64,000 nucleotides of DNA from Robiginitalea aestuariiviva (GCF_029537735.1 NZ_JARPUQ010000001.1:776696-840695); one strand, 5' to 3'. Numbered from the stretch's first letter, positions 1-64,000 are shown. A program made the numbers and translations. Notes: generated from the letters alone by a model not told the origin.

Positions 1-2
1 AG

Positions 3-1145
3 GTAGACCCCGAACTGCTGGAGACCTTCAAGAAACTGGGGATCCCCATCGAAGAGCAGAAAAAACTGGCCGGGGTAGCCGTAGATTTTGTGATGGATTC
101 CGTTTCCGTGGCCACCACCTTCAAAAAGACCCTGGCGGAGAAAGGCATTATCTTCTGTTCCATCTCCGAGGCCATCCGGGAGCATCCGGAACTGGTCCGG
201 AAATACCTGGGTACCGTGGTGCCCCAGAAAGACAATTTTTACGCCGCCCTGAACTCTGCAGTATTCTCCGACGGTTCCTTCTGCTACATCCCCAAAGGGG
301 TGCGCTGCCCAATGGAACTCTCCACCTACTTCCGCATCAATCAGGCCGGGACCGGCCAGTTTGAGCGGACCCTGGTGGTTGCCGACCAGGGCAGTTATGT
401 CAGCTACCTGGAAGGGTGCACAGCGCCTTCCCGGGACGAGAACCAATTGCACGCCGCCGTAGTGGAACTCATTGCCCTGGACGACGCGGAGATCAAATAT
501 TCTACGGTGCAGAACTGGTTCCCCGGCGACAAGGACGGGAAAGGCGGGGTCTTCAATTTTGTGACCAAGCGCGGCCTTTGCGAGCGCAACGCCAAAATTT
601 CATGGACACAGGTAGAAACCGGATCCGCGGTAACCTGGAAATACCCCTCCTGCGTGTTGAAAGGGGATAACTCCATCGGGGAATTCTATTCCATTGCCGT
701 GACCAACAACCACCAGCAGGCCGATACGGGCACCAAGATGATCCACCTGGGGAAAAACACCCGCAGTACCATCATCTCCAAGGGAATTTCCGCCGGCCGT
801 TCCCAGAACAGCTACCGTGGCCTGGTACAGGTAGGGCGCCGGGCACAAAACGCCCGGAACTTCTCCCAGTGCGATTCCCTGCTGATGGGCAACGAATGCG
901 GGGCCCACACCTTCCCCTACATCGAGGCGCGCAACAAGACCGCACAAATTGAACACGAAGCCACCACCAGTAAGATCGGGGAAGACCAGATTTTCTACTG
1001 CAACCAGCGGGGTATCGATACCGAAAAGGCTATTGCCCTGATCGTAAACGGGTTCAGCAAGGAAGTGCTGAACAAACTGCCCATGGAATTTGCGGTGGAG
1101 GCGCAAAAACTTTTGGAAATCAGCCTGGAAGGCTCAGTAGGATAA
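3..1145 (+). CDS. sufB: Fe-S cluster assembly protein SufB (5' end outside window)
   Basis: Frame continues from window start ([21 protein letters not shown]...). Conserved SufB C-terminal region; immediately upstream of sufC/sufD. Confidence 0.9.
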
Positions 1146-1148
1146 GCT

Positions 1149-2030
1149 ATGATCAGAACCGTGACTAAACCCCTTGCCCTGCTAGCGGCCCTGGCCGTAT
1201 TCACGGGTTGCAAGGAAAAAGCCGAGAAAACGGAAGCAGCCGCAGAAAACCCTGCCAAACCGGAAGTACACCTGTATGCCCTGGATGGGGGAACCGTGCA
1301 GGTGAACAACCTGGAAATCTTTGCCCAGGATTCCGTGTACCGGGGCGAAAGCACCACCTTTGCCGATGCGTACTATGTGATTGTTCACCCCAAAGGCACC
1401 CTGATGTGGGATGCCGGCCTGCCGGAAGCCCTGGTGGGCCTGCCGGAGCCCTTTACCTCCCCTGACGGTAATTTTACCGTGTCCCGCCCGGACTCTTTGG
1501 CTGCCCAACTGGCTGCCATTGGCCTGAGCCCGGAGGATATTGATTACTTGTCCCTGTCCCACACCCACTTTGACCACAGCGGGCATGCGGAAAGCGTTCC
1601 CAATGCCACCTGGCTGGTACAGGATACCGAATACGCCTGGATCAGCAGCCCCGAGATGGAGGCGGCCCAGCCGGATATGTTTAACGCTGTGAACGACCTT
1701 ACAAAAGTGCAGCAAATCTCCGGGGATTTTGATGTCTTTGGAGACGGTAGCGTGATGATCAAGGCCATGCCCGGCCACACCCCGGGGCACTCTGCCCTGT
1801 ATGTGGACCTGGCCGAAAACGGCCCGGTTCTGTTGAGCGGCGACCTCTACCACCTGAAGGAAAACCGCCTGCACAAGCGCGTACCCGTATTTAACACCGA
1901 TGTAGACCAGACCCTTGCCAGCATGGAAGCCTTTGAAGCATTTGCCGATTCCACCGGCGCCAAGGTAACCCTGCAACACAGCAAGGAAGATTTCGAATCC
2001 ATGCCTAAAGCACCTGAGTTTTTAAAGTAA
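1149..2030 (+). CDS. Metallo-beta-lactamase-fold hydrolase lipoprotein (AHL-lactonase-like) embedded in suf operon
   Basis: N-terminal signal/lipobox (LAALAVFTGC). HxHxDH zinc motif HTHFDHSGH. Later His/Asp ligands (MPGHTPGH). 4 bp after the sufB stop. Confidence 0.7.
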   Translation: MIRTVTKPLALLAALAVFTGCKEKAEKTEAAAENPAKPEVHLYALDGGTVQVNNLEIFAQDSVYRGESTTFADAYYVIVHPKGTLMWDAGLPEALVGLPEPFTSPDGNFTVSRPDSLAAQLAAIGLSPEDIDYLSLSHTHFDHSGHAESVPNATWLVQDTEYAWISSPEMEAAQPDMFNAVNDLTKVQQISGDFDVFGDGSVMIKAMPGHTPGHSALYVDLAENGPVLLSGDLYHLKENRLHKRVPVFNTDVDQTLASMEAFEAFADSTGAKVTLQHSKEDFESMPKAPEFLK

Positions 2031-2036
2031 GCCCCT

Positions 2037-2789
2037 ATGTTGAAGATAAAGAACCTCCACGCCGGTATTGAAAATAAAAAGATCCTTAAGGGGATCAACC
2101 TGGAAATCAAACCGGGCGAAGTCCATGCCATCATGGGCCCCAACGGCTCCGGGAAAAGTACCCTGGCTTCCGTGATTACCGGGAAGGAAGATTTTGAAGT
2201 AACCCGGGGTCAGATCCTCTTTGACGGGACCGACCTGGACGATATGGCGCCCGAAGAACGCGCCCACCTGGGTATTTTCCTGTCCTTCCAGTACCCGGTG
2301 GAAATCCCCGGGGTTACTGTAACCAATTTTATGAAGACCGCCATCAATGAGACCCGTAAGGCGCAGGGGCTGGAAGAAATGCCGGCCAACCAGATGCTGA
2401 AGCTGATCCGGGAAAAGGCGGAACTGCTGGAAATTGACCGGAAATTTTTATCCCGCTCCCTGAACGAAGGGTTCTCCGGCGGGGAAAAGAAACGGAATGA
2501 AATCTTCCAGATGGCCATGCTGCAGCCCAAACTCGCCATCCTGGACGAAACGGATTCCGGCCTGGATATCGATGCCCTTCGGGTAGTTGCCAATGGAGTA
2601 AACCGCCTGAAAAATGAACAAAATGCCTTTTTGGTGATCACCCACTACCAGCGCCTGCTGGATTACATCGTGCCCGATGTGGTACACGTAATGCACGATG
2701 GGAAGATCGTGAAGTCCGGGGATAAAGAACTGGCCCTGGAACTGGAAGAAAAAGGATACGACTGGATCAAACAGGAAGCCGTCCTGTAA
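2037..2789 (+). CDS. sufC: Fe-S cluster assembly ATPase SufC
   Basis: Walker [13 protein letters not shown] signature FSGGEKKR, Walker [11 protein letters not shown]. 250 aa, typical SufC. Confidence 0.95.
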
Positions 2790-2815
2790 GGAACCCGGCA
2801 CCTAAAGCAAGTACC

Positions 2816-4132
2816 ATGGATCTAAAAGAGAAGCTCCTCTCCTCCTTTATGGCCTTTGAGAATCAGGTGGACCTGGACCACCCCATCCACGAGATGCGCT
2901 CCGAGGCCCTGAAGAATTTTGAAACCAAGGGATTCCCCCACCGCAAGATGGAGGCCTGGAAATACACCTCCCTGGCCGGCCTGCAACAGGTAGACTTCAG
3001 CATCTTCCCCAAGGAAGACAACAACCTGGAGTACCGGGAGGTAAAGCCCTACTTCCTGCACGAGATCGACACCTATAAGATTGTGTTTGTGGACGGGGTA
3101 TACAGCTCTTACCTTTCCGAAACCACGCACGACGGGGTAGACATCTGCCTGATGAGCGCGGCGCTTTCCAAGCCCATGTACCGCCCCATCATTGATGTCT
3201 ACTTCAACAAGGTGGCTTCCAGGGAAGACTCTTTGACCTCCCTAAATACGGCCTTTACCAAGGAAGGGGCCTATATCTATATCCCAAAGAACAAGGCGCC
3301 CCGCAAGCCCGTGGAAATCCTGCATTTCTCTACCGGCAACGAGGCTGCCCTGATGGTACAGCCGCGCAACCTCATCATTGTGGAGGAAAACGCGGAGCTG
3401 CAGGTCATTGAGCGCCACCAGAGTCTGACCTCCAACGAGGTGCTCACCAATTGCGTGACGGAGATCTTTGCCGCTAAAAATGCCATTGTGGATTATTACA
3501 AGGTGCAGAACGACATGCCCGGGGCTTCCCTGATCGACAACACCTACATTGACCAGAAGGACAACAGCCAGGTAAGCGTGCACACCTTTTCCTTCGGGGG
3601 GAAACTTACCCGGAACAACCTGAATTTCTACCAGGACGGGGAACACATCAATTCCATCCTGAAAGGGGTGACCATCCTGGGGGAAAAACAGCATGTAGAC
3701 CACCATACCCTGGTGCACCACCAGCAGCCCAACTGCGAGAGCCACCAGGACTACAAGGGTATTTACGGCTCCCGCTCTACCGGGGTGTTCAACGGGAAGA
3801 TCATTGTAGACAAGATTGCCCAGAAAACCAATGCCTTCCAACAGAACAACAACCTGCTGATTTCGGACCAGGCCGAGGTAAACACCAAGCCGCAGCTCGA
3901 AATCTTTGCAGACGACGTGCGTTGCTCCCACGGATGTACCATTGGGCAGCTGGACGAAGAGGCGCAGTTCTACCTGCGTTCCCGCGGGATCCCGGAAAAA
4001 GAGGCCTCGGCCCTGCTGATGTACGCCTTTGCAAATAATGTGCTGGAGAGCGTGCGTATCCAGGAAGTTAAGGCCCGGATCAATAAACTGATCGCCAAAA
4101 AACTGGGCGTGAATATTGGCTTTAACCTGTAA
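2816..4132 (+). CDS. sufD: Fe-S cluster assembly protein SufD
   Basis: 438 aa, SufB/SufD family C-terminal region, position after sufC. Confidence 0.9.
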   Translation: MDLKEKLLSSFMAFENQVDLDHPIHEMRSEALKNFETKGFPHRKMEAWKYTSLAGLQQVDFSIFPKEDNNLEYREVKPYFLHEIDTYKIVFVDGVYSSYLSETTHDGVDICLMSAALSKPMYRPIIDVYFNKVASREDSLTSLNTAFTKEGAYIYIPKNKAPRKPVEILHFSTGNEAALMVQPRNLIIVEENAELQVIERHQSLTSNEVLTNCVTEIFAAKNAIVDYYKVQNDMPGASLIDNTYIDQKDNSQVSVHTFSFGGKLTRNNLNFYQDGEHINSILKGVTILGEKQHVDHHTLVHHQQPNCESHQDYKGIYGSRSTGVFNGKIIVDKIAQKTNAFQQNNNLLISDQAEVNTKPQLEIFADDVRCSHGCTIGQLDEEAQFYLRSRGIPEKEASALLMYAFANNVLESVRIQEVKARINKLIAKKLGVNIGFNL

Positions 4133-4231
4133 ACCAACAGGACTTAAAGAAATCTCAATTAACGTTTTTGTAGGAATTATCGGCAATTTTATCGGGTAGG
4201 TTTGGAAGACTAACATTTCAAACCCAACCGT

Positions 4232-4798
4232 ATGATTCGATTATTACTCCTCCTGGTATTATGGCTACTGGGACATGCTGTGCAGGCGCAAACGCAGCCC
4301 TGGAACGCCAGCGTCCATTACCCGATTTCCATTGGCGATAGTTTCCGGTCATCCAATCAGGGGATCATTGGCCTGGAAATTGGCCGAACGTTCGCCCAAT
4401 GGGGTAAAGCGCGCATTGGCGCCTCCCTGGCTGGCAGCTGGTTTGCCACTACGATCATCAACGACTCAGATCCCGTACAGGAAAACAAGTATCGGGACGC
4501 CTTTTTTTCCGGTAAGTTTTTTGCCGAATGGGACCTGGACCAGGCAAAACGCCTACATCTGCAAACAGGCCTGGGCTGGGGCTATCAAACCAGTCGTTTT
4601 TCACCGGCTTTTTTTGATGCCAATGGACGGTTGCAAGGTGAAGAGACCAGCCATGGTCCGGTGATCAGCCTTGGACTGGGTTACGACCTTACCCCCAACT
4701 GGTATGTACAAACCCAGGTAGAAGGTATGGGCCTGTTCGGCAAGTCGCCTACCAGTTATGTAGGGCTCTTGCGCATTGGGACGGGTTTCCGGTTTTAA
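4232..4798 (+). CDS. Outer-membrane beta-barrel protein (porin-like), hypothetical
   Basis: Signal peptide MIRLLLLLVLWLLGHAVQAQ. Alternating amphipathic strands. C-terminal ...GTGFRF (terminal Phe typical of OM beta-barrels). Confidence 0.55.
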   Translation: MIRLLLLLVLWLLGHAVQAQTQPWNASVHYPISIGDSFRSSNQGIIGLEIGRTFAQWGKARIGASLAGSWFATTIINDSDPVQENKYRDAFFSGKFFAEWDLDQAKRLHLQTGLGWGYQTSRFSPAFFDANGRLQGEETSHGPVISLGLGYDLTPNWYVQTQVEGMGLFGKSPTSYVGLLRIGTGFRF

Positions 4799-4868
4799 GG
4801 GCTCCGACCCGCATAATCCCCTGGAAACAGGCCCTAAAAAACCCTGGCGTTCGGTATCTTTGTACCCT

Positions 4869-6095
4869 ATGAAAACACCCGTGCTGGACGTAGCTAGAAT
4901 CCGAAAAGATTTTCCCATCCTTACCCGAGAGGTAAACGGGCAGCCCTTGCTGTACCTGGACAATGCGGCCACCTCCCAGACCCCGGTACAGGTGATCGAC
5001 ACCATCGTAGATTACTACAGCCGATACAACGCCAACATTCACCGGGGGGTGCATACCCTTTCCCAGGAAGCCACCGATGCCTACGAGCAGGCCCGGGTGA
5101 AGATCCAGAAGCATTTTAATGCAGCCAAAGCCCATGAAATCCTTTTTACCTCGGGCACCACGCACGGGATAAACCTGGTAGCCCAGGGGTTTACCGAATT
5201 CCTGAAACCAGGCGATGAAATCTGGGTCTCCGCCCTGGAACACCACTCCAATATTGTACCCTGGCAGATGCTCTGCCAGCGTACGGGCGCCCGGCTGCGG
5301 GTGATCCCCATGGATGAAAAAGGGGAACTGGTGCTGCAACCCTTCCGAGAAGGCCTGTCCAATAAAACCAAGCTGGTCTTCTGCAACCACGTCTCCAATG
5401 CCCTGGGGACGGTAAACGACATTGAAGCCATCATTGCCGCCGCCCATGAGGTTGGCGCTGCCGTGCTGGTAGACGGGGCCCAGGCCGCCCCCCATATTGC
5501 CGCAGACCTGCAGGCCCTGGATGTGGACTTCTATACCGTTTCCGCACACAAACTCTGCGGCCCTACCGGGGTAGGCATCCTGTATGGGAAAGAAGCCTGG
5601 CTGGAAAAACTCCCGCCCTACCAGGGAGGGGGCGAAATGATCGAAACGGTCACCTTTGATAAAACCACCTATGCCGGGCTGCCCCACAAATTCGAAGCCG
5701 GTACCCCGAATATCTGCGGCGGCATCGCCTTTGGCGCAGCCCTGGACTACCTCAATGCCATTGGCATGGATGCCATTGCGGCCTACGAAGACCAATTGCT
5801 GGCCCATGCCACGGAAGCCCTGATGAAGATCCCGGGTATGAAAATTTATGGGGAATCCGCTCGTAAAACCTCCGTGATCTCCTTTAACCTGGAGGGGATT
5901 CACCCCTACGATGTGGGGACCCTGCTGGATAAAATGGGGATTGCGGTGCGTACAGGCCACCACTGCGCCCAGCCCATCATGGACTTTTACCGCATCCCGG
6001 GCACCGTTCGGGCCAGTTTCAGCTTCTACAATACCCTGGAAGAAGCGGACCGCCTGGCGGCCGGGGTAGAGCGGGCCCGGCAGATGCTGTCCTAG
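4869..6095 (+). CDS. sufS: Cysteine desulfurase SufS (class V aminotransferase)
   Basis: MKTPVLDVARIRKDFPIL...; PLP-lysine motif (SAHKLCGPTG); HHCAQP near the C-terminus. The six-frame ORF begins at 4776, but conserved N-terminus starts at ATG 4869. Confidence 0.9.
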   Translation: MKTPVLDVARIRKDFPILTREVNGQPLLYLDNAATSQTPVQVIDTIVDYYSRYNANIHRGVHTLSQEATDAYEQARVKIQKHFNAAKAHEILFTSGTTHGINLVAQGFTEFLKPGDEIWVSALEHHSNIVPWQMLCQRTGARLRVIPMDEKGELVLQPFREGLSNKTKLVFCNHVSNALGTVNDIEAIIAAAHEVGAAVLVDGAQAAPHIAADLQALDVDFYTVSAHKLCGPTGVGILYGKEAWLEKLPPYQGGGEMIETVTFDKTTYAGLPHKFEAGTPNICGGIAFGAALDYLNAIGMDAIAAYEDQLLAHATEALMKIPGMKIYGESARKTSVISFNLEGIHPYDVGTLLDKMGIAVRTGHHCAQPIMDFYRIPGTVRASFSFYNTLEEADRLAAGVERARQMLS

Positions 6096-6111
6096 CTTCC
6101 CCCTAAACCGG

Positions 6112-6582
6112 TTGAAAGACAGGCTTTATTATCGTATTTTTGCGGCTATGGAACAGCAAGATATCGCCAGCATACAACAGGACATCGTGGAGGAATTCTC
6201 CATGTTTGACGATTGGATGCAGCGCTACGAATACATGATTGAACTGGGCAAGTCCCTGCCGCAGATTGACCCACAGTACAAGACAGACGACCACCTGATT
6301 AAAGGGTGTCAGAGTAAAGTTTGGGTTCATGCGGCCCTGGAGGACGGGCGCCTGGTCTTTACGGCGGATAGCGATGCCATTATCACCAAAGGTATTATCG
6401 GGATCCTGATCCGGGCCTTCAGCCACCAGAAACCGTCTGATATCATTGCCGCCAAAACGGAATTTATCGACGAAATCGGGCTGAAGGAACACCTCTCGCC
6501 CACCCGGGCCAATGGCCTGGTGAGCATGATCAAACAGTTGAAACTCTACGCCGTGGCGTACGAAACCCAGATGGAGTCCTGA
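6112..6582 (+). CDS. sufE: Cysteine desulfuration protein SufE
   Basis: SufE-like sequence with conserved Cys (IKGCQSKVWV). True start may be the ATG at 6148 (MEQQDIAS...). Confidence 0.8.
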   Translation: MKDRLYYRIFAAMEQQDIASIQQDIVEEFSMFDDWMQRYEYMIELGKSLPQIDPQYKTDDHLIKGCQSKVWVHAALEDGRLVFTADSDAIITKGIIGILIRAFSHQKPSDIIAAKTEFIDEIGLKEHLSPTRANGLVSMIKQLKLYAVAYETQMES

Positions 6583-6601
6583 GGCTCCCAACCCAATACA
6601 A

Positions 6602-6931
6602 ATGGAAGAACAAACAGGCATAGATACGCAGGAACTCGGCGAGAAGATCGTCCGGGTCCTCAAGACCATATACGACCCGGAAATCCCGGTGGACATCTAC
6701 GAGCTCGGGCTTATTTATGACGTCTTTGTCAATGAAGCCCGCGACGTGAAGATCCTGATGACCCTGACCTCCCCCAACTGCCCGGTAGCCGAAAGCCTGC
6801 CCGTAGAGGTGGAGGAAAAGGTAAAATCCCTGGACCTGGTCAATGACGCCGAGGTGGAAATCACCTTTGATCCGCCCTGGACCCAGGAATTGATGAGCGA
6901 GGAAGCCAAACTGGAACTCGGCCTCCTCTAA
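6602..6931 (+). CDS. sufT: DUF59/MIP18-family Fe-S assembly protein (SufT-like)
   Basis: 109 aa; DUF59 hallmark PEIPVDIYELGLIY and TLTSPNCPVAE. Confidence 0.75.
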   Translation: MEEQTGIDTQELGEKIVRVLKTIYDPEIPVDIYELGLIYDVFVNEARDVKILMTLTSPNCPVAESLPVEVEEKVKSLDLVNDAEVEITFDPPWTQELMSEEAKLELGLL

Positions 6932-6945
6932 TTTCCGCTGCGCAC

Positions 6946-7452
6946 ATGGAAGGTGAAATTGTAAACCGCGTTGCCCAAAGCTCCCTGAGGACGCTGGACC
7001 TGGAGGAACTCTACCCCCAGGGTCCGCGGCATGGCCTGGACATCAGCCCCTGGCTGGACCAGGGCATAATCCTGAGGGAACAGCCCTTCCGGGAAGCGGT
7101 AAAGGCCCATGACTGGGCAGCCTACCAGGACGCCTTCGTGTACCTGTACTGCAGCTCGGATGCCATTGTGCCTACCTGGGCCTATATGTTGATAAGTACC
7201 CACCTGGCCCCGGTGGCCCGCAAGGTGGTAGTGGGTTCCCGCGAGCTCCTGGAGAGCGTTATTTTCTCGGAAACCCTGGCTGCCATGGACGTGGAGCCCT
7301 TCCGGGACAAGCCGGTTATTATAAAGGGTTGCAGCCATTTGCCCGTGCCGCCTACCGCCTATACACAAGCCGTGGACCGGCTACTGGGGGTGGCCCGTAC
7401 CATACAGTTCGGGGAGGCCTGTTCTTCCGTGCCCCTCTATCGTCGAAAATAG
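6946..7452 (+). CDS. Hypothetical protein, DUF2480-like (recurrent downstream of suf genes in Bacteroidota)
   Basis: 168-aa ORF with coding-like composition directly after sufT. Family assignment from memory of flavobacterial synteny, not verified. Confidence 0.45.
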   Translation: MEGEIVNRVAQSSLRTLDLEELYPQGPRHGLDISPWLDQGIILREQPFREAVKAHDWAAYQDAFVYLYCSSDAIVPTWAYMLISTHLAPVARKVVVGSRELLESVIFSETLAAMDVEPFRDKPVIIKGCSHLPVPPTAYTQAVDRLLGVARTIQFGEACSSVPLYRRK

Positions 7453-7453
7453 T

Positions 7454-7502
7454 GTTGATAACCAGCCGCATATATCAACAATGATTATTTTTGTTGTTGA
7501 TA
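7454..7502. promoter_or_regulatory. Candidate operator: inverted repeat TGTTGATA-N11-TATCAACA plus a third direct copy TTGTTGATAAAC, 20 bp upstream of the ATG at 7522
   Basis: Read directly: agTGTTGATAaccagccgcataTATCAACAatgattatttttgtTGTTGATAaac. Confidence 0.25.
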
Positions 7503-7521
7503 AACTAAACACTATCCCATT

Positions 7522-8448
7522 ATGAAAAAAATCGTTTTGGCCCTTAGCGGGCTGCTGATCACTGCGTTTGCCCATGCGCAAACCGAAGCGGAACTCAAAG
7601 CCACTTTAGGTGAAAAGAAAGATTCCATTGCGGCCATTCAGGGCCGCGCCAACGCCATCCAGGCACAGATTGACGCCCTGCCGGGGTGGAAAATAGGAGC
7701 CTTCGGGGTCATTGGCGGGAGCATTTCCAACTTCAGCAACTGGTACGCCCAGGGCATCCCGAACAACGCCTCCGGGAACATCGGGTTTACCGTAAATGCC
7801 TTTGCCAACCTGCAGGAGGAAAAGTTTTTTTGGAGGAATTCCGGGAACCTGAACCTGAGCTGGGTGAAGCTGGACGACAAGGACGACCCCAATGACGAGT
7901 CCGGCTTCCGGGAAGCGGTGGATGTCTTTAACATCACCTCCCTTTACGGCCGAAAACTGAGCGAGACCTTTGCCATCTCCACCTTAGGGGAATACCGGAC
8001 CACCCTGTTGAACAACTTCAACAATCCCGGGTATTTGGATATCGGGGTCGGGGCCACCTGGACGCCTGTACAAAACCTGGTGGTGGTGATCCACCCGCTC
8101 AACTACAACTTTGTCTTTTCGGATGCCGACGACATCTTCGAGTCTTCCATGGGGGCCAAAGTGGTTGCCGACTACACCCGGCAGCTGGGTGCCATTGCCT
8201 TTAAGTCCAACCTCTCTGCCTTTATGAGCTACAAGAGCAGCAACCTGAGCAACTGGACCTGGATTAATTCCTTCAGCTATACCCTCTGGAAGAAAATCGG
8301 GGTAGGCTTCGATTTTGGCCTGCGCGGCAACAGGCAGGAAGCCCTGAACTACGCCATCAATACCCTGGGCAATGCCGGTGCCACCTTCGACAACACCGAC
8401 AACGAACTGCAGTCTTACTGGACGCTGGGGATGAGCTACAAGTTCTGA
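7522..8448 (+). CDS. Outer-membrane beta-barrel protein, DUF3078-like hypothetical
   Basis: Signal peptide MKKIVLALSGLLITAFAHAQ; ends ...LGMSYKF (C-terminal Phe). Confidence 0.5.
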   Translation: MKKIVLALSGLLITAFAHAQTEAELKATLGEKKDSIAAIQGRANAIQAQIDALPGWKIGAFGVIGGSISNFSNWYAQGIPNNASGNIGFTVNAFANLQEEKFFWRNSGNLNLSWVKLDDKDDPNDESGFREAVDVFNITSLYGRKLSETFAISTLGEYRTTLLNNFNNPGYLDIGVGATWTPVQNLVVVIHPLNYNFVFSDADDIFESSMGAKVVADYTRQLGAIAFKSNLSAFMSYKSSNLSNWTWINSFSYTLWKKIGVGFDFGLRGNRQEALNYAINTLGNAGATFDNTDNELQSYWTLGMSYKF

Positions 8449-8472
8449 GCCTCAGGCCCGCACCATAAAAAA

Positions 8473-8500
8473 AGCCCTGGTTTTTCGCCAGGGCTTTTCT
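8473..8500. terminator. Rho-independent terminator hairpin (AGCCCTGG-ttttcg-CCAGGGCT followed by TTTT)
   Basis: Perfect 8-bp stem flanked by an A-run and a T-run, between convergent genes (7522..8448 + and hflX -). Confidence 0.5.
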
Positions 8501-8688
8501 GTTGGGGTAGGTTCATACCATCTGATTACGTAACATGTCTTGTGGTACGATCCGGAATAAACACTATCACTTAAACACTGCATAAAGATAGCAGGATATC
8601 CGTATTAAACCGCATATTTTCAAGGTAAATTGCCTGATCGAGTGGGAAGTCCGACAAGCCGGGCGTTTTCATCGACGAGATTCGCCCG

Positions 8689-9939
8689 CTACTCCCCCCC
8701 TTCCTGGCTGTAGTCGTCCAGGTTTTCCGGATAGAGGAAATTATTGTAGGGAAAACGGGTCACGTGGATGTCACGTACCGCCCGGTAAACCCGCTTGCGG
8801 AACTCGTCCATATTCTCCTTTTCCAGGGCCGAAATGAAAATAGCGTCCCCGGAGACACGTTGCATCCAGGTGGTCTTCCATTCCTCTATGGAATAGTGGC
8901 GCGAGGTACGCTCGGTTACCAGGTCGTCCTCGTCCAGGGGCTCCGCTTCGTACAGGTCAATTTTGTTGAACACCATCAGGGTATCCTTGTCCGTACACCC
9001 GATTTCCGAAAGGATCTGGTTCACCGAATCGATATGGTCTTCAAAGCTGGGGTGGGAAATGTCCACCACGTGCAGCAACAGGTCCGCCTCCCGCACCTCG
9101 TCCAGGGTACTTTTAAAACTTTCCACCAACTGGGTGGGCAGCTTGCGGATAAACCCCACCGTATCGCTGAGCAGAAAAGGCAGGTTGCCCAACACCACCT
9201 TGCGCACCGTGGTGTCCAGGGTGGCAAAAAGCTTGTTTTCCGCGAAGACCTCGCTTTTGCTGATCACATTCATGAGGGTGGATTTCCCCACGTTGGTATA
9301 TCCCACCAGGGCCACGCGTACCAGGGAGCCGCGGTTCCCCCGCTGGGTCTCCATCTGCTTGTCGATCTTGGTGAGTTTCTTTTTAAGCAGGGCAATGCGG
9401 TCCCGCACAATCCGGCGGTCGGTTTCAATTTCCGTCTCCCCGGGGCCGCGCATCCCGATCCCCCCGCGTTGGCGTTCCAGGTGGGTCCAGAGGCCGGTCA
9501 GGCGGGGCAAGAGGTATTCGTACTGGGCCAGTTCCACCTGGGTGCGCGCATAGCTGGTGGCGGCCCGCTGGGCAAAAATATCCAGGATCAGGCCGGTGCG
9601 GTCCAGGATCTTGCACCGCAATTCCTTTTCGATATTACGTTGCTGCACCGGGGTGAGCTCGTCGTCAAAAATAACCGACCCCACTTCCTGGGCCTTGACG
9701 TACTCCTGTACCTCGGCCAGCTTCCCACTGCCGATAAAGGTTTTAGGGTTGGGCACGTCTATACGCTGCACAAAACGCTTTACCACTTCCCCCCCGGCCG
9801 TATAGGTGAGGAACTCCAGTTCGTCCAGGTATTCGTTAACCTTTTCCTCCGGTTGCTCCCGGGTAATTACCCCGATGAGTACCGACTTTTCGTATGCGAT
9901 TTCCTTCTTCTCGAGCATAATGCGTATGCGACCCTGCAA
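8689..9939 (-). CDS. hflX: GTPase HflX
   Basis: G1 GYTNVGKST, DTVGF, NKID motifs, HflX N-terminal domain. Start may be the internal Met (MLEKK..., 9918). Confidence 0.9.
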   Translation of the reverse strand: MQGRIRIMLEKKEIAYEKSVLIGVITREQPEEKVNEYLDELEFLTYTAGGEVVKRFVQRIDVPNPKTFIGSGKLAEVQEYVKAQEVGSVIFDDELTPVQQRNIEKELRCKILDRTGLILDIFAQRAATSYARTQVELAQYEYLLPRLTGLWTHLERQRGGIGMRGPGETEIETDRRIVRDRIALLKKKLTKIDKQMETQRGNRGSLVRVALVGYTNVGKSTLMNVISKSEVFAENKLFATLDTTVRKVVLGNLPFLLSDTVGFIRKLPTQLVESFKSTLDEVREADLLLHVVDISHPSFEDHIDSVNQILSEIGCTDKDTLMVFNKIDLYEAEPLDEDDLVTERTSRHYSIEEWKTTWMQRVSGDAIFISALEKENMDEFRKRVYRAVRDIHVTRFPYNNFLYPENLDDYSQEGGE

Positions 9940-9998
9940 AACTACGCAATCGCAGCGAAGTCTTTATTGTATCTTTAGAATCCTTACCCGATTTCACC

Positions 9999-10949
9999 AT
10001 GGCCAGACATTCGCAGTGCATTGTGGGGTTCTACAACCTGGAAAACCTGTTCGACACCCGGGACCAACCGGGGGTGCTGGACGACGACTTTACGCCCGGG
10101 GGCTTTAAGCGATGGACCCCGGAGCGGTATGAAAACAAACTCCATAAACTGGGGCGCACCATTGCCAACCTGGGGCAGGTAGGCCCCCTGGAAGCCCCGG
10201 CCATCCTGGGGGTGGCCGAGCTGGAAAACCATACCGTGCTGGACGACCTGTTGCAAACCGATGCCCTGGAGGGCAGTGGCCTGGAATATATCCATTACGA
10301 TTCCCCGGACGAACGCGGCATTGATACGGCCCTGTGCTACCACCGGGAGTTGTTTGAGCCGGATGCCCAACAGACCATCCCCCTGATGCTGTATGAAACG
10401 GATGGCCGCCGGGATTATACCCGCGACATCCTGCACGTGAGCGGGAAACTGAACGGGGAACCGGTTCATATCTTTGTAAACCACTGGCCCTCCCGCCGGG
10501 ACGGAGATGCAGAAACCGCACACAAGCGGATGACCGCCGCCCAAACCCTGCGGGAAACCATTGAACCCCTGCAGGCCGAAAACCCGGAAACCAATTGTAT
10601 TGTGATGGGCGACTTTAACGACGACCCGCATTCGGAATCCCTGCGTTTTTTGGAAGAAGCCTCGGGGCTGCACAACCCCATGCGCACCCTCTTCCATCCG
10701 GAGCGGGGTTCTGCCAAATACAAAGACCAGTGGATGCTTTTTGACCAGATCCTGCTCTCCCACTCCTATTTAAATTACCAACCCGGCACCCACCGCCTGG
10801 GCCGGGCCGATATTTTTAACCCCGAATTCCTGCAGGAATGGAACGAGCCATTCAAGGGCAAGCCCTTCCGCACCTATGCCGGGCGCAAGTACCTGGGCGG
10901 GTATTCGGACCATTTTCCGGTGTATGTGCAGCTTACCCTGGAACCCTAA
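9999..10949 (+). CDS. Endonuclease/exonuclease/phosphatase (EEP) family protein
   Basis: 316 aa; GFYNLENLFD N-terminal motif, NHWPSRRDGD, MGDFND catalytic motifs. Confidence 0.8.
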   Translation: MARHSQCIVGFYNLENLFDTRDQPGVLDDDFTPGGFKRWTPERYENKLHKLGRTIANLGQVGPLEAPAILGVAELENHTVLDDLLQTDALEGSGLEYIHYDSPDERGIDTALCYHRELFEPDAQQTIPLMLYETDGRRDYTRDILHVSGKLNGEPVHIFVNHWPSRRDGDAETAHKRMTAAQTLRETIEPLQAENPETNCIVMGDFNDDPHSESLRFLEEASGLHNPMRTLFHPERGSAKYKDQWMLFDQILLSHSYLNYQPGTHRLGRADIFNPEFLQEWNEPFKGKPFRTYAGRKYLGGYSDHFPVYVQLTLEP

Positions 10950-10952
10950 CTC

Positions 10953-11672
10953 TTAATCATCTATACGAGTAATATTCCCTTCGGGCAAAAGATCTTCTCC
11001 ACGCAGCCTGAGGAAAACCTGCGCTGTGGTGATCACATCCAATTCGCAGTATTTCCGGATGCGTTCCACATCCTGCTCTTCATAATATACCGATCGTATT
11101 TGACTGCCGTCCAGGTCTTGCTTGGGCGAGGGGATGCCCAGGATATGGGCCAGTAACCGAAGGGAGGTATAGTGTTTGAAATCGCCGAATTTCCAGAGCT
11201 CCATGGTATCCAGGTGGGGCACTTCCCAGGGCTTTTTGCCAAAGAGGTTCAGTTTGGCCGGCAGGGGCAGGCCGTGGATGATCATGCGCCGGGCCAGGTA
11301 GGGAAAATCGAATTCCTTCCCATTATGGGCGCAAAGCAATTTGCGCGGCCCCCGGAAATACCCCTCCAGCAGGGAGGAAAATTCCCGGAGCAACTCCGGC
11401 TCCGAACCCGTAAAACTCTTCACCCGAAAGGTGCGTGGGCCCCCGGACTCCTGAAAGAAACCCGCAGAGATGCATACCACCTTCCCGAACTCGGCCCAGA
11501 TGCCCGCGCGCTCATAGAATTCGGCCGGGGTAAATTCCTCCTTGCGCTGGTAACGCGTTTTATGTTCCCACAGCTCCCGGGCCTCCTGTGTCAGGTCTTC
11601 ATAATCGGCCTGCTCAGGTACGGTTTCAATATCCAGGAAGAGGATGTTTTCCAGAGGGATTTTTTGCAGCAT
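10953..11672 (-). CDS. RNase-H-fold 3'-5' exonuclease (PolB exonuclease-domain-like)
   Basis: FLDIETVP motif at N-terminus (DEDD-type), 239 aa. Confidence 0.7.
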   Translation of the reverse strand: MLQKIPLENILFLDIETVPEQADYEDLTQEARELWEHKTRYQRKEEFTPAEFYERAGIWAEFGKVVCISAGFFQESGGPRTFRVKSFTGSEPELLREFSSLLEGYFRGPRKLLCAHNGKEFDFPYLARRMIIHGLPLPAKLNLFGKKPWEVPHLDTMELWKFGDFKHYTSLRLLAHILGIPSPKQDLDGSQIRSVYYEEQDVERIRKYCELDVITTAQVFLRLRGEDLLPEGNITRIDD

Positions 11673-11923
11673 GGAACTGTTTTCGGACTAAAAAAATACA
11701 AAGAAAGTGCACTTTCCCATCAGGGCCTGCGCGGGAAATATCCCCAATCTGGCCAAATCCCGCCCAAATACCGTTTTCCGACTGCCGGGTCGGTTTGGCG
11801 GTGGCTTCTCCAAGAGGGTTTCTGGATTAACGCCGGACAGGCCGCAGAAATCCCCTGTAAAATGCAGGAATCCGGGCCATTGAGCCGATAAAAAGTCAGT
11901 TATCCGACCAGTGGGTCGGTTTT

Positions 11924-12397
11924 CTAACCGAATAACGAGTGTTGGGGCGTTGGGCTCTCGTGGTTTAAAAGCCATTTCTTCCGGTGAATGCCCCCGGCGT
12001 ATCCCGTCATAGAGCCGTCGGAACCGATCACGCGGTGGCAGGGCACCACAATCCAAAGGGGATTCTTGCCATTGGCGGCCGCCACGGCGCGGATGGCCTT
12101 GGGATCGCCCAGGCGCAGGGTGAGTTCCTGATAGGAAACCGTTTGTCCGTAGGGTATGGCCTCCAGGGCCTGCCAGACCCTTTTCTGGAAGGGCGTGCCT
12201 TCGGGTTGCATGGGGAAATCAAACTGGGTAAGCTCCCCTTCAAAATAGGCCTTCAATTGGGCGCAGGGTACTTGAAGGGTTTCAGGGATGCGCTCCTGCT
12301 TTAGGGTGCCGTCTTCCACCGAAATAGCGCTAACCCCGTCCTGGTTCCCACGGATCACCGCAATCCCCAGGGGGGTCTGTATCCGTGCCTCTTCCAT
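11924..12397 (-). CDS. ogt: Methylated-DNA--protein-cysteine methyltransferase
   Basis: Active-site PCHRVIGSDGSMTGY; 157 aa. Confidence 0.85.
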   Translation of the reverse strand: MEEARIQTPLGIAVIRGNQDGVSAISVEDGTLKQERIPETLQVPCAQLKAYFEGELTQFDFPMQPEGTPFQKRVWQALEAIPYGQTVSYQELTLRLGDPKAIRAVAAANGKNPLWIVVPCHRVIGSDGSMTGYAGGIHRKKWLLNHESPTPQHSLFG

Positions 12398-12398
12398 A

Positions 12399-13499
12399 CT
12401 ATTCGATTATCCCGCTGCGTTTGGCCCGGTCTTCCCAGCGTTTGCGGGCCAGGGCCTGCAGGTCTTCCACGTTGTCACTTTCGTCCATGATTTCCATGCC
12501 CAAAAGGGTTTCGATCACGTCCTCCATGGTCACCAGGCCGCTCACCGAACCGTATTCGTCCACTACCAGGGCAATGTGCTCCCGCTTGCGGATCAGGGTG
12601 TCGAAAAGTTGCGGGATGGGGGTATTGCGGCGGGTTACCTGCAGGTCCCTCCGGATTTCCGAAAGGGGCTGGTCTCCGTTTTCGTTGATCATTTCCTCCA
12701 GTACATTGTCTTTGAGGACAAAGCCGGTAATCATGTCTTCCTGCTCCTGATACACGGGGATACGGGAGAAACGCAGGCGGGGATTCTCCCGGAAAAAGTC
12801 GGCTATGGTCTGGTTTTCCGGGGCAATTTTCATGACCGCTCGTGGCGTCATGATATCCTTCACCTGGATCTCGTCAAATTTCAGGAGGTTCTTAATCACC
12901 TTGCTTTCGGACTCCTCAAAAACCCCTTCCTCGTGGGCCACATCGGCCATGGCCGTAAAGTCCTCCCGGCTGAGCACGCTGTGGGCGTGTCCTTTTCCGA
13001 TAAGTCGGGTAAACAACTGCAGCAGCCACAACAGGCCGGTAACCCGCAGGAACCAGACCATACCGTTCAGCAGGCGGGCCGAAATGGGCGCCAGCTTGCG
13101 CCAGTAGGTGGCCCCCAGGGTTTTGGGGATGATTTCCGAGGCCACCAGGATCAGGATGGTCATCAGGGCGGATACCACCCCAACCATCAGGTCTTCGGTA
13201 AAAGTGACGCCGAGTACCTGGTGTACCTCATCCCCGAACCGCTCCGCATAGGCCACCTTGGCCTGTACCCCCACCAGGATGGCCCCTACGGTGTGGGCAA
13301 TGGTGTTCAGGGTCAGGATGGCGATCAGGGGTTTGTCCACATCCTTTTTCAATTGCTCCAGGGAAGCGGCGTAGTGCCGGCCTTCTTTTTTGCGGATGTT
13401 GATAAAAGTCGGGGTCACGGATAGCAATACCGCCTCCAGGATTGAACAGAGAAAGGAAAAGAAAATCGAAATAAAGGCGTAAAAAAGCAATAAGCCCAT
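12399..13499 (-). CDS. CNNM/HlyC/CorC-family transporter (DUF21-CBS pair-CorC_HlyC)
   Basis: N-terminal TM helices, CBS-like middle region, C-terminal transporter-associated domain; 366 aa. Confidence 0.8.
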   Translation of the reverse strand: MGLLLFYAFISIFFSFLCSILEAVLLSVTPTFINIRKKEGRHYAASLEQLKKDVDKPLIAILTLNTIAHTVGAILVGVQAKVAYAERFGDEVHQVLGVTFTEDLMVGVVSALMTILILVASEIIPKTLGATYWRKLAPISARLLNGMVWFLRVTGLLWLLQLFTRLIGKGHAHSVLSREDFTAMADVAHEEGVFEESESKVIKNLLKFDEIQVKDIMTPRAVMKIAPENQTIADFFRENPRLRFSRIPVYQEQEDMITGFVLKDNVLEEMINENGDQPLSEIRRDLQVTRRNTPIPQLFDTLIRKREHIALVVDEYGSVSGLVTMEDVIETLLGMEIMDESDNVEDLQALARKRWEDRAKRSGIIE

Positions 13500-13536
13500 A
13501 TATAGCGAATGTGAAGTCTAAGTTACAATAATTTCC

Positions 13537-14919
13537 CTATGGCCACCCGGCCTGGCGGAGGGCTTCATAAAAAACCTGCTGCACCCGGGTGCGCAGGTTC
13601 ATTTCGTAGAGCTGCCGGTGTTCCCGGCTGGGGTAAACCCGGTTGGACAGAAATATATATACCAATTGGTACTTTGGGTCCACCCACACGAAAGTGCCCG
13701 TAAAACCACTATGTCCGAAGCTTTCGGGGCTGGCCAGGGGGGCTGGGTAGGCCGCATCCAGGCCCAGGGTGTCATTGCCGAAGAGCGGCTTGTCAAAACC
13801 CAGGCCGCGGCGGTTCTCGTTTTCCGGGAATTGCACCCGGATGCTTTCGCGGACCACGGCAGAATCCAGCACCTGCCGCCCCCCAAAATTCCCATATTGG
13901 GCATAACACTGCAGCAGCACCGCCAGGTCCCTGGCAGAGCCGAACAGGCCTGCATTTCCGGAAATCCCTCCCCTAAGGGATGCATTCTCATCGTGCACCC
14001 ACCCGCGGGTCAGGGTATGCCGATAGAGGGTATCTACCTCCGTGGGCACGGTGCGCGCACCGGGGCGGTTCAGGGCCGGGAGAAAGACCAGGTCCTGCAA
14101 CCCCAAAGGCCCATACACCTCCTGGCGGAGGTACTGGTCAAAAGGCATCCCGCTCAGGTCTTCCACCACCTGGGGAAAAACGAGAAAGGCCAGGCCGGAA
14201 TAGCGATAGGTCTTATCCGCAGAAACCCGGGATCGGTTTACCTGCCGGTACATTTTTCGTATAAAGCGATTACGTACATACAACCCCTCATAGGCCTGCA
14301 AGCGGAACCGGCGGGAAGGTGTATCCCGCACAAACCGGTTTTTAAGGCCCTGGGCTGTGCGCACTTCACTGAGGAAAACGATATAGGGCACCAGGCCTGC
14401 CTGATGTGCCAGGATTTCCCGCAGGGTCAGATCCCTTTTATCCCGGTGCCACTTCCAGGGGGTCCAGTACTGGCTGAAAGGGGCATCCAGGTCTAATTTA
14501 CCTTCACCCACCAGCTTTAACAGGGCCGGAAGGGCCGCCGTGATTTTGGTAACCGATGCCAGGTCGTACAAGTCGGTTGGGGCCACCGGAACCAGGCTAT
14601 CGTAGGTATGGAAGCCATAGGCCTGGTGAAAAAGGACCTGCCCCTGATATGCCACCAGTACCTGCCCGCCCGGAAAGGCCTCCTCCCCAATCCCGGCAGC
14701 CATCAGAGAATCAACCTTTCGGTATAATTCAAGAGAATCCACCCCCAGTGCATCCAGGCTGACCGAGGGCATCTCCAAACCAGTATCAGCCAGCGGTATT
14801 TGAGGCGCCTCGGCCTGTGACCAAGCCTTATTAATACTGAATAGTATGCTTAAAGCAAAATATACAGCTAATCCCTGTAAGGCATTTAAAACAAAAATAT
14901 TAGAACGAATATCTTTCAT
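13537..14919 (-). CDS. Beta-lactamase-family serine hydrolase (class C-like)
   Basis: Signal peptide; SxxK motif LASVTKI; 460 aa. Confidence 0.8.
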   Translation of the reverse strand: MKDIRSNIFVLNALQGLAVYFALSILFSINKAWSQAEAPQIPLADTGLEMPSVSLDALGVDSLELYRKVDSLMAAGIGEEAFPGGQVLVAYQGQVLFHQAYGFHTYDSLVPVAPTDLYDLASVTKITAALPALLKLVGEGKLDLDAPFSQYWTPWKWHRDKRDLTLREILAHQAGLVPYIVFLSEVRTAQGLKNRFVRDTPSRRFRLQAYEGLYVRNRFIRKMYRQVNRSRVSADKTYRYSGLAFLVFPQVVEDLSGMPFDQYLRQEVYGPLGLQDLVFLPALNRPGARTVPTEVDTLYRHTLTRGWVHDENASLRGGISGNAGLFGSARDLAVLLQCYAQYGNFGGRQVLDSAVVRESIRVQFPENENRRGLGFDKPLFGNDTLGLDAAYPAPLASPESFGHSGFTGTFVWVDPKYQLVYIFLSNRVYPSREHRQLYEMNLRTRVQQVFYEALRQAGWP

Positions 14920-14931
14920 AGCCCTCAGGCG

Positions 14932-15921
14932 TTATCCCAGCAGGCGAACGGCATCCTTCGCAAAATAACTGGCCATGAGGTCTGCCCCTGCCCGTTTAAT
15001 GGCGGTTAGCTGTTCCAGCATCACCGCATCGTGGTCCAGCCATCCTTTTTCGGCAGCCGCCTTTAGCATCGCATACTCCCCGGAAACCTGATATACGGCC
15101 ACCGGTACATCTACCGCATTGCGCACTTCCCGTACAATGTCCAAATAGCACAACCCGGGTTTTACCATCACGATGTCTGCACCTTCCGCTACATCCATCC
15201 GGGTTTCCCGAAGGGCTTCGGTGCGGTTGGCCGGATCCATCTGGTAGGTCTTTTTGTCCCGGGGGGCTTCAACGCCTTTCACGGGGGCGGAATCCAGGGC
15301 ATCGCGAAAGGGGCCATAAAAGGCACTCGCATATTTGGCGCTGTAGCTCATGATCCCGGTATCCTGAAAGCCTTCGGCATCCAGATGCCGGCGGATGGCG
15401 CCAATACGGCCATCCATCATGTCGCTGGGGGCCACCATATCGGCTCCTGCCTCGGCGTGGGAGGCCGACATTCGGGCCAGGACCTCCACCGTGGGATCAT
15501 TGGCAATCCTGCCTTCGGATACAATCCCATCATGGCCAAAAGAGGAATAGGGGTCAAGGGCCACGTCCGTCATCACCCATAGGTCCGGGCAGGCATCCTT
15601 TACCGTTTTGACAGCCCGCTGCATCAAACCTTCCGGATTCAGGGCTTCGGTTCCGGCATTGTCCTTCAGGGTATCCGGTACTTTTACAAACAGGAGGACG
15701 GATTTCAGGCCCATGGCCCAGAGTTCCCGGGCTTCCTGAGCCAGGGTGTCCAGGCTCAGGCGGTAATACCCGGGCATGGAAGGGATCTCCTCCCGCAGGC
15801 CGCGGCCTTCCGCTACAAAGAGGGGAACGATAAAATCCCCGGGGTGCAGGTGGGTTTCGCGCACCATGGCACGGATGGCCGGGGTGGTTCGCAAGCGTCG
15901 GTTTCTTCGCATCAAGTCCAT
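14932..15921 (-). CDS. hemB: Porphobilinogen synthase (delta-aminolevulinate dehydratase)
   Basis: 329 aa, conserved HemB sequence with active-site Lys regions; heme operon context. Confidence 0.95.
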   Translation of the reverse strand: MDLMRRNRRLRTTPAIRAMVRETHLHPGDFIVPLFVAEGRGLREEIPSMPGYYRLSLDTLAQEARELWAMGLKSVLLFVKVPDTLKDNAGTEALNPEGLMQRAVKTVKDACPDLWVMTDVALDPYSSFGHDGIVSEGRIANDPTVEVLARMSASHAEAGADMVAPSDMMDGRIGAIRRHLDAEGFQDTGIMSYSAKYASAFYGPFRDALDSAPVKGVEAPRDKKTYQMDPANRTEALRETRMDVAEGADIVMVKPGLCYLDIVREVRNAVDVPVAVYQVSGEYAMLKAAAEKGWLDHDAVMLEQLTAIKRAGADLMASYFAKDAVRLLG

Positions 15922-15925
15922 AGGT

Positions 15926-16723
15926 TTATAGGTTGGGCAGGTAGATTTCTCCTTTCAAATAAGTGATGGCCTGCCCGCCAATGTGTACGCGGGGGCTGTT
16001 ATAGGCATACCGCAACATGCCACCGCGGGGGGAGCGCTGCTGGGCGGACAGGGTGGTCTTGCCCAGGCGGTCTGCCCAGTAGGGAATCAGCATGGTGTGT
16101 GCCGATCCGGTTACGGGGTCCTCGTCTATCCCTGCGGCGGGGGCAAAAAAGCGGGACACAAAATCCACCGCTTCCCCGGGGGCAGTGGCGATAATCCCGC
16201 GCACCTGAAAAGATTTCAGGGCAAAAAAGTTCGGGTCAAGGGCATCGATGGCGGCCTGGTTGTGATACACCAGCATATAATCTGTGAGTCCCTTAAGGCA
16301 GGCTTGGGGTTCGGCCCCCATGGCCGCGGCCAGGCCTTCCGGCAGGGCAGCTTCTGCCGGTACGTCCGCAGGAAAATCCAGCACCAGCCACTCTGCATCC
16401 CGGGATACGGTCAAAGGTCCGCGTTCCCGGCTGTGAAAGGTTATTTCGCTGGTTGCGGTTTCACGGGTCTGAAACAAAACATGGGCAGTGGCTAAAGTAG
16501 CATGTCCACAAAGGGCCACTTCCACGGCTGGGGTAAACCAGCGTATGGCGTATCCATCCGCTTGTGGCACCGCAAAGGCCGTTTCCGCGAGGTTGTTTTC
16601 GGCGGCAATGGCCTGCATCAGGCTATCCGGTAGCCAGGTATCCAAAATGCACACCGCGGCCGGGTTGCCGGTAAAAGGTTCCGGGGCAAAAGCGTCTACC
16701 TGGTACAACTCCAAGGTTTTCAT
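15926..16723 (-). CDS. PhzF-family isomerase
   Basis: MKTLELYQVDAFAPEPFTGNPAAVCIL... typical PhzF/DAP-epimerase-fold N-terminus. ORF extends to 16765 but the conserved start is at 16723. Confidence 0.8.
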   Translation of the reverse strand: MKTLELYQVDAFAPEPFTGNPAAVCILDTWLPDSLMQAIAAENNLAETAFAVPQADGYAIRWFTPAVEVALCGHATLATAHVLFQTRETATSEITFHSRERGPLTVSRDAEWLVLDFPADVPAEAALPEGLAAAMGAEPQACLKGLTDYMLVYHNQAAIDALDPNFFALKSFQVRGIIATAPGEAVDFVSRFFAPAAGIDEDPVTGSAHTMLIPYWADRLGKTTLSAQQRSPRGGMLRYAYNSPRVHIGGQAITYLKGEIYLPNL

Positions 16724-16810
16724 CCGGTGAGGTTTAGGTTTAAAGGTACAATTTATTCCTGCCATCCGTTGGGCGGAAACATTCCATATACCTATTGGTT
16801 TATCTGTGAG

Positions 16811-17722
16811 TTAACCCTCTGATATCCAGTCCCTGGGATGCATCAATACTTCCACAAGGGCAGCCTCCCGCGTGCCTTCCGCAGGGTGGTGGTCGTATTG
16901 CCAGCGCACCACGGGCGGCAGACTCATCAGGATGCTTTCAATGCGGCCGTTGGTGCGTAACCCAAATAAGGTACCCTTGTCGTGCACCAGGTTGAATTCC
17001 ACATACCGGCCCCGGCGTACCTCCTGCCATTCCCGTTCGGCAGGGCCATAAGGCAGGTCCTTGCGCCGTGCCGCAATGGGCAGATAGGCATCCAGGAAGG
17101 AATCCCCCACCCCGGTTACAAAGGCGTACCAGGCTTCGGCATCCCTGCCAGGCTCCGGGCGCAGGTAATCAAAAAACAACCCGCCCACCCCGCGGGCCTC
17201 ACCCCGGTGGTGGTTCCAGAAGTACTGGTCGCATTTCTGCTTGTAGCGGGGGTAGAATTCAGGGTCGTGGGCATCGCAGGCCCCCTTGCACACCTGGTGG
17301 AAATGCCGGGCGTCTTCTTCGAACAGGTAATAGGGGGTCAGGTCCTGCCCCCCGCCAAACCACTGGTCCGCCACCTGCCCATCCGGGCCGTACAATTCAA
17401 AATACCGCCAGTTGGCGTGTACGGTAGGAACCATCGGGTTCTTCGGGTGCAGCACTAGGCTTAACCCACAAGCGTAAAATTCCGAAGGGCCCACCTTAAA
17501 ATAGGCCTGCATGCTTTCCGGCAGGGTACCGTGTACAGCCGAAATGTTGACACCCCCTTTTTCAAATACGGCCCCTTCCTCGATCACACGGGTGCGCCCC
17601 CCGCCGCCCCCGGGGCGTTCCCAGAGGTCTTCCCGGAACCGGGCCTGCCCGTCCAGGGTTTCCAGGGCGCCGGTAATCCGGTCCTGCAAATCGCAGATAT
17701 AGGCGTAGAACTTATCCTTCAT
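16811..17722 (-). CDS. hemF: Oxygen-dependent coproporphyrinogen III oxidase
   Basis: [21 protein letters not shown]... HemF family. Start ATG overlaps the hemE stop by 11 nt (ATGAAGGATAA). Confidence 0.9.
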
Positions 17723-18743
17723 ATTCCTGTACGGCTTTAATAAAGGCCCCAGCGTGCTCCAATGGGATATTGGGCAGGATACCATGGCCCAGGTTGGCAA
17801 TATAGCGGTCCTTGCCAAAGCCGCGGATCATCTCGTGCACCATGGCGCGGATGGTTTGGGGGGGAGACAGCAAACGGGACGGGTCAAAGTTCCCCTGCAG
17901 GGTGATCTTGCCCCCGCTTAGCCTGCGGGCTTCCTGGGGGGAAACGGTCCAATCCACGCCCAGGGCAGCTGCCCCGCTTCCGGCCATTTCCTCCAGGGCA
18001 AACCAGCACCCCTTGGCAAAGGCAATTACAGGCGCCAGATCCTTCAGGGCATCCACAATCTGCTGGAGGTACTGCCAGGAGAATTCCCGGTAATCTCCGG
18101 GGGAGAGCATCCCACCCCAGGAATCGAAGAGTTGTACGGCGTGTACCCCGGCTGCCACTTTGGCTTTCAGGTAGGCAATGGTGGTGTCCGTGATCTTTTG
18201 CAGCAACGCATGGGCCGCTTCCGGGTCTGTAAAGCACAAGGCCTTGGCCTGGTCAAAATTCTTACTCCCCTGCCCCTGCACGGTATAACAGAAAATGGTC
18301 CAGGGAGCGCCCGCAAACCCGATCAGGGGTACGGCCCCGTCCAGCTTGTCCAGGGTCATGCGGATGGCCTCCATCACATACCCCAGGCGGTCCTCCACAT
18401 CCGGAACGCCCACCCGGGCCACATCGGCCGCCGTGCGTACCGGGTTGGGGAGCCAGGGGCCCACCCCCGGCTTCATTTCCACCTCAATATCCATGGCCTG
18501 GGGCACCACCAAAATGTCGCTGAACAAAATGGCAGCGTCCATCCCATACCGACGGATGGGTTGCACCGTAATCTCGGACGCCAGTTCGGGGGTCTGGCAG
18601 CGGGTAAAGAAATCGTATTGCTCGCGCAGGGCGATAAACTCGGGCAGGTAGCGCCCCGCCTGCCGCATCATCCAGACCGGCGGCCTGGAAACGGTTTCGC
18701 CCCTCAGGGCCCGAAGGAATAAATCGTTCTTGGGTGTATTCAT
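17712..18743 (-). CDS. hemE: Uroporphyrinogen decarboxylase
   Basis: 343 aa; [16 protein letters not shown] signature. Confidence 0.95.
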
Positions 18744-19396
18744 GGCTGAAGTTCCATTTCAGAAATCAAGGTTTGCAGCACAGCCTCCACACTGGGGTGA
18801 AGCGCATTGCAATACCGGTTAGTATATTTTTTTGCCGCTGCAGCGGTAGTGGGCCCGATACAAACGGCCAAAGCCTTGCCAATAGGGTTCGCGGAGGTAA
18901 ACGCGGCTATCCCGCTGGGACTGAAAAACAGGAGGGCGTCGAAATTCTGCCCGAATTTCTTCTGGACCAGGGTGGTGGCATACACCTCCCGGGCTTCCAT
19001 CGGGATACCGGCCTGGGCCAGGGCCTCCGGCAAGGTATCCAGGCGGCGGTTGCCGCAGAAAAAGATAATATTCTGTTTGGTATTTTCTTGAATTAAAGCC
19101 TGGGCCAGGGCCCCGGCATTCTCATATACCCCCAACACCTCCTGCCCGGCTTCGCGAAGGGCTTCCGCTGTTTTGGAACCCACGCAATAACAAGAATTAA
19201 CCTGGGTGGCCTTTTGGGCAAAACAGGCACGAACTGCATTGCGGCTGGTGAAGACCAGTAGGTCTTCCGCGGACCAATCCTGTGCTACGGGGAAGCAAGT
19301 GACCTCCAGGGCATCGTATGCCACTAATTCAACGGAATCCGGCAAAAGCAGCCGTTGTTCCGGGGTCAGTATGCGCGTGGAGAGCACCCGAACCAT
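18740..19396 (-). CDS. hemD: Uroporphyrinogen-III synthase
   Basis: HemD-like 218 aa starting [10 protein letters not shown]. The upstream extension of the six-frame ORF is Pro/Arg/Gly-rich read-through. Start shares 1 nt with the hemC stop (TGATG). Confidence 0.8.
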
Positions 19397-20307
19397 CAGG
19401 AAAGGGTTTTTCGGATTTCCTGCATCAGTTCGGCCCCGCCATTTTCCAGGATTTCCCGGGCGCAGGCTATCCCGAAAGTTTCGGGATCTCCGGCAGGGCC
19501 ACTCTGGGCTACCCGCACTTCCCGGGTGCCATCCAGGGAAAACAGGGCCCCTGTAAAATCCAGTTGCCTGGCTTTTAGCTGGGCCAAAGCCCCAATAGGC
19601 GCGGTACAACCGCCCTCCAGTTCCCGCAGGAAAGCCCGTTCCGCTCGTACGCAGGCGTCCGTTGGGGCATGGTGAAGGGATTGGGCGGCAGCGGCGGCTT
19701 CGGCATCGTCTGCCCGGGCCACCACCAGCATGGCCCCCTGGGCCGGGGCCGGCACCATCCATTCCAGGGTGGTGTAGGTCTGCGGCAACAGGCCAATACG
19801 CTCCAGGCCGGCGGCGGCAAACACGGCGCCGTCCCAGCGGTTGTCTTCCAATTTCTGTAATCGGGTATTTACATTCCCCCTCAGGTCTACCACCTCGTGC
19901 AAGGGGTAACGCCGGAGCCACTGGGCTTTGCGACGCAGGCTCCCGGTGGCCACAATCCCTTCGGCATTCAGGAAATCCAGCCCCTTATGGACCAGGATGT
20001 CCATGGGGTTGGCCCGCTCCAACACGGCCACCGGCACAATGCCTTCGGGCAGGGCGGTAGGCACATCTTTCATGGAATGGACGGCCAGGTCAATGCTGCC
20101 GTTTAACAGGGCAATGTCCAGGGTTTTGGTGAAGATCCCGGTTACGCCCAATTCATAGAGGGGCTTATCCAAGATCAGGTCTCCCGTAGATTTTACCGGG
20201 ACCAGGGTAGCTTCCACCCCATGGGCGGCCATGGCCTCCTGTACGGTGCGGGCCTGCCACAGGGCCAGTTCGCTGTCGCGCGTCCCAATGCGCAGGGAAC
20301 GATTCAT
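19396..20307 (-). CDS. hemC: Hydroxymethylbilane synthase (porphobilinogen deaminase)
   Basis: 303 aa; LRIGTRDSELALWQA N-terminus. Confidence 0.9.
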   Translation of the reverse strand: MNRSLRIGTRDSELALWQARTVQEAMAAHGVEATLVPVKSTGDLILDKPLYELGVTGIFTKTLDIALLNGSIDLAVHSMKDVPTALPEGIVPVAVLERANPMDILVHKGLDFLNAEGIVATGSLRRKAQWLRRYPLHEVVDLRGNVNTRLQKLEDNRWDGAVFAAAGLERIGLLPQTYTTLEWMVPAPAQGAMLVVARADDAEAAAAAQSLHHAPTDACVRAERAFLRELEGGCTAPIGALAQLKARQLDFTGALFSLDGTREVRVAQSGPAGDPETFGIACAREILENGGAELMQEIRKTLS

Positions 20308-21560
20308 GTCCGGTCGGTTTCTAACTGGAATACCCGGCTGATCAGCTCCATGTACTCGTCCGTATCGGTCTCGGAGTCCTTCAGCTGGTTGGCAAATTGC
20401 CGGGTGATTTTGTTGATGATGCGATCCGTAACCACATCGGCCTGCTCCATATCGAAGCCTGTCATTTTACGGGATTGGAAATCCAGCTCCTCGTCTTTCA
20501 TGGTCTGCAGCTTGCGCTTCAGGGCGCGCAACACCGGGGCAAACCGCCGGGATTCCAGCCACTGGTTAAAATCCGCATGTACTTCGCGGATAATGTTTTC
20601 GGCATCCGGGATAAATTGCTCCCGCTGGCGCAGGGTCTGGTCCGTAATGCGGGACAGCTGGTCCAGGTCTACCACGGTGGTGCCTTCCACCGCTCCAACC
20701 TCAGGGGCTACGTTGGCCGGGACGGATAAATCCAGCACCCAGCGCGGTTTTCCGGGCCGGATCATACTGGCGGTAAGGGTGGGGGCGGCCGCGCCGGTGG
20801 CCACCACAATCACATCAGCCTGGTCCACCTCGGCCTCCAGGATTTCGATGGGCTTTACCTCCAGGTGCAGCTTCTGCCCCAGGGCCTCGGCCCGTTCCAG
20901 GGTGCGGTTAATAAGGGTGATATGGTCGTGCCCGGTGTGCTTGACCAGGTTTTCGCAGGTGTTGCGGCCAATTTTGCCGGTGCCAAACAACAGGATCTTC
21001 TTTCCGGAAATTTCAGGCACCCGGGCCAGCAGGTATTGCACAGAGGCAAAGGCCACGGAAGTAGCGCCGCTGGAGAGGCCGGTTTCATTTTTGATGCGCT
21101 TGCTCGCCTGGATTACCGCATTGGTCAGCCGTTCCAGGAAAGGGTTGGTGATCCCCTTCTCCCGGGCATTGACAAAAGCCTTTTTCAGCTGGCTGATGAT
21201 TTCAAAATCCCCCAGGATCTGGCTGTCCAGGCCAGAACCAACACGGAACAAATGGGAAATGGCATCCTGGTTTTCGTAAACGTAGCCCACAGCATCGAAC
21301 TCGGCTTCGCAGCCCTGGCTGTGCTGGCACAACAGGCGGATCAGGTGCTGGGGGGCTGCAGCAAAGCCGTGCAGTTCGGTTCGGTTGCAGGTACTGGTAA
21401 CCAGCAACCCGTCAATCCCTTCCTGCCGGGCTTGTTCAAGCAACGCCGCTTCGGCCTCCGGCAACAAGGCAAACCGACCCCGGGTTTCGACGTCGGCTTT
21501 CTCATAATTCAATCCAACCGTGATAAACCGGTTATGCTTGGAAATATGATACTTTTTCAT
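20304..21560 (-). CDS. hemA: Glutamyl-tRNA reductase
   Basis: MKKYHISKHNRFITVGLNYEKADVETR...TSTCNRTE (active-site Cys motif); NADPH-binding GTGKIG. 4-nt overlap with hemC. Confidence 0.9.
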   Translation of the reverse strand: MKKYHISKHNRFITVGLNYEKADVETRGRFALLPEAEAALLEQARQEGIDGLLVTSTCNRTELHGFAAAPQHLIRLLCQHSQGCEAEFDAVGYVYENQDAISHLFRVGSGLDSQILGDFEIISQLKKAFVNAREKGITNPFLERLTNAVIQASKRIKNETGLSSGATSVAFASVQYLLARVPEISGKKILLFGTGKIGRNTCENLVKHTGHDHITLINRTLERAEALGQKLHLEVKPIEILEAEVDQADVIVVATGAAAPTLTASMIRPGKPRWVLDLSVPANVAPEVGAVEGTTVVDLDQLSRITDQTLRQREQFIPDAENIIREVHADFNQWLESRRFAPVLRALKRKLQTMKDEELDFQSRKMTGFDMEQADVVTDRIINKITRQFANQLKDSETDTDEYMELISRVFQLETDRT

Positions 21561-21696
21561 AAAGACCGCACAAAAGTAGGGCGATTGTCGGACGAAAAAT
21601 AACGCCAGAAGTTCTTTTAATACCGATAAGGGAGTTGAAAAGGGGGGATAAGGCCCAATTGCACGAAATCCCGTACTTTTGCCCGTATGACGCCCC

Positions 21697-22650
21697 TTGG
21701 GACGTTTTTTATTTAGAACAAATCTAAATAACATAGTCATTTCCCACGTGAAACCCTCCATCGAAAATATCGCCAGCGGTTCAATCCAGGCCCTTGAGGT
21801 AGAAACGGACTTTACCCTGTTGCGGCTGGACAATGCCGAAGACCGGGATGTGCTGGCCCAATATCCCGTAAAACAAGGGCTTTTACAGGTCCACTGCTGC
21901 CTGAAGGGCAATGCCCGTTTTCTCTATAACCAGGGGGCTTATGCCATGGAAGTACCGGCAGAACAATCCTTACTGCTCTATAACCCACAGACCACCCTGC
22001 CCATGGAGGTGGTGCTGGCCCCGGGTACCCGCATGCTCTCCCTGCTGATTCCCATCCGCAGCTTCCACGCCCTGTTTTCGGCCGAGGCAGATACCATCCC
22101 TTTCCTGAACCCGGATTACAAGGACAAGAAGTACTACCAGCAAAACCCCATTTCGCCTTCCCTGTCTGTGGTATTGAGCCAGCTCTGGAACCAGCATATG
22201 CACCCCTCGGTGATACAGTTGTACCATAAGGCCAAGGTGTACGAATGGCTATCCTTATACTTTAACCGCAATACCGACCCCCAGGCGGAACAATGCCCGT
22301 TCCTGGTGGACGAAGACAACCTGGGGCGCATCCGCCGGGCCAAGGAGATCGTGATTGAACGCATGGCCGAGCCGCCCAGCCTGAAGGACCTGGCCGCCGA
22401 AATCGGGTTGCCGCTTAAAAAATTGAAAGAAGGGTTTAAACAGATTTATGGGGATTCCGTCTACAGTTTCCTGTTCGACTATAAAATGGAGATGGCCCGC
22501 AAGATGCTGGAAACAGGGAAATACAATGTAAATGAAGTGGGGTTGAAGGTGGGCTACAGCACCGCCAGCCATTTTATTGCGGCCTTCCGCAAGAAATACC
22601 ACACCACGCCCAAGAAATACCTGCTTTCCCTGGCCCAACCCGGGCGGTAA
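21697..22650 (+). CDS. AraC-family transcriptional regulator (divergent from hemA)
   Basis: C-terminal HTH_18 region (KDLAAEIGLPLKKLKEGFKQIYG...YSTASHFIAAFRKKY). Confidence 0.8.
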   Translation: MGRFLFRTNLNNIVISHVKPSIENIASGSIQALEVETDFTLLRLDNAEDRDVLAQYPVKQGLLQVHCCLKGNARFLYNQGAYAMEVPAEQSLLLYNPQTTLPMEVVLAPGTRMLSLLIPIRSFHALFSAEADTIPFLNPDYKDKKYYQQNPISPSLSVVLSQLWNQHMHPSVIQLYHKAKVYEWLSLYFNRNTDPQAEQCPFLVDEDNLGRIRRAKEIVIERMAEPPSLKDLAAEIGLPLKKLKEGFKQIYGDSVYSFLFDYKMEMARKMLETGKYNVNEVGLKVGYSTASHFIAAFRKKYHTTPKKYLLSLAQPGR

Positions 22651-22655
22651 TGCCT

Positions 22656-23501
22656 TTAGGGGGTCAGGGGCCGGGCCACCACGATCCCGATATTGCTTTT
22701 GATCTTTTTCAGGTAGTCTGCCAGGGGCTCTTCGCTGATCACCACCTCCCCCACGGTTGAGGCGTGCAGCAGGTGGATGCGCCCACTATCCAGACGAATG
22801 GCCAGGCCCGTGTGCGTTACATCCAGGCCGTCTATTCGCGTGGCCAGGGCAATGATATCGCCGTCCTGCAGCAGGGCCTCCCGCTTGGCTACTTCCTCCC
22901 GGGGCAGGATGCAAACCGGGGCATCCGAAAGGGCGGCCTCCACATCCCGCAGGGCCTCGTAGTTCGTATCGTCCGCCAGGAAAGGGTAAAGCTCCCGGTG
23001 TTCCCCCATAAAATTCAGGGGCTTGTACACGGTTACCCCGTACAGCTCCTCGGTGATGTCCCGAACCAGGCCCTTTTCCTCATTGTCGCGAATCCAGTCT
23101 GTGAAATAATGCAGGCGGGAAACATAGCCATCCAATTTGCCCTTGCGATAACGCACCTCTTCCAGACCTTTCAGGTAATGGTCCCATTTCCAGTCGCCTT
23201 CCCGGGCCAGGCGGCTCAGCACCAGCACATTTTCCACATAGGTGGTGCAATCCAGGCCCCGCAGGTTTACCACCAGCATCTCCGTTTCCCCTTCCTCCAA
23301 AGTTTTGGCCACATAGGGAGTGCCCAGAAAGGCCTTGCCCACCTGTACCATGGCCGGGCCCATGGCGGAATCTTCCAAATGCCCCAGGCCCCTGGACAGG
23401 CTGTCGAAAACCGCCTGGTCGTAGGAATGGAAATGGACCTTGCGGTGTTGGGCTTGCAGCCCGAGGGTTGCGGAAAGGAAGAACAGCAGGAAAAACCGCA
23501 T
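22656..23501 (-). CDS. Secreted DUF1460-like (amidase-like) protein
   Basis: Signal peptide MRFFLLFFLSATLGLQAQ; 281 aa. Family assignment tentative. Confidence 0.45.
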   Translation of the reverse strand: MRFFLLFFLSATLGLQAQHRKVHFHSYDQAVFDSLSRGLGHLEDSAMGPAMVQVGKAFLGTPYVAKTLEEGETEMLVVNLRGLDCTTYVENVLVLSRLAREGDWKWDHYLKGLEEVRYRKGKLDGYVSRLHYFTDWIRDNEEKGLVRDITEELYGVTVYKPLNFMGEHRELYPFLADDTNYEALRDVEAALSDAPVCILPREEVAKREALLQDGDIIALATRIDGLDVTHTGLAIRLDSGRIHLLHASTVGEVVISEEPLADYLKKIKSNIGIVVARPLTP

Positions 23502-23537
23502 AGCAATGATTTTAAATTAAAGGTACATTACATTCCC

Positions 23538-24668
23538 CTATCCGGCAGGGGGGCTGGGGTTAAAATTTTCTGTGGGCTGCAGCAAAACCCGCGTGCGTGC
23601 CAGGTGGTCCGGATAGTGCTCCTGCAGGTAGGCGATCAGTTTTTCACGCACATATACCCTGAGGTCCCAGGCTTTGGTGGCATCCGAGGCACTCACCAGC
23701 ACCCGCAGTTCCACAAACCCCGGCTTGCTGTCCGTTACCTGGATGTTGGCCACCTGTCCGTCCCACAATTCGTGCTCCGAAACCAGGCGCTGCAGCTCCT
23801 TGCGCACGGGTTCAATGGGCAGGGTATAGTCGGTGTACAGGAAAACCACCCCGATCAGGTCCGAGGAAGTCTTGGTCCAGTTCTGGAAGGGCTGTTCAAT
23901 AAAATAAGTGGTGGGCAGCACCAACCGACGCTTGTCCCAGATGCGCACCACCACATAGGTGAGGGTGATCTCCTCGATATTGCCCCATTCCCCTTCCACG
24001 ATTACCACATCGTCCAGGCGGATGGGCTGGGTGATGGCAATTTGTATCCCGGCCAGGATGGTGCCGATCATTTTCTGGGCAGACAACCCGATAATAATCC
24101 CGGCCACCCCGGCGGAGGCAAAGACGCTCACCCCGATTTCCCGGATGCTCTCAAAACTCATCAGGGCCAGGCCCAGGGCCAGGATAATGACAATAAAGAT
24201 CACGATGCGTTCCAGGATGGTGAATTGGGTGTAGACCTTCCGGGCCTTCAGGTTGTCCGACTCCCCGATGTCGTATTTGGCAATGATGAGTTTCTTGACT
24301 ACCCTCAGGGCGCGGATCACCAGCCAGGTAAAGGAAAAGATAAACAACAGGGTGCTGGCCTTGCGAAAGTACCAGCCAAAATCTCCCATCCCCAAAACCT
24401 CGCGCAGGGATTGCATCCGCAGGATAAGGGATACCACCAGCAAAAACAGGGGGATAGCTACCTGGCGCACCGTGCCCCTGGGCAGGAGGTAGTCCGGGTT
24501 TTTACCATAGCGTCGCAGCAGATAGGCCAGGACCAGGTAGGCCATCAAAAAGGCAAAAAGCGCCAGGCTCAGGTACAGGATCGCGCGTTGGGATTCGTCC
24601 TTCAGGATTTCGTTAAGCATGGCCGGCGAGTTTTTCGGGAAGCTAAAAAAATTCAGGGGCATTGCCAA
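23538..24668 (-). CDS. Mechanosensitive ion channel (MscS family)
   Basis: Several TM helices then an MscS beta-domain; 376 aa. Start may be the internal Met (24620). Confidence 0.8.
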   Translation of the reverse strand: MAMPLNFFSFPKNSPAMLNEILKDESQRAILYLSLALFAFLMAYLVLAYLLRRYGKNPDYLLPRGTVRQVAIPLFLLVVSLILRMQSLREVLGMGDFGWYFRKASTLLFIFSFTWLVIRALRVVKKLIIAKYDIGESDNLKARKVYTQFTILERIVIFIVIILALGLALMSFESIREIGVSVFASAGVAGIIIGLSAQKMIGTILAGIQIAITQPIRLDDVVIVEGEWGNIEEITLTYVVVRIWDKRRLVLPTTYFIEQPFQNWTKTSSDLIGVVFLYTDYTLPIEPVRKELQRLVSEHELWDGQVANIQVTDSKPGFVELRVLVSASDATKAWDLRVYVREKLIAYLQEHYPDHLARTRVLLQPTENFNPSPPAG

Positions 24669-24793
24669 TGACCGGGGTCAGAGATTGGTTTTGTTTATGC
24701 CGGTATTGGGATTTGAAGGCTGGCTTTTCGGCGGAATTGCGCGGCTTGGCTTATTTTTGCGCAGCAAACAACCTTCCTGTAATCCCTGCCTGT

Positions 24794-25825
24794 ATGAAAG
24801 GTGTACTACTGGTTAACCTGGGCTCGCCGGACAGCCCCACCCCCAAGGACGTAAAACCGTACCTGGACGAATTCCTGATGGACGAACGGGTGATCGACGC
24901 CCCCAAATGGCTCCGGACCCTGTTGGTGCGGGGCATTATCCTGAACACCCGCCCCAAACGCTCCGCCAAGGCCTATGCCAAAATCTGGTGGGAAGAGGGC
25001 TCGCCCCTGATTATCCTCTCCGAGCGTTTCCGCGAGAAGGTACAGGCCCATACGGAGATGCCTGTGGCCCTGGGGATGCGCTACGGCTCCGGCAGTATTG
25101 AAGAAGGGATGCGGGAACTGGAGGCCAAAGGTGTGGATGAGGTGCTGCTAGTGCCCCTCTACCCCCACTATGCCATGAGCTCCTACGAAACCGTGGTGGT
25201 GAAGGCTCTGGAAGTACAGGCGGCCCATTTCCCGAACATGCGGGTAACTACCTTCCCGGCTTTCTATAAAGACCCCCGCTATATTGAAGTGTTGTCCCGT
25301 TCCATTGCCGAAGGGCTGGAGGGCTTTGAATACGATCACATCTTATTTTCTTACCACGGCATCCCGGAGCGGCACATCCGCAAGTCCGACCCCACGCACT
25401 TTCACTGTAAGATTGACGGGCAGTGCTGCCAGACCAATTCCGTGGCCCACCACACCTGTTACCGCCACCAGTGTTACGACACCACGGAGCTGGTTACCCA
25501 GGCGCTGAACCTGCCTAAGGACAAGGTGAGTACTTCTTTCCAGAGCCGCCTGGCCGGAGACCCGTGGCTGAAGCCGTATACGGATTACGAGCTGGAGCGC
25601 TTTGCCAAGGAAGGCAAAACCCGTCTGGCGGTAATTACCCCGGCCTTTGTTTCGGACTGCCTGGAAACCCTGGAGGAAATTGCCATGGAAGGAAAGGAAG
25701 ATTTCCTGGAAGCCGGGGGCACGGACTACATCCACATCCCCTGCCTGAACGACCGGGAAGACTGGGTGGCTCTGATGGGGCAGTGGATAAACACGTGGAA
25801 AGAAACCGCTGCGCTGCCCGTCTAG
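24794..25825 (+). CDS. hemH: Ferrochelatase
   Basis: MKGVLLVNLGSPDSPTPKDVKPYLDEFLMDERV... The six-frame ORF starts earlier, but the conserved N-terminus is at 24794. Confidence 0.9.
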   Translation: MKGVLLVNLGSPDSPTPKDVKPYLDEFLMDERVIDAPKWLRTLLVRGIILNTRPKRSAKAYAKIWWEEGSPLIILSERFREKVQAHTEMPVALGMRYGSGSIEEGMRELEAKGVDEVLLVPLYPHYAMSSYETVVVKALEVQAAHFPNMRVTTFPAFYKDPRYIEVLSRSIAEGLEGFEYDHILFSYHGIPERHIRKSDPTHFHCKIDGQCCQTNSVAHHTCYRHQCYDTTELVTQALNLPKDKVSTSFQSRLAGDPWLKPYTDYELERFAKEGKTRLAVITPAFVSDCLETLEEIAMEGKEDFLEAGGTDYIHIPCLNDREDWVALMGQWINTWKETAALPV

Positions 25826-25908
25826 GGGCTGCTTTTGTTTTGCAGGATAGCATCCGATCTTGCACCCTAGGGCGGGGGGGCACCCCCAAAGGATGCAATC
25901 GATTTAAA

Positions 25909-25945
25909 AAATGCCCGCCCAAAAGCGGGCATTTGCGTATTTTTA
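25909..25945 (+). terminator. Rho-independent terminator after hemH (ATGCCCGC-ccaaaa-GCGGGCAT then a T-rich tail)
   Basis: Perfect 8-bp stem, A-run upstream, TTTGCGTATTTTT downstream. Confidence 0.5.
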
Positions 25946-25968
25946 AGCTCCCCTGAAAACCCAACCCT

Positions 25969-27660
25969 ATGAAACGTTTTGTACTGCTTTCCTTTTTCCT
26001 GTTTACCCTCTTCAGCCTCCATGCCCAGGACCGGATTACCGGGGCGCTAAACGTGACCCGTTCCGAGGTCCTGGCCCAACATGGCATGGTGGCTACCAGC
26101 CACCCCCTGGCCACCCAGGTGGGGCTGGACATCCTGAAAAAAGGCGGCACGGCTATAGACGCGGCCATTGCCGCGAATGCCACGCTGGGCCTGATGGAGC
26201 CCACCGGCTGCGGAATAGGCGGAGACCTGTTTGCCATTGTCTGGGACGCTAAAACCCAGCAGCTTTACGGCCTGAATGCCAGCGGCCGCTCCCCCCAGGC
26301 CCTGACCCTGGACTACTTTAAAAAAGAGGGGCTGGAAAAGATCCCATCCCACGGCCCCCTGCCGGTAAGCGTACCCGGGGCGGTTAGCGGGTGGTTTGAA
26401 CTCCATGGCAAGTTCGGGTCCATGCCCATGTCCGACCTGCTTGCCCCGGCCATTGACTATGCCGAAAACGGCTTTCCCTTAACCGAGCTTATTGCGTGGT
26501 ACATGCAGAATTCCGTGCCCTTCTATATGCGGCAGGGCTTCCCGAATATCCGGGAGACGTACATGGACCAGAATGGCGGGAAACTGCCCGGGGAAGGCGA
26601 TATCTATAAAAACCCCTTTCTGGCCAACACCTACCGGGCCATTGCCAAAGGCGGGCGGGACGGCTTTTACAAAGGTCGCATTGCCCGCACCATTGCGGAC
26701 TTTGTACAATCCCAGGGCGGCTTCCTCTCCGAGAAAGATTTGGCCAGCCACACCGCGGAATGGGTAACCCCGGTATCCGTGAATTACCGGGGGTACGACG
26801 TTTGGGAGCTGCCGCCCAACGGGCAGGGGATTGCCGCCCTGCAGATGCTGCAGATCCTGGAGGGCTACGACTTTTCCAACATCCCTTTTGGCAGTGCAGA
26901 GCACCTGCACCTCTTTACCGAGGCCAAGAAACTGGCCTTTGAAGACCGGGCCCAGTACTATGCAGACATGGACTTTGCCCAGGTGCCGGTAGAGACCCTA
27001 CTCTCGGACATCTATGCGGACAACCGCCGCCAGCAGATTACCGACCGGGCCGGGGAATACAAGGCCGGGCAGATTTCTGCCGGGGAAACCATTTATATGA
27101 CTGCGGCGGACCAGTATGGGAATATGATTTCCCTGATCCAGAGCAACTACCGCGGCATGGGCTCCGGGATGGTGCCCCCCGGGCTGGGCTTTATGCTGCA
27201 GGACCGGGGCGAGCTCTTCAGCCTGACCGAGGGGCAGGCCAATACCTACGAACCCGGAAAACGTCCCTTCCACACCATTATCCCGGCCTTCATTACCAAG
27301 GACGGGAAGCCCTGGGTGAGCTTCGGGGTGATGGGCGGGGATTTCCAGCCCCAGGGCCACTCCCAGATTGTGATGAACCTCATCGATTTTGGCATGAACC
27401 TGCAGGAAGCCGGGGACGCCCCCCGCTGGGACCACACCGGGGGCTCCAGCCCTACCGGGGCACGCGGGGGCGAAGGCCGGGTGCGCATTGAATCCGGCAT
27501 CCCCTACGAAACGGTACGCGGCCTGATGGACCGCGGCCACACCGTGCAATTTGCCCGGGGCGTTTACGGCGGGTACCAGGCCATCCTTTGGGATGCCGAA
27601 CAGGGCGTGTATCACGGCGCCTCCGAAAGCCGGAAGGACGGGCAGGCAGCGGGGTATTAA
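25969..27660 (+). CDS. ggt: Gamma-glutamyltransferase
   Basis: Signal peptide; 563 aa; conserved autoprocessing-site Thr region (TTHYS-like ...GETIYMTAADQYGNM). Confidence 0.9.
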   Translation: MKRFVLLSFFLFTLFSLHAQDRITGALNVTRSEVLAQHGMVATSHPLATQVGLDILKKGGTAIDAAIAANATLGLMEPTGCGIGGDLFAIVWDAKTQQLYGLNASGRSPQALTLDYFKKEGLEKIPSHGPLPVSVPGAVSGWFELHGKFGSMPMSDLLAPAIDYAENGFPLTELIAWYMQNSVPFYMRQGFPNIRETYMDQNGGKLPGEGDIYKNPFLANTYRAIAKGGRDGFYKGRIARTIADFVQSQGGFLSEKDLASHTAEWVTPVSVNYRGYDVWELPPNGQGIAALQMLQILEGYDFSNIPFGSAEHLHLFTEAKKLAFEDRAQYYADMDFAQVPVETLLSDIYADNRRQQITDRAGEYKAGQISAGETIYMTAADQYGNMISLIQSNYRGMGSGMVPPGLGFMLQDRGELFSLTEGQANTYEPGKRPFHTIIPAFITKDGKPWVSFGVMGGDFQPQGHSQIVMNLIDFGMNLQEAGDAPRWDHTGGSSPTGARGGEGRVRIESGIPYETVRGLMDRGHTVQFARGVYGGYQAILWDAEQGVYHGASESRKDGQAAGY

Positions 27661-27711
27661 CAGATGCCCCTAAAAGGTTTGAGGTGAGTCCCAACCTGGG
27701 GCTCGAAGTTG

Positions 27712-28386
27712 ATCCGCGACTGCCTCGCGGTAGGATCATTCTTTTTTGACCGGACATTATATGCTCCGCGGCTGCGTCGCGTCGCCACTTTATGTTCATT
27801 TTCTTTGCTGGCCCAAAGAAAACGAACCAAAAGAAAAGGCCTTTCCGGCGAACTTCTGTCCCTTGAAATCTACGTCAGGGGTGCTGCCCGCCGCTGACTT
27901 ACTCAGTGCTCAGGCGAATGTATCCATAGTCCCCTCACTTAAATTCATCCACTGGATGAATTTTGGTCGTTCGGCCCTGAAGCGGCTCAACTTCGTTGTC
28001 AGCACGCCCTTCCTCGATTTACTACGGTTCAGAACTTATGCCGGGATTGGGCCCAAACCAAAGAATTGCTAGCGCTAACGAAAGCAAAACTTTACCCAAA
28101 TCCTAGCCCGTAAATTTTACTTCCGCCGCAGGCGGAAAACCCCCGAGGTTCAGCGTAAGGTATCGGAAGCGTTAAGAAGGCGGGAAGCCTTGGACCGTCT
28201 TTAGCTTCCGGTGCCTGGTTTTGCAGTGCAAACTGCAAAAACGCCTAAGCGAGGGCGCCGTTTTCTTTGCTTCGTTTCTTTTATTCACGCTCTAGTTCAT
28301 TTGCTTTTATCGGAGTTCATGAATGCTGCGCATTTGGGCGAGCAAAAGAAATGAAGAGATAGCGCGAGGCGGCGCAGCCGCCGAGC
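27712..28386 (+). mobile_element. MITE-like intergenic repeat, copy A (about 675 bp; contains a 55-bp insertion relative to copies B/C)
   Basis: Shares near-identical segments with copies B and C (for example cggaaaacccccgaggttcagcgtaaggtatcggaagcgttaagaaggcgggaagccttggaccgtc). Imperfect terminal inverted repeats: left gctccgcggctgcgtcgcgtcgccactttatgttcattttctttgctggcccaaagaaaacgaacc, right ...gttcgtttcttttgggcgagcaaaagaaatgaagagatagcgcgaggcggcgcagccgc. Confidence 0.75.
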
Positions 28387-28459
28387 ATACCCCCTTAAAG
28401 GAAAATTCTCTGGCTTTGCCATCCAATTCAATTACCTTTGAACCTCCCTTCAAACCCCT

Positions 28460-29836
28460 ATGGCTAAAGTAACCTCAGACCAACTCGGCACCCAACTCAT
28501 CGGGCCATTGCTGATCCGGCAGGCTGTGCCCGCAGCGATCGGGATTTTGGTGATGAGCCTGAACATCCTGGTAGATACCATCTTTGTGGGCAACTGGATT
28601 GGGTCTATCGCCATTGCTGCCATCAATGTGGTGCTGCCGGTGTCCTTTTTTATTGCGGCCCTGGGGATGGCCATTGGCATTGGGGGCAGCAGTATCATTT
28701 CCCGCGCCCTGGGGGCGGACCACAAGGAAAAAGCGCTGCGCACCTTCGGGAACCAGCTTAGCCTGACCCTCCTGATCACGGTGTCTATGGTGGCCCTGGG
28801 CCTTTGGTTTGCCGACGGGCTAATCCCGGCCTTCGGGGGGAAAGGCGGCATCTTTGAGCCGGCCAAAACCTATTACACCATTGTACTCTACGGGGTGCCC
28901 TTCCTGGCGCTGTGTATGATGGGGAACACGGTAATCCGGGCCGAAGGCAAGCCCAAGTTTGCCATGATTGCCATGATCATCCCCTCGGTGGGGAACCTGG
29001 TTTTTGACTACATCTTTATCTACGTGTTCGACTGGGGGATGGAAGGGGCCGCCTGGGCCACCACCGGCAGCTACCTGGTCTGTTTTGCCTACATTTTCTG
29101 GTTCTTCCTCTCCCAAAACTCCGAACTCAAGATCGGGTGGCACCACCTGGGGCTGGAACCCGGCATCCTGAAGGAGATGGGCGCCCTGGGCTTTGTAACC
29201 CTGGCGCGGCAGGCTGTGACCTCCATCACCTACCTGCTGCTGAACAACATCCTCTTTGAACTGGGCGGGGAGCCCATGGTGGCCGTCTATGCCATTATTG
29301 GGCGCATGCTCATGTTTGCCCTGTTCCCGGTATTCGGGGTTACCCAGGGCTTTTTACCCATTGCCGGGTTCAACTACGGGGCGCATAAATACGCCCGGGT
29401 GAAGGAAACCATCTATACCGCCATCAAATATGCGGCTGCCGTGGCCACCCTGGTCTTTATTTTGCTCATGGCTTTCCCTGCAGAAATTGCCGAGCTTTTC
29501 CTGAGCAACCGGGCGGGGTTGTCTGCGGAGCAAATGGCCAACAATGCCTTTGTGCTGGAGCACACCCCGGGGGCCATGCGGTGGGTGTTTGCCGCCACCC
29601 CCATCATTGCGCTACAGCTTATTGGGGCGGCTTATTTCCAGGCCATCGGGAAAGCCATTCCGGCCCTTTTGCTTACCCTTACCCGCCAGGGCTTTTTCTT
29701 TATCCCCCTGATTTTGATCCTGCCCCGCTTTTTCGGGGAGCTGGGGGTGTGGATCAGCTTTGCCATTGCCGATGTGCTGGCCACCCTAGTGACCGGGTAC
29801 TTCCTGAAACAGGAGGTAGACCGCACCCTGAAGTAA
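28460..29836 (+). CDS. MATE-family efflux transporter
   Basis: 458 aa, 12 predicted TM helices. Confidence 0.85.
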   Translation: MAKVTSDQLGTQLIGPLLIRQAVPAAIGILVMSLNILVDTIFVGNWIGSIAIAAINVVLPVSFFIAALGMAIGIGGSSIISRALGADHKEKALRTFGNQLSLTLLITVSMVALGLWFADGLIPAFGGKGGIFEPAKTYYTIVLYGVPFLALCMMGNTVIRAEGKPKFAMIAMIIPSVGNLVFDYIFIYVFDWGMEGAAWATTGSYLVCFAYIFWFFLSQNSELKIGWHHLGLEPGILKEMGALGFVTLARQAVTSITYLLLNNILFELGGEPMVAVYAIIGRMLMFALFPVFGVTQGFLPIAGFNYGAHKYARVKETIYTAIKYAAAVATLVFILLMAFPAEIAELFLSNRAGLSAEQMANNAFVLEHTPGAMRWVFAATPIIALQLIGAAYFQAIGKAIPALLLTLTRQGFFFIPLILILPRFFGELGVWISFAIADVLATLVTGYFLKQEVDRTLK

Positions 29837-29842
29837 GCCGGG

Positions 29843-30151
29843 TTACACCTCCCCTTTCCAAACGGTATTGAGGCATTCCCCTGAGGGGTTTTGCCGGGCG
29901 ATCAATTGCTGTTGCCGCTCCGGCGGCCAGGCGCGGATCTCCCGCTCCCGCCGGCGGGCACTACGAAAATCCGGATAGGTTTCCAGGTAGAGCAGACAGT
30001 AACAGCCGTGCTTCCCGGCATAGGAAAACCGCAGCCCTTTGCTGTCGTTTTCGTGTTCGGTCAGGCGGCGGTGCAGGTTACGGGTAACCCCAACGTAATA
30101 AACCGTGCGGGCCGTATTGGAGGTGATGTATAACAGATGGGCTGGTGGCAT
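29843..30151 (-). CDS. GIY-YIG nuclease-domain protein
   Basis: VYYVGVTRNLHRRLTEHE motif. Start chosen at MPPAHLLYIT; longer ORF to 30235 is possible. Confidence 0.55.
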   Translation of the reverse strand: MPPAHLLYITSNTARTVYYVGVTRNLHRRLTEHENDSKGLRFSYAGKHGCYCLLYLETYPDFRSARRREREIRAWPPERQQQLIARQNPSGECLNTVWKGEV

Positions 30152-30256
30152 ACCCAAAGGTGCGAAGCCACCCTGCAACCCCATTGCAGGAATAAAAAAA
30201 CCACGCCCGGAGGAATCCGGACATGGCCTTTTCACGTGTTTAAGCAGTGGGGGATG

Positions 30257-30937
30257 TTATTCCTGGATCTCGCCCAGCTTGCGGAGTTGTTCTTTCTTCT
30301 CCTCCAGCTTGACCTTGCCTCTGCGGATGGTCTCTTCCAGTTCGTTGAGCTTGGTTTCCACCTCGCCCAGTTTTTCTTCCTTTTGGGCAATGACCTCCTG
30401 GTCTTCCCCGGCCTCTTTGGCTTTTTCTACCCGTTGGCGGGCTTCGTCAAGCGCAGTGCGGCCGCGGCGCAGCACGCGCTCATCTTCCTCCAGGGCCACC
30501 TGGGCTTCGTCCAGCTTCTGGCGGGCCTGGGAAGCGCGGTACTGTCCAAATTCCCGGCCGGTCATATCGCCTTTGAACTGGCCGTAAGCGTTGCCCTTCT
30601 TCTCGGCCTTCTCTTTCATCTTGCCGGCCTGCTCGCGCATTTCTTCCCGGCCTTCTTCCATTTCCTCTTCCATCTCACGGGCTTTCTCGCGGGCTTCTCC
30701 AGCCTGCTCCTTGCCCTTCTCCTGCATCTCACGGGCTTTCTCCTTGCCTTTTTCGGCCTGGGCTTCCGCCTCTTCCATGGTGCCTTCGGCCTGGTCCTGG
30801 GCCTTCTCTTTCTTCTGCTGCGCCATCTCGCGCTTCTCTTTGGCTTTTTCCTTGCCCTTATCCTGGGCTTTTCCCTGAGCCAGGCCTGTAGCGGTGTACA
30901 TCAGGGCCAGCAGGGCTGCAAATACAATACGTTTCAT
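30257..30937 (-). CDS. Secreted Lys/Glu/Ala-rich low-complexity coiled-coil protein
   Basis: Signal peptide MKRIVFAALLALMYTATGLAQG followed by about 200 aa of E/K/A/R repeats. Confidence 0.55.
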   Translation of the reverse strand: MKRIVFAALLALMYTATGLAQGKAQDKGKEKAKEKREMAQQKKEKAQDQAEGTMEEAEAQAEKGKEKAREMQEKGKEQAGEAREKAREMEEEMEEGREEMREQAGKMKEKAEKKGNAYGQFKGDMTGREFGQYRASQARQKLDEAQVALEEDERVLRRGRTALDEARQRVEKAKEAGEDQEVIAQKEEKLGEVETKLNELEETIRRGKVKLEEKKEQLRKLGEIQE

Positions 30938-30952
30938 ACGGTTAGGGTTTAA

Positions 30953-31159
30953 TTAAATACTGTCTAATTCTTTAATGAGGGCGTCTACCTCTTCGGCCTT
31001 TTCCTTGATCACAGTAGTGGTGGAATCTACCGCCTGTTCTACGGATTCAATGGCTTTTACCTGTTTTTCCACGGCTTCCTGCTCCTTGGCGGAGTCCTTG
31101 CAGGAGGTGGCGAAAAATCCCAGCATCAGGATGCCGGCGAGTAGGGTTTTTGCTTTCAT
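30953..31159 (-). CDS. Small lipoprotein, hypothetical
   Basis: MKAKTLLAGILMLGFFATSCKD lipobox; 68 aa. Confidence 0.4.
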   Translation of the reverse strand: MKAKTLLAGILMLGFFATSCKDSAKEQEAVEKQVKAIESVEQAVDSTTTVIKEKAEEVDALIKELDSI

Positions 31160-31234
31160 AATGGTATTGGGTTTGTAGCTATATACGTTCAGACACCGGT
31201 TTTGGACGTGGGTCACATCCGGGCCGGGCCCAAA

Positions 31235-31264
31235 CAAAAAAAATCCACCTTGCGGTGGATTTTT
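31235..31264 (-). terminator. Rho-independent terminator downstream of the flotillin gene
   Basis: ATCCACC-ttgc-GGTGGAT hairpin flanked by an A8 run and a T5 run. Confidence 0.5.
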
Positions 31265-31280
31265 CTTCGGGGCCTGTGCC

Positions 31281-32720
31281 TTACTCGGGCGACGCCTCCG
31301 ATTCGGGGGCGGCAGGGGGCTCCTGCCCGCCGGCCTCCGGGGTTTTCCCCTTGAGGTAATCCGGCAGTTGCATCCCCGCCATATTGAACATTTCCTGCAG
31401 GGGCGGTACCGACTTGTACATGCCGGAAATAAAATTGGAGGTAGCGGTTTTGCCGTCCTCCCCGGAGCCGCTCTCCCATACCGTAATCTTGTCGATCTTG
31501 ATGTTTTGGATGGCTTCGGCCTGCAGCTTCACCAGCTCCGGCAACTTGTCCGCAATAAGCAGCAGCACCGCATCCTTGGAGTTGTTGCCTGCCGCTTTTA
31601 CAATCTCGTCCAGACCGGCTGCCTGCTTGGTGAGGACCTCGTAGATCCCCTTGGCTTCGGCCTGGGCCTTAAAGAGGATGGCATCGGCCTCCCCCTTGGC
31701 CCTGCGGCGGATCTGCTCGGCCTCGGCTTCGGCATCGATCTCCACCTTGTTCTTGTCGATCTGGGCGGGGACGATAATGTCTGCCATCTGGGAGGCGCGC
31801 TCCCGCTCTGCCCGGGCCTTTTCGGCCTCCTGCTCTGCGGCATAGGACTCTTCCAGGGCCTTAGCGGCCTGTACCTTCTCGGAGGCGATGGCCAAACGCT
31901 CGGCCTCGGCTTCCCGCTGGCGGCGCTCCGCATCGGAGTTGGCAATCTCGATCTTGGCCCGGTTCTCGCCTTCCACTGCCTTGGCGTTGGCGGCCGCTAC
32001 CTGGCTGCGCTCGTCCTGCTGGGCGTTGGCTTCCCCAATGGACCCGTCCCGGTTCTTCTCGGCCACGGACTTCCGGGCGGCGTTAATGGCATGGGCTGCC
32101 GCTTCCTTCCCGAGGGCCTCGATATAGCCGGACTCATCCACGATGTCCGTGATGTTTACGTTAATGAGCTTCAGGCCCACCTTCTTCAGTTCGGACTCCA
32201 CGCTCTGGGAGATGTTGGCCAGGAACTTGTCGCGGTCTGCATTGATCTCTTCAATGTCCATGGAAGCCACCACCAGGCGCAACTGCCCGAAGATGATTTC
32301 CTTGGCGAGCTCCTGTATGTCCTGCAGGCCCAGCCCCAGCAGGCGCTCGGCTGCGTTCTGCATCACCCCGGGCTCTGTGGAGATCCCGATGGTAAAGCGG
32401 GAGGGCACGTTCACCCGGATGTTTTGCTTACTGAGCGCATTGACCAGGTTTACCTCGATGGACATGGGGGTGAGGTCCAGGAATTCGTAGTCCTGGATCA
32501 CGGGCAAAATAAAGGCCGCACCCCCGTGGATGCATTTGGCGGACTGGCCCCCGCCCACTTTTCCGTAGACCACCAGGATGCGGTCGGACGGGCAGCGCTT
32601 GTAACGGCGCACCAGGATAATAAAGAGGATAAAGACAAAGAGGATGGCAAAGCCGATGGTGACCACCTGGGCAAAGCCGTTGCCCTCCTGTGCCTGTAGC
32701 AATAAAAAGAGGTTGATCAT
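31281..32720 (-). CDS. Flotillin-family SPFH/Band-7 protein
   Basis: N-terminal TM helix, SPFH domain, long Ala/Glu-rich coiled-coil (EAEAERLAIASEKVQAAKALEES...). 479 aa. Confidence 0.85.
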   Translation of the reverse strand: MINLFLLLQAQEGNGFAQVVTIGFAILFVFILFIILVRRYKRCPSDRILVVYGKVGGGQSAKCIHGGAAFILPVIQDYEFLDLTPMSIEVNLVNALSKQNIRVNVPSRFTIGISTEPGVMQNAAERLLGLGLQDIQELAKEIIFGQLRLVVASMDIEEINADRDKFLANISQSVESELKKVGLKLINVNITDIVDESGYIEALGKEAAAHAINAARKSVAEKNRDGSIGEANAQQDERSQVAAANAKAVEGENRAKIEIANSDAERRQREAEAERLAIASEKVQAAKALEESYAAEQEAEKARAERERASQMADIIVPAQIDKNKVEIDAEAEAEQIRRRAKGEADAILFKAQAEAKGIYEVLTKQAAGLDEIVKAAGNNSKDAVLLLIADKLPELVKLQAEAIQNIKIDKITVWESGSGEDGKTATSNFISGMYKSVPPLQEMFNMAGMQLPDYLKGKTPEAGGQEPPAAPESEASPE

Positions 32721-33304
32721 TATGTGTTAGTGTTTAAAGGTTCTACAATCAGGATGCCGTTGGCCGTGGTTTCGGTAACCTCTACCACGGTGGCCTGCAG
32801 CAGATCTTCGGGGTGGTCCGTAAGGGCCTCCAGCTCGCGCAGGGACCCCTGTACGGTAATCTGCACCTTCCCAATCCGGGAGCGGGCGCCCCCAACGGTC
32901 AGGTATACTTCCCCGATCAGGCCCACGGCGTTGGCAATCTTAAGGGTGCCGCTGCTGGCCAGCTTGTGGATCTGGTAGATCATAAAGGCCATCACAAACA
33001 TCATGGCCAGGCCGCATAGAAAAGAGAGCAGCACTACCATGACCTTAGACATGCCGGCGTCCAGAAAGGCAATGCCGGACCAGCCAAAGATGGTAAAGAA
33101 GCCTACCAGGTTTTTGAAGGTGAAGAACTGGAACCCGATGCCGGTATCCCCATCCACCTCCGCGTCCACGTCCCCGTCGATCTCGCCGGCGTCGCCACCC
33201 AGCACAGTGCTGACCAGGACAAATACGAAAAAGACGGAGGCTATCAGGGCAATGCCCCAGTAGACCTGCTCAAAGCCCGTTAGGGCAGAAAACCATTCGT
33301 TCAT
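32720..33304 (-). CDS. NfeD-family membrane protein (flotillin partner)
   Basis: TM helices plus a C-terminal OB-fold-like region; directly upstream of, and overlapping, the flotillin gene. Confidence 0.7.
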   Translation of the reverse strand: MNEWFSALTGFEQVYWGIALIASVFFVFVLVSTVLGGDAGEIDGDVDAEVDGDTGIGFQFFTFKNLVGFFTIFGWSGIAFLDAGMSKVMVVLLSFLCGLAMMFVMAFMIYQIHKLASSGTLKIANAVGLIGEVYLTVGGARSRIGKVQITVQGSLRELEALTDHPEDLLQATVVEVTETTANGILIVEPLNTNT

Positions 33305-33633
33305 AGGTGTTGGTATTTAGTGTACTCAATATAGGGACTTTCCCTTTCGAAAGGGGCCTTTGCGCGTGCAAAAAATGCGAAAAGGATTACATAGTAGGCC
33401 CGGCCGCAACGGGGCGCCGGCCTTAAGGGTTCCCCCGGCCCACCACTCTGGGTGGCCTGGGGATATTCGGAAAACATCTTTTGGGAATACCGCCTTATTA
33501 TGAGTCGCAAATGTGGGTTATTTGTTACACGTTGAAGACGTATTTTTTGTATATGCGTATAATATTCTATTTATGAGCGCTTTATATGAGTATTTAGCGA
33601 TTATAGTTGTTGTTTGTTCGGGTGTGATACATA

Positions 33634-34285
33634 GCTCCGCAACTGCGTTGCGTCGCTCTATCTCTTCATTTTTTTTGCTGGTCAACCGCTTTTCCTTCCC
33701 TTCGGAATGGTTTTGTTCCGCAACTGCGTTGCGTCACCTCTTTATGTTCATTTTCTTTGCTGGCCCAAAGAAAACGAACCAAAAGAAAGGGCCTTTCCGG
33801 CGAACTTCTGCCCCTTGAAATCTACGTCAGGGGTGCTGCCCGCCGCTGACTTACGCAGCGCTCAGGCGATTGAATCTATAAACTCCTCACTTAAATTCAT
33901 CCACTGGATGAATTTTGGTCGTTCGGCCCTGAAGCGGCTCAACTTCGTTGTCAGCACGCCCTTCCTCGATTTACTACGGTTCAGAACTTATGCCGGGATT
34001 GGGCCCAAACCAAAGAATTGCTAGCGCTAACGAAAGCAAAACTTTACCCAAATCCTAGCCCGTAAATTTTACTTCCGCCGCAGGCGGAAAACCCCCGAGG
34101 TTCAGCGTAAGGTATCGGAAGCGTTAAGAAGGCGGGAAGCCTTGGACCGTCTTTAGCTTCCGGTGCCTGGTTTTGCAGTGCAAACTGCAAAAACGCCTAA
34201 GCGAGGGCGCCATTTTCTTTGCTTCGTTTCTTTTGGGCGAGCAAAAGAAATGAAGAGATAGGGCGACGCGACGCAGTCGCGGAGC
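33634..34285 (+). mobile_element. MITE-like intergenic repeat, copy B (left TIR region partly duplicated)
   Basis: Right end gggcgacgcgacgcagtcgcggagc is the exact reverse complement of the left-end consensus gctccgcgactgcgtcgcgtcgcc seen in copy C. Internal sequence near-identical to copies A and C. Confidence 0.75.
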
Positions 34286-34344
34286 CATCCTCCTGAAAAG
34301 AAAAAAAAAGTTCTTGCAACGCGGAGCAAACTTCAGCTCAGGCG

Positions 34345-35598
34345 TCAGCCAAGTATTGCTTTTAAAATCGGTTCCGAAAAGTCTTCCTTCGCCATTTCAG
34401 CCCCCAGGGCGGCAGCCTGTTTGTGGTAGGCGGGGTTCTCCCAAAGGTCTTTTAGCAACGGTAGTAGCCGGGCTTTGGAGAGGCGGGTAATCCCGGGGCC
34501 TTTGGGGCCCAGGCCCTGTTCGGCCAGCAGGCGGTTCCACATAAACTGGTCTATGATGTGGGGGATGACCAGGCTGGGGCAGCCGTATTTTACGCCCAGG
34601 TGGGTGGTGCCGGATCCCCCATGGTGCACCATGGCATATACCCGGGGCAGGGCCCAGTCATAAGGGATACCGTCTACAAAATAAAACAGGGAGGTGTCAT
34701 AGGTCCCGGGAACCACCAGCCCGCCCCCTGCCGTGTTAATCAGGGCCGGGATGCCCAGGCGCTCCAGGGTACTAAGCAGGATTTCCGTTTTGCGGGCAGG
34801 CTCCGGGTTGGTCATGCTGCCAAAGGTTACAAACAGCACTTTAGGATGGCCCTCTAACCATTGCACAAGCTCCGGAGGCGGGGTCCAGTTCCGGGTTTTG
34901 TTGCGTTCCTGGTAGCCCAGCACCTGTACATGGGGCGGCCAGTACGGCGGGCGCTTAAACAGGGCAGGGGAAATGGTATAAAGGGTGGGTTGCCTGCGGA
35001 GGATGTCCTTTACCCCGGCCCGGGTAGGCCGGGTGGGCATAGGGATCTTTTTGGTGTCGGACAGGATGGATTGCACCAGGCCAAAATTGGCCAGGCCATA
35101 AGAAGCCCGGTTACCCCGCCTGCCCCAGTTTTTGTTGAACGCAATATGGCTGTGGTGGTTCGTGGGGTGTAACATATAGGGCACAGGGCTCAGCAGGGTG
35201 GCCTGCCCGGGGTGCTGCATGCCCCACACAAATCCATAAATGGTCTTGGCGTGGTGAACCACCCTATCGGGCTGTTCCTGTTCCATGCAAGCGGCCTGCC
35301 GCTGGGCCAGTACCCGCCGCATAGGTGCAAAGACCCTGGCCAGTTTGGCGTAGGCCTTGATCTTCTGCCAGGTAGTCCCGCTGCCGCCCATGGCTGTTTT
35401 CCCCAAAGGGCTTTCCAATAACTCCATGAATTCCGGGCCCAGGCTGCAAAAGCGGTGGCCACCGTCTTCGGCCAGGTTGCGGAACTGCTCCGGGAACAGA
35501 CAAACGGTTTCATGCCCGGCGGCCCGCAACAGGTCTGCCACGGCCAGGAAGGGTTCCATATCGCCTCGGGTGCCCAGGGAAGTAAGGAGGATCTTCAC
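34345..35598 (-). CDS. GT1-family glycosyltransferase (UDP-glycosyltransferase/MGT-like)
   Basis: MKILLTSLGTRGDMEPFLAVADLL... N-terminal acceptor domain; C-terminal HHGGSGTT donor-binding motif. Confidence 0.8.
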   Translation of the reverse strand: MKILLTSLGTRGDMEPFLAVADLLRAAGHETVCLFPEQFRNLAEDGGHRFCSLGPEFMELLESPLGKTAMGGSGTTWQKIKAYAKLARVFAPMRRVLAQRQAACMEQEQPDRVVHHAKTIYGFVWGMQHPGQATLLSPVPYMLHPTNHHSHIAFNKNWGRRGNRASYGLANFGLVQSILSDTKKIPMPTRPTRAGVKDILRRQPTLYTISPALFKRPPYWPPHVQVLGYQERNKTRNWTPPPELVQWLEGHPKVLFVTFGSMTNPEPARKTEILLSTLERLGIPALINTAGGGLVVPGTYDTSLFYFVDGIPYDWALPRVYAMVHHGGSGTTHLGVKYGCPSLVIPHIIDQFMWNRLLAEQGLGPKGPGITRLSKARLLPLLKDLWENPAYHKQAAALGAEMAKEDFSEPILKAILG

Positions 35599-35700
35599 CT
35601 TTCTAAGGTAATGAAATGTGATTGCTTTAGTCGGGAACAGAATTCCGCGGCTGCCAAGGAAAATGGAGTTAAAGCGAACCGCTGCGCAGCAGCGGTGAGC

Positions 35701-36432
35701 TCAAAACCGATTTCTTCTAAAGAGGTTCCCTATCCTCCTAAAGATATTAGAACGGTACACCGCAAACCCTCCTAGGACATCTTCCGTCATCTCCACCTGA
35801 AAGGTAATGTTCGCCCCTTGCCCGGGCTTAACCCGGATTTGCTGGGGGTAAAAGCCCAGATAACTCGATACCAGCAGGAGCTCCTTTTCGGCCAGGACGG
35901 AGGCCAGGCGAATGGTGAAGTTGCCGTCAAAATCGGTTTGGGCAGCCAGGCGGGTGCCTACCACAGAAACCCGGGCGCCAGGGAGGGGTACCCCATCGGC
36001 ATCCATAACCACGCCTTTGATTTCGGTACCGGTTTCGGGCATGGGCAGGGACTCGCGGATAATGCCACCCAGCACGGTCTCGGTTTCTACTTCTTCGGGT
36101 TCCTCCTGGGCCACCTGCACTACTTCCACTTTGGTTTCCTGGGCGGAGACCTCGGCTGCGGTGAACATCAGGGAAGTAAAGCCCAGGGCGGCCACCCCTT
36201 CCCGCCACCGCCGCCGCGACGGGTTAGGCAAGGGAGTATCCAGCTGGTCGGGGCGGAAGCGGCCGCAGAGGTTTTGCCCGCCCTGCAGGCGGCGGCCCAA
36301 TTCGGCCAGGGAGGTTTGGGTAAAGTCGATGACTTCTTTTTCGCAGGACGCGCAAAAGGCGCCTTTTTGGGTGGGGGTCATGTGGTGCCAGTTCTCGGAA
36401 CAGGGCTCGGGGATGTGGATGCGGTAGGCCAT
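35701..36432 (-). CDS. Hypothetical protein with N-terminal Cys-rich zinc-ribbon-like region and C-terminal carboxypeptidase-regulatory-like domain
   Basis: CSENWHHM...CASCEKEV Cys pairs; C-terminal beta-rich VSVVGTRLAAQTDFDGNFTI. Confidence 0.5.
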   Translation of the reverse strand: MAYRIHIPEPCSENWHHMTPTQKGAFCASCEKEVIDFTQTSLAELGRRLQGGQNLCGRFRPDQLDTPLPNPSRRRWREGVAALGFTSLMFTAAEVSAQETKVEVVQVAQEEPEEVETETVLGGIIRESLPMPETGTEIKGVVMDADGVPLPGARVSVVGTRLAAQTDFDGNFTIRLASVLAEKELLLVSSYLGFYPQQIRVKPGQGANITFQVEMTEDVLGGFAVYRSNIFRRIGNLFRRNRF

Positions 36433-36586
36433 GGGGTTGGTTTTTTACGCCAAGTACGGCCACTACCTATCAAAAGAAAAGCCCCAATGCGTGAACGGGT
36501 GGTTTCCGTGCGCAAGGGGACTTTTAGGGTGTGTTAAGTGAGCGGCCTTAGAACCACAGTGTTTTCAGGGATACATGGGCAGGGGT

Positions 36587-37162
36587 TTATTCCTCTCCCT
36601 TCCCGGCGTCGGTATCCTTGTGGGTACAGCTGTAGAAGGCGTCGTAGGCGGCGTACATGGCCTTTTCGGAAGACTTGCCGGCTTCGCGGGCGGCTTCCAG
36701 GGACTTGCGCATAAAGAAGTGCAGGTCTCCCAGCTTGCCTACCGTACCGGCTTTCTTGGCATTCTGGTAGGCCTCTTCGGCAAAATCCCGGGCGTCTATG
36801 GCGGCGCTTTCCGCGTTAATGGAAAAGGTTACCACATCGTCCAGGCCGCAGATCTCTGCGTGGAACTGGGCCTCGGAGGCAAATTGTACGGCCTCGTGGG
36901 CGGCAGCCAGGGCCTGGCCCGCCAGGGCTTCCACCTTGCCGGCGTTGTCTTTGCCATCGGCAAAACGGGCGGCATAGGCGGCGGCTTCGGCATAGACCTT
37001 CAGGGAGTCCGTAAGCTGGCCTACGGTAATCTCAAAGTCCTTTACGTCGTTGATTTCGCTTTTGAACAACGCGCATTGCTGCGCCTGGGCAGAGAGCCCG
37101 CCCAGGACCAAAAGGAGCAGGCCCGCAAATCGGGCTTTCAGGGTAGTTTTTAAAGGCATCAC
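36587..37162 (-). CDS. Secreted Ala-rich hypothetical protein
   Basis: Signal peptide MMPLKTTLKARFAGLLLLVLGGLSAQA; 191 aa. Confidence 0.5.
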   Translation of the reverse strand: MMPLKTTLKARFAGLLLLVLGGLSAQAQQCALFKSEINDVKDFEITVGQLTDSLKVYAEAAAYAARFADGKDNAGKVEALAGQALAAAHEAVQFASEAQFHAEICGLDDVVTFSINAESAAIDARDFAEEAYQNAKKAGTVGKLGDLHFFMRKSLEAAREAGKSSEKAMYAAYDAFYSCTHKDTDAGKGEE

Positions 37163-37286
37163 AGGGGTATCAGTAGGTTATTTACGTATGGTTTTAGCGG
37201 ATTTGGGTCTAGCTATAACGTAAAAATGGGGTGGGGATTGTGTATTGAACAATCACGTCGGTAAGATTAAGTGAATTCTTCTAAAT

Positions 37287-38138
37287 TTGATGAAAATGTA
37301 TAAAATGACTTATTCCGGTCACGAAACCTTTCATTGCAGATTGTTTTGGCTTAAAAAAGGGTACGATTATCTGACTGTTAACGATAATTTTTCGGAAGAG
37401 TCAGGGGTTGATTTAGGTGTAGGTAAGAATATGATTAATTCCATCCGCTATTGGATGAAAGCATTCGGCGCATTGGATGAAGATAACAACCTAAGCGCCT
37501 TATTTCAGCAACTTTTGAATGATGAGGGGTGGGATCCTTACTTGGAACATCAAGGCACTAATTGGTTGCTTCACTATATGATTTGCAAAACGAATAATGC
37601 TAGCATATACCGAGAGATTTTTTCTGAGCTCCGAAAACTAAAACCTGAATTTAGCAAAGAACACTTTGTTTCATTTGCCAAGGGTAATAATTCCCGTCTT
37701 CGTGACAATATACTCGGGAAAGACTTTTCTGTCTTCATTCGCACATACATGGATAAAGGATCTGATGGTGATGGGTTCACTTCAGGTCTGTTAGCCGATC
37801 TAAACTTGGTTCATGAGTTGGGCAAGAACTATTCCGGGGAAATTGTATATCGAATAGAAAATCGATTTCCCGATGATCTCCCGAACAAAATTTTATTATT
37901 CAGCATTTTAGACAATCCCGAATATTCTAATTCTATTGACTTCAATTCACTCTATTCTTCAGTAAATGGGCCTGGAAACATTTTTGCATTGAATGAGAGA
38001 GATCTTGAATCAAAATTGGAAGAATTAGCGGATAATTACCCAAGTATAGTTTACAAAAATGAAGCTGGGGTAAAGGAGTTACAATTCAAACAGCCAATTG
38101 ATAAATGGGAAATACTTGATGAATTTTATGCCGAATAA
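37287..38138 (+). CDS. Hypothetical protein, DUF4007-like (tentative); first gene of island operon
   Basis: 283 aa; N-terminal ...SGHETFHCRLFWLKKGY resembles the DUF4007 N-terminus as I remember it. True start may be ATG 37290 or 37305. A TAAATTTG (-7-like) element sits at 37282-37289. Confidence 0.45.
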   Translation: MMKMYKMTYSGHETFHCRLFWLKKGYDYLTVNDNFSEESGVDLGVGKNMINSIRYWMKAFGALDEDNNLSALFQQLLNDEGWDPYLEHQGTNWLLHYMICKTNNASIYREIFSELRKLKPEFSKEHFVSFAKGNNSRLRDNILGKDFSVFIRTYMDKGSDGDGFTSGLLADLNLVHELGKNYSGEIVYRIENRFPDDLPNKILLFSILDNPEYSNSIDFNSLYSSVNGPGNIFALNERDLESKLEELADNYPSIVYKNEAGVKELQFKQPIDKWEILDEFYAE

Positions 38139-41100
38139 CTATTCCACTTCTGTAAATGTAATTAGAGATGAAAATATTGACTTTAATTACATCCCCACTC
38201 CCAATGCTTCAAAGGCAGCATTAGATATTTTCAATAATATACGCGTAACCCATGCATTTAATATTATTGGGTCTTATGGTACGGGGAAGTCATCCTTTTT
38301 ATGGGCTTTAGAAAAAAGCCTTAAAGGAGAGAAGCCATATTTCGGTTTAAACCGGGGCAATTTTAATGACTCTTTCGGCTTCATTAAACTAATTGGTGAA
38401 TATGCCTCTCTCAGGAGCTCGTTTAATGAATACTTCGGAATTAAGGAGGATTACAAGGGCAATCAACTTCTGTTTGAGAAGATTTTCGAAGAATACGAAA
38501 AACTAAATTCAGGATTGCTTGTCATTATAATTGATGAATTTGGAAAACATTTGGAATACGCTTCTAAGAATTCCCCTGAGGAGGAGATATATTTCATCCA
38601 AAAGTTGGCTGAATTTGTCAATGCCCCAAATAGAAATATAATTCTGATTACCTCCCAACACCAAAATTTTAATGCCTACAGTCAAGGATTAGAAGAAGTC
38701 CTGGCAATTGAATGGAGAAAAATCGAAGGCCGATTTAAACAAATATTGTTCAATGAGCCTATTGAACAGCTGCTTCATTTAGCGTTTAGAGGCATACAAA
38801 AACCAAATCAGAATATTGCCCAATCCGAACTTCTGGATCTATTATCAAGTCACCACTTATTTAAATGTTCTAAGGCTCAATTACAGGAAATTGTTGAAGG
38901 TATTTATCCCTTCGATATCATTTCCATTTATGCATTGGCTATTTGTATTCAGAAATATGGACAAAATGAAAGGTCTCTTTTTAACTTTCTCAATTCAGAC
39001 ACCTTCTTGCAGGCTGAAAAAGGGGCAAAGAGAATTTCATTAGATTTTATCTATGACTATGTCTATTCGGAATTCTATTCATTCATTGTAAGCAAAGTAA
39101 ATCCAGATTATTCTCATTGGGCTATTATAAAGGATTCAATTGAACGAGCGGAATCTCTTGTTGAGGGCGAACAAGACACTGCTCTTAAATTAATCAAATC
39201 AATTGGCTTATTGAATCTACTAGCTACAAAGGGTGCTAGAATCGACCTTTCGTTTTTAAAGTCCTATTATTCTAATATTAAAAATCTGACGTCAGGCATT
39301 AAGGAACTTGAAGCCTATCAGATAATTAGATACAATAAATTCAGTCATTCTTACAAACTATTTGAAGGCACAGATCTGGATATTAACCATGCACTTGCAA
39401 CAGCGCAGAATCAGATAGATGCATCAATTGACATTTATAGCCGACTTGGTGCTCATTTAAACCTTAAGCCAGTAATTGCCAAAGCCATTTCTTTTAACAA
39501 AGGAACTCCTAGGATCTTTGAGTTCATTATATCCAACACTCCTGTTAGTAAGATCCCTATTGGTGAAGTCGACGGTTATATTAATCTAATCCTTAACAAT
39601 GAATTAGATATAACCAATCTTATTCAAAGTTTTGAGGCTAATGATGAGGCAATATTGTTTGGAATACTTAGTAAGTCCCATGAAATAGAACTGTCTCTTA
39701 TTGAAATTGAAAAAGTTGAAACTGTTTTAAAAAACGCCACCAATCAACATGACAAAATTGCGCAACGGGAATTAAAATCCATAAAAGAAAGCCACCTTAA
39801 GTTGTTGGAACACTATGTTACAAAGAGTTTTTACAATGGTAACATCCGTTGGTTTGACAATACAGAAGAATTAACATTTCAAAATATTGGAGCATTAAAT
39901 CAAAGACTTTCTCTTATTTGCCAAAGGGTTTATCACGCCACTCCTACATTCTATCATGAGCTAATAAATAGACATAAAGTTTCCGGTTCCATTTCTACGG
40001 CTCGAAACAACCTATTTAAGGCTCTTGTTCAAAGTTGGGAGGAAGAAAATTTTGGATTTCCGGAAAAAAAATGGCCTGCAGAGAAAACAATCTATTACTC
40101 TCTTTTAAAGCGCACTGGTATTCATCGGAAACAAGAAAATCAATTTGAGCTTGGAAGGCCAGAGGAAGTTTCATTTCATGCGCTATGGGATACGTGCGAT
40201 TCATTTCTCGGTGAATCGGTCCATTATCCCTTGCCTATTACGGAATTGCAGGAGCGATTGAAGACAAAACCATTCAAGTTAAAAGAAGGGTTTATTGATT
40301 TTTGGATCCCCATATTTCTTTTTATTCGTAGAAGTGATTTTGCTTTATATAAAGAGGGTAAATATTTGCCTCAAATTAAAGATAACACCCTGCATTTCTT
40401 AATTCGATCGCCTAAAGATTTCGCCTTAAAGGGCTTTCAACTTAGCGACCTAAGGTTGGAACTTTTTAACCGTTATAGGGCATTCTTACATGGGAAAAAA
40501 GTAAGTCGATTTAATAACAGTTCTTTTATAGAAACAATTCGTCCTTTACTTACCTTTTATCAAGGTCTCCCTGATTATTCCAAGAAAACAAATTCAATTT
40601 CCCTTGAGGTTAAACAATTCAGAGAAGCTATAGTCTCCGCTAAAGACCCGGAGAACACTTTTTTTGTGGACATACCAAACGCATTGGGTTATAATGCTGA
40701 ACTACTAGTAAATGATTCGAAAAATTTTGACGTCTACATTCAAAAACTTCAATCCGCAATTGAAGAACTTCGAACCGCTTTCCAAGCTCTAATCGAGCGT
40801 CTTGAGGCCTGTTTTCAGGAAGAAGTATTCAAGGAGAAGTTGGAATTCCCAGAATATAAATTACGTCTAATTGATCGGTATAGTAACATACGCGATTATA
40901 AACTAAACAATGCTCTAAGGAATTTCATCAATAGGCTAGGTGCGCCAATTGATGATCGTGACTCTTGGATATCTTCACTCTCTTTCGTTGTGCTTAATAA
41001 ACCATTAGAGCAACTTTTAGACACTGAGGAACCATTGTTGAAAGAAAAGTTTATTGAGATCTTTAGGTCATTAGATAATCTTTCCGACCTCTCGAATACT

Positions 41101-41307
41101 AAACCTGTATCGGGTGAACGCTTAGTAAAGCTGGATATCACGACGGAAGAAAATGGCATGTCTAGCCAAATTGTCCGAATTCAAAAAAATGAGTTAGAAG
41201 CCAGAGCTGATCGCATATCAGAAATTGAAGCCTTGCTAGAAAAAGAAAATAGCATGAAAATTCCTATATTGACTGAACTCCTCCGAAAAGCACTTACCAA
41301 TGAGTAA
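38098..41307 (+). CDS. Large P-loop NTPase (1069 aa), uncharacterised
   Basis: Walker A GSYGTGKSS (residues about 59-67), Walker B LLVIIIDEFGK about 100 aa downstream. Long alpha-rich C-terminal region with no recognisable domain. Start probably ATG 38128 (11-nt overlap with the upstream gene). Confidence 0.65.
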   Translation: MINGKYLMNFMPNNYSTSVNVIRDENIDFNYIPTPNASKAALDIFNNIRVTHAFNIIGSYGTGKSSFLWALEKSLKGEKPYFGLNRGNFNDSFGFIKLIGEYASLRSSFNEYFGIKEDYKGNQLLFEKIFEEYEKLNSGLLVIIIDEFGKHLEYASKNSPEEEIYFIQKLAEFVNAPNRNIILITSQHQNFNAYSQGLEEVLAIEWRKIEGRFKQILFNEPIEQLLHLAFRGIQKPNQNIAQSELLDLLSSHHLFKCSKAQLQEIVEGIYPFDIISIYALAICIQKYGQNERSLFNFLNSDTFLQAEKGAKRISLDFIYDYVYSEFYSFIVSKVNPDYSHWAIIKDSIERAESLVEGEQDTALKLIKSIGLLNLLATKGARIDLSFLKSYYSNIKNLTSGIKELEAYQIIRYNKFSHSYKLFEGTDLDINHALATAQNQIDASIDIYSRLGAHLNLKPVIAKAISFNKGTPRIFEFIISNTPVSKIPIGEVDGYINLILNNELDITNLIQSFEANDEAILFGILSKSHEIELSLIEIEKVETVLKNATNQHDKIAQRELKSIKESHLKLLEHYVTKSFYNGNIRWFDNTEELTFQNIGALNQRLSLICQRVYHATPTFYHELINRHKVSGSISTARNNLFKALVQSWEEENFGFPEKKWPAEKTIYYSLLKRTGIHRKQENQFELGRPEEVSFHALWDTCDSFLGESVHYPLPITELQERLKTKPFKLKEGFIDFWIPIFLFIRRSDFALYKEGKYLPQIKDNTLHFLIRSPKDFALKGFQLSDLRLELFNRYRAFLHGKKVSRFNNSSFIETIRPLLTFYQGLPDYSKKTNSISLEVKQFREAIVSAKDPENTFFVDIPNALGYNAELLVNDSKNFDVYIQKLQSAIEELRTAFQALIERLEACFQEEVFKEKLEFPEYKLRLIDRYSNIRDYKLNNALRNFINRLGAPIDDRDSWISSLSFVVLNKPLEQLLDTEEPLLKEKFIEIFRSLDNLSDLSNTKPVSGERLVKLDITTEENGMSSQIVRIQKNELEARADRISEIEALLEKENSMKIPILTELLRKALTNE

Positions 41308-42439
41308 TGTAAGGCATGTACTAGGAATCTCCGGAGGCAAGGATAGCGCAGCCTTAGCGATCTATCTGCACGAGAAATATCCTCAGATAGACTTTGAGTA
41401 TTATTTCTGTGACACAGGGAAAGAATTAGATGAGACTTATCAATTAATTGAAAAGCTGGAGTCTTATTTAGGTAAATCAATCCTAAAACTCGAAAATGAG
41501 GAATTGCATGGATTGAATGAAGACCCCTTCGATTATTACTACAAAATTTTTCGAGGTTACCTCCCCTCATCTCAAGCTCGTTGGTGTACGGCAATGATGA
41601 AGCTAAAACCCTTCGAAAATTTCGTACAAAACGATCCTACTCTTTCGTATGTGGGTATCCGAGGTGACGAGGATCGGGAAGGATATATTTCTAGGCAAGA
41701 AAATATTCAGTCCATCTTCCCATTTCGTAAAAATATTTGGAGCGTAGATGTGCTCAACTTGATTTTTAATCCTAGCAATATTGATCACATTCTCGATTGT
41801 TATAACGAGTATTTAAGCGGTGACAAATTGGATTATGTGCATCATGTTTTTTCTAAACCTATCCCATTTGACCGAAATAGAAGGGCTGAAAAAAATGCAC
41901 TAATAAAAGAAAGTACTGAAAGTCTTCTAAACCTGGGTGTTCCGGAATTCAATCATGTCGTTTTCAAATTCCTTAAATCGACAAACTATAGCGTCGCCTT
42001 ATTGGATGATTTTCCACTCTTAGACAACGAAGATGTTTTGATTCGAGATGATATCTTCAAAATCCTTGAAGAAAGACCAGTGGGTGTCCCGAAATACTAC
42101 GAAAAGATTCCTTTCGAGGTCGATGGTCAAAAAGGAGAATATGCAAGAAGTCGTTCCGGTTGTTATTTCTGTTTCTTTCAGCAAAAAATAGAATGGGTTT
42201 GGCTTTATGAACAACATCCCAATTTGTTTAGGAAAGCCATGCATTATGAAAATGTAGATGAACATTTTACTTGGACATCCGATGAAAGTTTAGAGGAATT
42301 AATCCAACCTGAAAGAATCCGCCAAATTAAGCTGGATCATATTCATAGATCCAATCGTGAAAAGTCAAATAATTCCCCCTTTCTGATTGACATTTTGGAA
42401 GGTACCGAAAGGGATGGGTGTAATACTTGTTTTTTGTAG
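41300..42439 (+). CDS. PP-loop ATP-pyrophosphatase of the PAPS-reductase family (DndC/BrxP-like)
   Basis: SGGKDS PP-loop motif at residues 11-16 (LGISGGKDSAALA). C-terminal Cys cluster (CYFCFF...CNTCF). 8-nt overlap with the upstream ATPase gene. Confidence 0.8.
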   Translation: MSNVRHVLGISGGKDSAALAIYLHEKYPQIDFEYYFCDTGKELDETYQLIEKLESYLGKSILKLENEELHGLNEDPFDYYYKIFRGYLPSSQARWCTAMMKLKPFENFVQNDPTLSYVGIRGDEDREGYISRQENIQSIFPFRKNIWSVDVLNLIFNPSNIDHILDCYNEYLSGDKLDYVHHVFSKPIPFDRNRRAEKNALIKESTESLLNLGVPEFNHVVFKFLKSTNYSVALLDDFPLLDNEDVLIRDDIFKILEERPVGVPKYYEKIPFEVDGQKGEYARSRSGCYFCFFQQKIEWVWLYEQHPNLFRKAMHYENVDEHFTWTSDESLEELIQPERIRQIKLDHIHRSNREKSNNSPFLIDILEGTERDGCNTCFL

Positions 42440-43518
42440 TCATGGACTATCATTTTAAATCAATGAAAATAAGCGATATCGTAGACTTGATAGACAAAGA
42501 CAAAGTCAATCTATCGCCTTATTATCAACGCAAGGATATTTGGACGAAAAATGATCAGGAAGCACTAATTGATTCTATTCTTAACAACTATCCATTACCA
42601 AATTTATTTATTTATAATAATGAAGGGATAATGGAAGTCGTTGATGGTCAACAAAGAATTAGAACTATTTATCGGTTTGTTAAAAACAATATTTCATCTT
42701 CCAGGGGTGAATATTTCAATTCTATTAAAAAAGAAGAATTCCTAAATTATAAGCTTCCTATTATCGAAATATTCAACTTGGATGCCGATGATGATATAGC
42801 TGAATTCTATGTTTTAGTTAATAAAAAAGGTAAGCACTTAACAACACCTGAATTATATAAAGCTGAGTTTCATGACAAAAAATTTATGAAGCTCGCTGAA
42901 GAGATTTTGGATGAGCAATCATTCATTGACCTCAATTTGTTTACAGAGGCAAGCTCAAAAAGAATGAATGATAGAAGCTATGTTGAAGAATTATTGGCCT
43001 ATTTGAAATACGGAATACAGGACAAAAAATCAAATATTGAAACTATATATAAGAACGATATTAGTGACGAGGAGTATGAATTTCTAAAGGACCTTTTTAT
43101 AAAAGTTTTAACCCCGATTCACGCTTTAAATGATGTCCATAATTTGAGCAGGACACGATATAAACAAAAGAATGATTTCTATACTTTGTTCAACTTTGTT
43201 CATCAAAATTTAAATCAGGATCTCAAAACATTCAAAGCACAATATAAAGTCCTCTTGTTAATTTCAGAATATATATCTCCTTCAAACGACGATTGTGAAC
43301 CTCTTAAGAACTATGCTTTGGATTGTGTTTCACAATCCAATTCCAAAAAAGCGCGGGAAAGGAGATTGATGTTTTTCAATTACATTTTAAAGAACAAATC
43401 TGAATCATTAGAGGATAATGAAGTTCTTGGTGAGATTGCCAATTACATTGAAAAAGGACAATTTTTCCCCTTTACCTTAAATAAGGTAGATGAATATTAC
43501 TTGTTAGATATTAAATGA
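42427..43518 (+). CDS. DUF262 (ParB-like/GmrSD N-terminal-like) domain protein
   Basis: DGQQR motif (VVDGQQRIRTI) preceded by an NYPLPNLF segment. 363 aa. Start possibly ATG 42442. Confidence 0.75.
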   Translation: MFFVVMDYHFKSMKISDIVDLIDKDKVNLSPYYQRKDIWTKNDQEALIDSILNNYPLPNLFIYNNEGIMEVVDGQQRIRTIYRFVKNNISSSRGEYFNSIKKEEFLNYKLPIIEIFNLDADDDIAEFYVLVNKKGKHLTTPELYKAEFHDKKFMKLAEEILDEQSFIDLNLFTEASSKRMNDRSYVEELLAYLKYGIQDKKSNIETIYKNDISDEEYEFLKDLFIKVLTPIHALNDVHNLSRTRYKQKNDFYTLFNFVHQNLNQDLKTFKAQYKVLLLISEYISPSNDDCEPLKNYALDCVSQSNSKKARERRLMFFNYILKNKSESLEDNEVLGEIANYIEKGQFFPFTLNKVDEYYLLDIK

Positions 43519-44522
43519 GTATTGTGAAAATTACTTTCCCAAAAACAATAGTCATTAATAAATATGTAATTAGGATAGATCTATCCAAACCTTTCATGAA
43601 TATCGTCAATATAGATGGGGTGGATTATATACCATATTACTTAGATAACCATTCGCCAGGAAATAGAGGAGGTAATTCTCATGTCCTAAAGCTAATTGAA
43701 GCACAATCCTTCGATGAGGATGAAGGCTATCCCGATGAACCTGATTTAGTTATAAAAATCTGCAACTCAGAAAAAGGGAGAAAGCGTGAGGATAACAGGA
43801 GTAAAAGATTTGATATAGAAATTCAGGCTTTACTTGAGTGTTCTGCTAAACGTATACCTAATCTAATGAAAATATATCACAATGGATTGGCGCAAATTGA
43901 AGACAAACGAGGATTAAAGTGCCAGCATAGGTTCTATACTATGCAATATGCGGCATGCGATTTATCTACATATCTTGCTAATAATAAGCTGAGCCTGATT
44001 GATAAAATTCAACTTTTAATTGATATCGCCAATTCACTGAAGAATCTTTGGGAGTTAAAGTATTATCATAGGGATCTCAAGCCTGATAACATTCTTTTTA
44101 TTGACAATGAATGGGTTATTTCAGATTTGGGATTAATCGATAAGAGGGATGAAAATTTTGAAATCGATAAACCAGCAGAATGGATTGGTCCAAGAGGTTG
44201 GATGAGTCCCGAATCAATGAACAAATTTTTGTGTGAAGGGAGGCCTTGGGAAAGTCATCATGACTGTAAGATCGATCATAGTTCAGATCTATATCAGCTT
44301 GGTAAGATTTATTGGTTTATTCTTCAAGGTAACTCACCAGAAGGTGGCATTAGACGTTCAGATTTTCAAATTCAAGATGAAGGGCTTTATCAAATCATTA
44401 GAACTTTGCTGAACAATTCGAAAAATCGAAGAATTTCTGATATAGAAGACTTAATAGGCTTATTAAAAAGGCAATATTTTAGATCTATCGAAAAATATTC
44501 CTTTCAAAAGTCCATAGCTTAG
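43515..44522 (+). CDS. Hanks-type Ser/Thr protein kinase-like protein
   Basis: Glycine-rich loop GNRGGNSHV, beta3 Lys LVIKIC, alphaC Glu EIQAL, catalytic loop YHRDLKPDNILF, DLG (DFG variant), SPE (APE variant). 4-nt overlap with the upstream gene. Confidence 0.75.
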   Translation: MSIVKITFPKTIVINKYVIRIDLSKPFMNIVNIDGVDYIPYYLDNHSPGNRGGNSHVLKLIEAQSFDEDEGYPDEPDLVIKICNSEKGRKREDNRSKRFDIEIQALLECSAKRIPNLMKIYHNGLAQIEDKRGLKCQHRFYTMQYAACDLSTYLANNKLSLIDKIQLLIDIANSLKNLWELKYYHRDLKPDNILFIDNEWVISDLGLIDKRDENFEIDKPAEWIGPRGWMSPESMNKFLCEGRPWESHHDCKIDHSSDLYQLGKIYWFILQGNSPEGGIRRSDFQIQDEGLYQIIRTLLNNSKNRRISDIEDLIGLLKRQYFRSIEKYSFQKSIA

Positions 44523-44527
44523 TAAAG

Positions 44528-45130
44528 ATGAATAGTTTAATCTCATCATTCTCATTTTATGAGATTCTAAGAATATTACTTCCCGGGACATACCTTTATT
44601 TGGGATTAAAGGAGTCAATTATCGGCGAAATAGCTAGAAACTTAAATACTGATCCTGGGATTTACCAAAACACTTTAGTTGAGGTTATTTTAATTTGTGT
44701 GTTTGGATTGTTTATCTATGCTTGGGATTTTCCAAAAATGTTCAAGAAATTTCAAAAAGATCTACCCACAAATAAAATTCAAAAAATTACGGGCATCGAA
44801 TACAAAAAGGTGTTAATTAATTATTATGATTTCTATTCGACATTATCAGAAAGTGAAAAATTAAAGACTGAGAAATATAGTGGATTCTTTCACCTCAGTG
44901 TAAACCTTTCATGCTGTGCCTTTTTTCTTATTTGCCTTGAAATCATTTCAATAATGAAAATGGGTTTAACCAATTTTTTATTGTTGAATATCTTGATTTT
45001 TGTATTATCTATCTCAACGGTATTTTTGATCTATACTAGAAGACTAAAAGTTGCTTTTATTAGGCATTTGGACCAACATTTTGAGTCGAAATACTTTCAA
45101 AAATTACAATCAGGAATTAATAACCCCTAA
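44528..45130 (+). CDS. Four-TM integral membrane protein, hypothetical (possible effector)
   Basis: Four hydrophobic segments (ILRILLPGTYLYLGL, VEVILICVFGLFIYAW, CCAFFLICLEIISIM, LLLNILIFVLSISTVFLIY). Last gene of the plus-strand operon. Confidence 0.5.
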   Translation: MNSLISSFSFYEILRILLPGTYLYLGLKESIIGEIARNLNTDPGIYQNTLVEVILICVFGLFIYAWDFPKMFKKFQKDLPTNKIQKITGIEYKKVLINYYDFYSTLSESEKLKTEKYSGFFHLSVNLSCCAFFLICLEIISIMKMGLTNFLLLNILIFVLSISTVFLIYTRRLKVAFIRHLDQHFESKYFQKLQSGINNP

Positions 45131-47616
45131 TCCTCTAGTCCTTGCATCATCTCTTCCATACCTCCAAAATTCAAAATAAAAGTGGAATAATAATGATCAA
45201 AAAGATCCTTTAGGTATTGTCCTAATTCCACATGCTCTAATTCCTCCTTACCCTCCATTTTCTGGCGAATCTCATACCCGCGATTTTTACTAATTGTATA
45301 TAAGAACAGAGTATGGAAATAAACAGAAGTATAAAACTTCCTATTCGCCAGTTCCAATTGCTCTTGGTTGGGATTTTTATACTTAGAGATAAAGTTTCTT
45401 AGGACAGCCGAATCCATATTTATAAAAATGGATTTCAAAACGTCTCCCTCGGCCTCAGGCACCATGACCGTCTGCCAATCTATTGCCAATCCTGTTGCCT
45501 CTTCTACCGCTTCCCATGCAACTTGAGCTTCAATTTCAGGATTCGGTTCCTTATATGTGAATATTAGTTGTGGTAGGCCTAATGGCTCTTGCCCTTCGTC
45601 CTCCTTGGGTTTCTTTTCCTTAGGCTTTTCTTTGTCTGCAATTTTCACCCAAAAAATTTCATCAAAGTCTTTCCCAGGACTTGTTAGGGTAACCTTCATT
45701 TGAACGGCATCGCCCACTGAAACCTCATCTTTTGGATTCAGGGAGATCTTTATGGTTCCTCTATTTGGACTACTTCGAACGATATTAAATAACTCGGATG
45801 GCTCCTTTGGCTCCCCTGGTTTATTCCCACCTTGAGTCTCATTATTCTGAATATTTAGAATGGCAATCTGAAGATCACCTGGTTCCTCAATACGATCAAA
45901 ATAGTCGTTTTCTACATCCGTAGTAAACTTGATGATTCGCTCCCCTCCCAAGGGGATTTTAGTGATTTCCGTTTTACCATCGTTTCTCGCCTCTACCTTA
46001 AACTGTGATGGGAATCGTTGGGGATTAAATGGCACTACTTCTTTCTCGTGTTTAGAAGGCCTTTTATTCTGTTTTGATTTCTTATCCTTTTCGAGATCTA
46101 ATTTGAATGTCTGATTAAGTAATTTTAAAAGATCAGAATCCAATGGTAAATCCTTGGTGAAGCTTTTTAATAATTCCCCTGTGTTTGAAGAGGTATCTAT
46201 GTTTACCGCTTCCTTCCTTCTCTTTTCAATTTCAGCCAGCCGCCCATCTTTTTTACTTAGTTGGGTTGCCAAATACTGTCTGAGATATTGTGTTTCATCG
46301 CCGTCCTTAAGGCGATCCCTTGAGGCCATAAAGAGTTCTTTGCGGAACTCATACTTCATCTCTGTACAATCCACATGAATAAGCAAATGGTTCTTAAGGA
46401 GATTTAGTTTTAAAGACCTTGTGATGAACTCAGAGGTGTAATTTCCGTGAACCTGTCCGTTTAATGAAAACATTACAGACATATAGTTCTTGAAGTATCT
46501 GTTCTGAATAACTTCCTTGGAACGTTTTAAATCAAAGTCTCGAATTTTCGTTTTAAATACGAAACAGGAAACTTTCATCTTCCCTATTGTATCGTCTTCA
46601 AATATCTCCGAAAATTTGTCGTCTAAATATTCTGATTCTTCGCTGGTTAACCTTCGTTTAAGTCCATACAAATCTTGAACCAATACCTTGTTATTAGGGT
46701 ACCTTTCTGCAGTATCTTTTGTAAGGATTGGGAGTGCAGGACTGAACAAAAACTCATTTATGCTTTGATTCAGGTCTTGCGCAAAACCAGAATACCCCTT
46801 AGGAAACTGATACGAATACATCTTAATAATGGTTCCTGTCTGGAATAACCTGTCTTCCAATCCGAGATCCAATTGAGTAATTGGAAAAGAAGGAATTTTA
46901 CCATCAATTAATAGATACTCATACCAAGTTTCCTTTGCATGGTCAGATTCCCTTTTGGGGTGTTCCCGAATAAGGGTAAAACCAAAATCACCATCATTAG
47001 TGAATCGCTTTGAGGCAATTAACTGATACCGTTTTTTCCCACAAAAAACAATAGCACCACTTCCTCCCATATTGTACTTACCCTGAACAAAATGTACATC
47101 ATTCTTATTACCTCTTAGTAAGGACAGAAAGGTGTTTTCAAAATCGGCCGGATGTTGACCTTCGCCATTATCGTAGACCAAAACCGAGGTTGGATATTGG
47201 CTTCTTTGAGTACGTGGACCCTTTCCATCGGCGATGATTTGAATATCCTGTGCCTGTTTCCGTCTAAAGCTTTGAAGATCCCAATTATTATCAGGAAAAA
47301 ATAATTCGATTGCCTCGTCCATTGATTTAGGAGCATTCTCGGAGGCTGGATCTATTTTCTCTTCTTGACATCTTTTGGTCAGAAGTGCATCAATAGAATT
47401 GGTAACTTTCTCAATTAGAGCCGCTACTGGATTGGATTGTTGGTTCTTTACAACACCATAATTGCTTTTATTGTTGCCGAGAGGTTTCCAATTGGAATCT
47501 TCGAAAATTTTTGGTGATTCATCAATAATGGCAACGAGATCCTCCTCATCTTTTGCGTGGAAAAGTTGGAAAAAGATCTTTTCCGTTTCTATCTTTTTCA
47601 TTCGCGCTGAATACAA
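45127..47616 (-). CDS. GHKL-superfamily (Bergerat-fold) ATPase, 829 aa
   Basis: N-box AALIEKVTNSIDALL (ExxxNxxDA), G1 box LVYDNGEGQ (DxGxG), G2 box GKYNMGGSGA. Long C-terminal region uncharacterised. Convergent with the plus-strand operon (4-nt overlap of stops). Confidence 0.7.
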   Translation of the reverse strand: MYSARMKKIETEKIFFQLFHAKDEEDLVAIIDESPKIFEDSNWKPLGNNKSNYGVVKNQQSNPVAALIEKVTNSIDALLTKRCQEEKIDPASENAPKSMDEAIELFFPDNNWDLQSFRRKQAQDIQIIADGKGPRTQRSQYPTSVLVYDNGEGQHPADFENTFLSLLRGNKNDVHFVQGKYNMGGSGAIVFCGKKRYQLIASKRFTNDGDFGFTLIREHPKRESDHAKETWYEYLLIDGKIPSFPITQLDLGLEDRLFQTGTIIKMYSYQFPKGYSGFAQDLNQSINEFLFSPALPILTKDTAERYPNNKVLVQDLYGLKRRLTSEESEYLDDKFSEIFEDDTIGKMKVSCFVFKTKIRDFDLKRSKEVIQNRYFKNYMSVMFSLNGQVHGNYTSEFITRSLKLNLLKNHLLIHVDCTEMKYEFRKELFMASRDRLKDGDETQYLRQYLATQLSKKDGRLAEIEKRRKEAVNIDTSSNTGELLKSFTKDLPLDSDLLKLLNQTFKLDLEKDKKSKQNKRPSKHEKEVVPFNPQRFPSQFKVEARNDGKTEITKIPLGGERIIKFTTDVENDYFDRIEEPGDLQIAILNIQNNETQGGNKPGEPKEPSELFNIVRSSPNRGTIKISLNPKDEVSVGDAVQMKVTLTSPGKDFDEIFWVKIADKEKPKEKKPKEDEGQEPLGLPQLIFTYKEPNPEIEAQVAWEAVEEATGLAIDWQTVMVPEAEGDVLKSIFINMDSAVLRNFISKYKNPNQEQLELANRKFYTSVYFHTLFLYTISKNRGYEIRQKMEGKEELEHVELGQYLKDLFDHYYSTFILNFGGMEEMMQGLED

Positions 47617-47666
47617 TTATTAAACTTGCTGCTCTTACTTCTGACGCTTAACTATTTGCTTTAATT

Positions 47667-47888
47667 CTATTGTTTTATGAAAATATCTAATAGCTCTCTG
47701 AGCTCTTTCGCCTTCTGTTTGTCGAACTGAATATTCTGTTTTGACCCTCGCCCCCTTGTTAAATCGCCCATAGCATAAGTTCTTATTTGCATCCAATGTT
47801 TTTCGATAATAACATCCCCTATCACACTCCCTTGGCGAATACTAATGTTATCCTCTGTTTCTTTGATAATTCTTCCTAAAACTGCCAT
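47667..47888 (-). CDS. Small hypothetical protein upstream of the GHKL ATPase gene
   Basis: 73-aa ORF starting MAVLGRIIKETEDN...; AT-rich codon usage like the rest of the island; no recognisable motif. Confidence 0.3.
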   Translation of the reverse strand: MAVLGRIIKETEDNISIRQGSVIGDVIIEKHWMQIRTYAMGDLTRGRGSKQNIQFDKQKAKELRELLDIFIKQ

Positions 47889-48056
47889 GATTTTATTTTC
47901 AAATAGTATGATATCTAGAATAACATTGTGCCGGATTCGAAATAAACCCCGCCCATAATTGAACATGGATAATAGCCTAATTCGTAAAAATCCCTCTCAC
48001 ATCTCATGAGTTAGAGCTGAGTTCACTCCTGGATTCGATATGAAGTTAGCTTCGGC

Positions 48057-49394
48057 TTAAAACTTCCGATACTTCCCCTTTAAAAACTTATTCGCCTTCC
48101 CTTCCTTAAAGCGGGCTTTTTTGGCATCCCAATGCAGGGTTTCCCCGGGGAAGTTGCCGGCAATGACGCCTAAGAGGATGGTTTCGGTCAGGCGGGCGGC
48201 ATAGCTAAAGGGGGCAGAGGTTTCGCCCTTGCCCAGGCAGGCGTCCACAAACTGGTGGTAGTGCTTGGGGCTCTCGGTGGCGTAATTGCGAATGGGGGTG
48301 CCCAGGTTGTATTTGGCCACGTCTATGTCCTGATACTGCCCATCTACAATCAGCTTGGGTTCCAGCATAAAGTGCGGGAGGTAGAGGCGGCCCTTTTCGC
48401 CCATAAACATCGCGCCCTGGTCGTGCAGGGCCTCGCCTCCGGGGAGTTCCAGGTCCGGATGGGGGGCGGGGGCGCCGGGGCCGTCGGACCAGATCCAGGT
48501 AAGGGTTTCCGCCGTTTGGGGCGTGCCCGGGAATTCATAGGTTACCGTATTGTTTTCCGGGTAGCCAAAGCCATTGGGCGGGCGGCAATCCGTCTTGATG
48601 GTGCGGGGTACGTCCAGTTCCAGGGCGTTGTAGGGGGTGTCGAAGATGTGCACGCCCATATCGCCCAGGGTGCCGCAGCCGTAGTCCACAATCTTACGCC
48701 AGTTGGTGGGGTGGTAAAAGCCTTCCTTGTACGGGCGTTCCGGGGAGGTGCCCAGCCAGAGGTTCCAGTCCAGGGTTTCCGGTACGGGGTCTGCCCCTTC
48801 CGGCACCGGGCCGTTGTAGCCCCAGGTCTTGGGGCTCCAGGCGCGTACGGTGTGCACCTTGCCAATAATGCCGTCGCGAATCAGCAGGGTGCCCAGCATA
48901 TAGTCGTAAAAGCTGTGTACCTGTATGCCCATCTGGGTGACCAGGCCTTTTTCCTCGGCCAGTTTTTTCATGTCGCGGGACTCGGACACAAAGTGGGTAA
49001 GGGGCTTCTGGCAGTACACCGGCTTGTCCATCTCCATGGCCATCATGGCTACGGGGGCGTGCATGTGGTCCGGGGTGGCTACAATAACGGCGTCAATGCC
49101 GTCTCCCATTTCCTTGAGCATTTCCCGGTAGTCCTTGTAGGTCTTGGCGCCGGGGTGCAGGGCCAGGCAGCGTTCCAGGTTGTTCTGGTCCACATCGCAG
49201 AGGGCCACCACATCTACCTGGGGGTGGGAGGAAATGTCCCGCAGGTCGTCAAACCCCTGGAAGCCCAGGCCTACGTGGGCGGTGCGCAGGCGCGCATCCG
49301 GACCCAGGTGTTTCATGTTTTGTAAAAAGGAGGGGGCCAGGGCTACCCCAAGGGCGCCCAGGCTGCTTTTCTTGATAAAATCCCGTTTGTTCAT
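48057..49394 (-). CDS. Gfo/Idh/MocA-family oxidoreductase with Tat-like signal
   Basis: MNKRDFIKKSSLGALGVALAPSF (Tat-like), Rossmann GLGFQG; 445 aa. Confidence 0.85.
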   Translation of the reverse strand: MNKRDFIKKSSLGALGVALAPSFLQNMKHLGPDARLRTAHVGLGFQGFDDLRDISSHPQVDVVALCDVDQNNLERCLALHPGAKTYKDYREMLKEMGDGIDAVIVATPDHMHAPVAMMAMEMDKPVYCQKPLTHFVSESRDMKKLAEEKGLVTQMGIQVHSFYDYMLGTLLIRDGIIGKVHTVRAWSPKTWGYNGPVPEGADPVPETLDWNLWLGTSPERPYKEGFYHPTNWRKIVDYGCGTLGDMGVHIFDTPYNALELDVPRTIKTDCRPPNGFGYPENNTVTYEFPGTPQTAETLTWIWSDGPGAPAPHPDLELPGGEALHDQGAMFMGEKGRLYLPHFMLEPKLIVDGQYQDIDVAKYNLGTPIRNYATESPKHYHQFVDACLGKGETSAPFSYAARLTETILLGVIAGNFPGETLHWDAKKARFKEGKANKFLKGKYRKF

Positions 49395-49410
49395 ATCGGT
49401 CGGTTTGGGT

Positions 49411-50202
49411 TTAACGTTTGCGAATTTTAATGTTGCGGAACCAGATGGGGCTGGCGTGGTCCTGCAGGGCAATGTAGCCGGATTTGTGGATGCCGTAATC
49501 CGGGCTGGTTTTCCATTTGTCGGAGTTCTTCTGGGCCTCCCAGGCCTCGTCCCAGGGCACGAAGGATAGTACCATTTTCCCGTTCAGCCAGTGCTCTACC
49601 CGCTCTGGGGTAAAGACAATTTTGGAGGAATTCCACTCCCCTACCGGGTGCAGGATTTTCCCCGGGTCCGGGGGGTGCATGGCGTAGTCCGCCCCGGTAG
49701 ATTGCAGGGGCTTTAACTGCTCCGGGTGGTCCGTATAGCCCAGGCTAAGGTTGTATTCGGTGAGGTCGTGGATGTTCTCGTAATTCTCATCGTCTATGAG
49801 CTGGTATTCCGGGGCCACCTGGGGGATGCCGTCATAGCCCTCCTTTACGTGGTAGAAGATGCCGCTGTTGCCGCCCGCGGGCAGCTTCCATTCCAGGTAA
49901 AGCTCAAAGTTGTCGAACTCCTCCGCCCCGTAAAGGATGTCTACCCCGCCGGTGTATTCCTGCTCCAGGCCCAGCTGGGTATCGAAGGCCAGGGTGCTGT
50001 CCTGAATGGTCCAGCCGGGGGGCAAGCTGTCCAGGTTGTAGCCGCGCCACCCCTCCAGGGAGGTGCCATCAAAGAGGTATTGCCATTCGGATTCCACAAC
50101 CTCGGCTGTGTCTTCCGCAGCGGGTTCCATTTCTTTTTTGGGGTCGGTTTTACACGAGAAAATAACGGCCAGAAGGGCCAGGGAAAAGATGGTTTTTTTC
50201 AT
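49411..50202 (-). CDS. DUF1080 (3-keto-disaccharide-hydrolase-like) lipoprotein
   Basis: Lipobox LAVIFSC; ...WQYLFDGTSLEGWRG... typical DUF1080; partners with the Gfo/Idh/MocA gene. Confidence 0.75.
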   Translation of the reverse strand: MKKTIFSLALLAVIFSCKTDPKKEMEPAAEDTAEVVESEWQYLFDGTSLEGWRGYNLDSLPPGWTIQDSTLAFDTQLGLEQEYTGGVDILYGAEEFDNFELYLEWKLPAGGNSGIFYHVKEGYDGIPQVAPEYQLIDDENYENIHDLTEYNLSLGYTDHPEQLKPLQSTGADYAMHPPDPGKILHPVGEWNSSKIVFTPERVEHWLNGKMVLSFVPWDEAWEAQKNSDKWKTSPDYGIHKSGYIALQDHASPIWFRNIKIRKR

Positions 50203-50268
50203 TTGGGTGGTTTGAATGGCTTAAGGTACGAAATCGGAATAAAAATTTTGAGAAGATGTTAAGCTAAC

Positions 50269-50876
50269 CGCCGCTGCGCCGCGGTAGGCTCATTCCTTTC
50301 TGAACGGATATTAGATGCTCTGCGGCTGCACCGCGGTAGGCTCATTCCTTTCTGAATGGATATTATATGCTCCGCGACTGCGTCGCGTCGCCACTTTATG
50401 TTCATTTTCTTTGCTGGCCCAAAGAAAACGAACCAAAAGAAAAGGCCTTTCCGGCGAACTTCTGCCCCTTGAAATCTACGTCAGGCCAGTCGCACGCTGC
50501 GTAAACTACGCGGCTGCGCCGCTCCGACCCAGCTTGCCTTCGGCAGCGACTAACCTTCCTCGATTTCTTACGGTTCAGAACTTATGCCGGCATTGGGATA
50601 AAACCAAGGAATTCTTGGCGCTAACGGAGGCAATGCTTATCCCAAGCCCAAGCCCGTAAATTATAATTCCGCCGCAGGCGGAAAACCCCCGAGGTTCAGC
50701 GTAAGGTATCGGAAGCGTTAAGAAGGCGGGAAGCCTTGGACCGTCTTTAGCTTCCGGTGCCTGGTTTTGCAGTGCAAACTGAAAAAACGCCTAAGCGAGG
50801 GCGCCGTTTTCTTTGCTTCGTTTCTTTTGGGCGAGCAAAAGAAATGAAGAGATAGGGCGAGGCGGCGCAGCCGCCG
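50269..50876 (+). mobile_element. MITE-like intergenic repeat, copy C (internal segment replaced; left sub-repeat duplicated about 2.3 times)
   Basis: Left TIR gctccgcgactgcgtcgcgtcgccactttatgttc..., right TIR ...gagatagggcgaggcggcgcagccgccgagc. Tandem 48-bp unit ccgcggtaggctcattcctttctgaa(c/t)ggatatta(g/t)atgctc.gcg repeated. Confidence 0.75.
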
Positions 50877-50912
50877 AGCCTTTTGCCCCTGCCAGGAAAT
50901 TTAGGCCTCCCC

Positions 50913-52022
50913 CTATTCTTTCAAGACTTGAAGTACTTTGCTCATATCGAGCGCCTCGATGGTACCCCGATGTCCCGACAGGGTTTCCGCTGCGGTAAGC
51001 GCATTCCAAATGGCCTCTTCGGTGGCTTCAATGGCCGCCAGGAACAGGGGAGACATGGCGTCGTTATGCAAGGTTTCCACGGTGGCGGTAATGCCGTTTG
51101 GGGTGTACAGAATGCGGTTCTGGGGGGCGGTGGAAACGGCAATCACATAGTCCCCGCTGCCGTTGCTGGCAATGCCCCCGGTGCGGGCCAGGCCCAGCAT
51201 GCAGCGCTTGGCCAAACGTTTCAGGTTGCGGGCATCCAGGGGGGCATCCGTAAGCACCACCATCATACAGGAGCCGTCCGTGTCGTAGCGGTAGTTGCGG
51301 GGGATGCGGTTCAGGGCAGCCGCCAGGTTTTTTCCATTCAAAGTCAGGACCCCGCCAAAGTTGGCCTGTACCAACACGCCCACCGTGTAGCCGTTGGATT
51401 TCTCCGGCAACACCCGGGAGGCGGTGCCAATCCCCCCCTTAAACCCAAAGGCAATGGTGCCCGTACCGGCCCCTACATTTCCCTCGGCTACCGGACCGGG
51501 GCCGGCTGCGGCAATGGCCTGCAACACATCGGCCTGGGTCAGGTGGCGCCCGCGGATGTCGTTCAGGTAGCCGTCGTTGGTTTCCCCCACCACGGCGTTT
51601 ACCGAGCGCACCTCTTCATTTCCCGGCTGGGTAAGCGTATAGGAAACCAGGGCCTCCACCCCCGTGGCCACACCTAAGGTATTGGTGAGCACAATGGGGG
51701 TTTCCAGGTTCCCCAGTTCCTCTACCTGGGAGTACCCGGCCAGCTTCCCGAAGCCGTTGCCCAGGTAAATGGCCGCCGGCACCTTTTCCTGGAAGAGGTT
51801 GCCGCTGTGCGGCAGGATGGCCGTTACCCCCGTGCGGATGGAATCCCCTTCTACCCGGGTGGTGTGCCCCACGGTTACTCCGGGGACGTCGGTAATGGCG
51901 TTATGGGTGCCCGGGCGCAGCACGCCCAGGGCAATGCCGTAATCCCGCAGGCGGGTCTGGCTGTGGAGGGATGGGGCCATAAGGCAACAAAGCATTAGGG
52001 TGAGGACAACAATGGGCTTCAT
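50913..52022 (-). CDS. DmpA/S58 (P1) family aminopeptidase/esterase
   Basis: Signal peptide; 369 aa; family assigned by overall resemblance to DmpA-type peptidases, no catalytic motif located. Confidence 0.75.
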   Translation of the reverse strand: MKPIVVLTLMLCCLMAPSLHSQTRLRDYGIALGVLRPGTHNAITDVPGVTVGHTTRVEGDSIRTGVTAILPHSGNLFQEKVPAAIYLGNGFGKLAGYSQVEELGNLETPIVLTNTLGVATGVEALVSYTLTQPGNEEVRSVNAVVGETNDGYLNDIRGRHLTQADVLQAIAAAGPGPVAEGNVGAGTGTIAFGFKGGIGTASRVLPEKSNGYTVGVLVQANFGGVLTLNGKNLAAALNRIPRNYRYDTDGSCMMVVLTDAPLDARNLKRLAKRCMLGLARTGGIASNGSGDYVIAVSTAPQNRILYTPNGITATVETLHNDAMSPLFLAAIEATEEAIWNALTAAETLSGHRGTIEALDMSKVLQVLKE

Positions 52023-52120
52023 AGGGGGTAAGGTACTAAATGTTCGGGGTGGGGTGCAAGGGGGTTGCAGGGTGGAGGGGTAGCTTGTCGCCGGGTGGGC
52101 GGGTGGGCTCCCTAAGGCCT

Positions 52121-53527
52121 TCAGCCGCCACTGCCCCAAACCACCGTGTTGATTTCCCCGGCTTCCATGCGGAACTGCACGCGGGTGCCTCCCAGGCTTA
52201 CCGCCACTTCCCGGGGCGTGCCGGAGGTGTTCTGCAGCAGCAGGGCCACCCCGCCGTCCGGGGTGTGGTAGGCCACATTGTTCAGCCCTTCCGGCTGGGT
52301 GGAGCCCATGCGCACCGAGCCTGGGGGGATGAATTTGGAACTCTGGGCCACAATGTAATAGGCCGGGTTGCGCGTTACCACGTCCCCCTGCAGGGTTACC
52401 CCGCCCAAACAGCGGTCACAGCCGCCGCGGTCCGTATGCGGGTCCTGGTTTTCGTCCGCCGCCAGGTTCCATTGCAGCACCACTTTCGCCCAGTTGTTGG
52501 GCGCGCCAATCATCAGGTTTTCGGTATGCCAGGCCACGTTGTCCGCAAAATCCCCCGGGGCCCCGATCCACTGTTCGGTAAAGTAGAGGTGCTTGCTGGG
52601 GTGGCGGGCATGCACCTGGCTTAAGGCGTCTATACTTCCCCCATAGAGGTGAAAGGCCGAGCCGTCTATAAAGGGAGCGGCATCCGGGCGGTCCAGGATG
52701 GAAATGGGATATTCCGGCTTGTCTGCGTTGTGGTCGTAGATCACAATTTTGGTGGTAATCCCGGCGGCCTTAAAAGCCGGCCCCAGGTGGTTGGCGATAA
52801 AATCTGCCTGGGCTTCGGCCGGCATGTACAGGCTGGGGTTGTTGCCCGGGTGCAGGGGTTCGTTCTGCACCGTAATGGCATCGATGCGGATGCCGTGACC
52901 GGCCATCCCCTGCAGGTATTTGACGAAGTATTGGGCGTAGGCGGGGTAGTACTCCGGCAGCAGGCTGCCGCCCCGGGTGTCTTTGTTGTCCTTCATCCAG
53001 GCCGGGGGCGACCAGGGGGAACCCATAAGCGTTATCCCGGGCTGGATCTCCAGGATTTCCTTCAGGGTGGGGATCAGGTACAGGGTATCGTACCCCAAAG
53101 AAAAATGCTCCAGGTTGGGGTCGGTTTCCCCTGCCGGCCTGTCGTTATACGACCAGGGAAATTCATCCAAATCCGAAGCGCCTACACTCAGGCGCAAGTA
53201 GCTGATGCCTATGGCCTCCGGGCGCCTTCCAAACAGCTCTTCCAGCAGGGCCTGGCGGGCCCCGGCCTGCATGCGTTGCAGGTTTAGCGCACTGCCGCCG
53301 GTCAGGGTAAACCCGAAGCCGTCCATGGTCTGGAAGGTTTGGCCCGGATCCAGGGTAATGGACACCGCTGCAGGGTTTTCGGCCGGGGCTGTAACCAGGG
53401 TATCCGGCTGCAGGAGCAGGGCCTGGTCCAGGGTAGTCCGGTAGCGGATGGCGCCATTTTCCTCCGCCTCAGGGGGGTGGCAGGCGGCCAGGGCCAGGAA
53501 CATCAGCGGGAATATTTTGAATTTCAT
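52121..53527 (-). CDS. Glycoside hydrolase family 30 (glucosylceramidase-like) lipoprotein
   Basis: Lipobox LALAAC; GH30 N-terminal MDGFGFTLTGGSA and catalytic-region similarity; 468 aa. Confidence 0.8.
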   Translation of the reverse strand: MKFKIFPLMFLALAACHPPEAEENGAIRYRTTLDQALLLQPDTLVTAPAENPAAVSITLDPGQTFQTMDGFGFTLTGGSALNLQRMQAGARQALLEELFGRRPEAIGISYLRLSVGASDLDEFPWSYNDRPAGETDPNLEHFSLGYDTLYLIPTLKEILEIQPGITLMGSPWSPPAWMKDNKDTRGGSLLPEYYPAYAQYFVKYLQGMAGHGIRIDAITVQNEPLHPGNNPSLYMPAEAQADFIANHLGPAFKAAGITTKIVIYDHNADKPEYPISILDRPDAAPFIDGSAFHLYGGSIDALSQVHARHPSKHLYFTEQWIGAPGDFADNVAWHTENLMIGAPNNWAKVVLQWNLAADENQDPHTDRGGCDRCLGGVTLQGDVVTRNPAYYIVAQSSKFIPPGSVRMGSTQPEGLNNVAYHTPDGGVALLLQNTSGTPREVAVSLGGTRVQFRMEAGEINTVVWGSGG

Positions 53528-53552
53528 TGGGGCGGTCATGTTAGGGTGTGCT

Positions 53553-55139
53553 TTATTCGTCATTGGCCTCAAAGCGCACATCCAGTTGCTGCACTTTGGG
53601 GTCCTTTTCCGGGGTCAGGGTAAAGAAAATGGAGACCTTGCCCTTTTGAGCCGGCAGCTCAAAACGCCCCCGGAGTTGATTTTCGGGTTCCAGGGGGTCT
53701 ATGCCTGCAATTTCCCCGGCCTGTTCCAATACTTCATCGATTTCGGCCCGGCGGGCCTCCCGGGACTGGTCCAGGAAGAAATTTTCGGCCATCAGCCGGG
53801 CTTCCAGCTCCGGGTTGCCGGTGCGGACCCAATCGGCCACTTCGGCCTGCCGCTGCTCCAGGATTTCCGAAACCGGGAGTTTGCGGGGTTGAAGTTCCAG
53901 GGTGTCGAACAAGAGTTTATAAATCTCCCGCAGGGGCCAGGGGGAGGTGTAGGTGAGGTTCCCAAAGGCCATCAGCCCCACCCCGTATTCCGGAAAGAAC
54001 ACATAGTTGCTGCCAAAGCCTGGCAGGGCGCCCCCGTGAGTCACCTGCCGCACCCCGTTGCAGAACGTGGTGCTGCCCAGGCCATAGCCGTAGCCGGAAA
54101 GCACCGGGCAGGGTTCCCCCCGCCAGTCGCGCCCCTGGGCATAGAGTCGGGGGTACCTGGGTTGGTGCATTTCCCGCAGGCTGCTGCGTGATATGGGGCC
54201 GGCATCCTCCCCGGAACGGGGGGGCCAGGCCGAGAGGTGGAAGCTTACATATTTACTGAAATCCTCAATGGTAGTAATAAGCCCGCCCATGGCCCCGTAG
54301 GAGCCGTCGTGCAGCATGGGTTCGGTTTTCCATTGCTCGTCTTCCCACCGGTACCCATGGGCCAGCAGGGCTGCCGGCACGCTGTCGTATTCCCAGCAGG
54401 AATTGCGCATGCCCAAGGGCTCAAAGATGTGCTCCCGGATATACGCCTGGTAGGGCTGGCCCGAGACCCGGGAAACGATTTCGCCCAAAAGGGCGTAACC
54501 GGTATTGCTGTATTCATAGCCAAAGGAGGCGGGGTTGCTAAAGGAGACCCCTCCCTCCATCAGGTCGGTGAGCATCTGCACCGGTTCGTCCAGCTGCCGG
54601 TCGCCCCAGGGGTTGTCTTCCGGGAAGCCGGCCGTCATGGTGAGCAGATTCTGTATGGTGATGGGTGGGGTATCCGAGGTGAGGGTTTCCAGCCCTGCCA
54701 TTTCGGGGATGTATTTCGCCGCCGGGTCGCTTAGGGCAAGTTTGCCCTGGTCCCGCAACCGCACTATGGCCATGGCGGTAAAGCTCTTGGTCATTGAGGC
54801 AATGCGGAAGGCGGAAGCGGGGGTAGCGGCCGCCTCGGTGTCCAGGTTTAACACCCCGGAGGAGGATGCGATCACCAGTTGGTCATCCACCACTACCCCA
54901 TAGGCCATGCCGGGGATGTGTTTCTCCTTTTGGTGGGCTTCCATCAGCTCCTGCAGCTGCCCGGCAATGCCCCGGATCTTTTCGGCCCGGTCATCCGTCT
55001 CAAATTGGGCGGGGCGGTAGGTGGCCGATACGGGATGGGCCAACATTGGGGTTTGAATTTCATTTTGGGGTTCATTTTTGCAGGCGAAGAGGCCCGCAAG
55101 CAGAAGGGCCGGGGCCAGGAGGCGGAAAGGCGTTTTCAT
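53553..55139 (-). CDS. Beta-lactamase-family serine hydrolase lipoprotein with extra C-terminal domain
   Basis: Lipobox LAGLFAC; SxxK ASMTKSF; 528 aa. Confidence 0.8.
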   Translation of the reverse strand: MKTPFRLLAPALLLAGLFACKNEPQNEIQTPMLAHPVSATYRPAQFETDDRAEKIRGIAGQLQELMEAHQKEKHIPGMAYGVVVDDQLVIASSSGVLNLDTEAAATPASAFRIASMTKSFTAMAIVRLRDQGKLALSDPAAKYIPEMAGLETLTSDTPPITIQNLLTMTAGFPEDNPWGDRQLDEPVQMLTDLMEGGVSFSNPASFGYEYSNTGYALLGEIVSRVSGQPYQAYIREHIFEPLGMRNSCWEYDSVPAALLAHGYRWEDEQWKTEPMLHDGSYGAMGGLITTIEDFSKYVSFHLSAWPPRSGEDAGPISRSSLREMHQPRYPRLYAQGRDWRGEPCPVLSGYGYGLGSTTFCNGVRQVTHGGALPGFGSNYVFFPEYGVGLMAFGNLTYTSPWPLREIYKLLFDTLELQPRKLPVSEILEQRQAEVADWVRTGNPELEARLMAENFFLDQSREARRAEIDEVLEQAGEIAGIDPLEPENQLRGRFELPAQKGKVSIFFTLTPEKDPKVQQLDVRFEANDE

Positions 55140-55294
55140 CGGTTCAGGTTTGCTGCTAATAAGGTACGAATTCGCATGAAGAAATAGGGGGTGGGCGCTT
55201 TCAGGAATTGGAGACTGCTGGGAAGTTGCAGGCTTGGACCCGATCTTGTTGCCGGGTGGGCGGGTGGGCCCCCTAAGCGGCACCGCCCCGCGCC

Positions 55295-55639
55295 CTACTT
55301 CCGCTTCACAAACAGCCGCAGGTAAAACAGCCCCAACAACATCAGCCACCCGGCCGGGTATGGCAACAGAAGCACCGCCCAGCCATTGGCCAGGGTGCTC
55401 TTGCCTCCGAACCCACCCAGGGCGGAGAGGAGCCATAGGGCCGCCACCCCAAAACCGATGAGCCCGGCAGCCATTTTGTAGTAGCGCGCATGGGGGTCCT
55501 GGTAGCTGTGGGTTACCCAGGCCAGTACCCCGGCCCCCAGGGCAATGAGCAGGCTGCCTTCCAGGGGGTCCAGGGTGCCCAGCAATACCAGCACCACCCC
55601 GGCAATAAACCCGAGCTGCAATCGCTTTTCCCGCTTCAT
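55295..55639 (-). CDS. Small membrane protein, hypothetical
   Basis: Three hydrophobic helices, 114 aa; weak. Confidence 0.3.
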   Translation of the reverse strand: MKREKRLQLGFIAGVVLVLLGTLDPLEGSLLIALGAGVLAWVTHSYQDPHARYYKMAAGLIGFGVAALWLLSALGGFGGKSTLANGWAVLLLPYPAGWLMLLGLFYLRLFVKRK

Positions 55640-55766
55640 CTTATAAAGGTACGCTTTTGCATGGGCCCGGCAGGCATTCGGCCCCCTTCTTTCCCCCGGA
55701 TATGCCATTTGAAAAGACAAACAATTTGTATCTTCAACAGCTGACTAATTCGAATACCATCCAAAT

Positions 55767-58700
55767 ATGAAAACACTTCTGTTTCGGGCAGGCCTGCTAG
55801 TCCTTGCCCTCTGCCTGCTTCCCCTATCTGCGGAAGCCCAGCGCAGGAACCGTGCCCAGACCAACACCTACCCGGAATCCCTGTACTCGTCCATGGAGTA
55901 CCGCCTGGTAGGGCCCTTCCGCGGCGGGCGTTCCGCTGCAGTTACCGGCGTGCCCGGCCAGCCCAACCTCTTTTACTTTGGCGCCACCGGCGGCGGGGTA
56001 TGGCGCACCCAGAACGGGGGGCGCACCTGGGAGAACATTTCCGACGGCTACTTTGGCGGCAGTATTGGCGCCGTGGAAGTAGCGCCCAGCGACCCCAACG
56101 TGATTTACGTGGGCGGGGGCGAGACCACCGTACGCGGGAATGTCTCCAGCGGGTACGGGGTATGGAAAAGCGAGGATGCCGGGAAGACCTGGACGGCCGC
56201 CGGCCTGGAAAAATCCCGCCACATCCCCCGGCTGCGGGTGCACCCCACGGACCACAACATCGTGTTTGCGGCCGTGCTCGGGAATATCTACAAGCCCACC
56301 CAGGAACGGGGCATCTATAAGAGTACGGACGGGGGCCAGAGCTGGCGCAAGGTCCACTTTGTAAACGACATGGCCGGGGCGGTAGACCTCACCTTCGACC
56401 CCACCAACCCCCGCATCCTCTACGCCAGCACCTGGCGGGTGCAGCGTACCCCCTACAGCCTGAGCAGCGGGGGCGACGGTTCCGCCCTGTGGAAGTCTAC
56501 GGACAGCGGGGAAACCTGGACCGAAATCTCTAAAAATGAAGGCTTCCCGGAAGGCACCCTGGGCATTATCGGGGTAACGGTATCCCCGGCAAACCCCCAG
56601 CGGGTTTGGGCCATTGTGGAAAACAAGGACAAGGGCGGGCTCTACCGCTCCGAAGACGGGGGCAAAACCTGGGCCCAGGTAAACAGCGAGCGCAAACTGC
56701 GCCAGCGTGCCTGGTACTACACCCGGGTGTATGCCGATACCCACGATGAAGATGTAGTCTATGTGTTGAACGTACAGTACCACAAATCTACCGACGGGGG
56801 CAGCTCCTTCAGCACCTTTAACGCCCCCCATGGCGACCACCACGACCTGTGGATTGCCCCGGAAGACCCCCAGCGCATGATTATGGGAGACGACGGGGGC
56901 GCCCAGATCTCCTACGACGGGGGAACCACCTGGAGCACCTACTACAACCAGCCCACGGCCCAGTTCTACCGGGTGACCACGGACAACGCCTTCCCCTACC
57001 GCATCTATGCGGCCCAGCAGGACAACAGTACGGTGCGGATCCGCCACCGCTCGGATGGAGGGGCCATAGACGAGAACGACTGGGAACCCACCGCCGGGGG
57101 GGAATCCGCCCATATTGCGGTAGACCCCGAAAATGACGACATCGTATACGGCGGCAGCTACGGCGGGTACCTGACCCGGGTAAACCACGACACCGGCACC
57201 GAACGCGGTATTAACGTCTGGCCGGACAACCCCATGGGGTACGGGGCCGAAGGGATGAAATACCGCTTCCAGTGGAACTTCCCCATCATCTTCAGCAAAC
57301 ACGACCCCAAGAAGCTCTACACCTTCTCCAACCACGTGCACATGAGCACCAATGAAGGGCAGAGCTGGGAGCTCCTAAGCCCGGACCTGACCCGCAACGA
57401 CCCGGAGAAACTGGTCTCCAGCGGCGGACCCATTACCCAGGACAATACCGGGGTGGAATACTACTGTACCATCTTTGCCGCCAACGAAAGCCCGCTGAAG
57501 GAAGGCCTGCTGTGGGTAGGCAGCGACGATGGCCTGATCCACGTCTCCCGCAACGGGGGCGACACCTGGGAAAATGTAACCCCGGCCAACATGCCGGAGT
57601 GGAACATGATCAACAGCATTGAGCCTTCTGCTTTTGACGAGGGCACCTGCTATGTGGCGGCCACCCGTTACAAACTGGGAGATTTCCAGCCCTACCTGTA
57701 CAAGACTACGGACTACGGGAAAACCTGGCAGCAGATCACCAATGGGATCGACAGCGAGCATTTTACCCGTGTGGTACGGGAAGATCCGAAGCGCAAAGGC
57801 CTGCTCTATGCAGGTACCGAAACAGGCATGTACATCTCTTTTGACGACGGGGCTTCCTGGAATCCCTTCCAGCTGAACCTGCCCATTGTGCCCATCACGG
57901 ACCTGACCATTAAGGATAACAACCTGATTGTGGCCACCCAGGGGCGCAGCCTGTATATCCTGGACGATCTGACCGTGCTCCACCAACTGGACGATGCCAA
58001 GCGCAACGCCGCGGCGGTGCTGTACCAGCCCAAGGACGCCTACCGCACCAAGGGGCGGGCCAGCAGCACCCCCTCCCTCACTGAAGGGCAGAACCACCCG
58101 GCCGGGGTAGTCACGCATTTTTACCTGAAGGCATTCGGGGAAAAGGACAGCGTGGCCCTGACCTATACCACCACTGCCGGCGATACCCTGGCCAGCTTCA
58201 GCACTTTTGCCAAGGAACGGCGGGAAAAACTGGAGGTGAAAAAAGGCGGGAATACCCATGTGTGGGACACCCGCGGGAAAGGGGCCGAACGCCTGCCGGG
58301 CATGATCCTATGGGCGGCGCGTCTCACCGGGCCCAAAGCCGTACCCGGCACCTATCAGGTGCACCTGACGGCCGGGGGCACCACCCAGTCCCAGACCTTT
58401 AACATTGTCCCGGACCCGCGGGCCGAGGTTTCCGTGGCAGACATGCAGCGGCAGCACGACTTTATTACCGAAGTCAATGAAACGGTAGACCGGGCCCACC
58501 AATCCATCAAAAAGATCCGTAAGATCAATGAGCAGCTGGATGCCTTTATGAAGCAATACAAAGGGAATGAAGCCACAGCCGAACTCCTGGAAAAAGCCAA
58601 GGCGATGAAGGAAGGTTTCGGGGATATCGAAAAAGCCCTGTACCAAACCCAGAACCGCAGCAACCAGGACCCGCTGAACTTCCCGATCAAGCTCACCAAC

Positions 58701-58898
58701 AAGCTGGCCCACCTGAACAGCCTGGTTGGCCGGGACGACTTCCCGCCCACGGCCCAGGACCTGGCGGTGAAACAGGAACTCAGCGCGGCCATCCACACCC
58801 AGCTGGAGGCCTTCGACAAGATGGTGGACGAGGAAATAACTGCCTTTAACAAGGCTTTCAACGCCCTGAACCTAAACTACCTCTTTATTGAAGAGTAG
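55767..58898 (+). CDS. Secreted Asp-box/BNR-repeat (sortilin/Vps10-like) beta-propeller protein
   Basis: Signal peptide; at least 8 SxDxGxTW Asp-box repeats (SEDAGKTW, STDGGQSW, STDSGETW, SEDGGKTW, TTDYGKTW...); 1043 aa. Confidence 0.75.
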   Translation: MKTLLFRAGLLVLALCLLPLSAEAQRRNRAQTNTYPESLYSSMEYRLVGPFRGGRSAAVTGVPGQPNLFYFGATGGGVWRTQNGGRTWENISDGYFGGSIGAVEVAPSDPNVIYVGGGETTVRGNVSSGYGVWKSEDAGKTWTAAGLEKSRHIPRLRVHPTDHNIVFAAVLGNIYKPTQERGIYKSTDGGQSWRKVHFVNDMAGAVDLTFDPTNPRILYASTWRVQRTPYSLSSGGDGSALWKSTDSGETWTEISKNEGFPEGTLGIIGVTVSPANPQRVWAIVENKDKGGLYRSEDGGKTWAQVNSERKLRQRAWYYTRVYADTHDEDVVYVLNVQYHKSTDGGSSFSTFNAPHGDHHDLWIAPEDPQRMIMGDDGGAQISYDGGTTWSTYYNQPTAQFYRVTTDNAFPYRIYAAQQDNSTVRIRHRSDGGAIDENDWEPTAGGESAHIAVDPENDDIVYGGSYGGYLTRVNHDTGTERGINVWPDNPMGYGAEGMKYRFQWNFPIIFSKHDPKKLYTFSNHVHMSTNEGQSWELLSPDLTRNDPEKLVSSGGPITQDNTGVEYYCTIFAANESPLKEGLLWVGSDDGLIHVSRNGGDTWENVTPANMPEWNMINSIEPSAFDEGTCYVAATRYKLGDFQPYLYKTTDYGKTWQQITNGIDSEHFTRVVREDPKRKGLLYAGTETGMYISFDDGASWNPFQLNLPIVPITDLTIKDNNLIVATQGRSLYILDDLTVLHQLDDAKRNAAAVLYQPKDAYRTKGRASSTPSLTEGQNHPAGVVTHFYLKAFGEKDSVALTYTTTAGDTLASFSTFAKERREKLEVKKGGNTHVWDTRGKGAERLPGMILWAARLTGPKAVPGTYQVHLTAGGTTQSQTFNIVPDPRAEVSVADMQRQHDFITEVNETVDRAHQSIKKIRKINEQLDAFMKQYKGNEATAELLEKAKAMKEGFGDIEKALYQTQNRSNQDPLNFPIKLTNKLAHLNSLVGRDDFPPTAQDLAVKQELSAAIHTQLEAFDKMVDEEITAFNKAFNALNLNYLFIEE

Positions 58899-58924
58899 TT
58901 TTTTTTTTTTTGAATACACACACA

Positions 58925-58953
58925 AAAACCCCGGCCAGGTGGCCGGGGTTTTT
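58925..58953 (+). terminator. Rho-independent terminator (CCCCGGCC-aggt-GGCCGGGG followed by TTTTT)
   Basis: Perfect 8-bp GC stem followed by a T-run, 27 bp after the stop codon. Confidence 0.55.
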
Positions 58954-59077
58954 AATTGGCAAATACGTGAATTTGAAAATCTGAAAGTGGGATTTGCGGT
59001 CGGCTGAAAATCGTGTTGAGAACTCCCGCAGCACACGTCGATACCCATGCGCTGACGCACATTCACCCGGGGTGACA

Positions 59078-60370
59078 CTAGGCATTCATCAAGGCCTCGA
59101 TTTCCTCGGCCAGGATGGGGATGCCCGCCATCAGGTTTACCGGGGCCCCGGTTTCCTGGATCACCACATCGTCTTCCAGGCGAATGCCGAATCCCTCTGC
59201 AGGAATGTAGATGCCGGGTTCCACGGTAAAGACCATATTGGGTTTCATAGGGGTTTTAAGCGCCCCGTAGTCGTGGGTGTCCAGCCCCAGGTGGTGGCTG
59301 GTGCCGTGCATAAAGTACTTTTTATAAGCCGGCCAATCCGGGTTTTCCTGCTGTACGTCTGCCTTGTCCAGCAGGCCCAGGCCCAGGAGTTCGGAAGTCA
59401 TGATCTTCCCCACCTCCTTGTGGTACTCCGCCCAGAGGGTGCCGGGCACCAGCATTTGGGTGGCGGCGTCCTTCACGCGCAATACGGCGTCGTACACCTC
59501 CCGCTGCCGCTTGGTGAACTGCCCGCTTACGGGGATGGTGCGCGTCATATCGCTGGAGAAATTGGCGTATTCGGCCCCCACATCCATGAGGATCAGATGG
59601 CCCGCCTGGCATTGCTGGTTGTTTTCGACATAATGCAGCACATTAGCATTGTTCCCAGAGGCGATAATCGGGGTATAGGCAAAGCCGCGGGAGCGGTTGC
59701 GCACAAATTCATGCAGGAATTCCGCTTCGATCTCGTATTCCCAGACCCCGGGTTTCACAAAGCCCAGGACCCGGCGGAACCCTTTCTCGGTTATGCTGCA
59801 TGCGGTGCGAATCTGCTCGATTTCCTCGGCCTCCTTCACCCCGCGTATCTCCTGCAGGATGGGGTTGCTCTTGGCCACGCGGTGGGCGGGAAACTTCTCC
59901 TTGCAGGTTTTAATAAAACGGGCCTCCCGGGTTTCGGTCTCCACGGCCTGCCGGTAGTGTTCATTGGTGTTGAAGTAGATGGTTTCCGCTTCGGTCATCA
60001 GGTCAAAGAACACCTTGTCGAAATCCGTGAGCCAGTACACGGTGCGAATCCCTGAAACGGCATAGGCCTGCTCCTTGGTGAGTTTAGCGCCCTCCCAGAT
60101 GGCGATGTGTTCATTGGTTTCCCGCACAAAAAGGACTTCTTTGTGTTTGGGGTCCAGGGCATCCGGGAAGAGCAACAGGATGGATTCTTCCTGGTCCACC
60201 CCGCTCAGGTACAGGATATCCGAATGCTGGCGGAAGGGCATGGTGCTGTCCGCACTAATGGGATAAATGTCATTGGAATTGAACACCGCCAGGCTTTTTG
60301 GCGCCATATGTGCCGTGAATTTGCGCCGGTTGCGCACGTACAGGTCCGATGGGATCGGGTCGTATTTCAT
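59078..60370 (-). CDS. pepP: Xaa-Pro aminopeptidase (M24B)
   Basis: M24 metal-ligand motifs (LILMDVGAEYANFSSDMTRT, HGTSHHLGLDTHD, GIRLEDDVVI); 430 aa. Confidence 0.9.
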   Translation of the reverse strand: MKYDPIPSDLYVRNRRKFTAHMAPKSLAVFNSNDIYPISADSTMPFRQHSDILYLSGVDQEESILLLFPDALDPKHKEVLFVRETNEHIAIWEGAKLTKEQAYAVSGIRTVYWLTDFDKVFFDLMTEAETIYFNTNEHYRQAVETETREARFIKTCKEKFPAHRVAKSNPILQEIRGVKEAEEIEQIRTACSITEKGFRRVLGFVKPGVWEYEIEAEFLHEFVRNRSRGFAYTPIIASGNNANVLHYVENNQQCQAGHLILMDVGAEYANFSSDMTRTIPVSGQFTKRQREVYDAVLRVKDAATQMLVPGTLWAEYHKEVGKIMTSELLGLGLLDKADVQQENPDWPAYKKYFMHGTSHHLGLDTHDYGALKTPMKPNMVFTVEPGIYIPAEGFGIRLEDDVVIQETGAPVNLMAGIPILAEEIEALMNA

Positions 60371-60460
60371 GGGAATTTTCGCTTTGTTTCAAAGGTAGGG
60401 AATCGACATAAAAAAAGGGGACTCCAAGGAGCCCCCATCGGTATTTAGGTTGGTTAATTA

Positions 60461-60760
60461 CTAACGGGTAAAGGCGTTTTTCAGGGCGCCGATCACAGCC
60501 ATGACCACACCACCTCCTACGCCGCCGCCGGCAACGCTTCCCAGGATGGAGGAGAGGTCCATGCTCCCGGCCGCTTCGGCCATTTCTCCACCGCCAAGGC
60601 CCAGCATGCCCAGCAGCCAGCCGCCTACTCCCCCGCCAACGATACCGGCCAGGGAATTCCCGACGGTGCCCAGCGAGAGATTTTTCAATATCTTTCCGGC
60701 TACATTGCCGCCTACGGCACCGGAAACCAGCTGAATAATTAATGGGAGGTATTCTTCCAT
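60461..60760 (-). CDS. Gly-rich small membrane protein (GlsB/YeaQ/YmgE-like)
   Basis: 99 aa, GxxxG-rich hydrophobic helices (GIVGGGVGGWLLGMLGLGGG). Confidence 0.45.
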   Translation of the reverse strand: MEEYLPLIIQLVSGAVGGNVAGKILKNLSLGTVGNSLAGIVGGGVGGWLLGMLGLGGGEMAEAAGSMDLSSILGSVAGGGVGGGVVMAVIGALKNAFTR

Positions 60761-60872
60761 ATGTTCTAAAGGTTAGGTTTAAACAGGAAATAAATTAACA
60801 AAATATTAAGCAACCCCGCAATCGTTTGTGTAAAAATTTGAGGATTCCACAATCCAGCCAAAAACCCTTCCT

Positions 60873-63722
60873 ATGACACGTATCCGTATTTCCCTGCTGC
60901 TCTTATTATGCTCCCCCGCACTCTTTGCCCAATCCCGGGCCACTTCTGCCCAGGATGTCTGGGCGGCCCTGGACCAGATGGCCCGGATGCAGGAGGCCTC
61001 CCTGGTGAAGAACCTCCGCCTGGAAAATATCGGCCCCAGCATTATGAGCGGGCGGGTGGTCGAACTGGCCGTAAACCCGGCCCGCCCCGAGGAATTCTTT
61101 GTGGCCTATGCCTCTGGGGGGCTGTGGCATACCCGCAATAACGGGACGCACTTTGAGCCGGTTATGGACCAGACCCCTACCCAGAACCTGGGGGCCGTAG
61201 CCGTTCACTGGCCCTCGAAGACCGTCTGGGCCGGTACGGGCGAAAACAATGCCTCCCGTTCTTCCTATGCGGGCATCGGGCTGTATAAATCCACCGACCT
61301 GGGAAAAACCTGGACCCATATGGGCCTGCCGGATTCCCACCACATTGGCCGCATTGTAATCCACCCGGACAACCCGGACGTGGTGGTCGTGGCCGTAGCC
61401 GGGCACCTGTATTCCGAAAACGGGGAACGGGGGATCTACCGCACGGCGGATGGGGGCCAGACCTGGACCCGCACCCTGTTTGTGGATGAAGCCACCGGCG
61501 CCATAGACCTGGTGGCCGCACCCGGGCGCCCGGATATCCTGTACGCCTCCTTCTGGGAACGGGATCGCAAAGCGTGGAACTTTACCGGCAATGGCCCCGG
61601 TTCCGGCATTTATAAAAGTATAGACGGGGGCATAACCTGGAACCTGGTGAGCGAACCCGGTGCCGGTTTCCCTACCGGGGAAGGGGTAGGCCGCATTGGC
61701 CTGGCCGCCTTCGACGCCAATACGGTTTACGCCGTGGTGGACAACCAGGACCGCAGGCCCGAGGCAGCAGACCCATCCGAAGACACGGGCCTATCCAAGG
61801 AAGATTTCAAAGGCATGTCTGCCAAGGCCTTCCTGGCCCTGGATAACGGGGAGCTGGCAGAATACCTGCGCAACAATCGCTTTCCGCGGGAGTATTCGGC
61901 CCGGTCGGTGAAAGATATGGTCCGCAAGGGCACCGCCAAGCCGGCGGACCTGGCCACCTACCTGGAAGACGCCAACAGCCTGCTCTTCGATACCCCGGTG
62001 GTGGGGGCGGAAGTCTACCGTTCGGAAGACGGGGGCCGTTCCTGGCAGAAAACACATGAAGGTTATATAGACGACCTGTATTACAGCTATGGCTACTACT
62101 TCGGTCAGATTGAGGTAGCGGCCTACGACAAAAACCAGATCTACATTGCCGGGGTGCCCCAACTGCGCTCCACGGACGGCGGCAAGACCTTTGCTGCTAT
62201 CGATGGGGACAATGTGCATTCGGACCACCATGCCCTCTGGATTAACCCGGATAACCCCGGCCACCTGATTAACGGGAACGACGGGGGGGTGAATATCTCC
62301 TACGACTACGGCGCCCACTGGATCAAAAACAACGCCCCCCAGGTGGGGCAGTTCTACGCCATTGCCGTAGACAACCAGAAGCCCTACAACGTCTATGGCG
62401 GGCTGCAGGACAACGGGGTGTGGAAGGGCCCGCACAACGCCACGGAATCCACCTCCTGGCACGGCAATGGGGAGTATCCCTGGAAACGCCTGCTGGGCGG
62501 GGACGGCATGCAGGTACAGGTAGACCCCCGCAATGCCAGTACGGTATATACCGGCTTCCAGTTCGGGAATTACTTCCGCCTGGAGCTGGACCAGGACAAG
62601 CGCACCCCCATTCAGCCCAAGCATACCCTGGGCGAAGCGCCCTACCGGTTTAACTGGCAAACCCCCATCTTGCTCTCTTCCCACAATGCCGATATTCTTT
62701 ACCTGGGCGGGAATAAACTCCACCGCTCCATGGACCGGGGCGATACCTGGGCGGCCATTTCCGAAGACCTGACCACGGGCGGGAAAAAAGGAAACGTCGC
62801 CTTCGGCACCCTGACCACCATATCCGAATCCCCCTTCCAGTTTGGCCTGCTCTACACCGGCAGCGACGACGGCCTGGTGCACCTGAGCCGCGATGGAGGC
62901 GGCAGCTGGACACGGATTTCCGACAGCTTCCCGAAAGGCCTCTGGGTAAGCCGGGTGGCTGCCTCCGCCCACGAAAAGGGCCGGGTCTATGTGGCCCTGA
63001 ACGGCTACCGCTGGGATGATTTTACCCCGTATGTGTATGTAAGCGAAGATTACGGCAACACCTGGAAATCCCTGGCTAAAGGGATTCCGGCTTCGCCGGT
63101 GAATGTGGTCCTGGAAGACCCGAAGAACCCGGACCTGCTCTATGTGGGCACGGATAACGGCCTGTACGTGTCCCTGGACCGCGGCCAGCACTGGCAACTG
63201 ATGCAGAACGGCATGCCCCGGGTGGCCGTACACGACCTGGTGGTACAGCCCGAGGCCGGCCACCTCTTGGTGGGCACCCATGGGCGCAGCATTTATAAGG
63301 CAGACATCCGCCCCCTGCAAAACACCGGGGCTGCAGACCTGGAAAAACCCCTGCTGGTCTACGACCTGGAAAATCTGCGGCATTCCGGCCGCTGGGGCAG
63401 CTCCTGGTCTACCTGGGGCGAGGCCTTTACCCCCGGGGTGGACGTGCGCTTTTACAGCGCGAAAGGCGGCGTGGTTTCGGCCGAGGTCCGGAGCGCGGAC
63501 GGGGTGGTGGTGAGCGCCACAGAGATGGAGGCCGACCCCGGCTTTAATGTGCTCTCGTATGACGTGGCCTTCTCCAAGGAAGGGAAAAGCGCTTACCTGA
63601 AGAAAAACAAGGCCAAGCTGGAGGTGGCAGACAACGGCAAGACCTACCTGCCCAAAGGGGAATACACCGTGGTGCTGAGCCTGGGCGGGGCCACAGCCGA
63701 AGGCAGTTTTACGATCGAATAA
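60873..63722 (+). CDS. Secreted Asp-box/BNR-repeat (sortilin/Vps10-like) beta-propeller protein, paralogue of 55767..58898
   Basis: Signal peptide; repeated SxDxGxTW motifs (STDLGKTW, TADGGQTW, SIDGGITW, SEDGGRSW, STDGGKTF, SMDRGDTW, SRDGGGSW); 949 aa. Confidence 0.75.
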   Translation: MTRIRISLLLLLCSPALFAQSRATSAQDVWAALDQMARMQEASLVKNLRLENIGPSIMSGRVVELAVNPARPEEFFVAYASGGLWHTRNNGTHFEPVMDQTPTQNLGAVAVHWPSKTVWAGTGENNASRSSYAGIGLYKSTDLGKTWTHMGLPDSHHIGRIVIHPDNPDVVVVAVAGHLYSENGERGIYRTADGGQTWTRTLFVDEATGAIDLVAAPGRPDILYASFWERDRKAWNFTGNGPGSGIYKSIDGGITWNLVSEPGAGFPTGEGVGRIGLAAFDANTVYAVVDNQDRRPEAADPSEDTGLSKEDFKGMSAKAFLALDNGELAEYLRNNRFPREYSARSVKDMVRKGTAKPADLATYLEDANSLLFDTPVVGAEVYRSEDGGRSWQKTHEGYIDDLYYSYGYYFGQIEVAAYDKNQIYIAGVPQLRSTDGGKTFAAIDGDNVHSDHHALWINPDNPGHLINGNDGGVNISYDYGAHWIKNNAPQVGQFYAIAVDNQKPYNVYGGLQDNGVWKGPHNATESTSWHGNGEYPWKRLLGGDGMQVQVDPRNASTVYTGFQFGNYFRLELDQDKRTPIQPKHTLGEAPYRFNWQTPILLSSHNADILYLGGNKLHRSMDRGDTWAAISEDLTTGGKKGNVAFGTLTTISESPFQFGLLYTGSDDGLVHLSRDGGGSWTRISDSFPKGLWVSRVAASAHEKGRVYVALNGYRWDDFTPYVYVSEDYGNTWKSLAKGIPASPVNVVLEDPKNPDLLYVGTDNGLYVSLDRGQHWQLMQNGMPRVAVHDLVVQPEAGHLLVGTHGRSIYKADIRPLQNTGAADLEKPLLVYDLENLRHSGRWGSSWSTWGEAFTPGVDVRFYSAKGGVVSAEVRSADGVVVSATEMEADPGFNVLSYDVAFSKEGKSAYLKKNKAKLEVADNGKTYLPKGEYTVVLSLGGATAEGSFTIE

Positions 63723-63925
63723 GGCCGATGGGCCGGCGCCCGAAAGCCCTCGTATGGTGATGAACTGCATCCCCCCGCAAATCCCCGGAAAAATGCCGAT
63801 TTGCAGCCCGAAGGCGAGGCAGGCACTTTAAATCCGTTCTAAATGCTGCAGCATCAGGGGCAAAGTTTGTTAAAACGCCTTCCGGGCTGTATTTTTGTAA
63901 GGCTAAAAAATTAAACCAAATCCAT

Positions 63926-64000
63926 ATGAGCGGATTCGCTACCTCATCCATTGCCCGAAAGGTCGTTATGGCGCTTTCCGGGCTTTTCCTGGTGCTTTTC
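63926..64000 (+). CDS. Start of a membrane protein, possibly succinate dehydrogenase/fumarate reductase cytochrome b subunit (3' end outside window)
   Basis: MSGFATSSIARKVVMALSGLFLVLF resembles the N-terminus of Bacteroidota SdhC/FrdC as I remember it; only 25 codons are visible. Confidence 0.3.
   Translation, partial: MSGFATSSIARKVVMALSGLFLVLF

Follow-up and report, generated by a model that had tools for sequence, protein, structure and literature searches.

A DUF262-kinase operon in Robiginitalea aestuariiviva is a new variant of Ssp PT systems

What do a DUF262 protein, a eukaryotic-like kinase and a small membrane protein contribute at the end of a DNA-modification operon? The question is raised by a 64,000-nucleotide stretch of Robiginitalea aestuariiviva DNA (GCF_029537735.1, NZ_JARPUQ010000001.1:776696-840695), which we refer to as the window. 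A sequence-only reading had placed the three genes in a PP-loop modification locus and cast them as its sensor/effector half. The placement was borne out. The genes are the last three on the plus strand of the operon that encodes SspD, and the modification module is SspBCD, of the Ssp phosphorothioate (PT) systems that mark their own DNA with sulfur. The features of the locus are listed here.

37287..38138, plus strand: sspB, DUF4007, triple-wHTH DNA-binding/nicking subunit of the PT modification module (Pfam DUF4007, E=1e-62; PADLOC SspB, E=6.4e-88)
38098..41307, plus strand: sspC, ATPase homologous to BrxC/PglY (PADLOC SspC, E=0, full length; BrxC, E=1.2e-57)
41300..42439, plus strand: sspD, PP-loop / PAPS-reductase-like sulfur-transfer enzyme (Pfam PAPS_reduct, E=3.5e-9; PADLOC SspD, E=2.9e-92)
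42442..43518, plus strand: DUF262 gene, stand-alone ParB-DUF262 plus helical (ParBDB-like) protein without a nuclease domain (longest ORF from 42427)
42517..42543, plus strand: DUF262 motif I, PYYQRKDIW, invariant in the family alignment
42643..42657, plus strand: DGQQR NTP-binding/hydrolysis motif (DUF262 motif II), aa 73-77
43515..44522, plus strand: minimal Hanks-type Ser/Thr kinase, 335 aa, kinase domain only (Pfam Pkinase, PF00069)
43656-43679, plus strand: kinase motif PGNRGGNS
43746-43763, plus strand: kinase motif LVIKIC
44067-44090, plus strand: kinase motif HRDLKPDN
44124-44132, plus strand: kinase motif DLG
44187-44213, plus strand: kinase motif GPRGWMSPE
44528..45130, plus strand: transmembrane (TM) accessory protein, 200 aa, 3-4 TM, K/R-rich loop at aa 70-118 (67 homologues)
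45127..47616, minus strand: convergent GHKL (Bergerat-fold) ATPase, 829 aa, with a large uncharacterised C-terminal region (annotated start near 47601)
47386-47412, minus strand: GHKL invariant motif EKVTNSIDA
47155-47175, minus strand: GHKL invariant motif YDNGEGQ
47056-47082, minus strand: GHKL invariant motif GKYNMGGSG
47667..47966, minus strand: 99-aa ORF upstream of the GHKL gene (no family matches in Pfam, PADLOC or NCBIfam)

The plus-strand order sspB-sspC-sspD-DUF262-kinase-TM lies in a low-GC island, in which the last three genes have 29-39% GC each against ~57% in the flanks. The start codon of sspC is uncertain because its ORF overlaps sspB, and SspA is absent from the island. The Pfam and PADLOC matches identify an Ssp-type operon, which would place PT in the host DNA. 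All three ORFs of the sequence-only reading were recovered at 42427-43518 (363 aa), 43515-44522 (335 aa) and 44528-45130 (200 aa). Database homologues number 680 for the DUF262 protein, 94 for the kinase and 67 for the TM protein; these are therefore real genes and not chance ORFs.

The longest DUF262 ORF begins at a TTG codon, and a family alignment and the NCBI annotation place the true start at ATG 42442 (MDYHF...), 2 nt past the sspD stop, giving 358 aa. The assignment to DUF262 with a DGQQR motif held up: the protein matches Pfam GmrSD_N (PF03235) with 80.1 bits (E=3.2e-22, cutoff 33.2). It carries an SspE-type N-terminal domain with both DGQQR and the Y-Q PT-sensing patch, and resembles the sensor half of SspE and DndI, as well as NsnA. 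The Y-Q-R triad of motif I matches SspE residues Y30/Q31/R32, the PT-sensing patch defined by mutagenesis (PMC9646914). For DndI the residues described are P23/Y25/Q26, and ATPase activity is lost when its DGQQR motif carries an R87A substitution (PMC11662687). BrxU carries I-Q-R at the motif I position. A Tyr preceding the QR of motif I is probably common among DUF262 proteins, so the Y-Q-R match is no proof of PT reading.

The proposal that the DUF262 protein is a ParB-like nuclease did not survive, as the DUF1524/HNH half present in SspE and GmrSD is missing from it. We found no GmrSD_C/DUF1524 Pfam match, which would mark the C-terminal nicking nuclease of SspE, in the 358-aa protein; no His-Me motif is conserved in an alignment of 39 DUF262 sequences; and the predicted structure has a ParB domain followed by a helical domain of DNA-binding type. 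PADLOC returned no SspE match, and its best matches were NsnA (E=8.3e-27, aa 10-322 against positions 48-380 of the 385-position profile) and PD-T4-2_A.

The kinase gene had been placed 4 nt downstream of the DUF262 gene; instead, the two genes share 4 nt (ATGA), in which the kinase start codon runs into the DUF262 stop codon. The predicted kinase core was recovered with every motif that had been named (Pfam Pkinase, 58.3 bits, E=1e-15, cutoff 31.7). Across 27 family members, K81, E102, H185-R186-D187, K189, N192, D204-L205-G206, P232-E233, D258 and R306 are invariant. These supply the full Hanks-type Ser/Thr set: the VAIK Lys, alphaC Glu, HRD, Asn, DFG/DLG, APE/SPE and the subdomain XI Arg. 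The protein has every catalytic residue and no further domain. Its best PADLOC matches are Mad6, PD-T4-6 and Stk2 (E=4e-18 to 1e-14).

We compared this arrangement across 12 informative loci; this is a survey and not a census, a genome-wide scan having been swamped by generic kinases. In all 12, the DUF262 and kinase genes adjoin each other and sspBCD. The order sspB-C-D-DUF262-kinase is found in the window and in L001, L003, L004, L005/6, L007, L008, L087/88, L089, L090 and L094, and adjacency is kept in the permuted order DUF262-kinase-sspB-C-D of L095/96. The taxa include Flavobacteriia, Bacteroides thetaiotaomicron, Sediminibacterium and a Balneolales MAG, among others. Gaps between sspD, DUF262 and kinase genes are usually overlaps or a few to ~20 nt on the same strand, with L004 as the exception. 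Among the loci surveyed, no member of the DUF262-kinase family was found away from ssp genes, and none was found on plasmids or viral contigs. The remark that a kinase is rare next to DUF262 thus applies outside this family and fails within it. SspE is placed immediately after sspD in canonical Ssp systems, and the DUF262-kinase pair takes the slot after sspD in the window. Co-variation is strong between the DUF262 protein and the kinase (r=0.70) and between SspC and SspD (r=0.81), and reaches only 0.22-0.33 across the two modules. No Pbe or GHKL partner is adjacent in L095/96, from which sspBCD and the pair may form a complete system.

The flank of the pair varies among PbeABCD, an ~830-aa GHKL ATPase, and a DUF262 protein with SIR2. 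PbeABCD follows the pair in L001, L004, L005/6 and L008 and is not found in the window. The GHKL protein matches Pfam HATPase_c_3 weakly (E=0.0016) and is highly conserved (>3,200 homologues at 67-78% identity). Its gene occupies the same convergent position in L003, L087, L089 and L094, and also in L091 and L092, where a Pfam DndB protein (E=1.8e-25 and 1.2e-36) and a small, weakly GIY-YIG-like protein lie between sspD and the convergent 830-aa gene. The GHKL ATPase is a partner that recurs in this sspBCD clade, and it may act as a restriction effector. Immediately before sspB in L091 comes a homologue of the 99-aa ORF, with 52% identity. In L090, a second, NsnA-like DUF262 protein is paired with a SIR2 effector and shows the same sensor-plus-enzyme logic. 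The sequence-only reading had overlooked the likely restriction partners, namely the convergent GHKL ATPase and, in sister loci, PbeABCD. In most loci PbeABCD or the GHKL protein offers a plausible restriction module of its own, and the DUF262-kinase pair therefore need not be the effector.

We tentatively favor a model in which the DUF262 protein and the kinase form a dedicated two-gene signaling cassette of the Bacteroidota SspBCD clade, with a PT-reading sensor and a kinase output. We prefer it because of the SspE-like sensor half, the intact kinase, the 4-nt overlap of the two genes, their co-variation and their constant adjacency to sspBCD. SspBCD would put the PT mark on host DNA. The DUF262 protein would scan DNA and report PT status through an NTP-dependent conformational switch, as SspE and DndI do, gating its partner kinase in place of a fused nuclease. 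Protein phosphorylation would then be the defence output. The targets might be host or phage proteins, in an abortive response like that of Stk2 or PglW; alternatively, they could be the variable neighbors, which are the GHKL ATPase here and PbeABCD or SIR2 elsewhere. The 200-aa membrane protein would be optional and might serve as a membrane anchor or as a secondary effector of the kinase. Kinases have a precedent in modification-based defence in PglW of BREX type 2 and in some DndF proteins (PMC12839542; PMC10853773). Counting against a sensor-gated kinase, the activation loop has no conserved Ser/Thr across the 27 family members.

The constant presence of both genes suggests an undescribed route from a DNA-sulfur mark to a phosphorylation signal. 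We consider it possible, though this is a still more tentative proposal, that the kinase and not a nuclease is the primary immune output, either arresting the infected cell or licensing interchangeable effectors (the GHKL ATPase, PbeABCD, SIR2 or the membrane protein), and that SspBCD-DUF262-kinase is a self-sufficient five-gene system. If true, this would be the first PT-based defence to convert a backbone mark into protein phosphorylation, by a five-gene system that occurs widely in Bacteroidota, Bacteroides thetaiotaomicron of the human gut among them. We found no description of an Ssp, DUF262 and kinase architecture in the searchable literature, in agreement with the sequence-only reading, which had regarded it as undescribed.

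The main rival to this sensor-and-kinase model is a regulatory role like that of DndB, which we regard as doubtful. The DUF262 protein would play in Ssp the part of DndB, repressing or limiting PT modification as a ParB-family protein modulated by NTP; the kinase would tune the DUF262 protein or SspBCD by phosphorylation; and the pair would set the genomic PT level and prevent over-modification, leaving restriction to a neighbor (the GHKL protein here, PbeABCD elsewhere). DndB and its small partner occupy exactly this slot in L091 and L092, whose SspD proteins are 68-69% identical to that of the window, and the pair sits upstream of sspBCD in L095/96 as dndB does upstream of dndCDE. The pair is also constant while the adjacent restriction candidates vary, and the DUF262 protein has a weak NCBIfam DGQHR-domain match (E=6e-6). 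DndB has been described as regulating PT modification without being essential (PMC12914056; PMC10853773). However, that match, at 26.2 bits (TIGR03187, cutoff 58.85), falls below the DndB-type model threshold. Pfam gives the DUF262 protein no DndB match, tblastn shows no similarity between it and DndB of L091 or L092, and by PADLOC it is closest to NsnA-type sensors. The literature consulted yielded no description of a DndB-kinase pairing in Dnd systems. The poor co-variation of the pair with SspC and SspD (r=0.22-0.33) is easier to reconcile with an exchangeable cassette on the restriction side than with a regulator that has co-adapted.

The membrane protein could instead be the effector, with the DUF262 sensor triggering the kinase and the kinase activating an abortive-infection protein that acts, for example, by membrane depolarisation. 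The TM gene begins 5 nt past the kinase gene in the window, and in L093 and L094 a homologue comes directly after a kinase of the same family, in L093 with a gap of 3 nt and a kinase of 45% identity. Nearly all 67 homologues are 170-220 aa long, align over most of their length and share conserved motifs. The four TM segments once proposed are better given as 3-4, with strong segments at about 50-68, 125-143 and 150-168 and a weaker one at about 13-31; most of the 12 family members profiled have three strong hydrophobic segments. There is also a weak PADLOC match to Csx27 (E=1.8e-4), a membrane accessory of type VI-B CRISPR systems. However, the protein has no Pfam, NCBIfam or convincing PADLOC family, and its gene, always directly after the kinase, is present in only 3 of 13 loci (the window, L093 and L094). 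Since the other 10 keep sspBCD-DUF262-kinase without it, the protein cannot be the core effector and is better seen as an optional accessory, making this explanation improbable. The family is conserved, with homologues recurring in L093 and L094, and yet missing from most related loci, an outcome that in part counts against the sequence-only reading by its own standard. Of the originally proposed sensor/effector half, a sensor/output role stays plausible, and the TM protein as core effector does not. We consider it very improbable that the DUF262 and kinase genes are coincidental neighbors, an independent two-gene system related to Menshen or PD-T4-2 that clusters with Ssp in islands and has no functional PT link. 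Defence systems do cluster in islands, the best PADLOC matches of the DUF262 protein are NsnA and PD-T4-2_A, and co-variation is stronger within the pair than between the pair and sspC or sspD. Coincidence would not account for adjacency in 12 of 12 loci from distant taxa, on one strand, with mostly tight spacing outside L004 and through a permuted order, nor for the lack of family members without ssp genes in the loci surveyed, or of any on plasmids and viral contigs.

Returning to the sensor-and-kinase model, we compared the operon to known systems. PT-sensing Ssp defence by SspABCD-SspE was reportedly described by Xiong in 2020. It is also the subject of Gao 2022 (PMC9646914). The 358-aa DUF262 protein falls well short of the 560-residue chain of solved SspE (6jiv; half length), lacks the DUF1524/HNH nickase domain and is followed by a separate Hanks kinase, in an island without SspA. 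Identity with SspE was rejected on the missing nuclease and PADLOC match. The DUF262 protein and DndB are both NTP-binding members of the ParB superfamily, about 360-420 aa long, that have no nuclease and lie beside PT-modification genes, and the DUF262 protein shares the slot and the 830-aa partner of the L091/L092 variant. It belongs to another ParB branch (Pfam GmrSD_N), and its partner is a kinase, whereas DndB in L091 and L092 is paired with the small GIY-YIG-like protein; DndB identity fails on the Pfam, TIGR03187 and tblastn results above.

Menshen (NsnABC) was reportedly described by Millman in 2022. In the family definition, NsnB is an ABC-ATPase/DUF3696 protein and NsnC an inPIN nuclease (Li 2025, PMC12065111). 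The DUF262 protein shares the ParB-DUF262 plus helical ParBDB-type architecture of NsnA, with a PADLOC match over nearly its full length, and the logic proposed here resembles that of Menshen, with a sensor, a transducer and an effector. Menshen identity was rejected because the genes downstream are Pkinase and TM genes, inside an Ssp PT operon, and not NsnB and NsnC. Domain content also separates the locus from SspFGH, in which SspF is a Walker-A ATPase and SspH has an FtsK/SpoIIIE-like C-terminus (PMC8092258); none of the three proteins matches PADLOC SspF, SspG or SspH. SspFGH and PbeABCD are likewise partner modules encoded beside PT-modification genes, but PbeA (an HKD nuclease fused to a helicase) and PbeC (an ABC ATPase) are unrelated to the DUF262, kinase and TM proteins.

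Stk2, PD-T4-6 and Mad6 of MADS share the Hanks kinase fold and are earlier cases in which phosphorylation serves as an antiphage output. The match is confined to the generic kinase core, and none of the three systems is known to be linked to DUF262 or PT modification. Mad6 identity was rejected at 23.6 bits against an NCBIfam NF047741 cutoff of 460, the PADLOC mad6 match covering the kinase core only. PglW and the DndF variants with an S/T/Y-kinase also place a eukaryotic-type kinase in DNA-modification-based defence, and the locus shares a BrxC/PglY-family ATPase with BREX type 2 (SspC against BrxC, 1e-57). PglW, proposed as a co-effector or sensory hub of a methylation-based system, has 1400-1600 aa with a NERD nuclease, pseudokinase, kinase, wHTH triad and iSTAND (PMC12839542). 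The kinase here is not PglW: it is a 335-aa single domain encoded by a separate gene and coupled to DUF262 in a PT-based system. We conclude that the DUF262-kinase operon is a new variant of Ssp PT systems, distinct from SspE, SspFGH, Menshen, DndB and PglW.

The DUF262 and kinase genes lie in a low-GC island with sharp edges, at ~37.15-48.05 kb of the window (37150-48050). GC content is ~34-37% across the island in 2-kb windows and 29-39% per gene, and the flanks are at ~57%. Six closely packed genes on the plus strand make up one apparent operon, and a gene for an 829-aa protein converges on it from the other side.

Genes of the island (window coordinates, strand, assignment)
37287-38138, +, sspB (PADLOC SspB, 6e-88)
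38098-41307, +, sspC (PADLOC SspC, E=0)
41300-42439, +, sspD (PADLOC SspD, 3e-92)
ORF from 42427, true start 42442, +, DUF262 gene (Pfam GmrSD_N, 80 bits against a cutoff of 33)
43515-44522, +, kinase gene (Pfam Pkinase, 58 bits against a cutoff of 31.7)
44528-45130, +, 200-aa membrane-protein gene (hydrophobic segments, homologues)
45127-47616, -, 829-aa gene, convergent with the operon (GHKL/Bergerat motifs)
47667-47966, -, 99-aa ORF preceding the 829-aa gene

The products of the upstream genes, SspB, SspC and SspD, are predicted to be the single-strand DNA phosphorothioate (PT) modification module. No cysteine desulfurase gene (sspA) was found within the island (37150-48050); several sister loci do encode sspA adjoining the operon. 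sspD and the DUF262 gene are separated by 2 nt, the DUF262 and kinase genes overlap by 4 nt (ATGA), and the membrane-protein gene follows the kinase gene after 5 nt. The stop codons of the membrane-protein gene and the 829-aa gene overlap. Our scan detected no terminator-like sites at the operon gene junctions and fewer overall than in shuffled sequence. Promoter and terminator counts did not exceed the shuffled expectation, and the sigma-70 consensus, the promoter type that the scan covers, may not be that of the host. A mobile-element origin was rejected, as the island contains no tRNAs, att-like or flanking direct repeats, or integrase. The kinase had no match in a plasmid search, and the viral contigs searched held only distant DUF262 relatives. 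The 99-aa ORF has no family matches. A homologue with 52% identity lies directly upstream of sspB in the Antarcticibacterium arcticum locus L091 (19563-19814), and the ORF may encode a small regulator carried along with islands of this kind.

The GmrSD_N match bears out the sequence-only reading of this region, which had recognized a DUF262 protein by its DGQQR motif (residues 73-77). The genes and motifs described there stand; the DUF262 start, the junction between the DUF262 and kinase genes and the number of transmembrane segments needed minor correction. The longest DUF262 ORF begins with a TTG codon at 42427, 5 codons (42427-42441) upstream of a conserved ATG at 42442. The family comprises 680 matches, the best 120 of which are all 349-389 aa long with GmrSD_N as the sole domain. 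Motif I (L-x-P-x-Y-Q-R-x3-W), motif II (DGQQR) and motif III are invariant in the family alignment, and the helical half after motif III is strongly conserved (KRMNDR, TRYKQKNDFYTLF, NCVSQSNSKxAR). T243, T253, S304 and S306 are among the conserved residues. The same alignment contains no His-Me/HNH signature.

We compared motif I with the PT-sensing residues of characterized proteins. Y30 and Q31 make up the PT-sensing site of SspE, where R32 lines the patch, and the substitutions Y30A or Q31A abolish both PT-stimulated GTPase activity and defence (PMC9646914). The counterpart residues in DndI are P23/Y25/Q26 (PMC11662687). P31, Y33, Q34 and R35 are invariant in our DUF262 family alignment, and a profile comparison places I-Q-R at the Y-Q-R position in BrxU, which does not read PT. 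The residues of the DUF262 protein fit PT reading without being proof of it. PDB searches with the single DUF262 sequence or its N-terminal fragment returned chance matches only, and a search with the family profile reached only motif I of BrxU.

The kinase core proposed in the sequence-only reading is complete: the protein matches Pkinase, and every motif listed there was found. All catalytic Hanks-kinase residues are invariant among 27 aligned family members (K81, E102, HRD 185-187, K189, N192, DLG 204-206, PE 232-233, D258 and R306), so the kinase should be an active enzyme. The family is compact, with 86 of its 94 clusters at 316-351 aa and the remainder mostly shorter fragments. Its source-named members are from Bacteroidota, except for one Balneolales MAG. 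The publicly annotated kinase is 308 aa long and leaves out 27 codons at the start (43515-43595) that the family alignment places in the gene. The activation segment of this RD-type kinase (aa 204-233; DLGLxxxRxxxxxxDxxxExIGPRGW) is acidic-rich and lacks a conserved Ser/Thr, so the kinase may be regulated through partner binding, not loop phosphorylation. Two ORFs, of 307 aa and 31 aa, take the place of a single kinase gene in the CP051246 locus (L089, 11112-12142); the split could reflect a frameshift, a pseudogene or an error in sequencing.

The 200-aa product of the last operon gene has three strong hydrophobic segments, one weaker segment and a K/R-rich loop. Almost all of its 67 homologues (50% clustering) are close to it in length and align over the greater part of that length, and they share conserved motifs, which argues that the gene is real. 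The gene is missing from 10 of 13 related loci. In two loci a homologue comes next after a kinase of the same family: L093 (gap of 3 nt; kinase at 45% identity, E=5e-80) and the metagenome contig L094, the one locus found by a metagenome scan with a 6-sequence alignment of the membrane protein. The architecture seen in the window recurs in full in L094, at 36-57% identity. Because it is absent from most loci yet recurs after same-family kinases, the membrane protein is a genuine, optional accessory and not the core effector suggested by the sequence-only reading.

The order sspB-sspC-sspD-DUF262-kinase is found in related locus L004 and in the following loci.

Other loci with the order sspB-sspC-sspD-DUF262-kinase
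L001/L002, gut metagenome contigs (kinase named by NCBI as from B. thetaiotaomicron)
L003, Balneolales MAG
L005/L006, Sediminibacterium
L007, Marinoscillum
L008, Bacteroidetes MAG
L087/L088, Aequorivita
L089, CP051246
L090, Bacteroidota MAG
L094, metagenome contig

A divergent branch (L095/L096) shows the permuted order DUF262-kinase-sspB-sspC-sspD (L095 8897-16145). Among all the contexts that could be retrieved, the pair is intact and adjoins sspBCD in 12 of 12 informative loci. No family member away from ssp genes was seen in these contexts, and searches of plasmids and phage contigs yielded no member either. Marine Flavobacteriia commonly carry the cassette. It also occurs in the B. thetaiotaomicron-like gut contigs, for which the collection lists the kinase sequence in 289 blocks. 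A genome-wide scan with a single kinase sequence gave no matches; when the kinase alignment was used, generic HRDxKPDN patterns and unrelated kinases dominated, and L007 and L008 were the only useful loci. Pairwise identities across 11 loci (55 non-independent pairs, and hence suggestive only) correlate strongly within modules (SspC-SspD, r=0.81; DUF262-kinase, r=0.70) and weakly between them (0.22-0.33). This pattern suggests that the pair is a cassette with an evolutionary history of its own. Two added genes separate sspD from the DUF262 gene in L004 (7795-8864), one encoding 225 aa with no family and the other a 130-aa nucleoside 2-deoxyribosyltransferase-like protein. L095/L096 have a full-length GmrSD gene on the upstream side, and AbiH and a large AAA protein are encoded downstream.

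The modules downstream of the pair differ between loci. PbeABCD follows in L001, L004, L005/6 and L008 (PADLOC PbeA, E=0); the role originally assigned to it, PT-dependent restriction, is questioned by PMC10853773. L007 carries an NB-ARC/TPR protein, a helicase and a GHKL protein. Directly after the pair in L090 (12186-14086) come a second, NsnA-like DUF262 protein and a SIR2 protein (ThsA-like), which look like a two-gene DUF262-plus-effector module. A convergent ~820-830-aa protein is encoded in the window, L003, L087/88, L089 and L094. Of these, the 829-aa protein here and PbeABCD elsewhere are likely restriction partners that the sequence-only reading missed.

The GHKL/Bergerat ATPase motifs of the 829-aa protein are invariant. 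Its more than 3,200 homologues share 67-78% identity across Flavobacteriia, far above the 35-70% of the accompanying ssp genes. The protein belongs to no Pfam family, and neither its sequence nor a profile had a match in the PDB. Foldseek matches of a poor AF2 model (pLDDT 61.7) to TRAP1/Hsp90 (N-terminal half) and to Ig-like beta-sandwich domains were weak and lend weak support to a GHKL plus beta-sandwich composition. The ~830-aa protein is also found beside sspBCD in L091 and in L092 (Psychroflexus sediminis). In these two loci, a 132-175-aa protein, weakly GIY-YIG-like in L091, and a Pfam DndB-family protein replace the DUF262-kinase pair between sspD and the 830-aa gene (L091 12507-14182, L092 12540-14295). 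This replacement argues that the slot after sspD is modular and always includes a predicted ParB-superfamily protein: SspE in canonical systems, DUF262 plus kinase here, and DndB plus a small protein in L091/L092.

The domain identities of the pair, its intact catalytic and NTPase motifs, and its overlapping start and stop codons are established, as are its constant linkage to sspBCD in the loci surveyed and the module-wise co-variation. We propose that SspBCD would write PT and that the DUF262 protein would read PT status through an NTP-driven switch, as in SspE and DndI. Having no fused nuclease, the DUF262 protein would hand the signal to the kinase, and the output would be phosphorylation, serving as an abortive response or to license neighbouring effectors. 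We hold this model as a whole tentatively, at somewhat less than an even chance. The sequence-only reading had coupled a sensor to a kinase in a novel arrangement; sensor, kinase and novelty are retained, and the nuclease domain it assigned to the DUF262 protein is not.

The main rival, a DndB-like regulatory role in which the pair controls PT density, is rather unlikely in our view but draws on the equivalence of its slot with that of DndB in sister loci and on the restriction candidates that most loci encode apart from the pair. Two points speak against it: the DUF262 protein does not match DndB models, and the pair co-varies weakly with SspC and SspD. The membrane protein as effector is improbable, as such a model could apply only to the minority of loci that encode it. 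We consider it very improbable that the pair is clustered with ssp genes by mere coincidence.

To our knowledge, the PT systems described so far have four kinds of partner: SspE/DndI, DndFGH, SspFGH and PbeABCD. SspE and DndI are each a sensor fused to a nuclease. A nuclease-less sensor with a protein kinase as its conserved partner would give PT-based immunity a layer of signalling and would tie Ssp conceptually to Pgl/BREX type 2 and MADS, whose kinases remain poorly understood. The hypothesis is open to direct tests in B. thetaiotaomicron, a genetically tractable species. The modularity of the slot is relevant to the question of a regulatory or an effector role for ParB-family proteins in PT systems. 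Our survey also shows that Ssp repeatedly has as a partner a GHKL ATPase of ~830 aa, from a family that is very large, highly conserved and without annotation.

We compared the pair with known defence systems. The DUF262 protein is not SspE, whose nuclease domain was tested for and is absent, nor DndB, for which it falls below the model threshold. SspFGH consists of different proteins (PMC8092258), and PADLOC gave no SspF, SspG or SspH matches. The DUF262 protein is NsnA-like, but Menshen was rejected since NsnB and NsnC are absent. The kinase is not PglW, a multidomain protein of 1400-1600 aa, and it scores far below the Mad6 cutoff. PADLOC v2 has no model for the pair, and comparative literature on PT and BREX systems (PMC8092258, PMC12914056, PMC10853773, PMC12839542, PMC12065111, PMC11662687, PMC9646914) does not mention it. 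A full-text search of openly accessible literature for an Ssp-associated DUF262 protein and Hanks kinase returned only reviews and unrelated papers. BREX type 2 places the PglW kinase inside a modification-based defence system and has a BrxC-family ATPase, like SspC of Ssp; some DndF variants and MADS provide further kinase precedents. Because of these precedents, a kinase within modification-based defence is not categorically new as a concept. The sspBCD-DUF262-kinase arrangement is a real and conserved variant of Ssp PT systems that is apparently undescribed.
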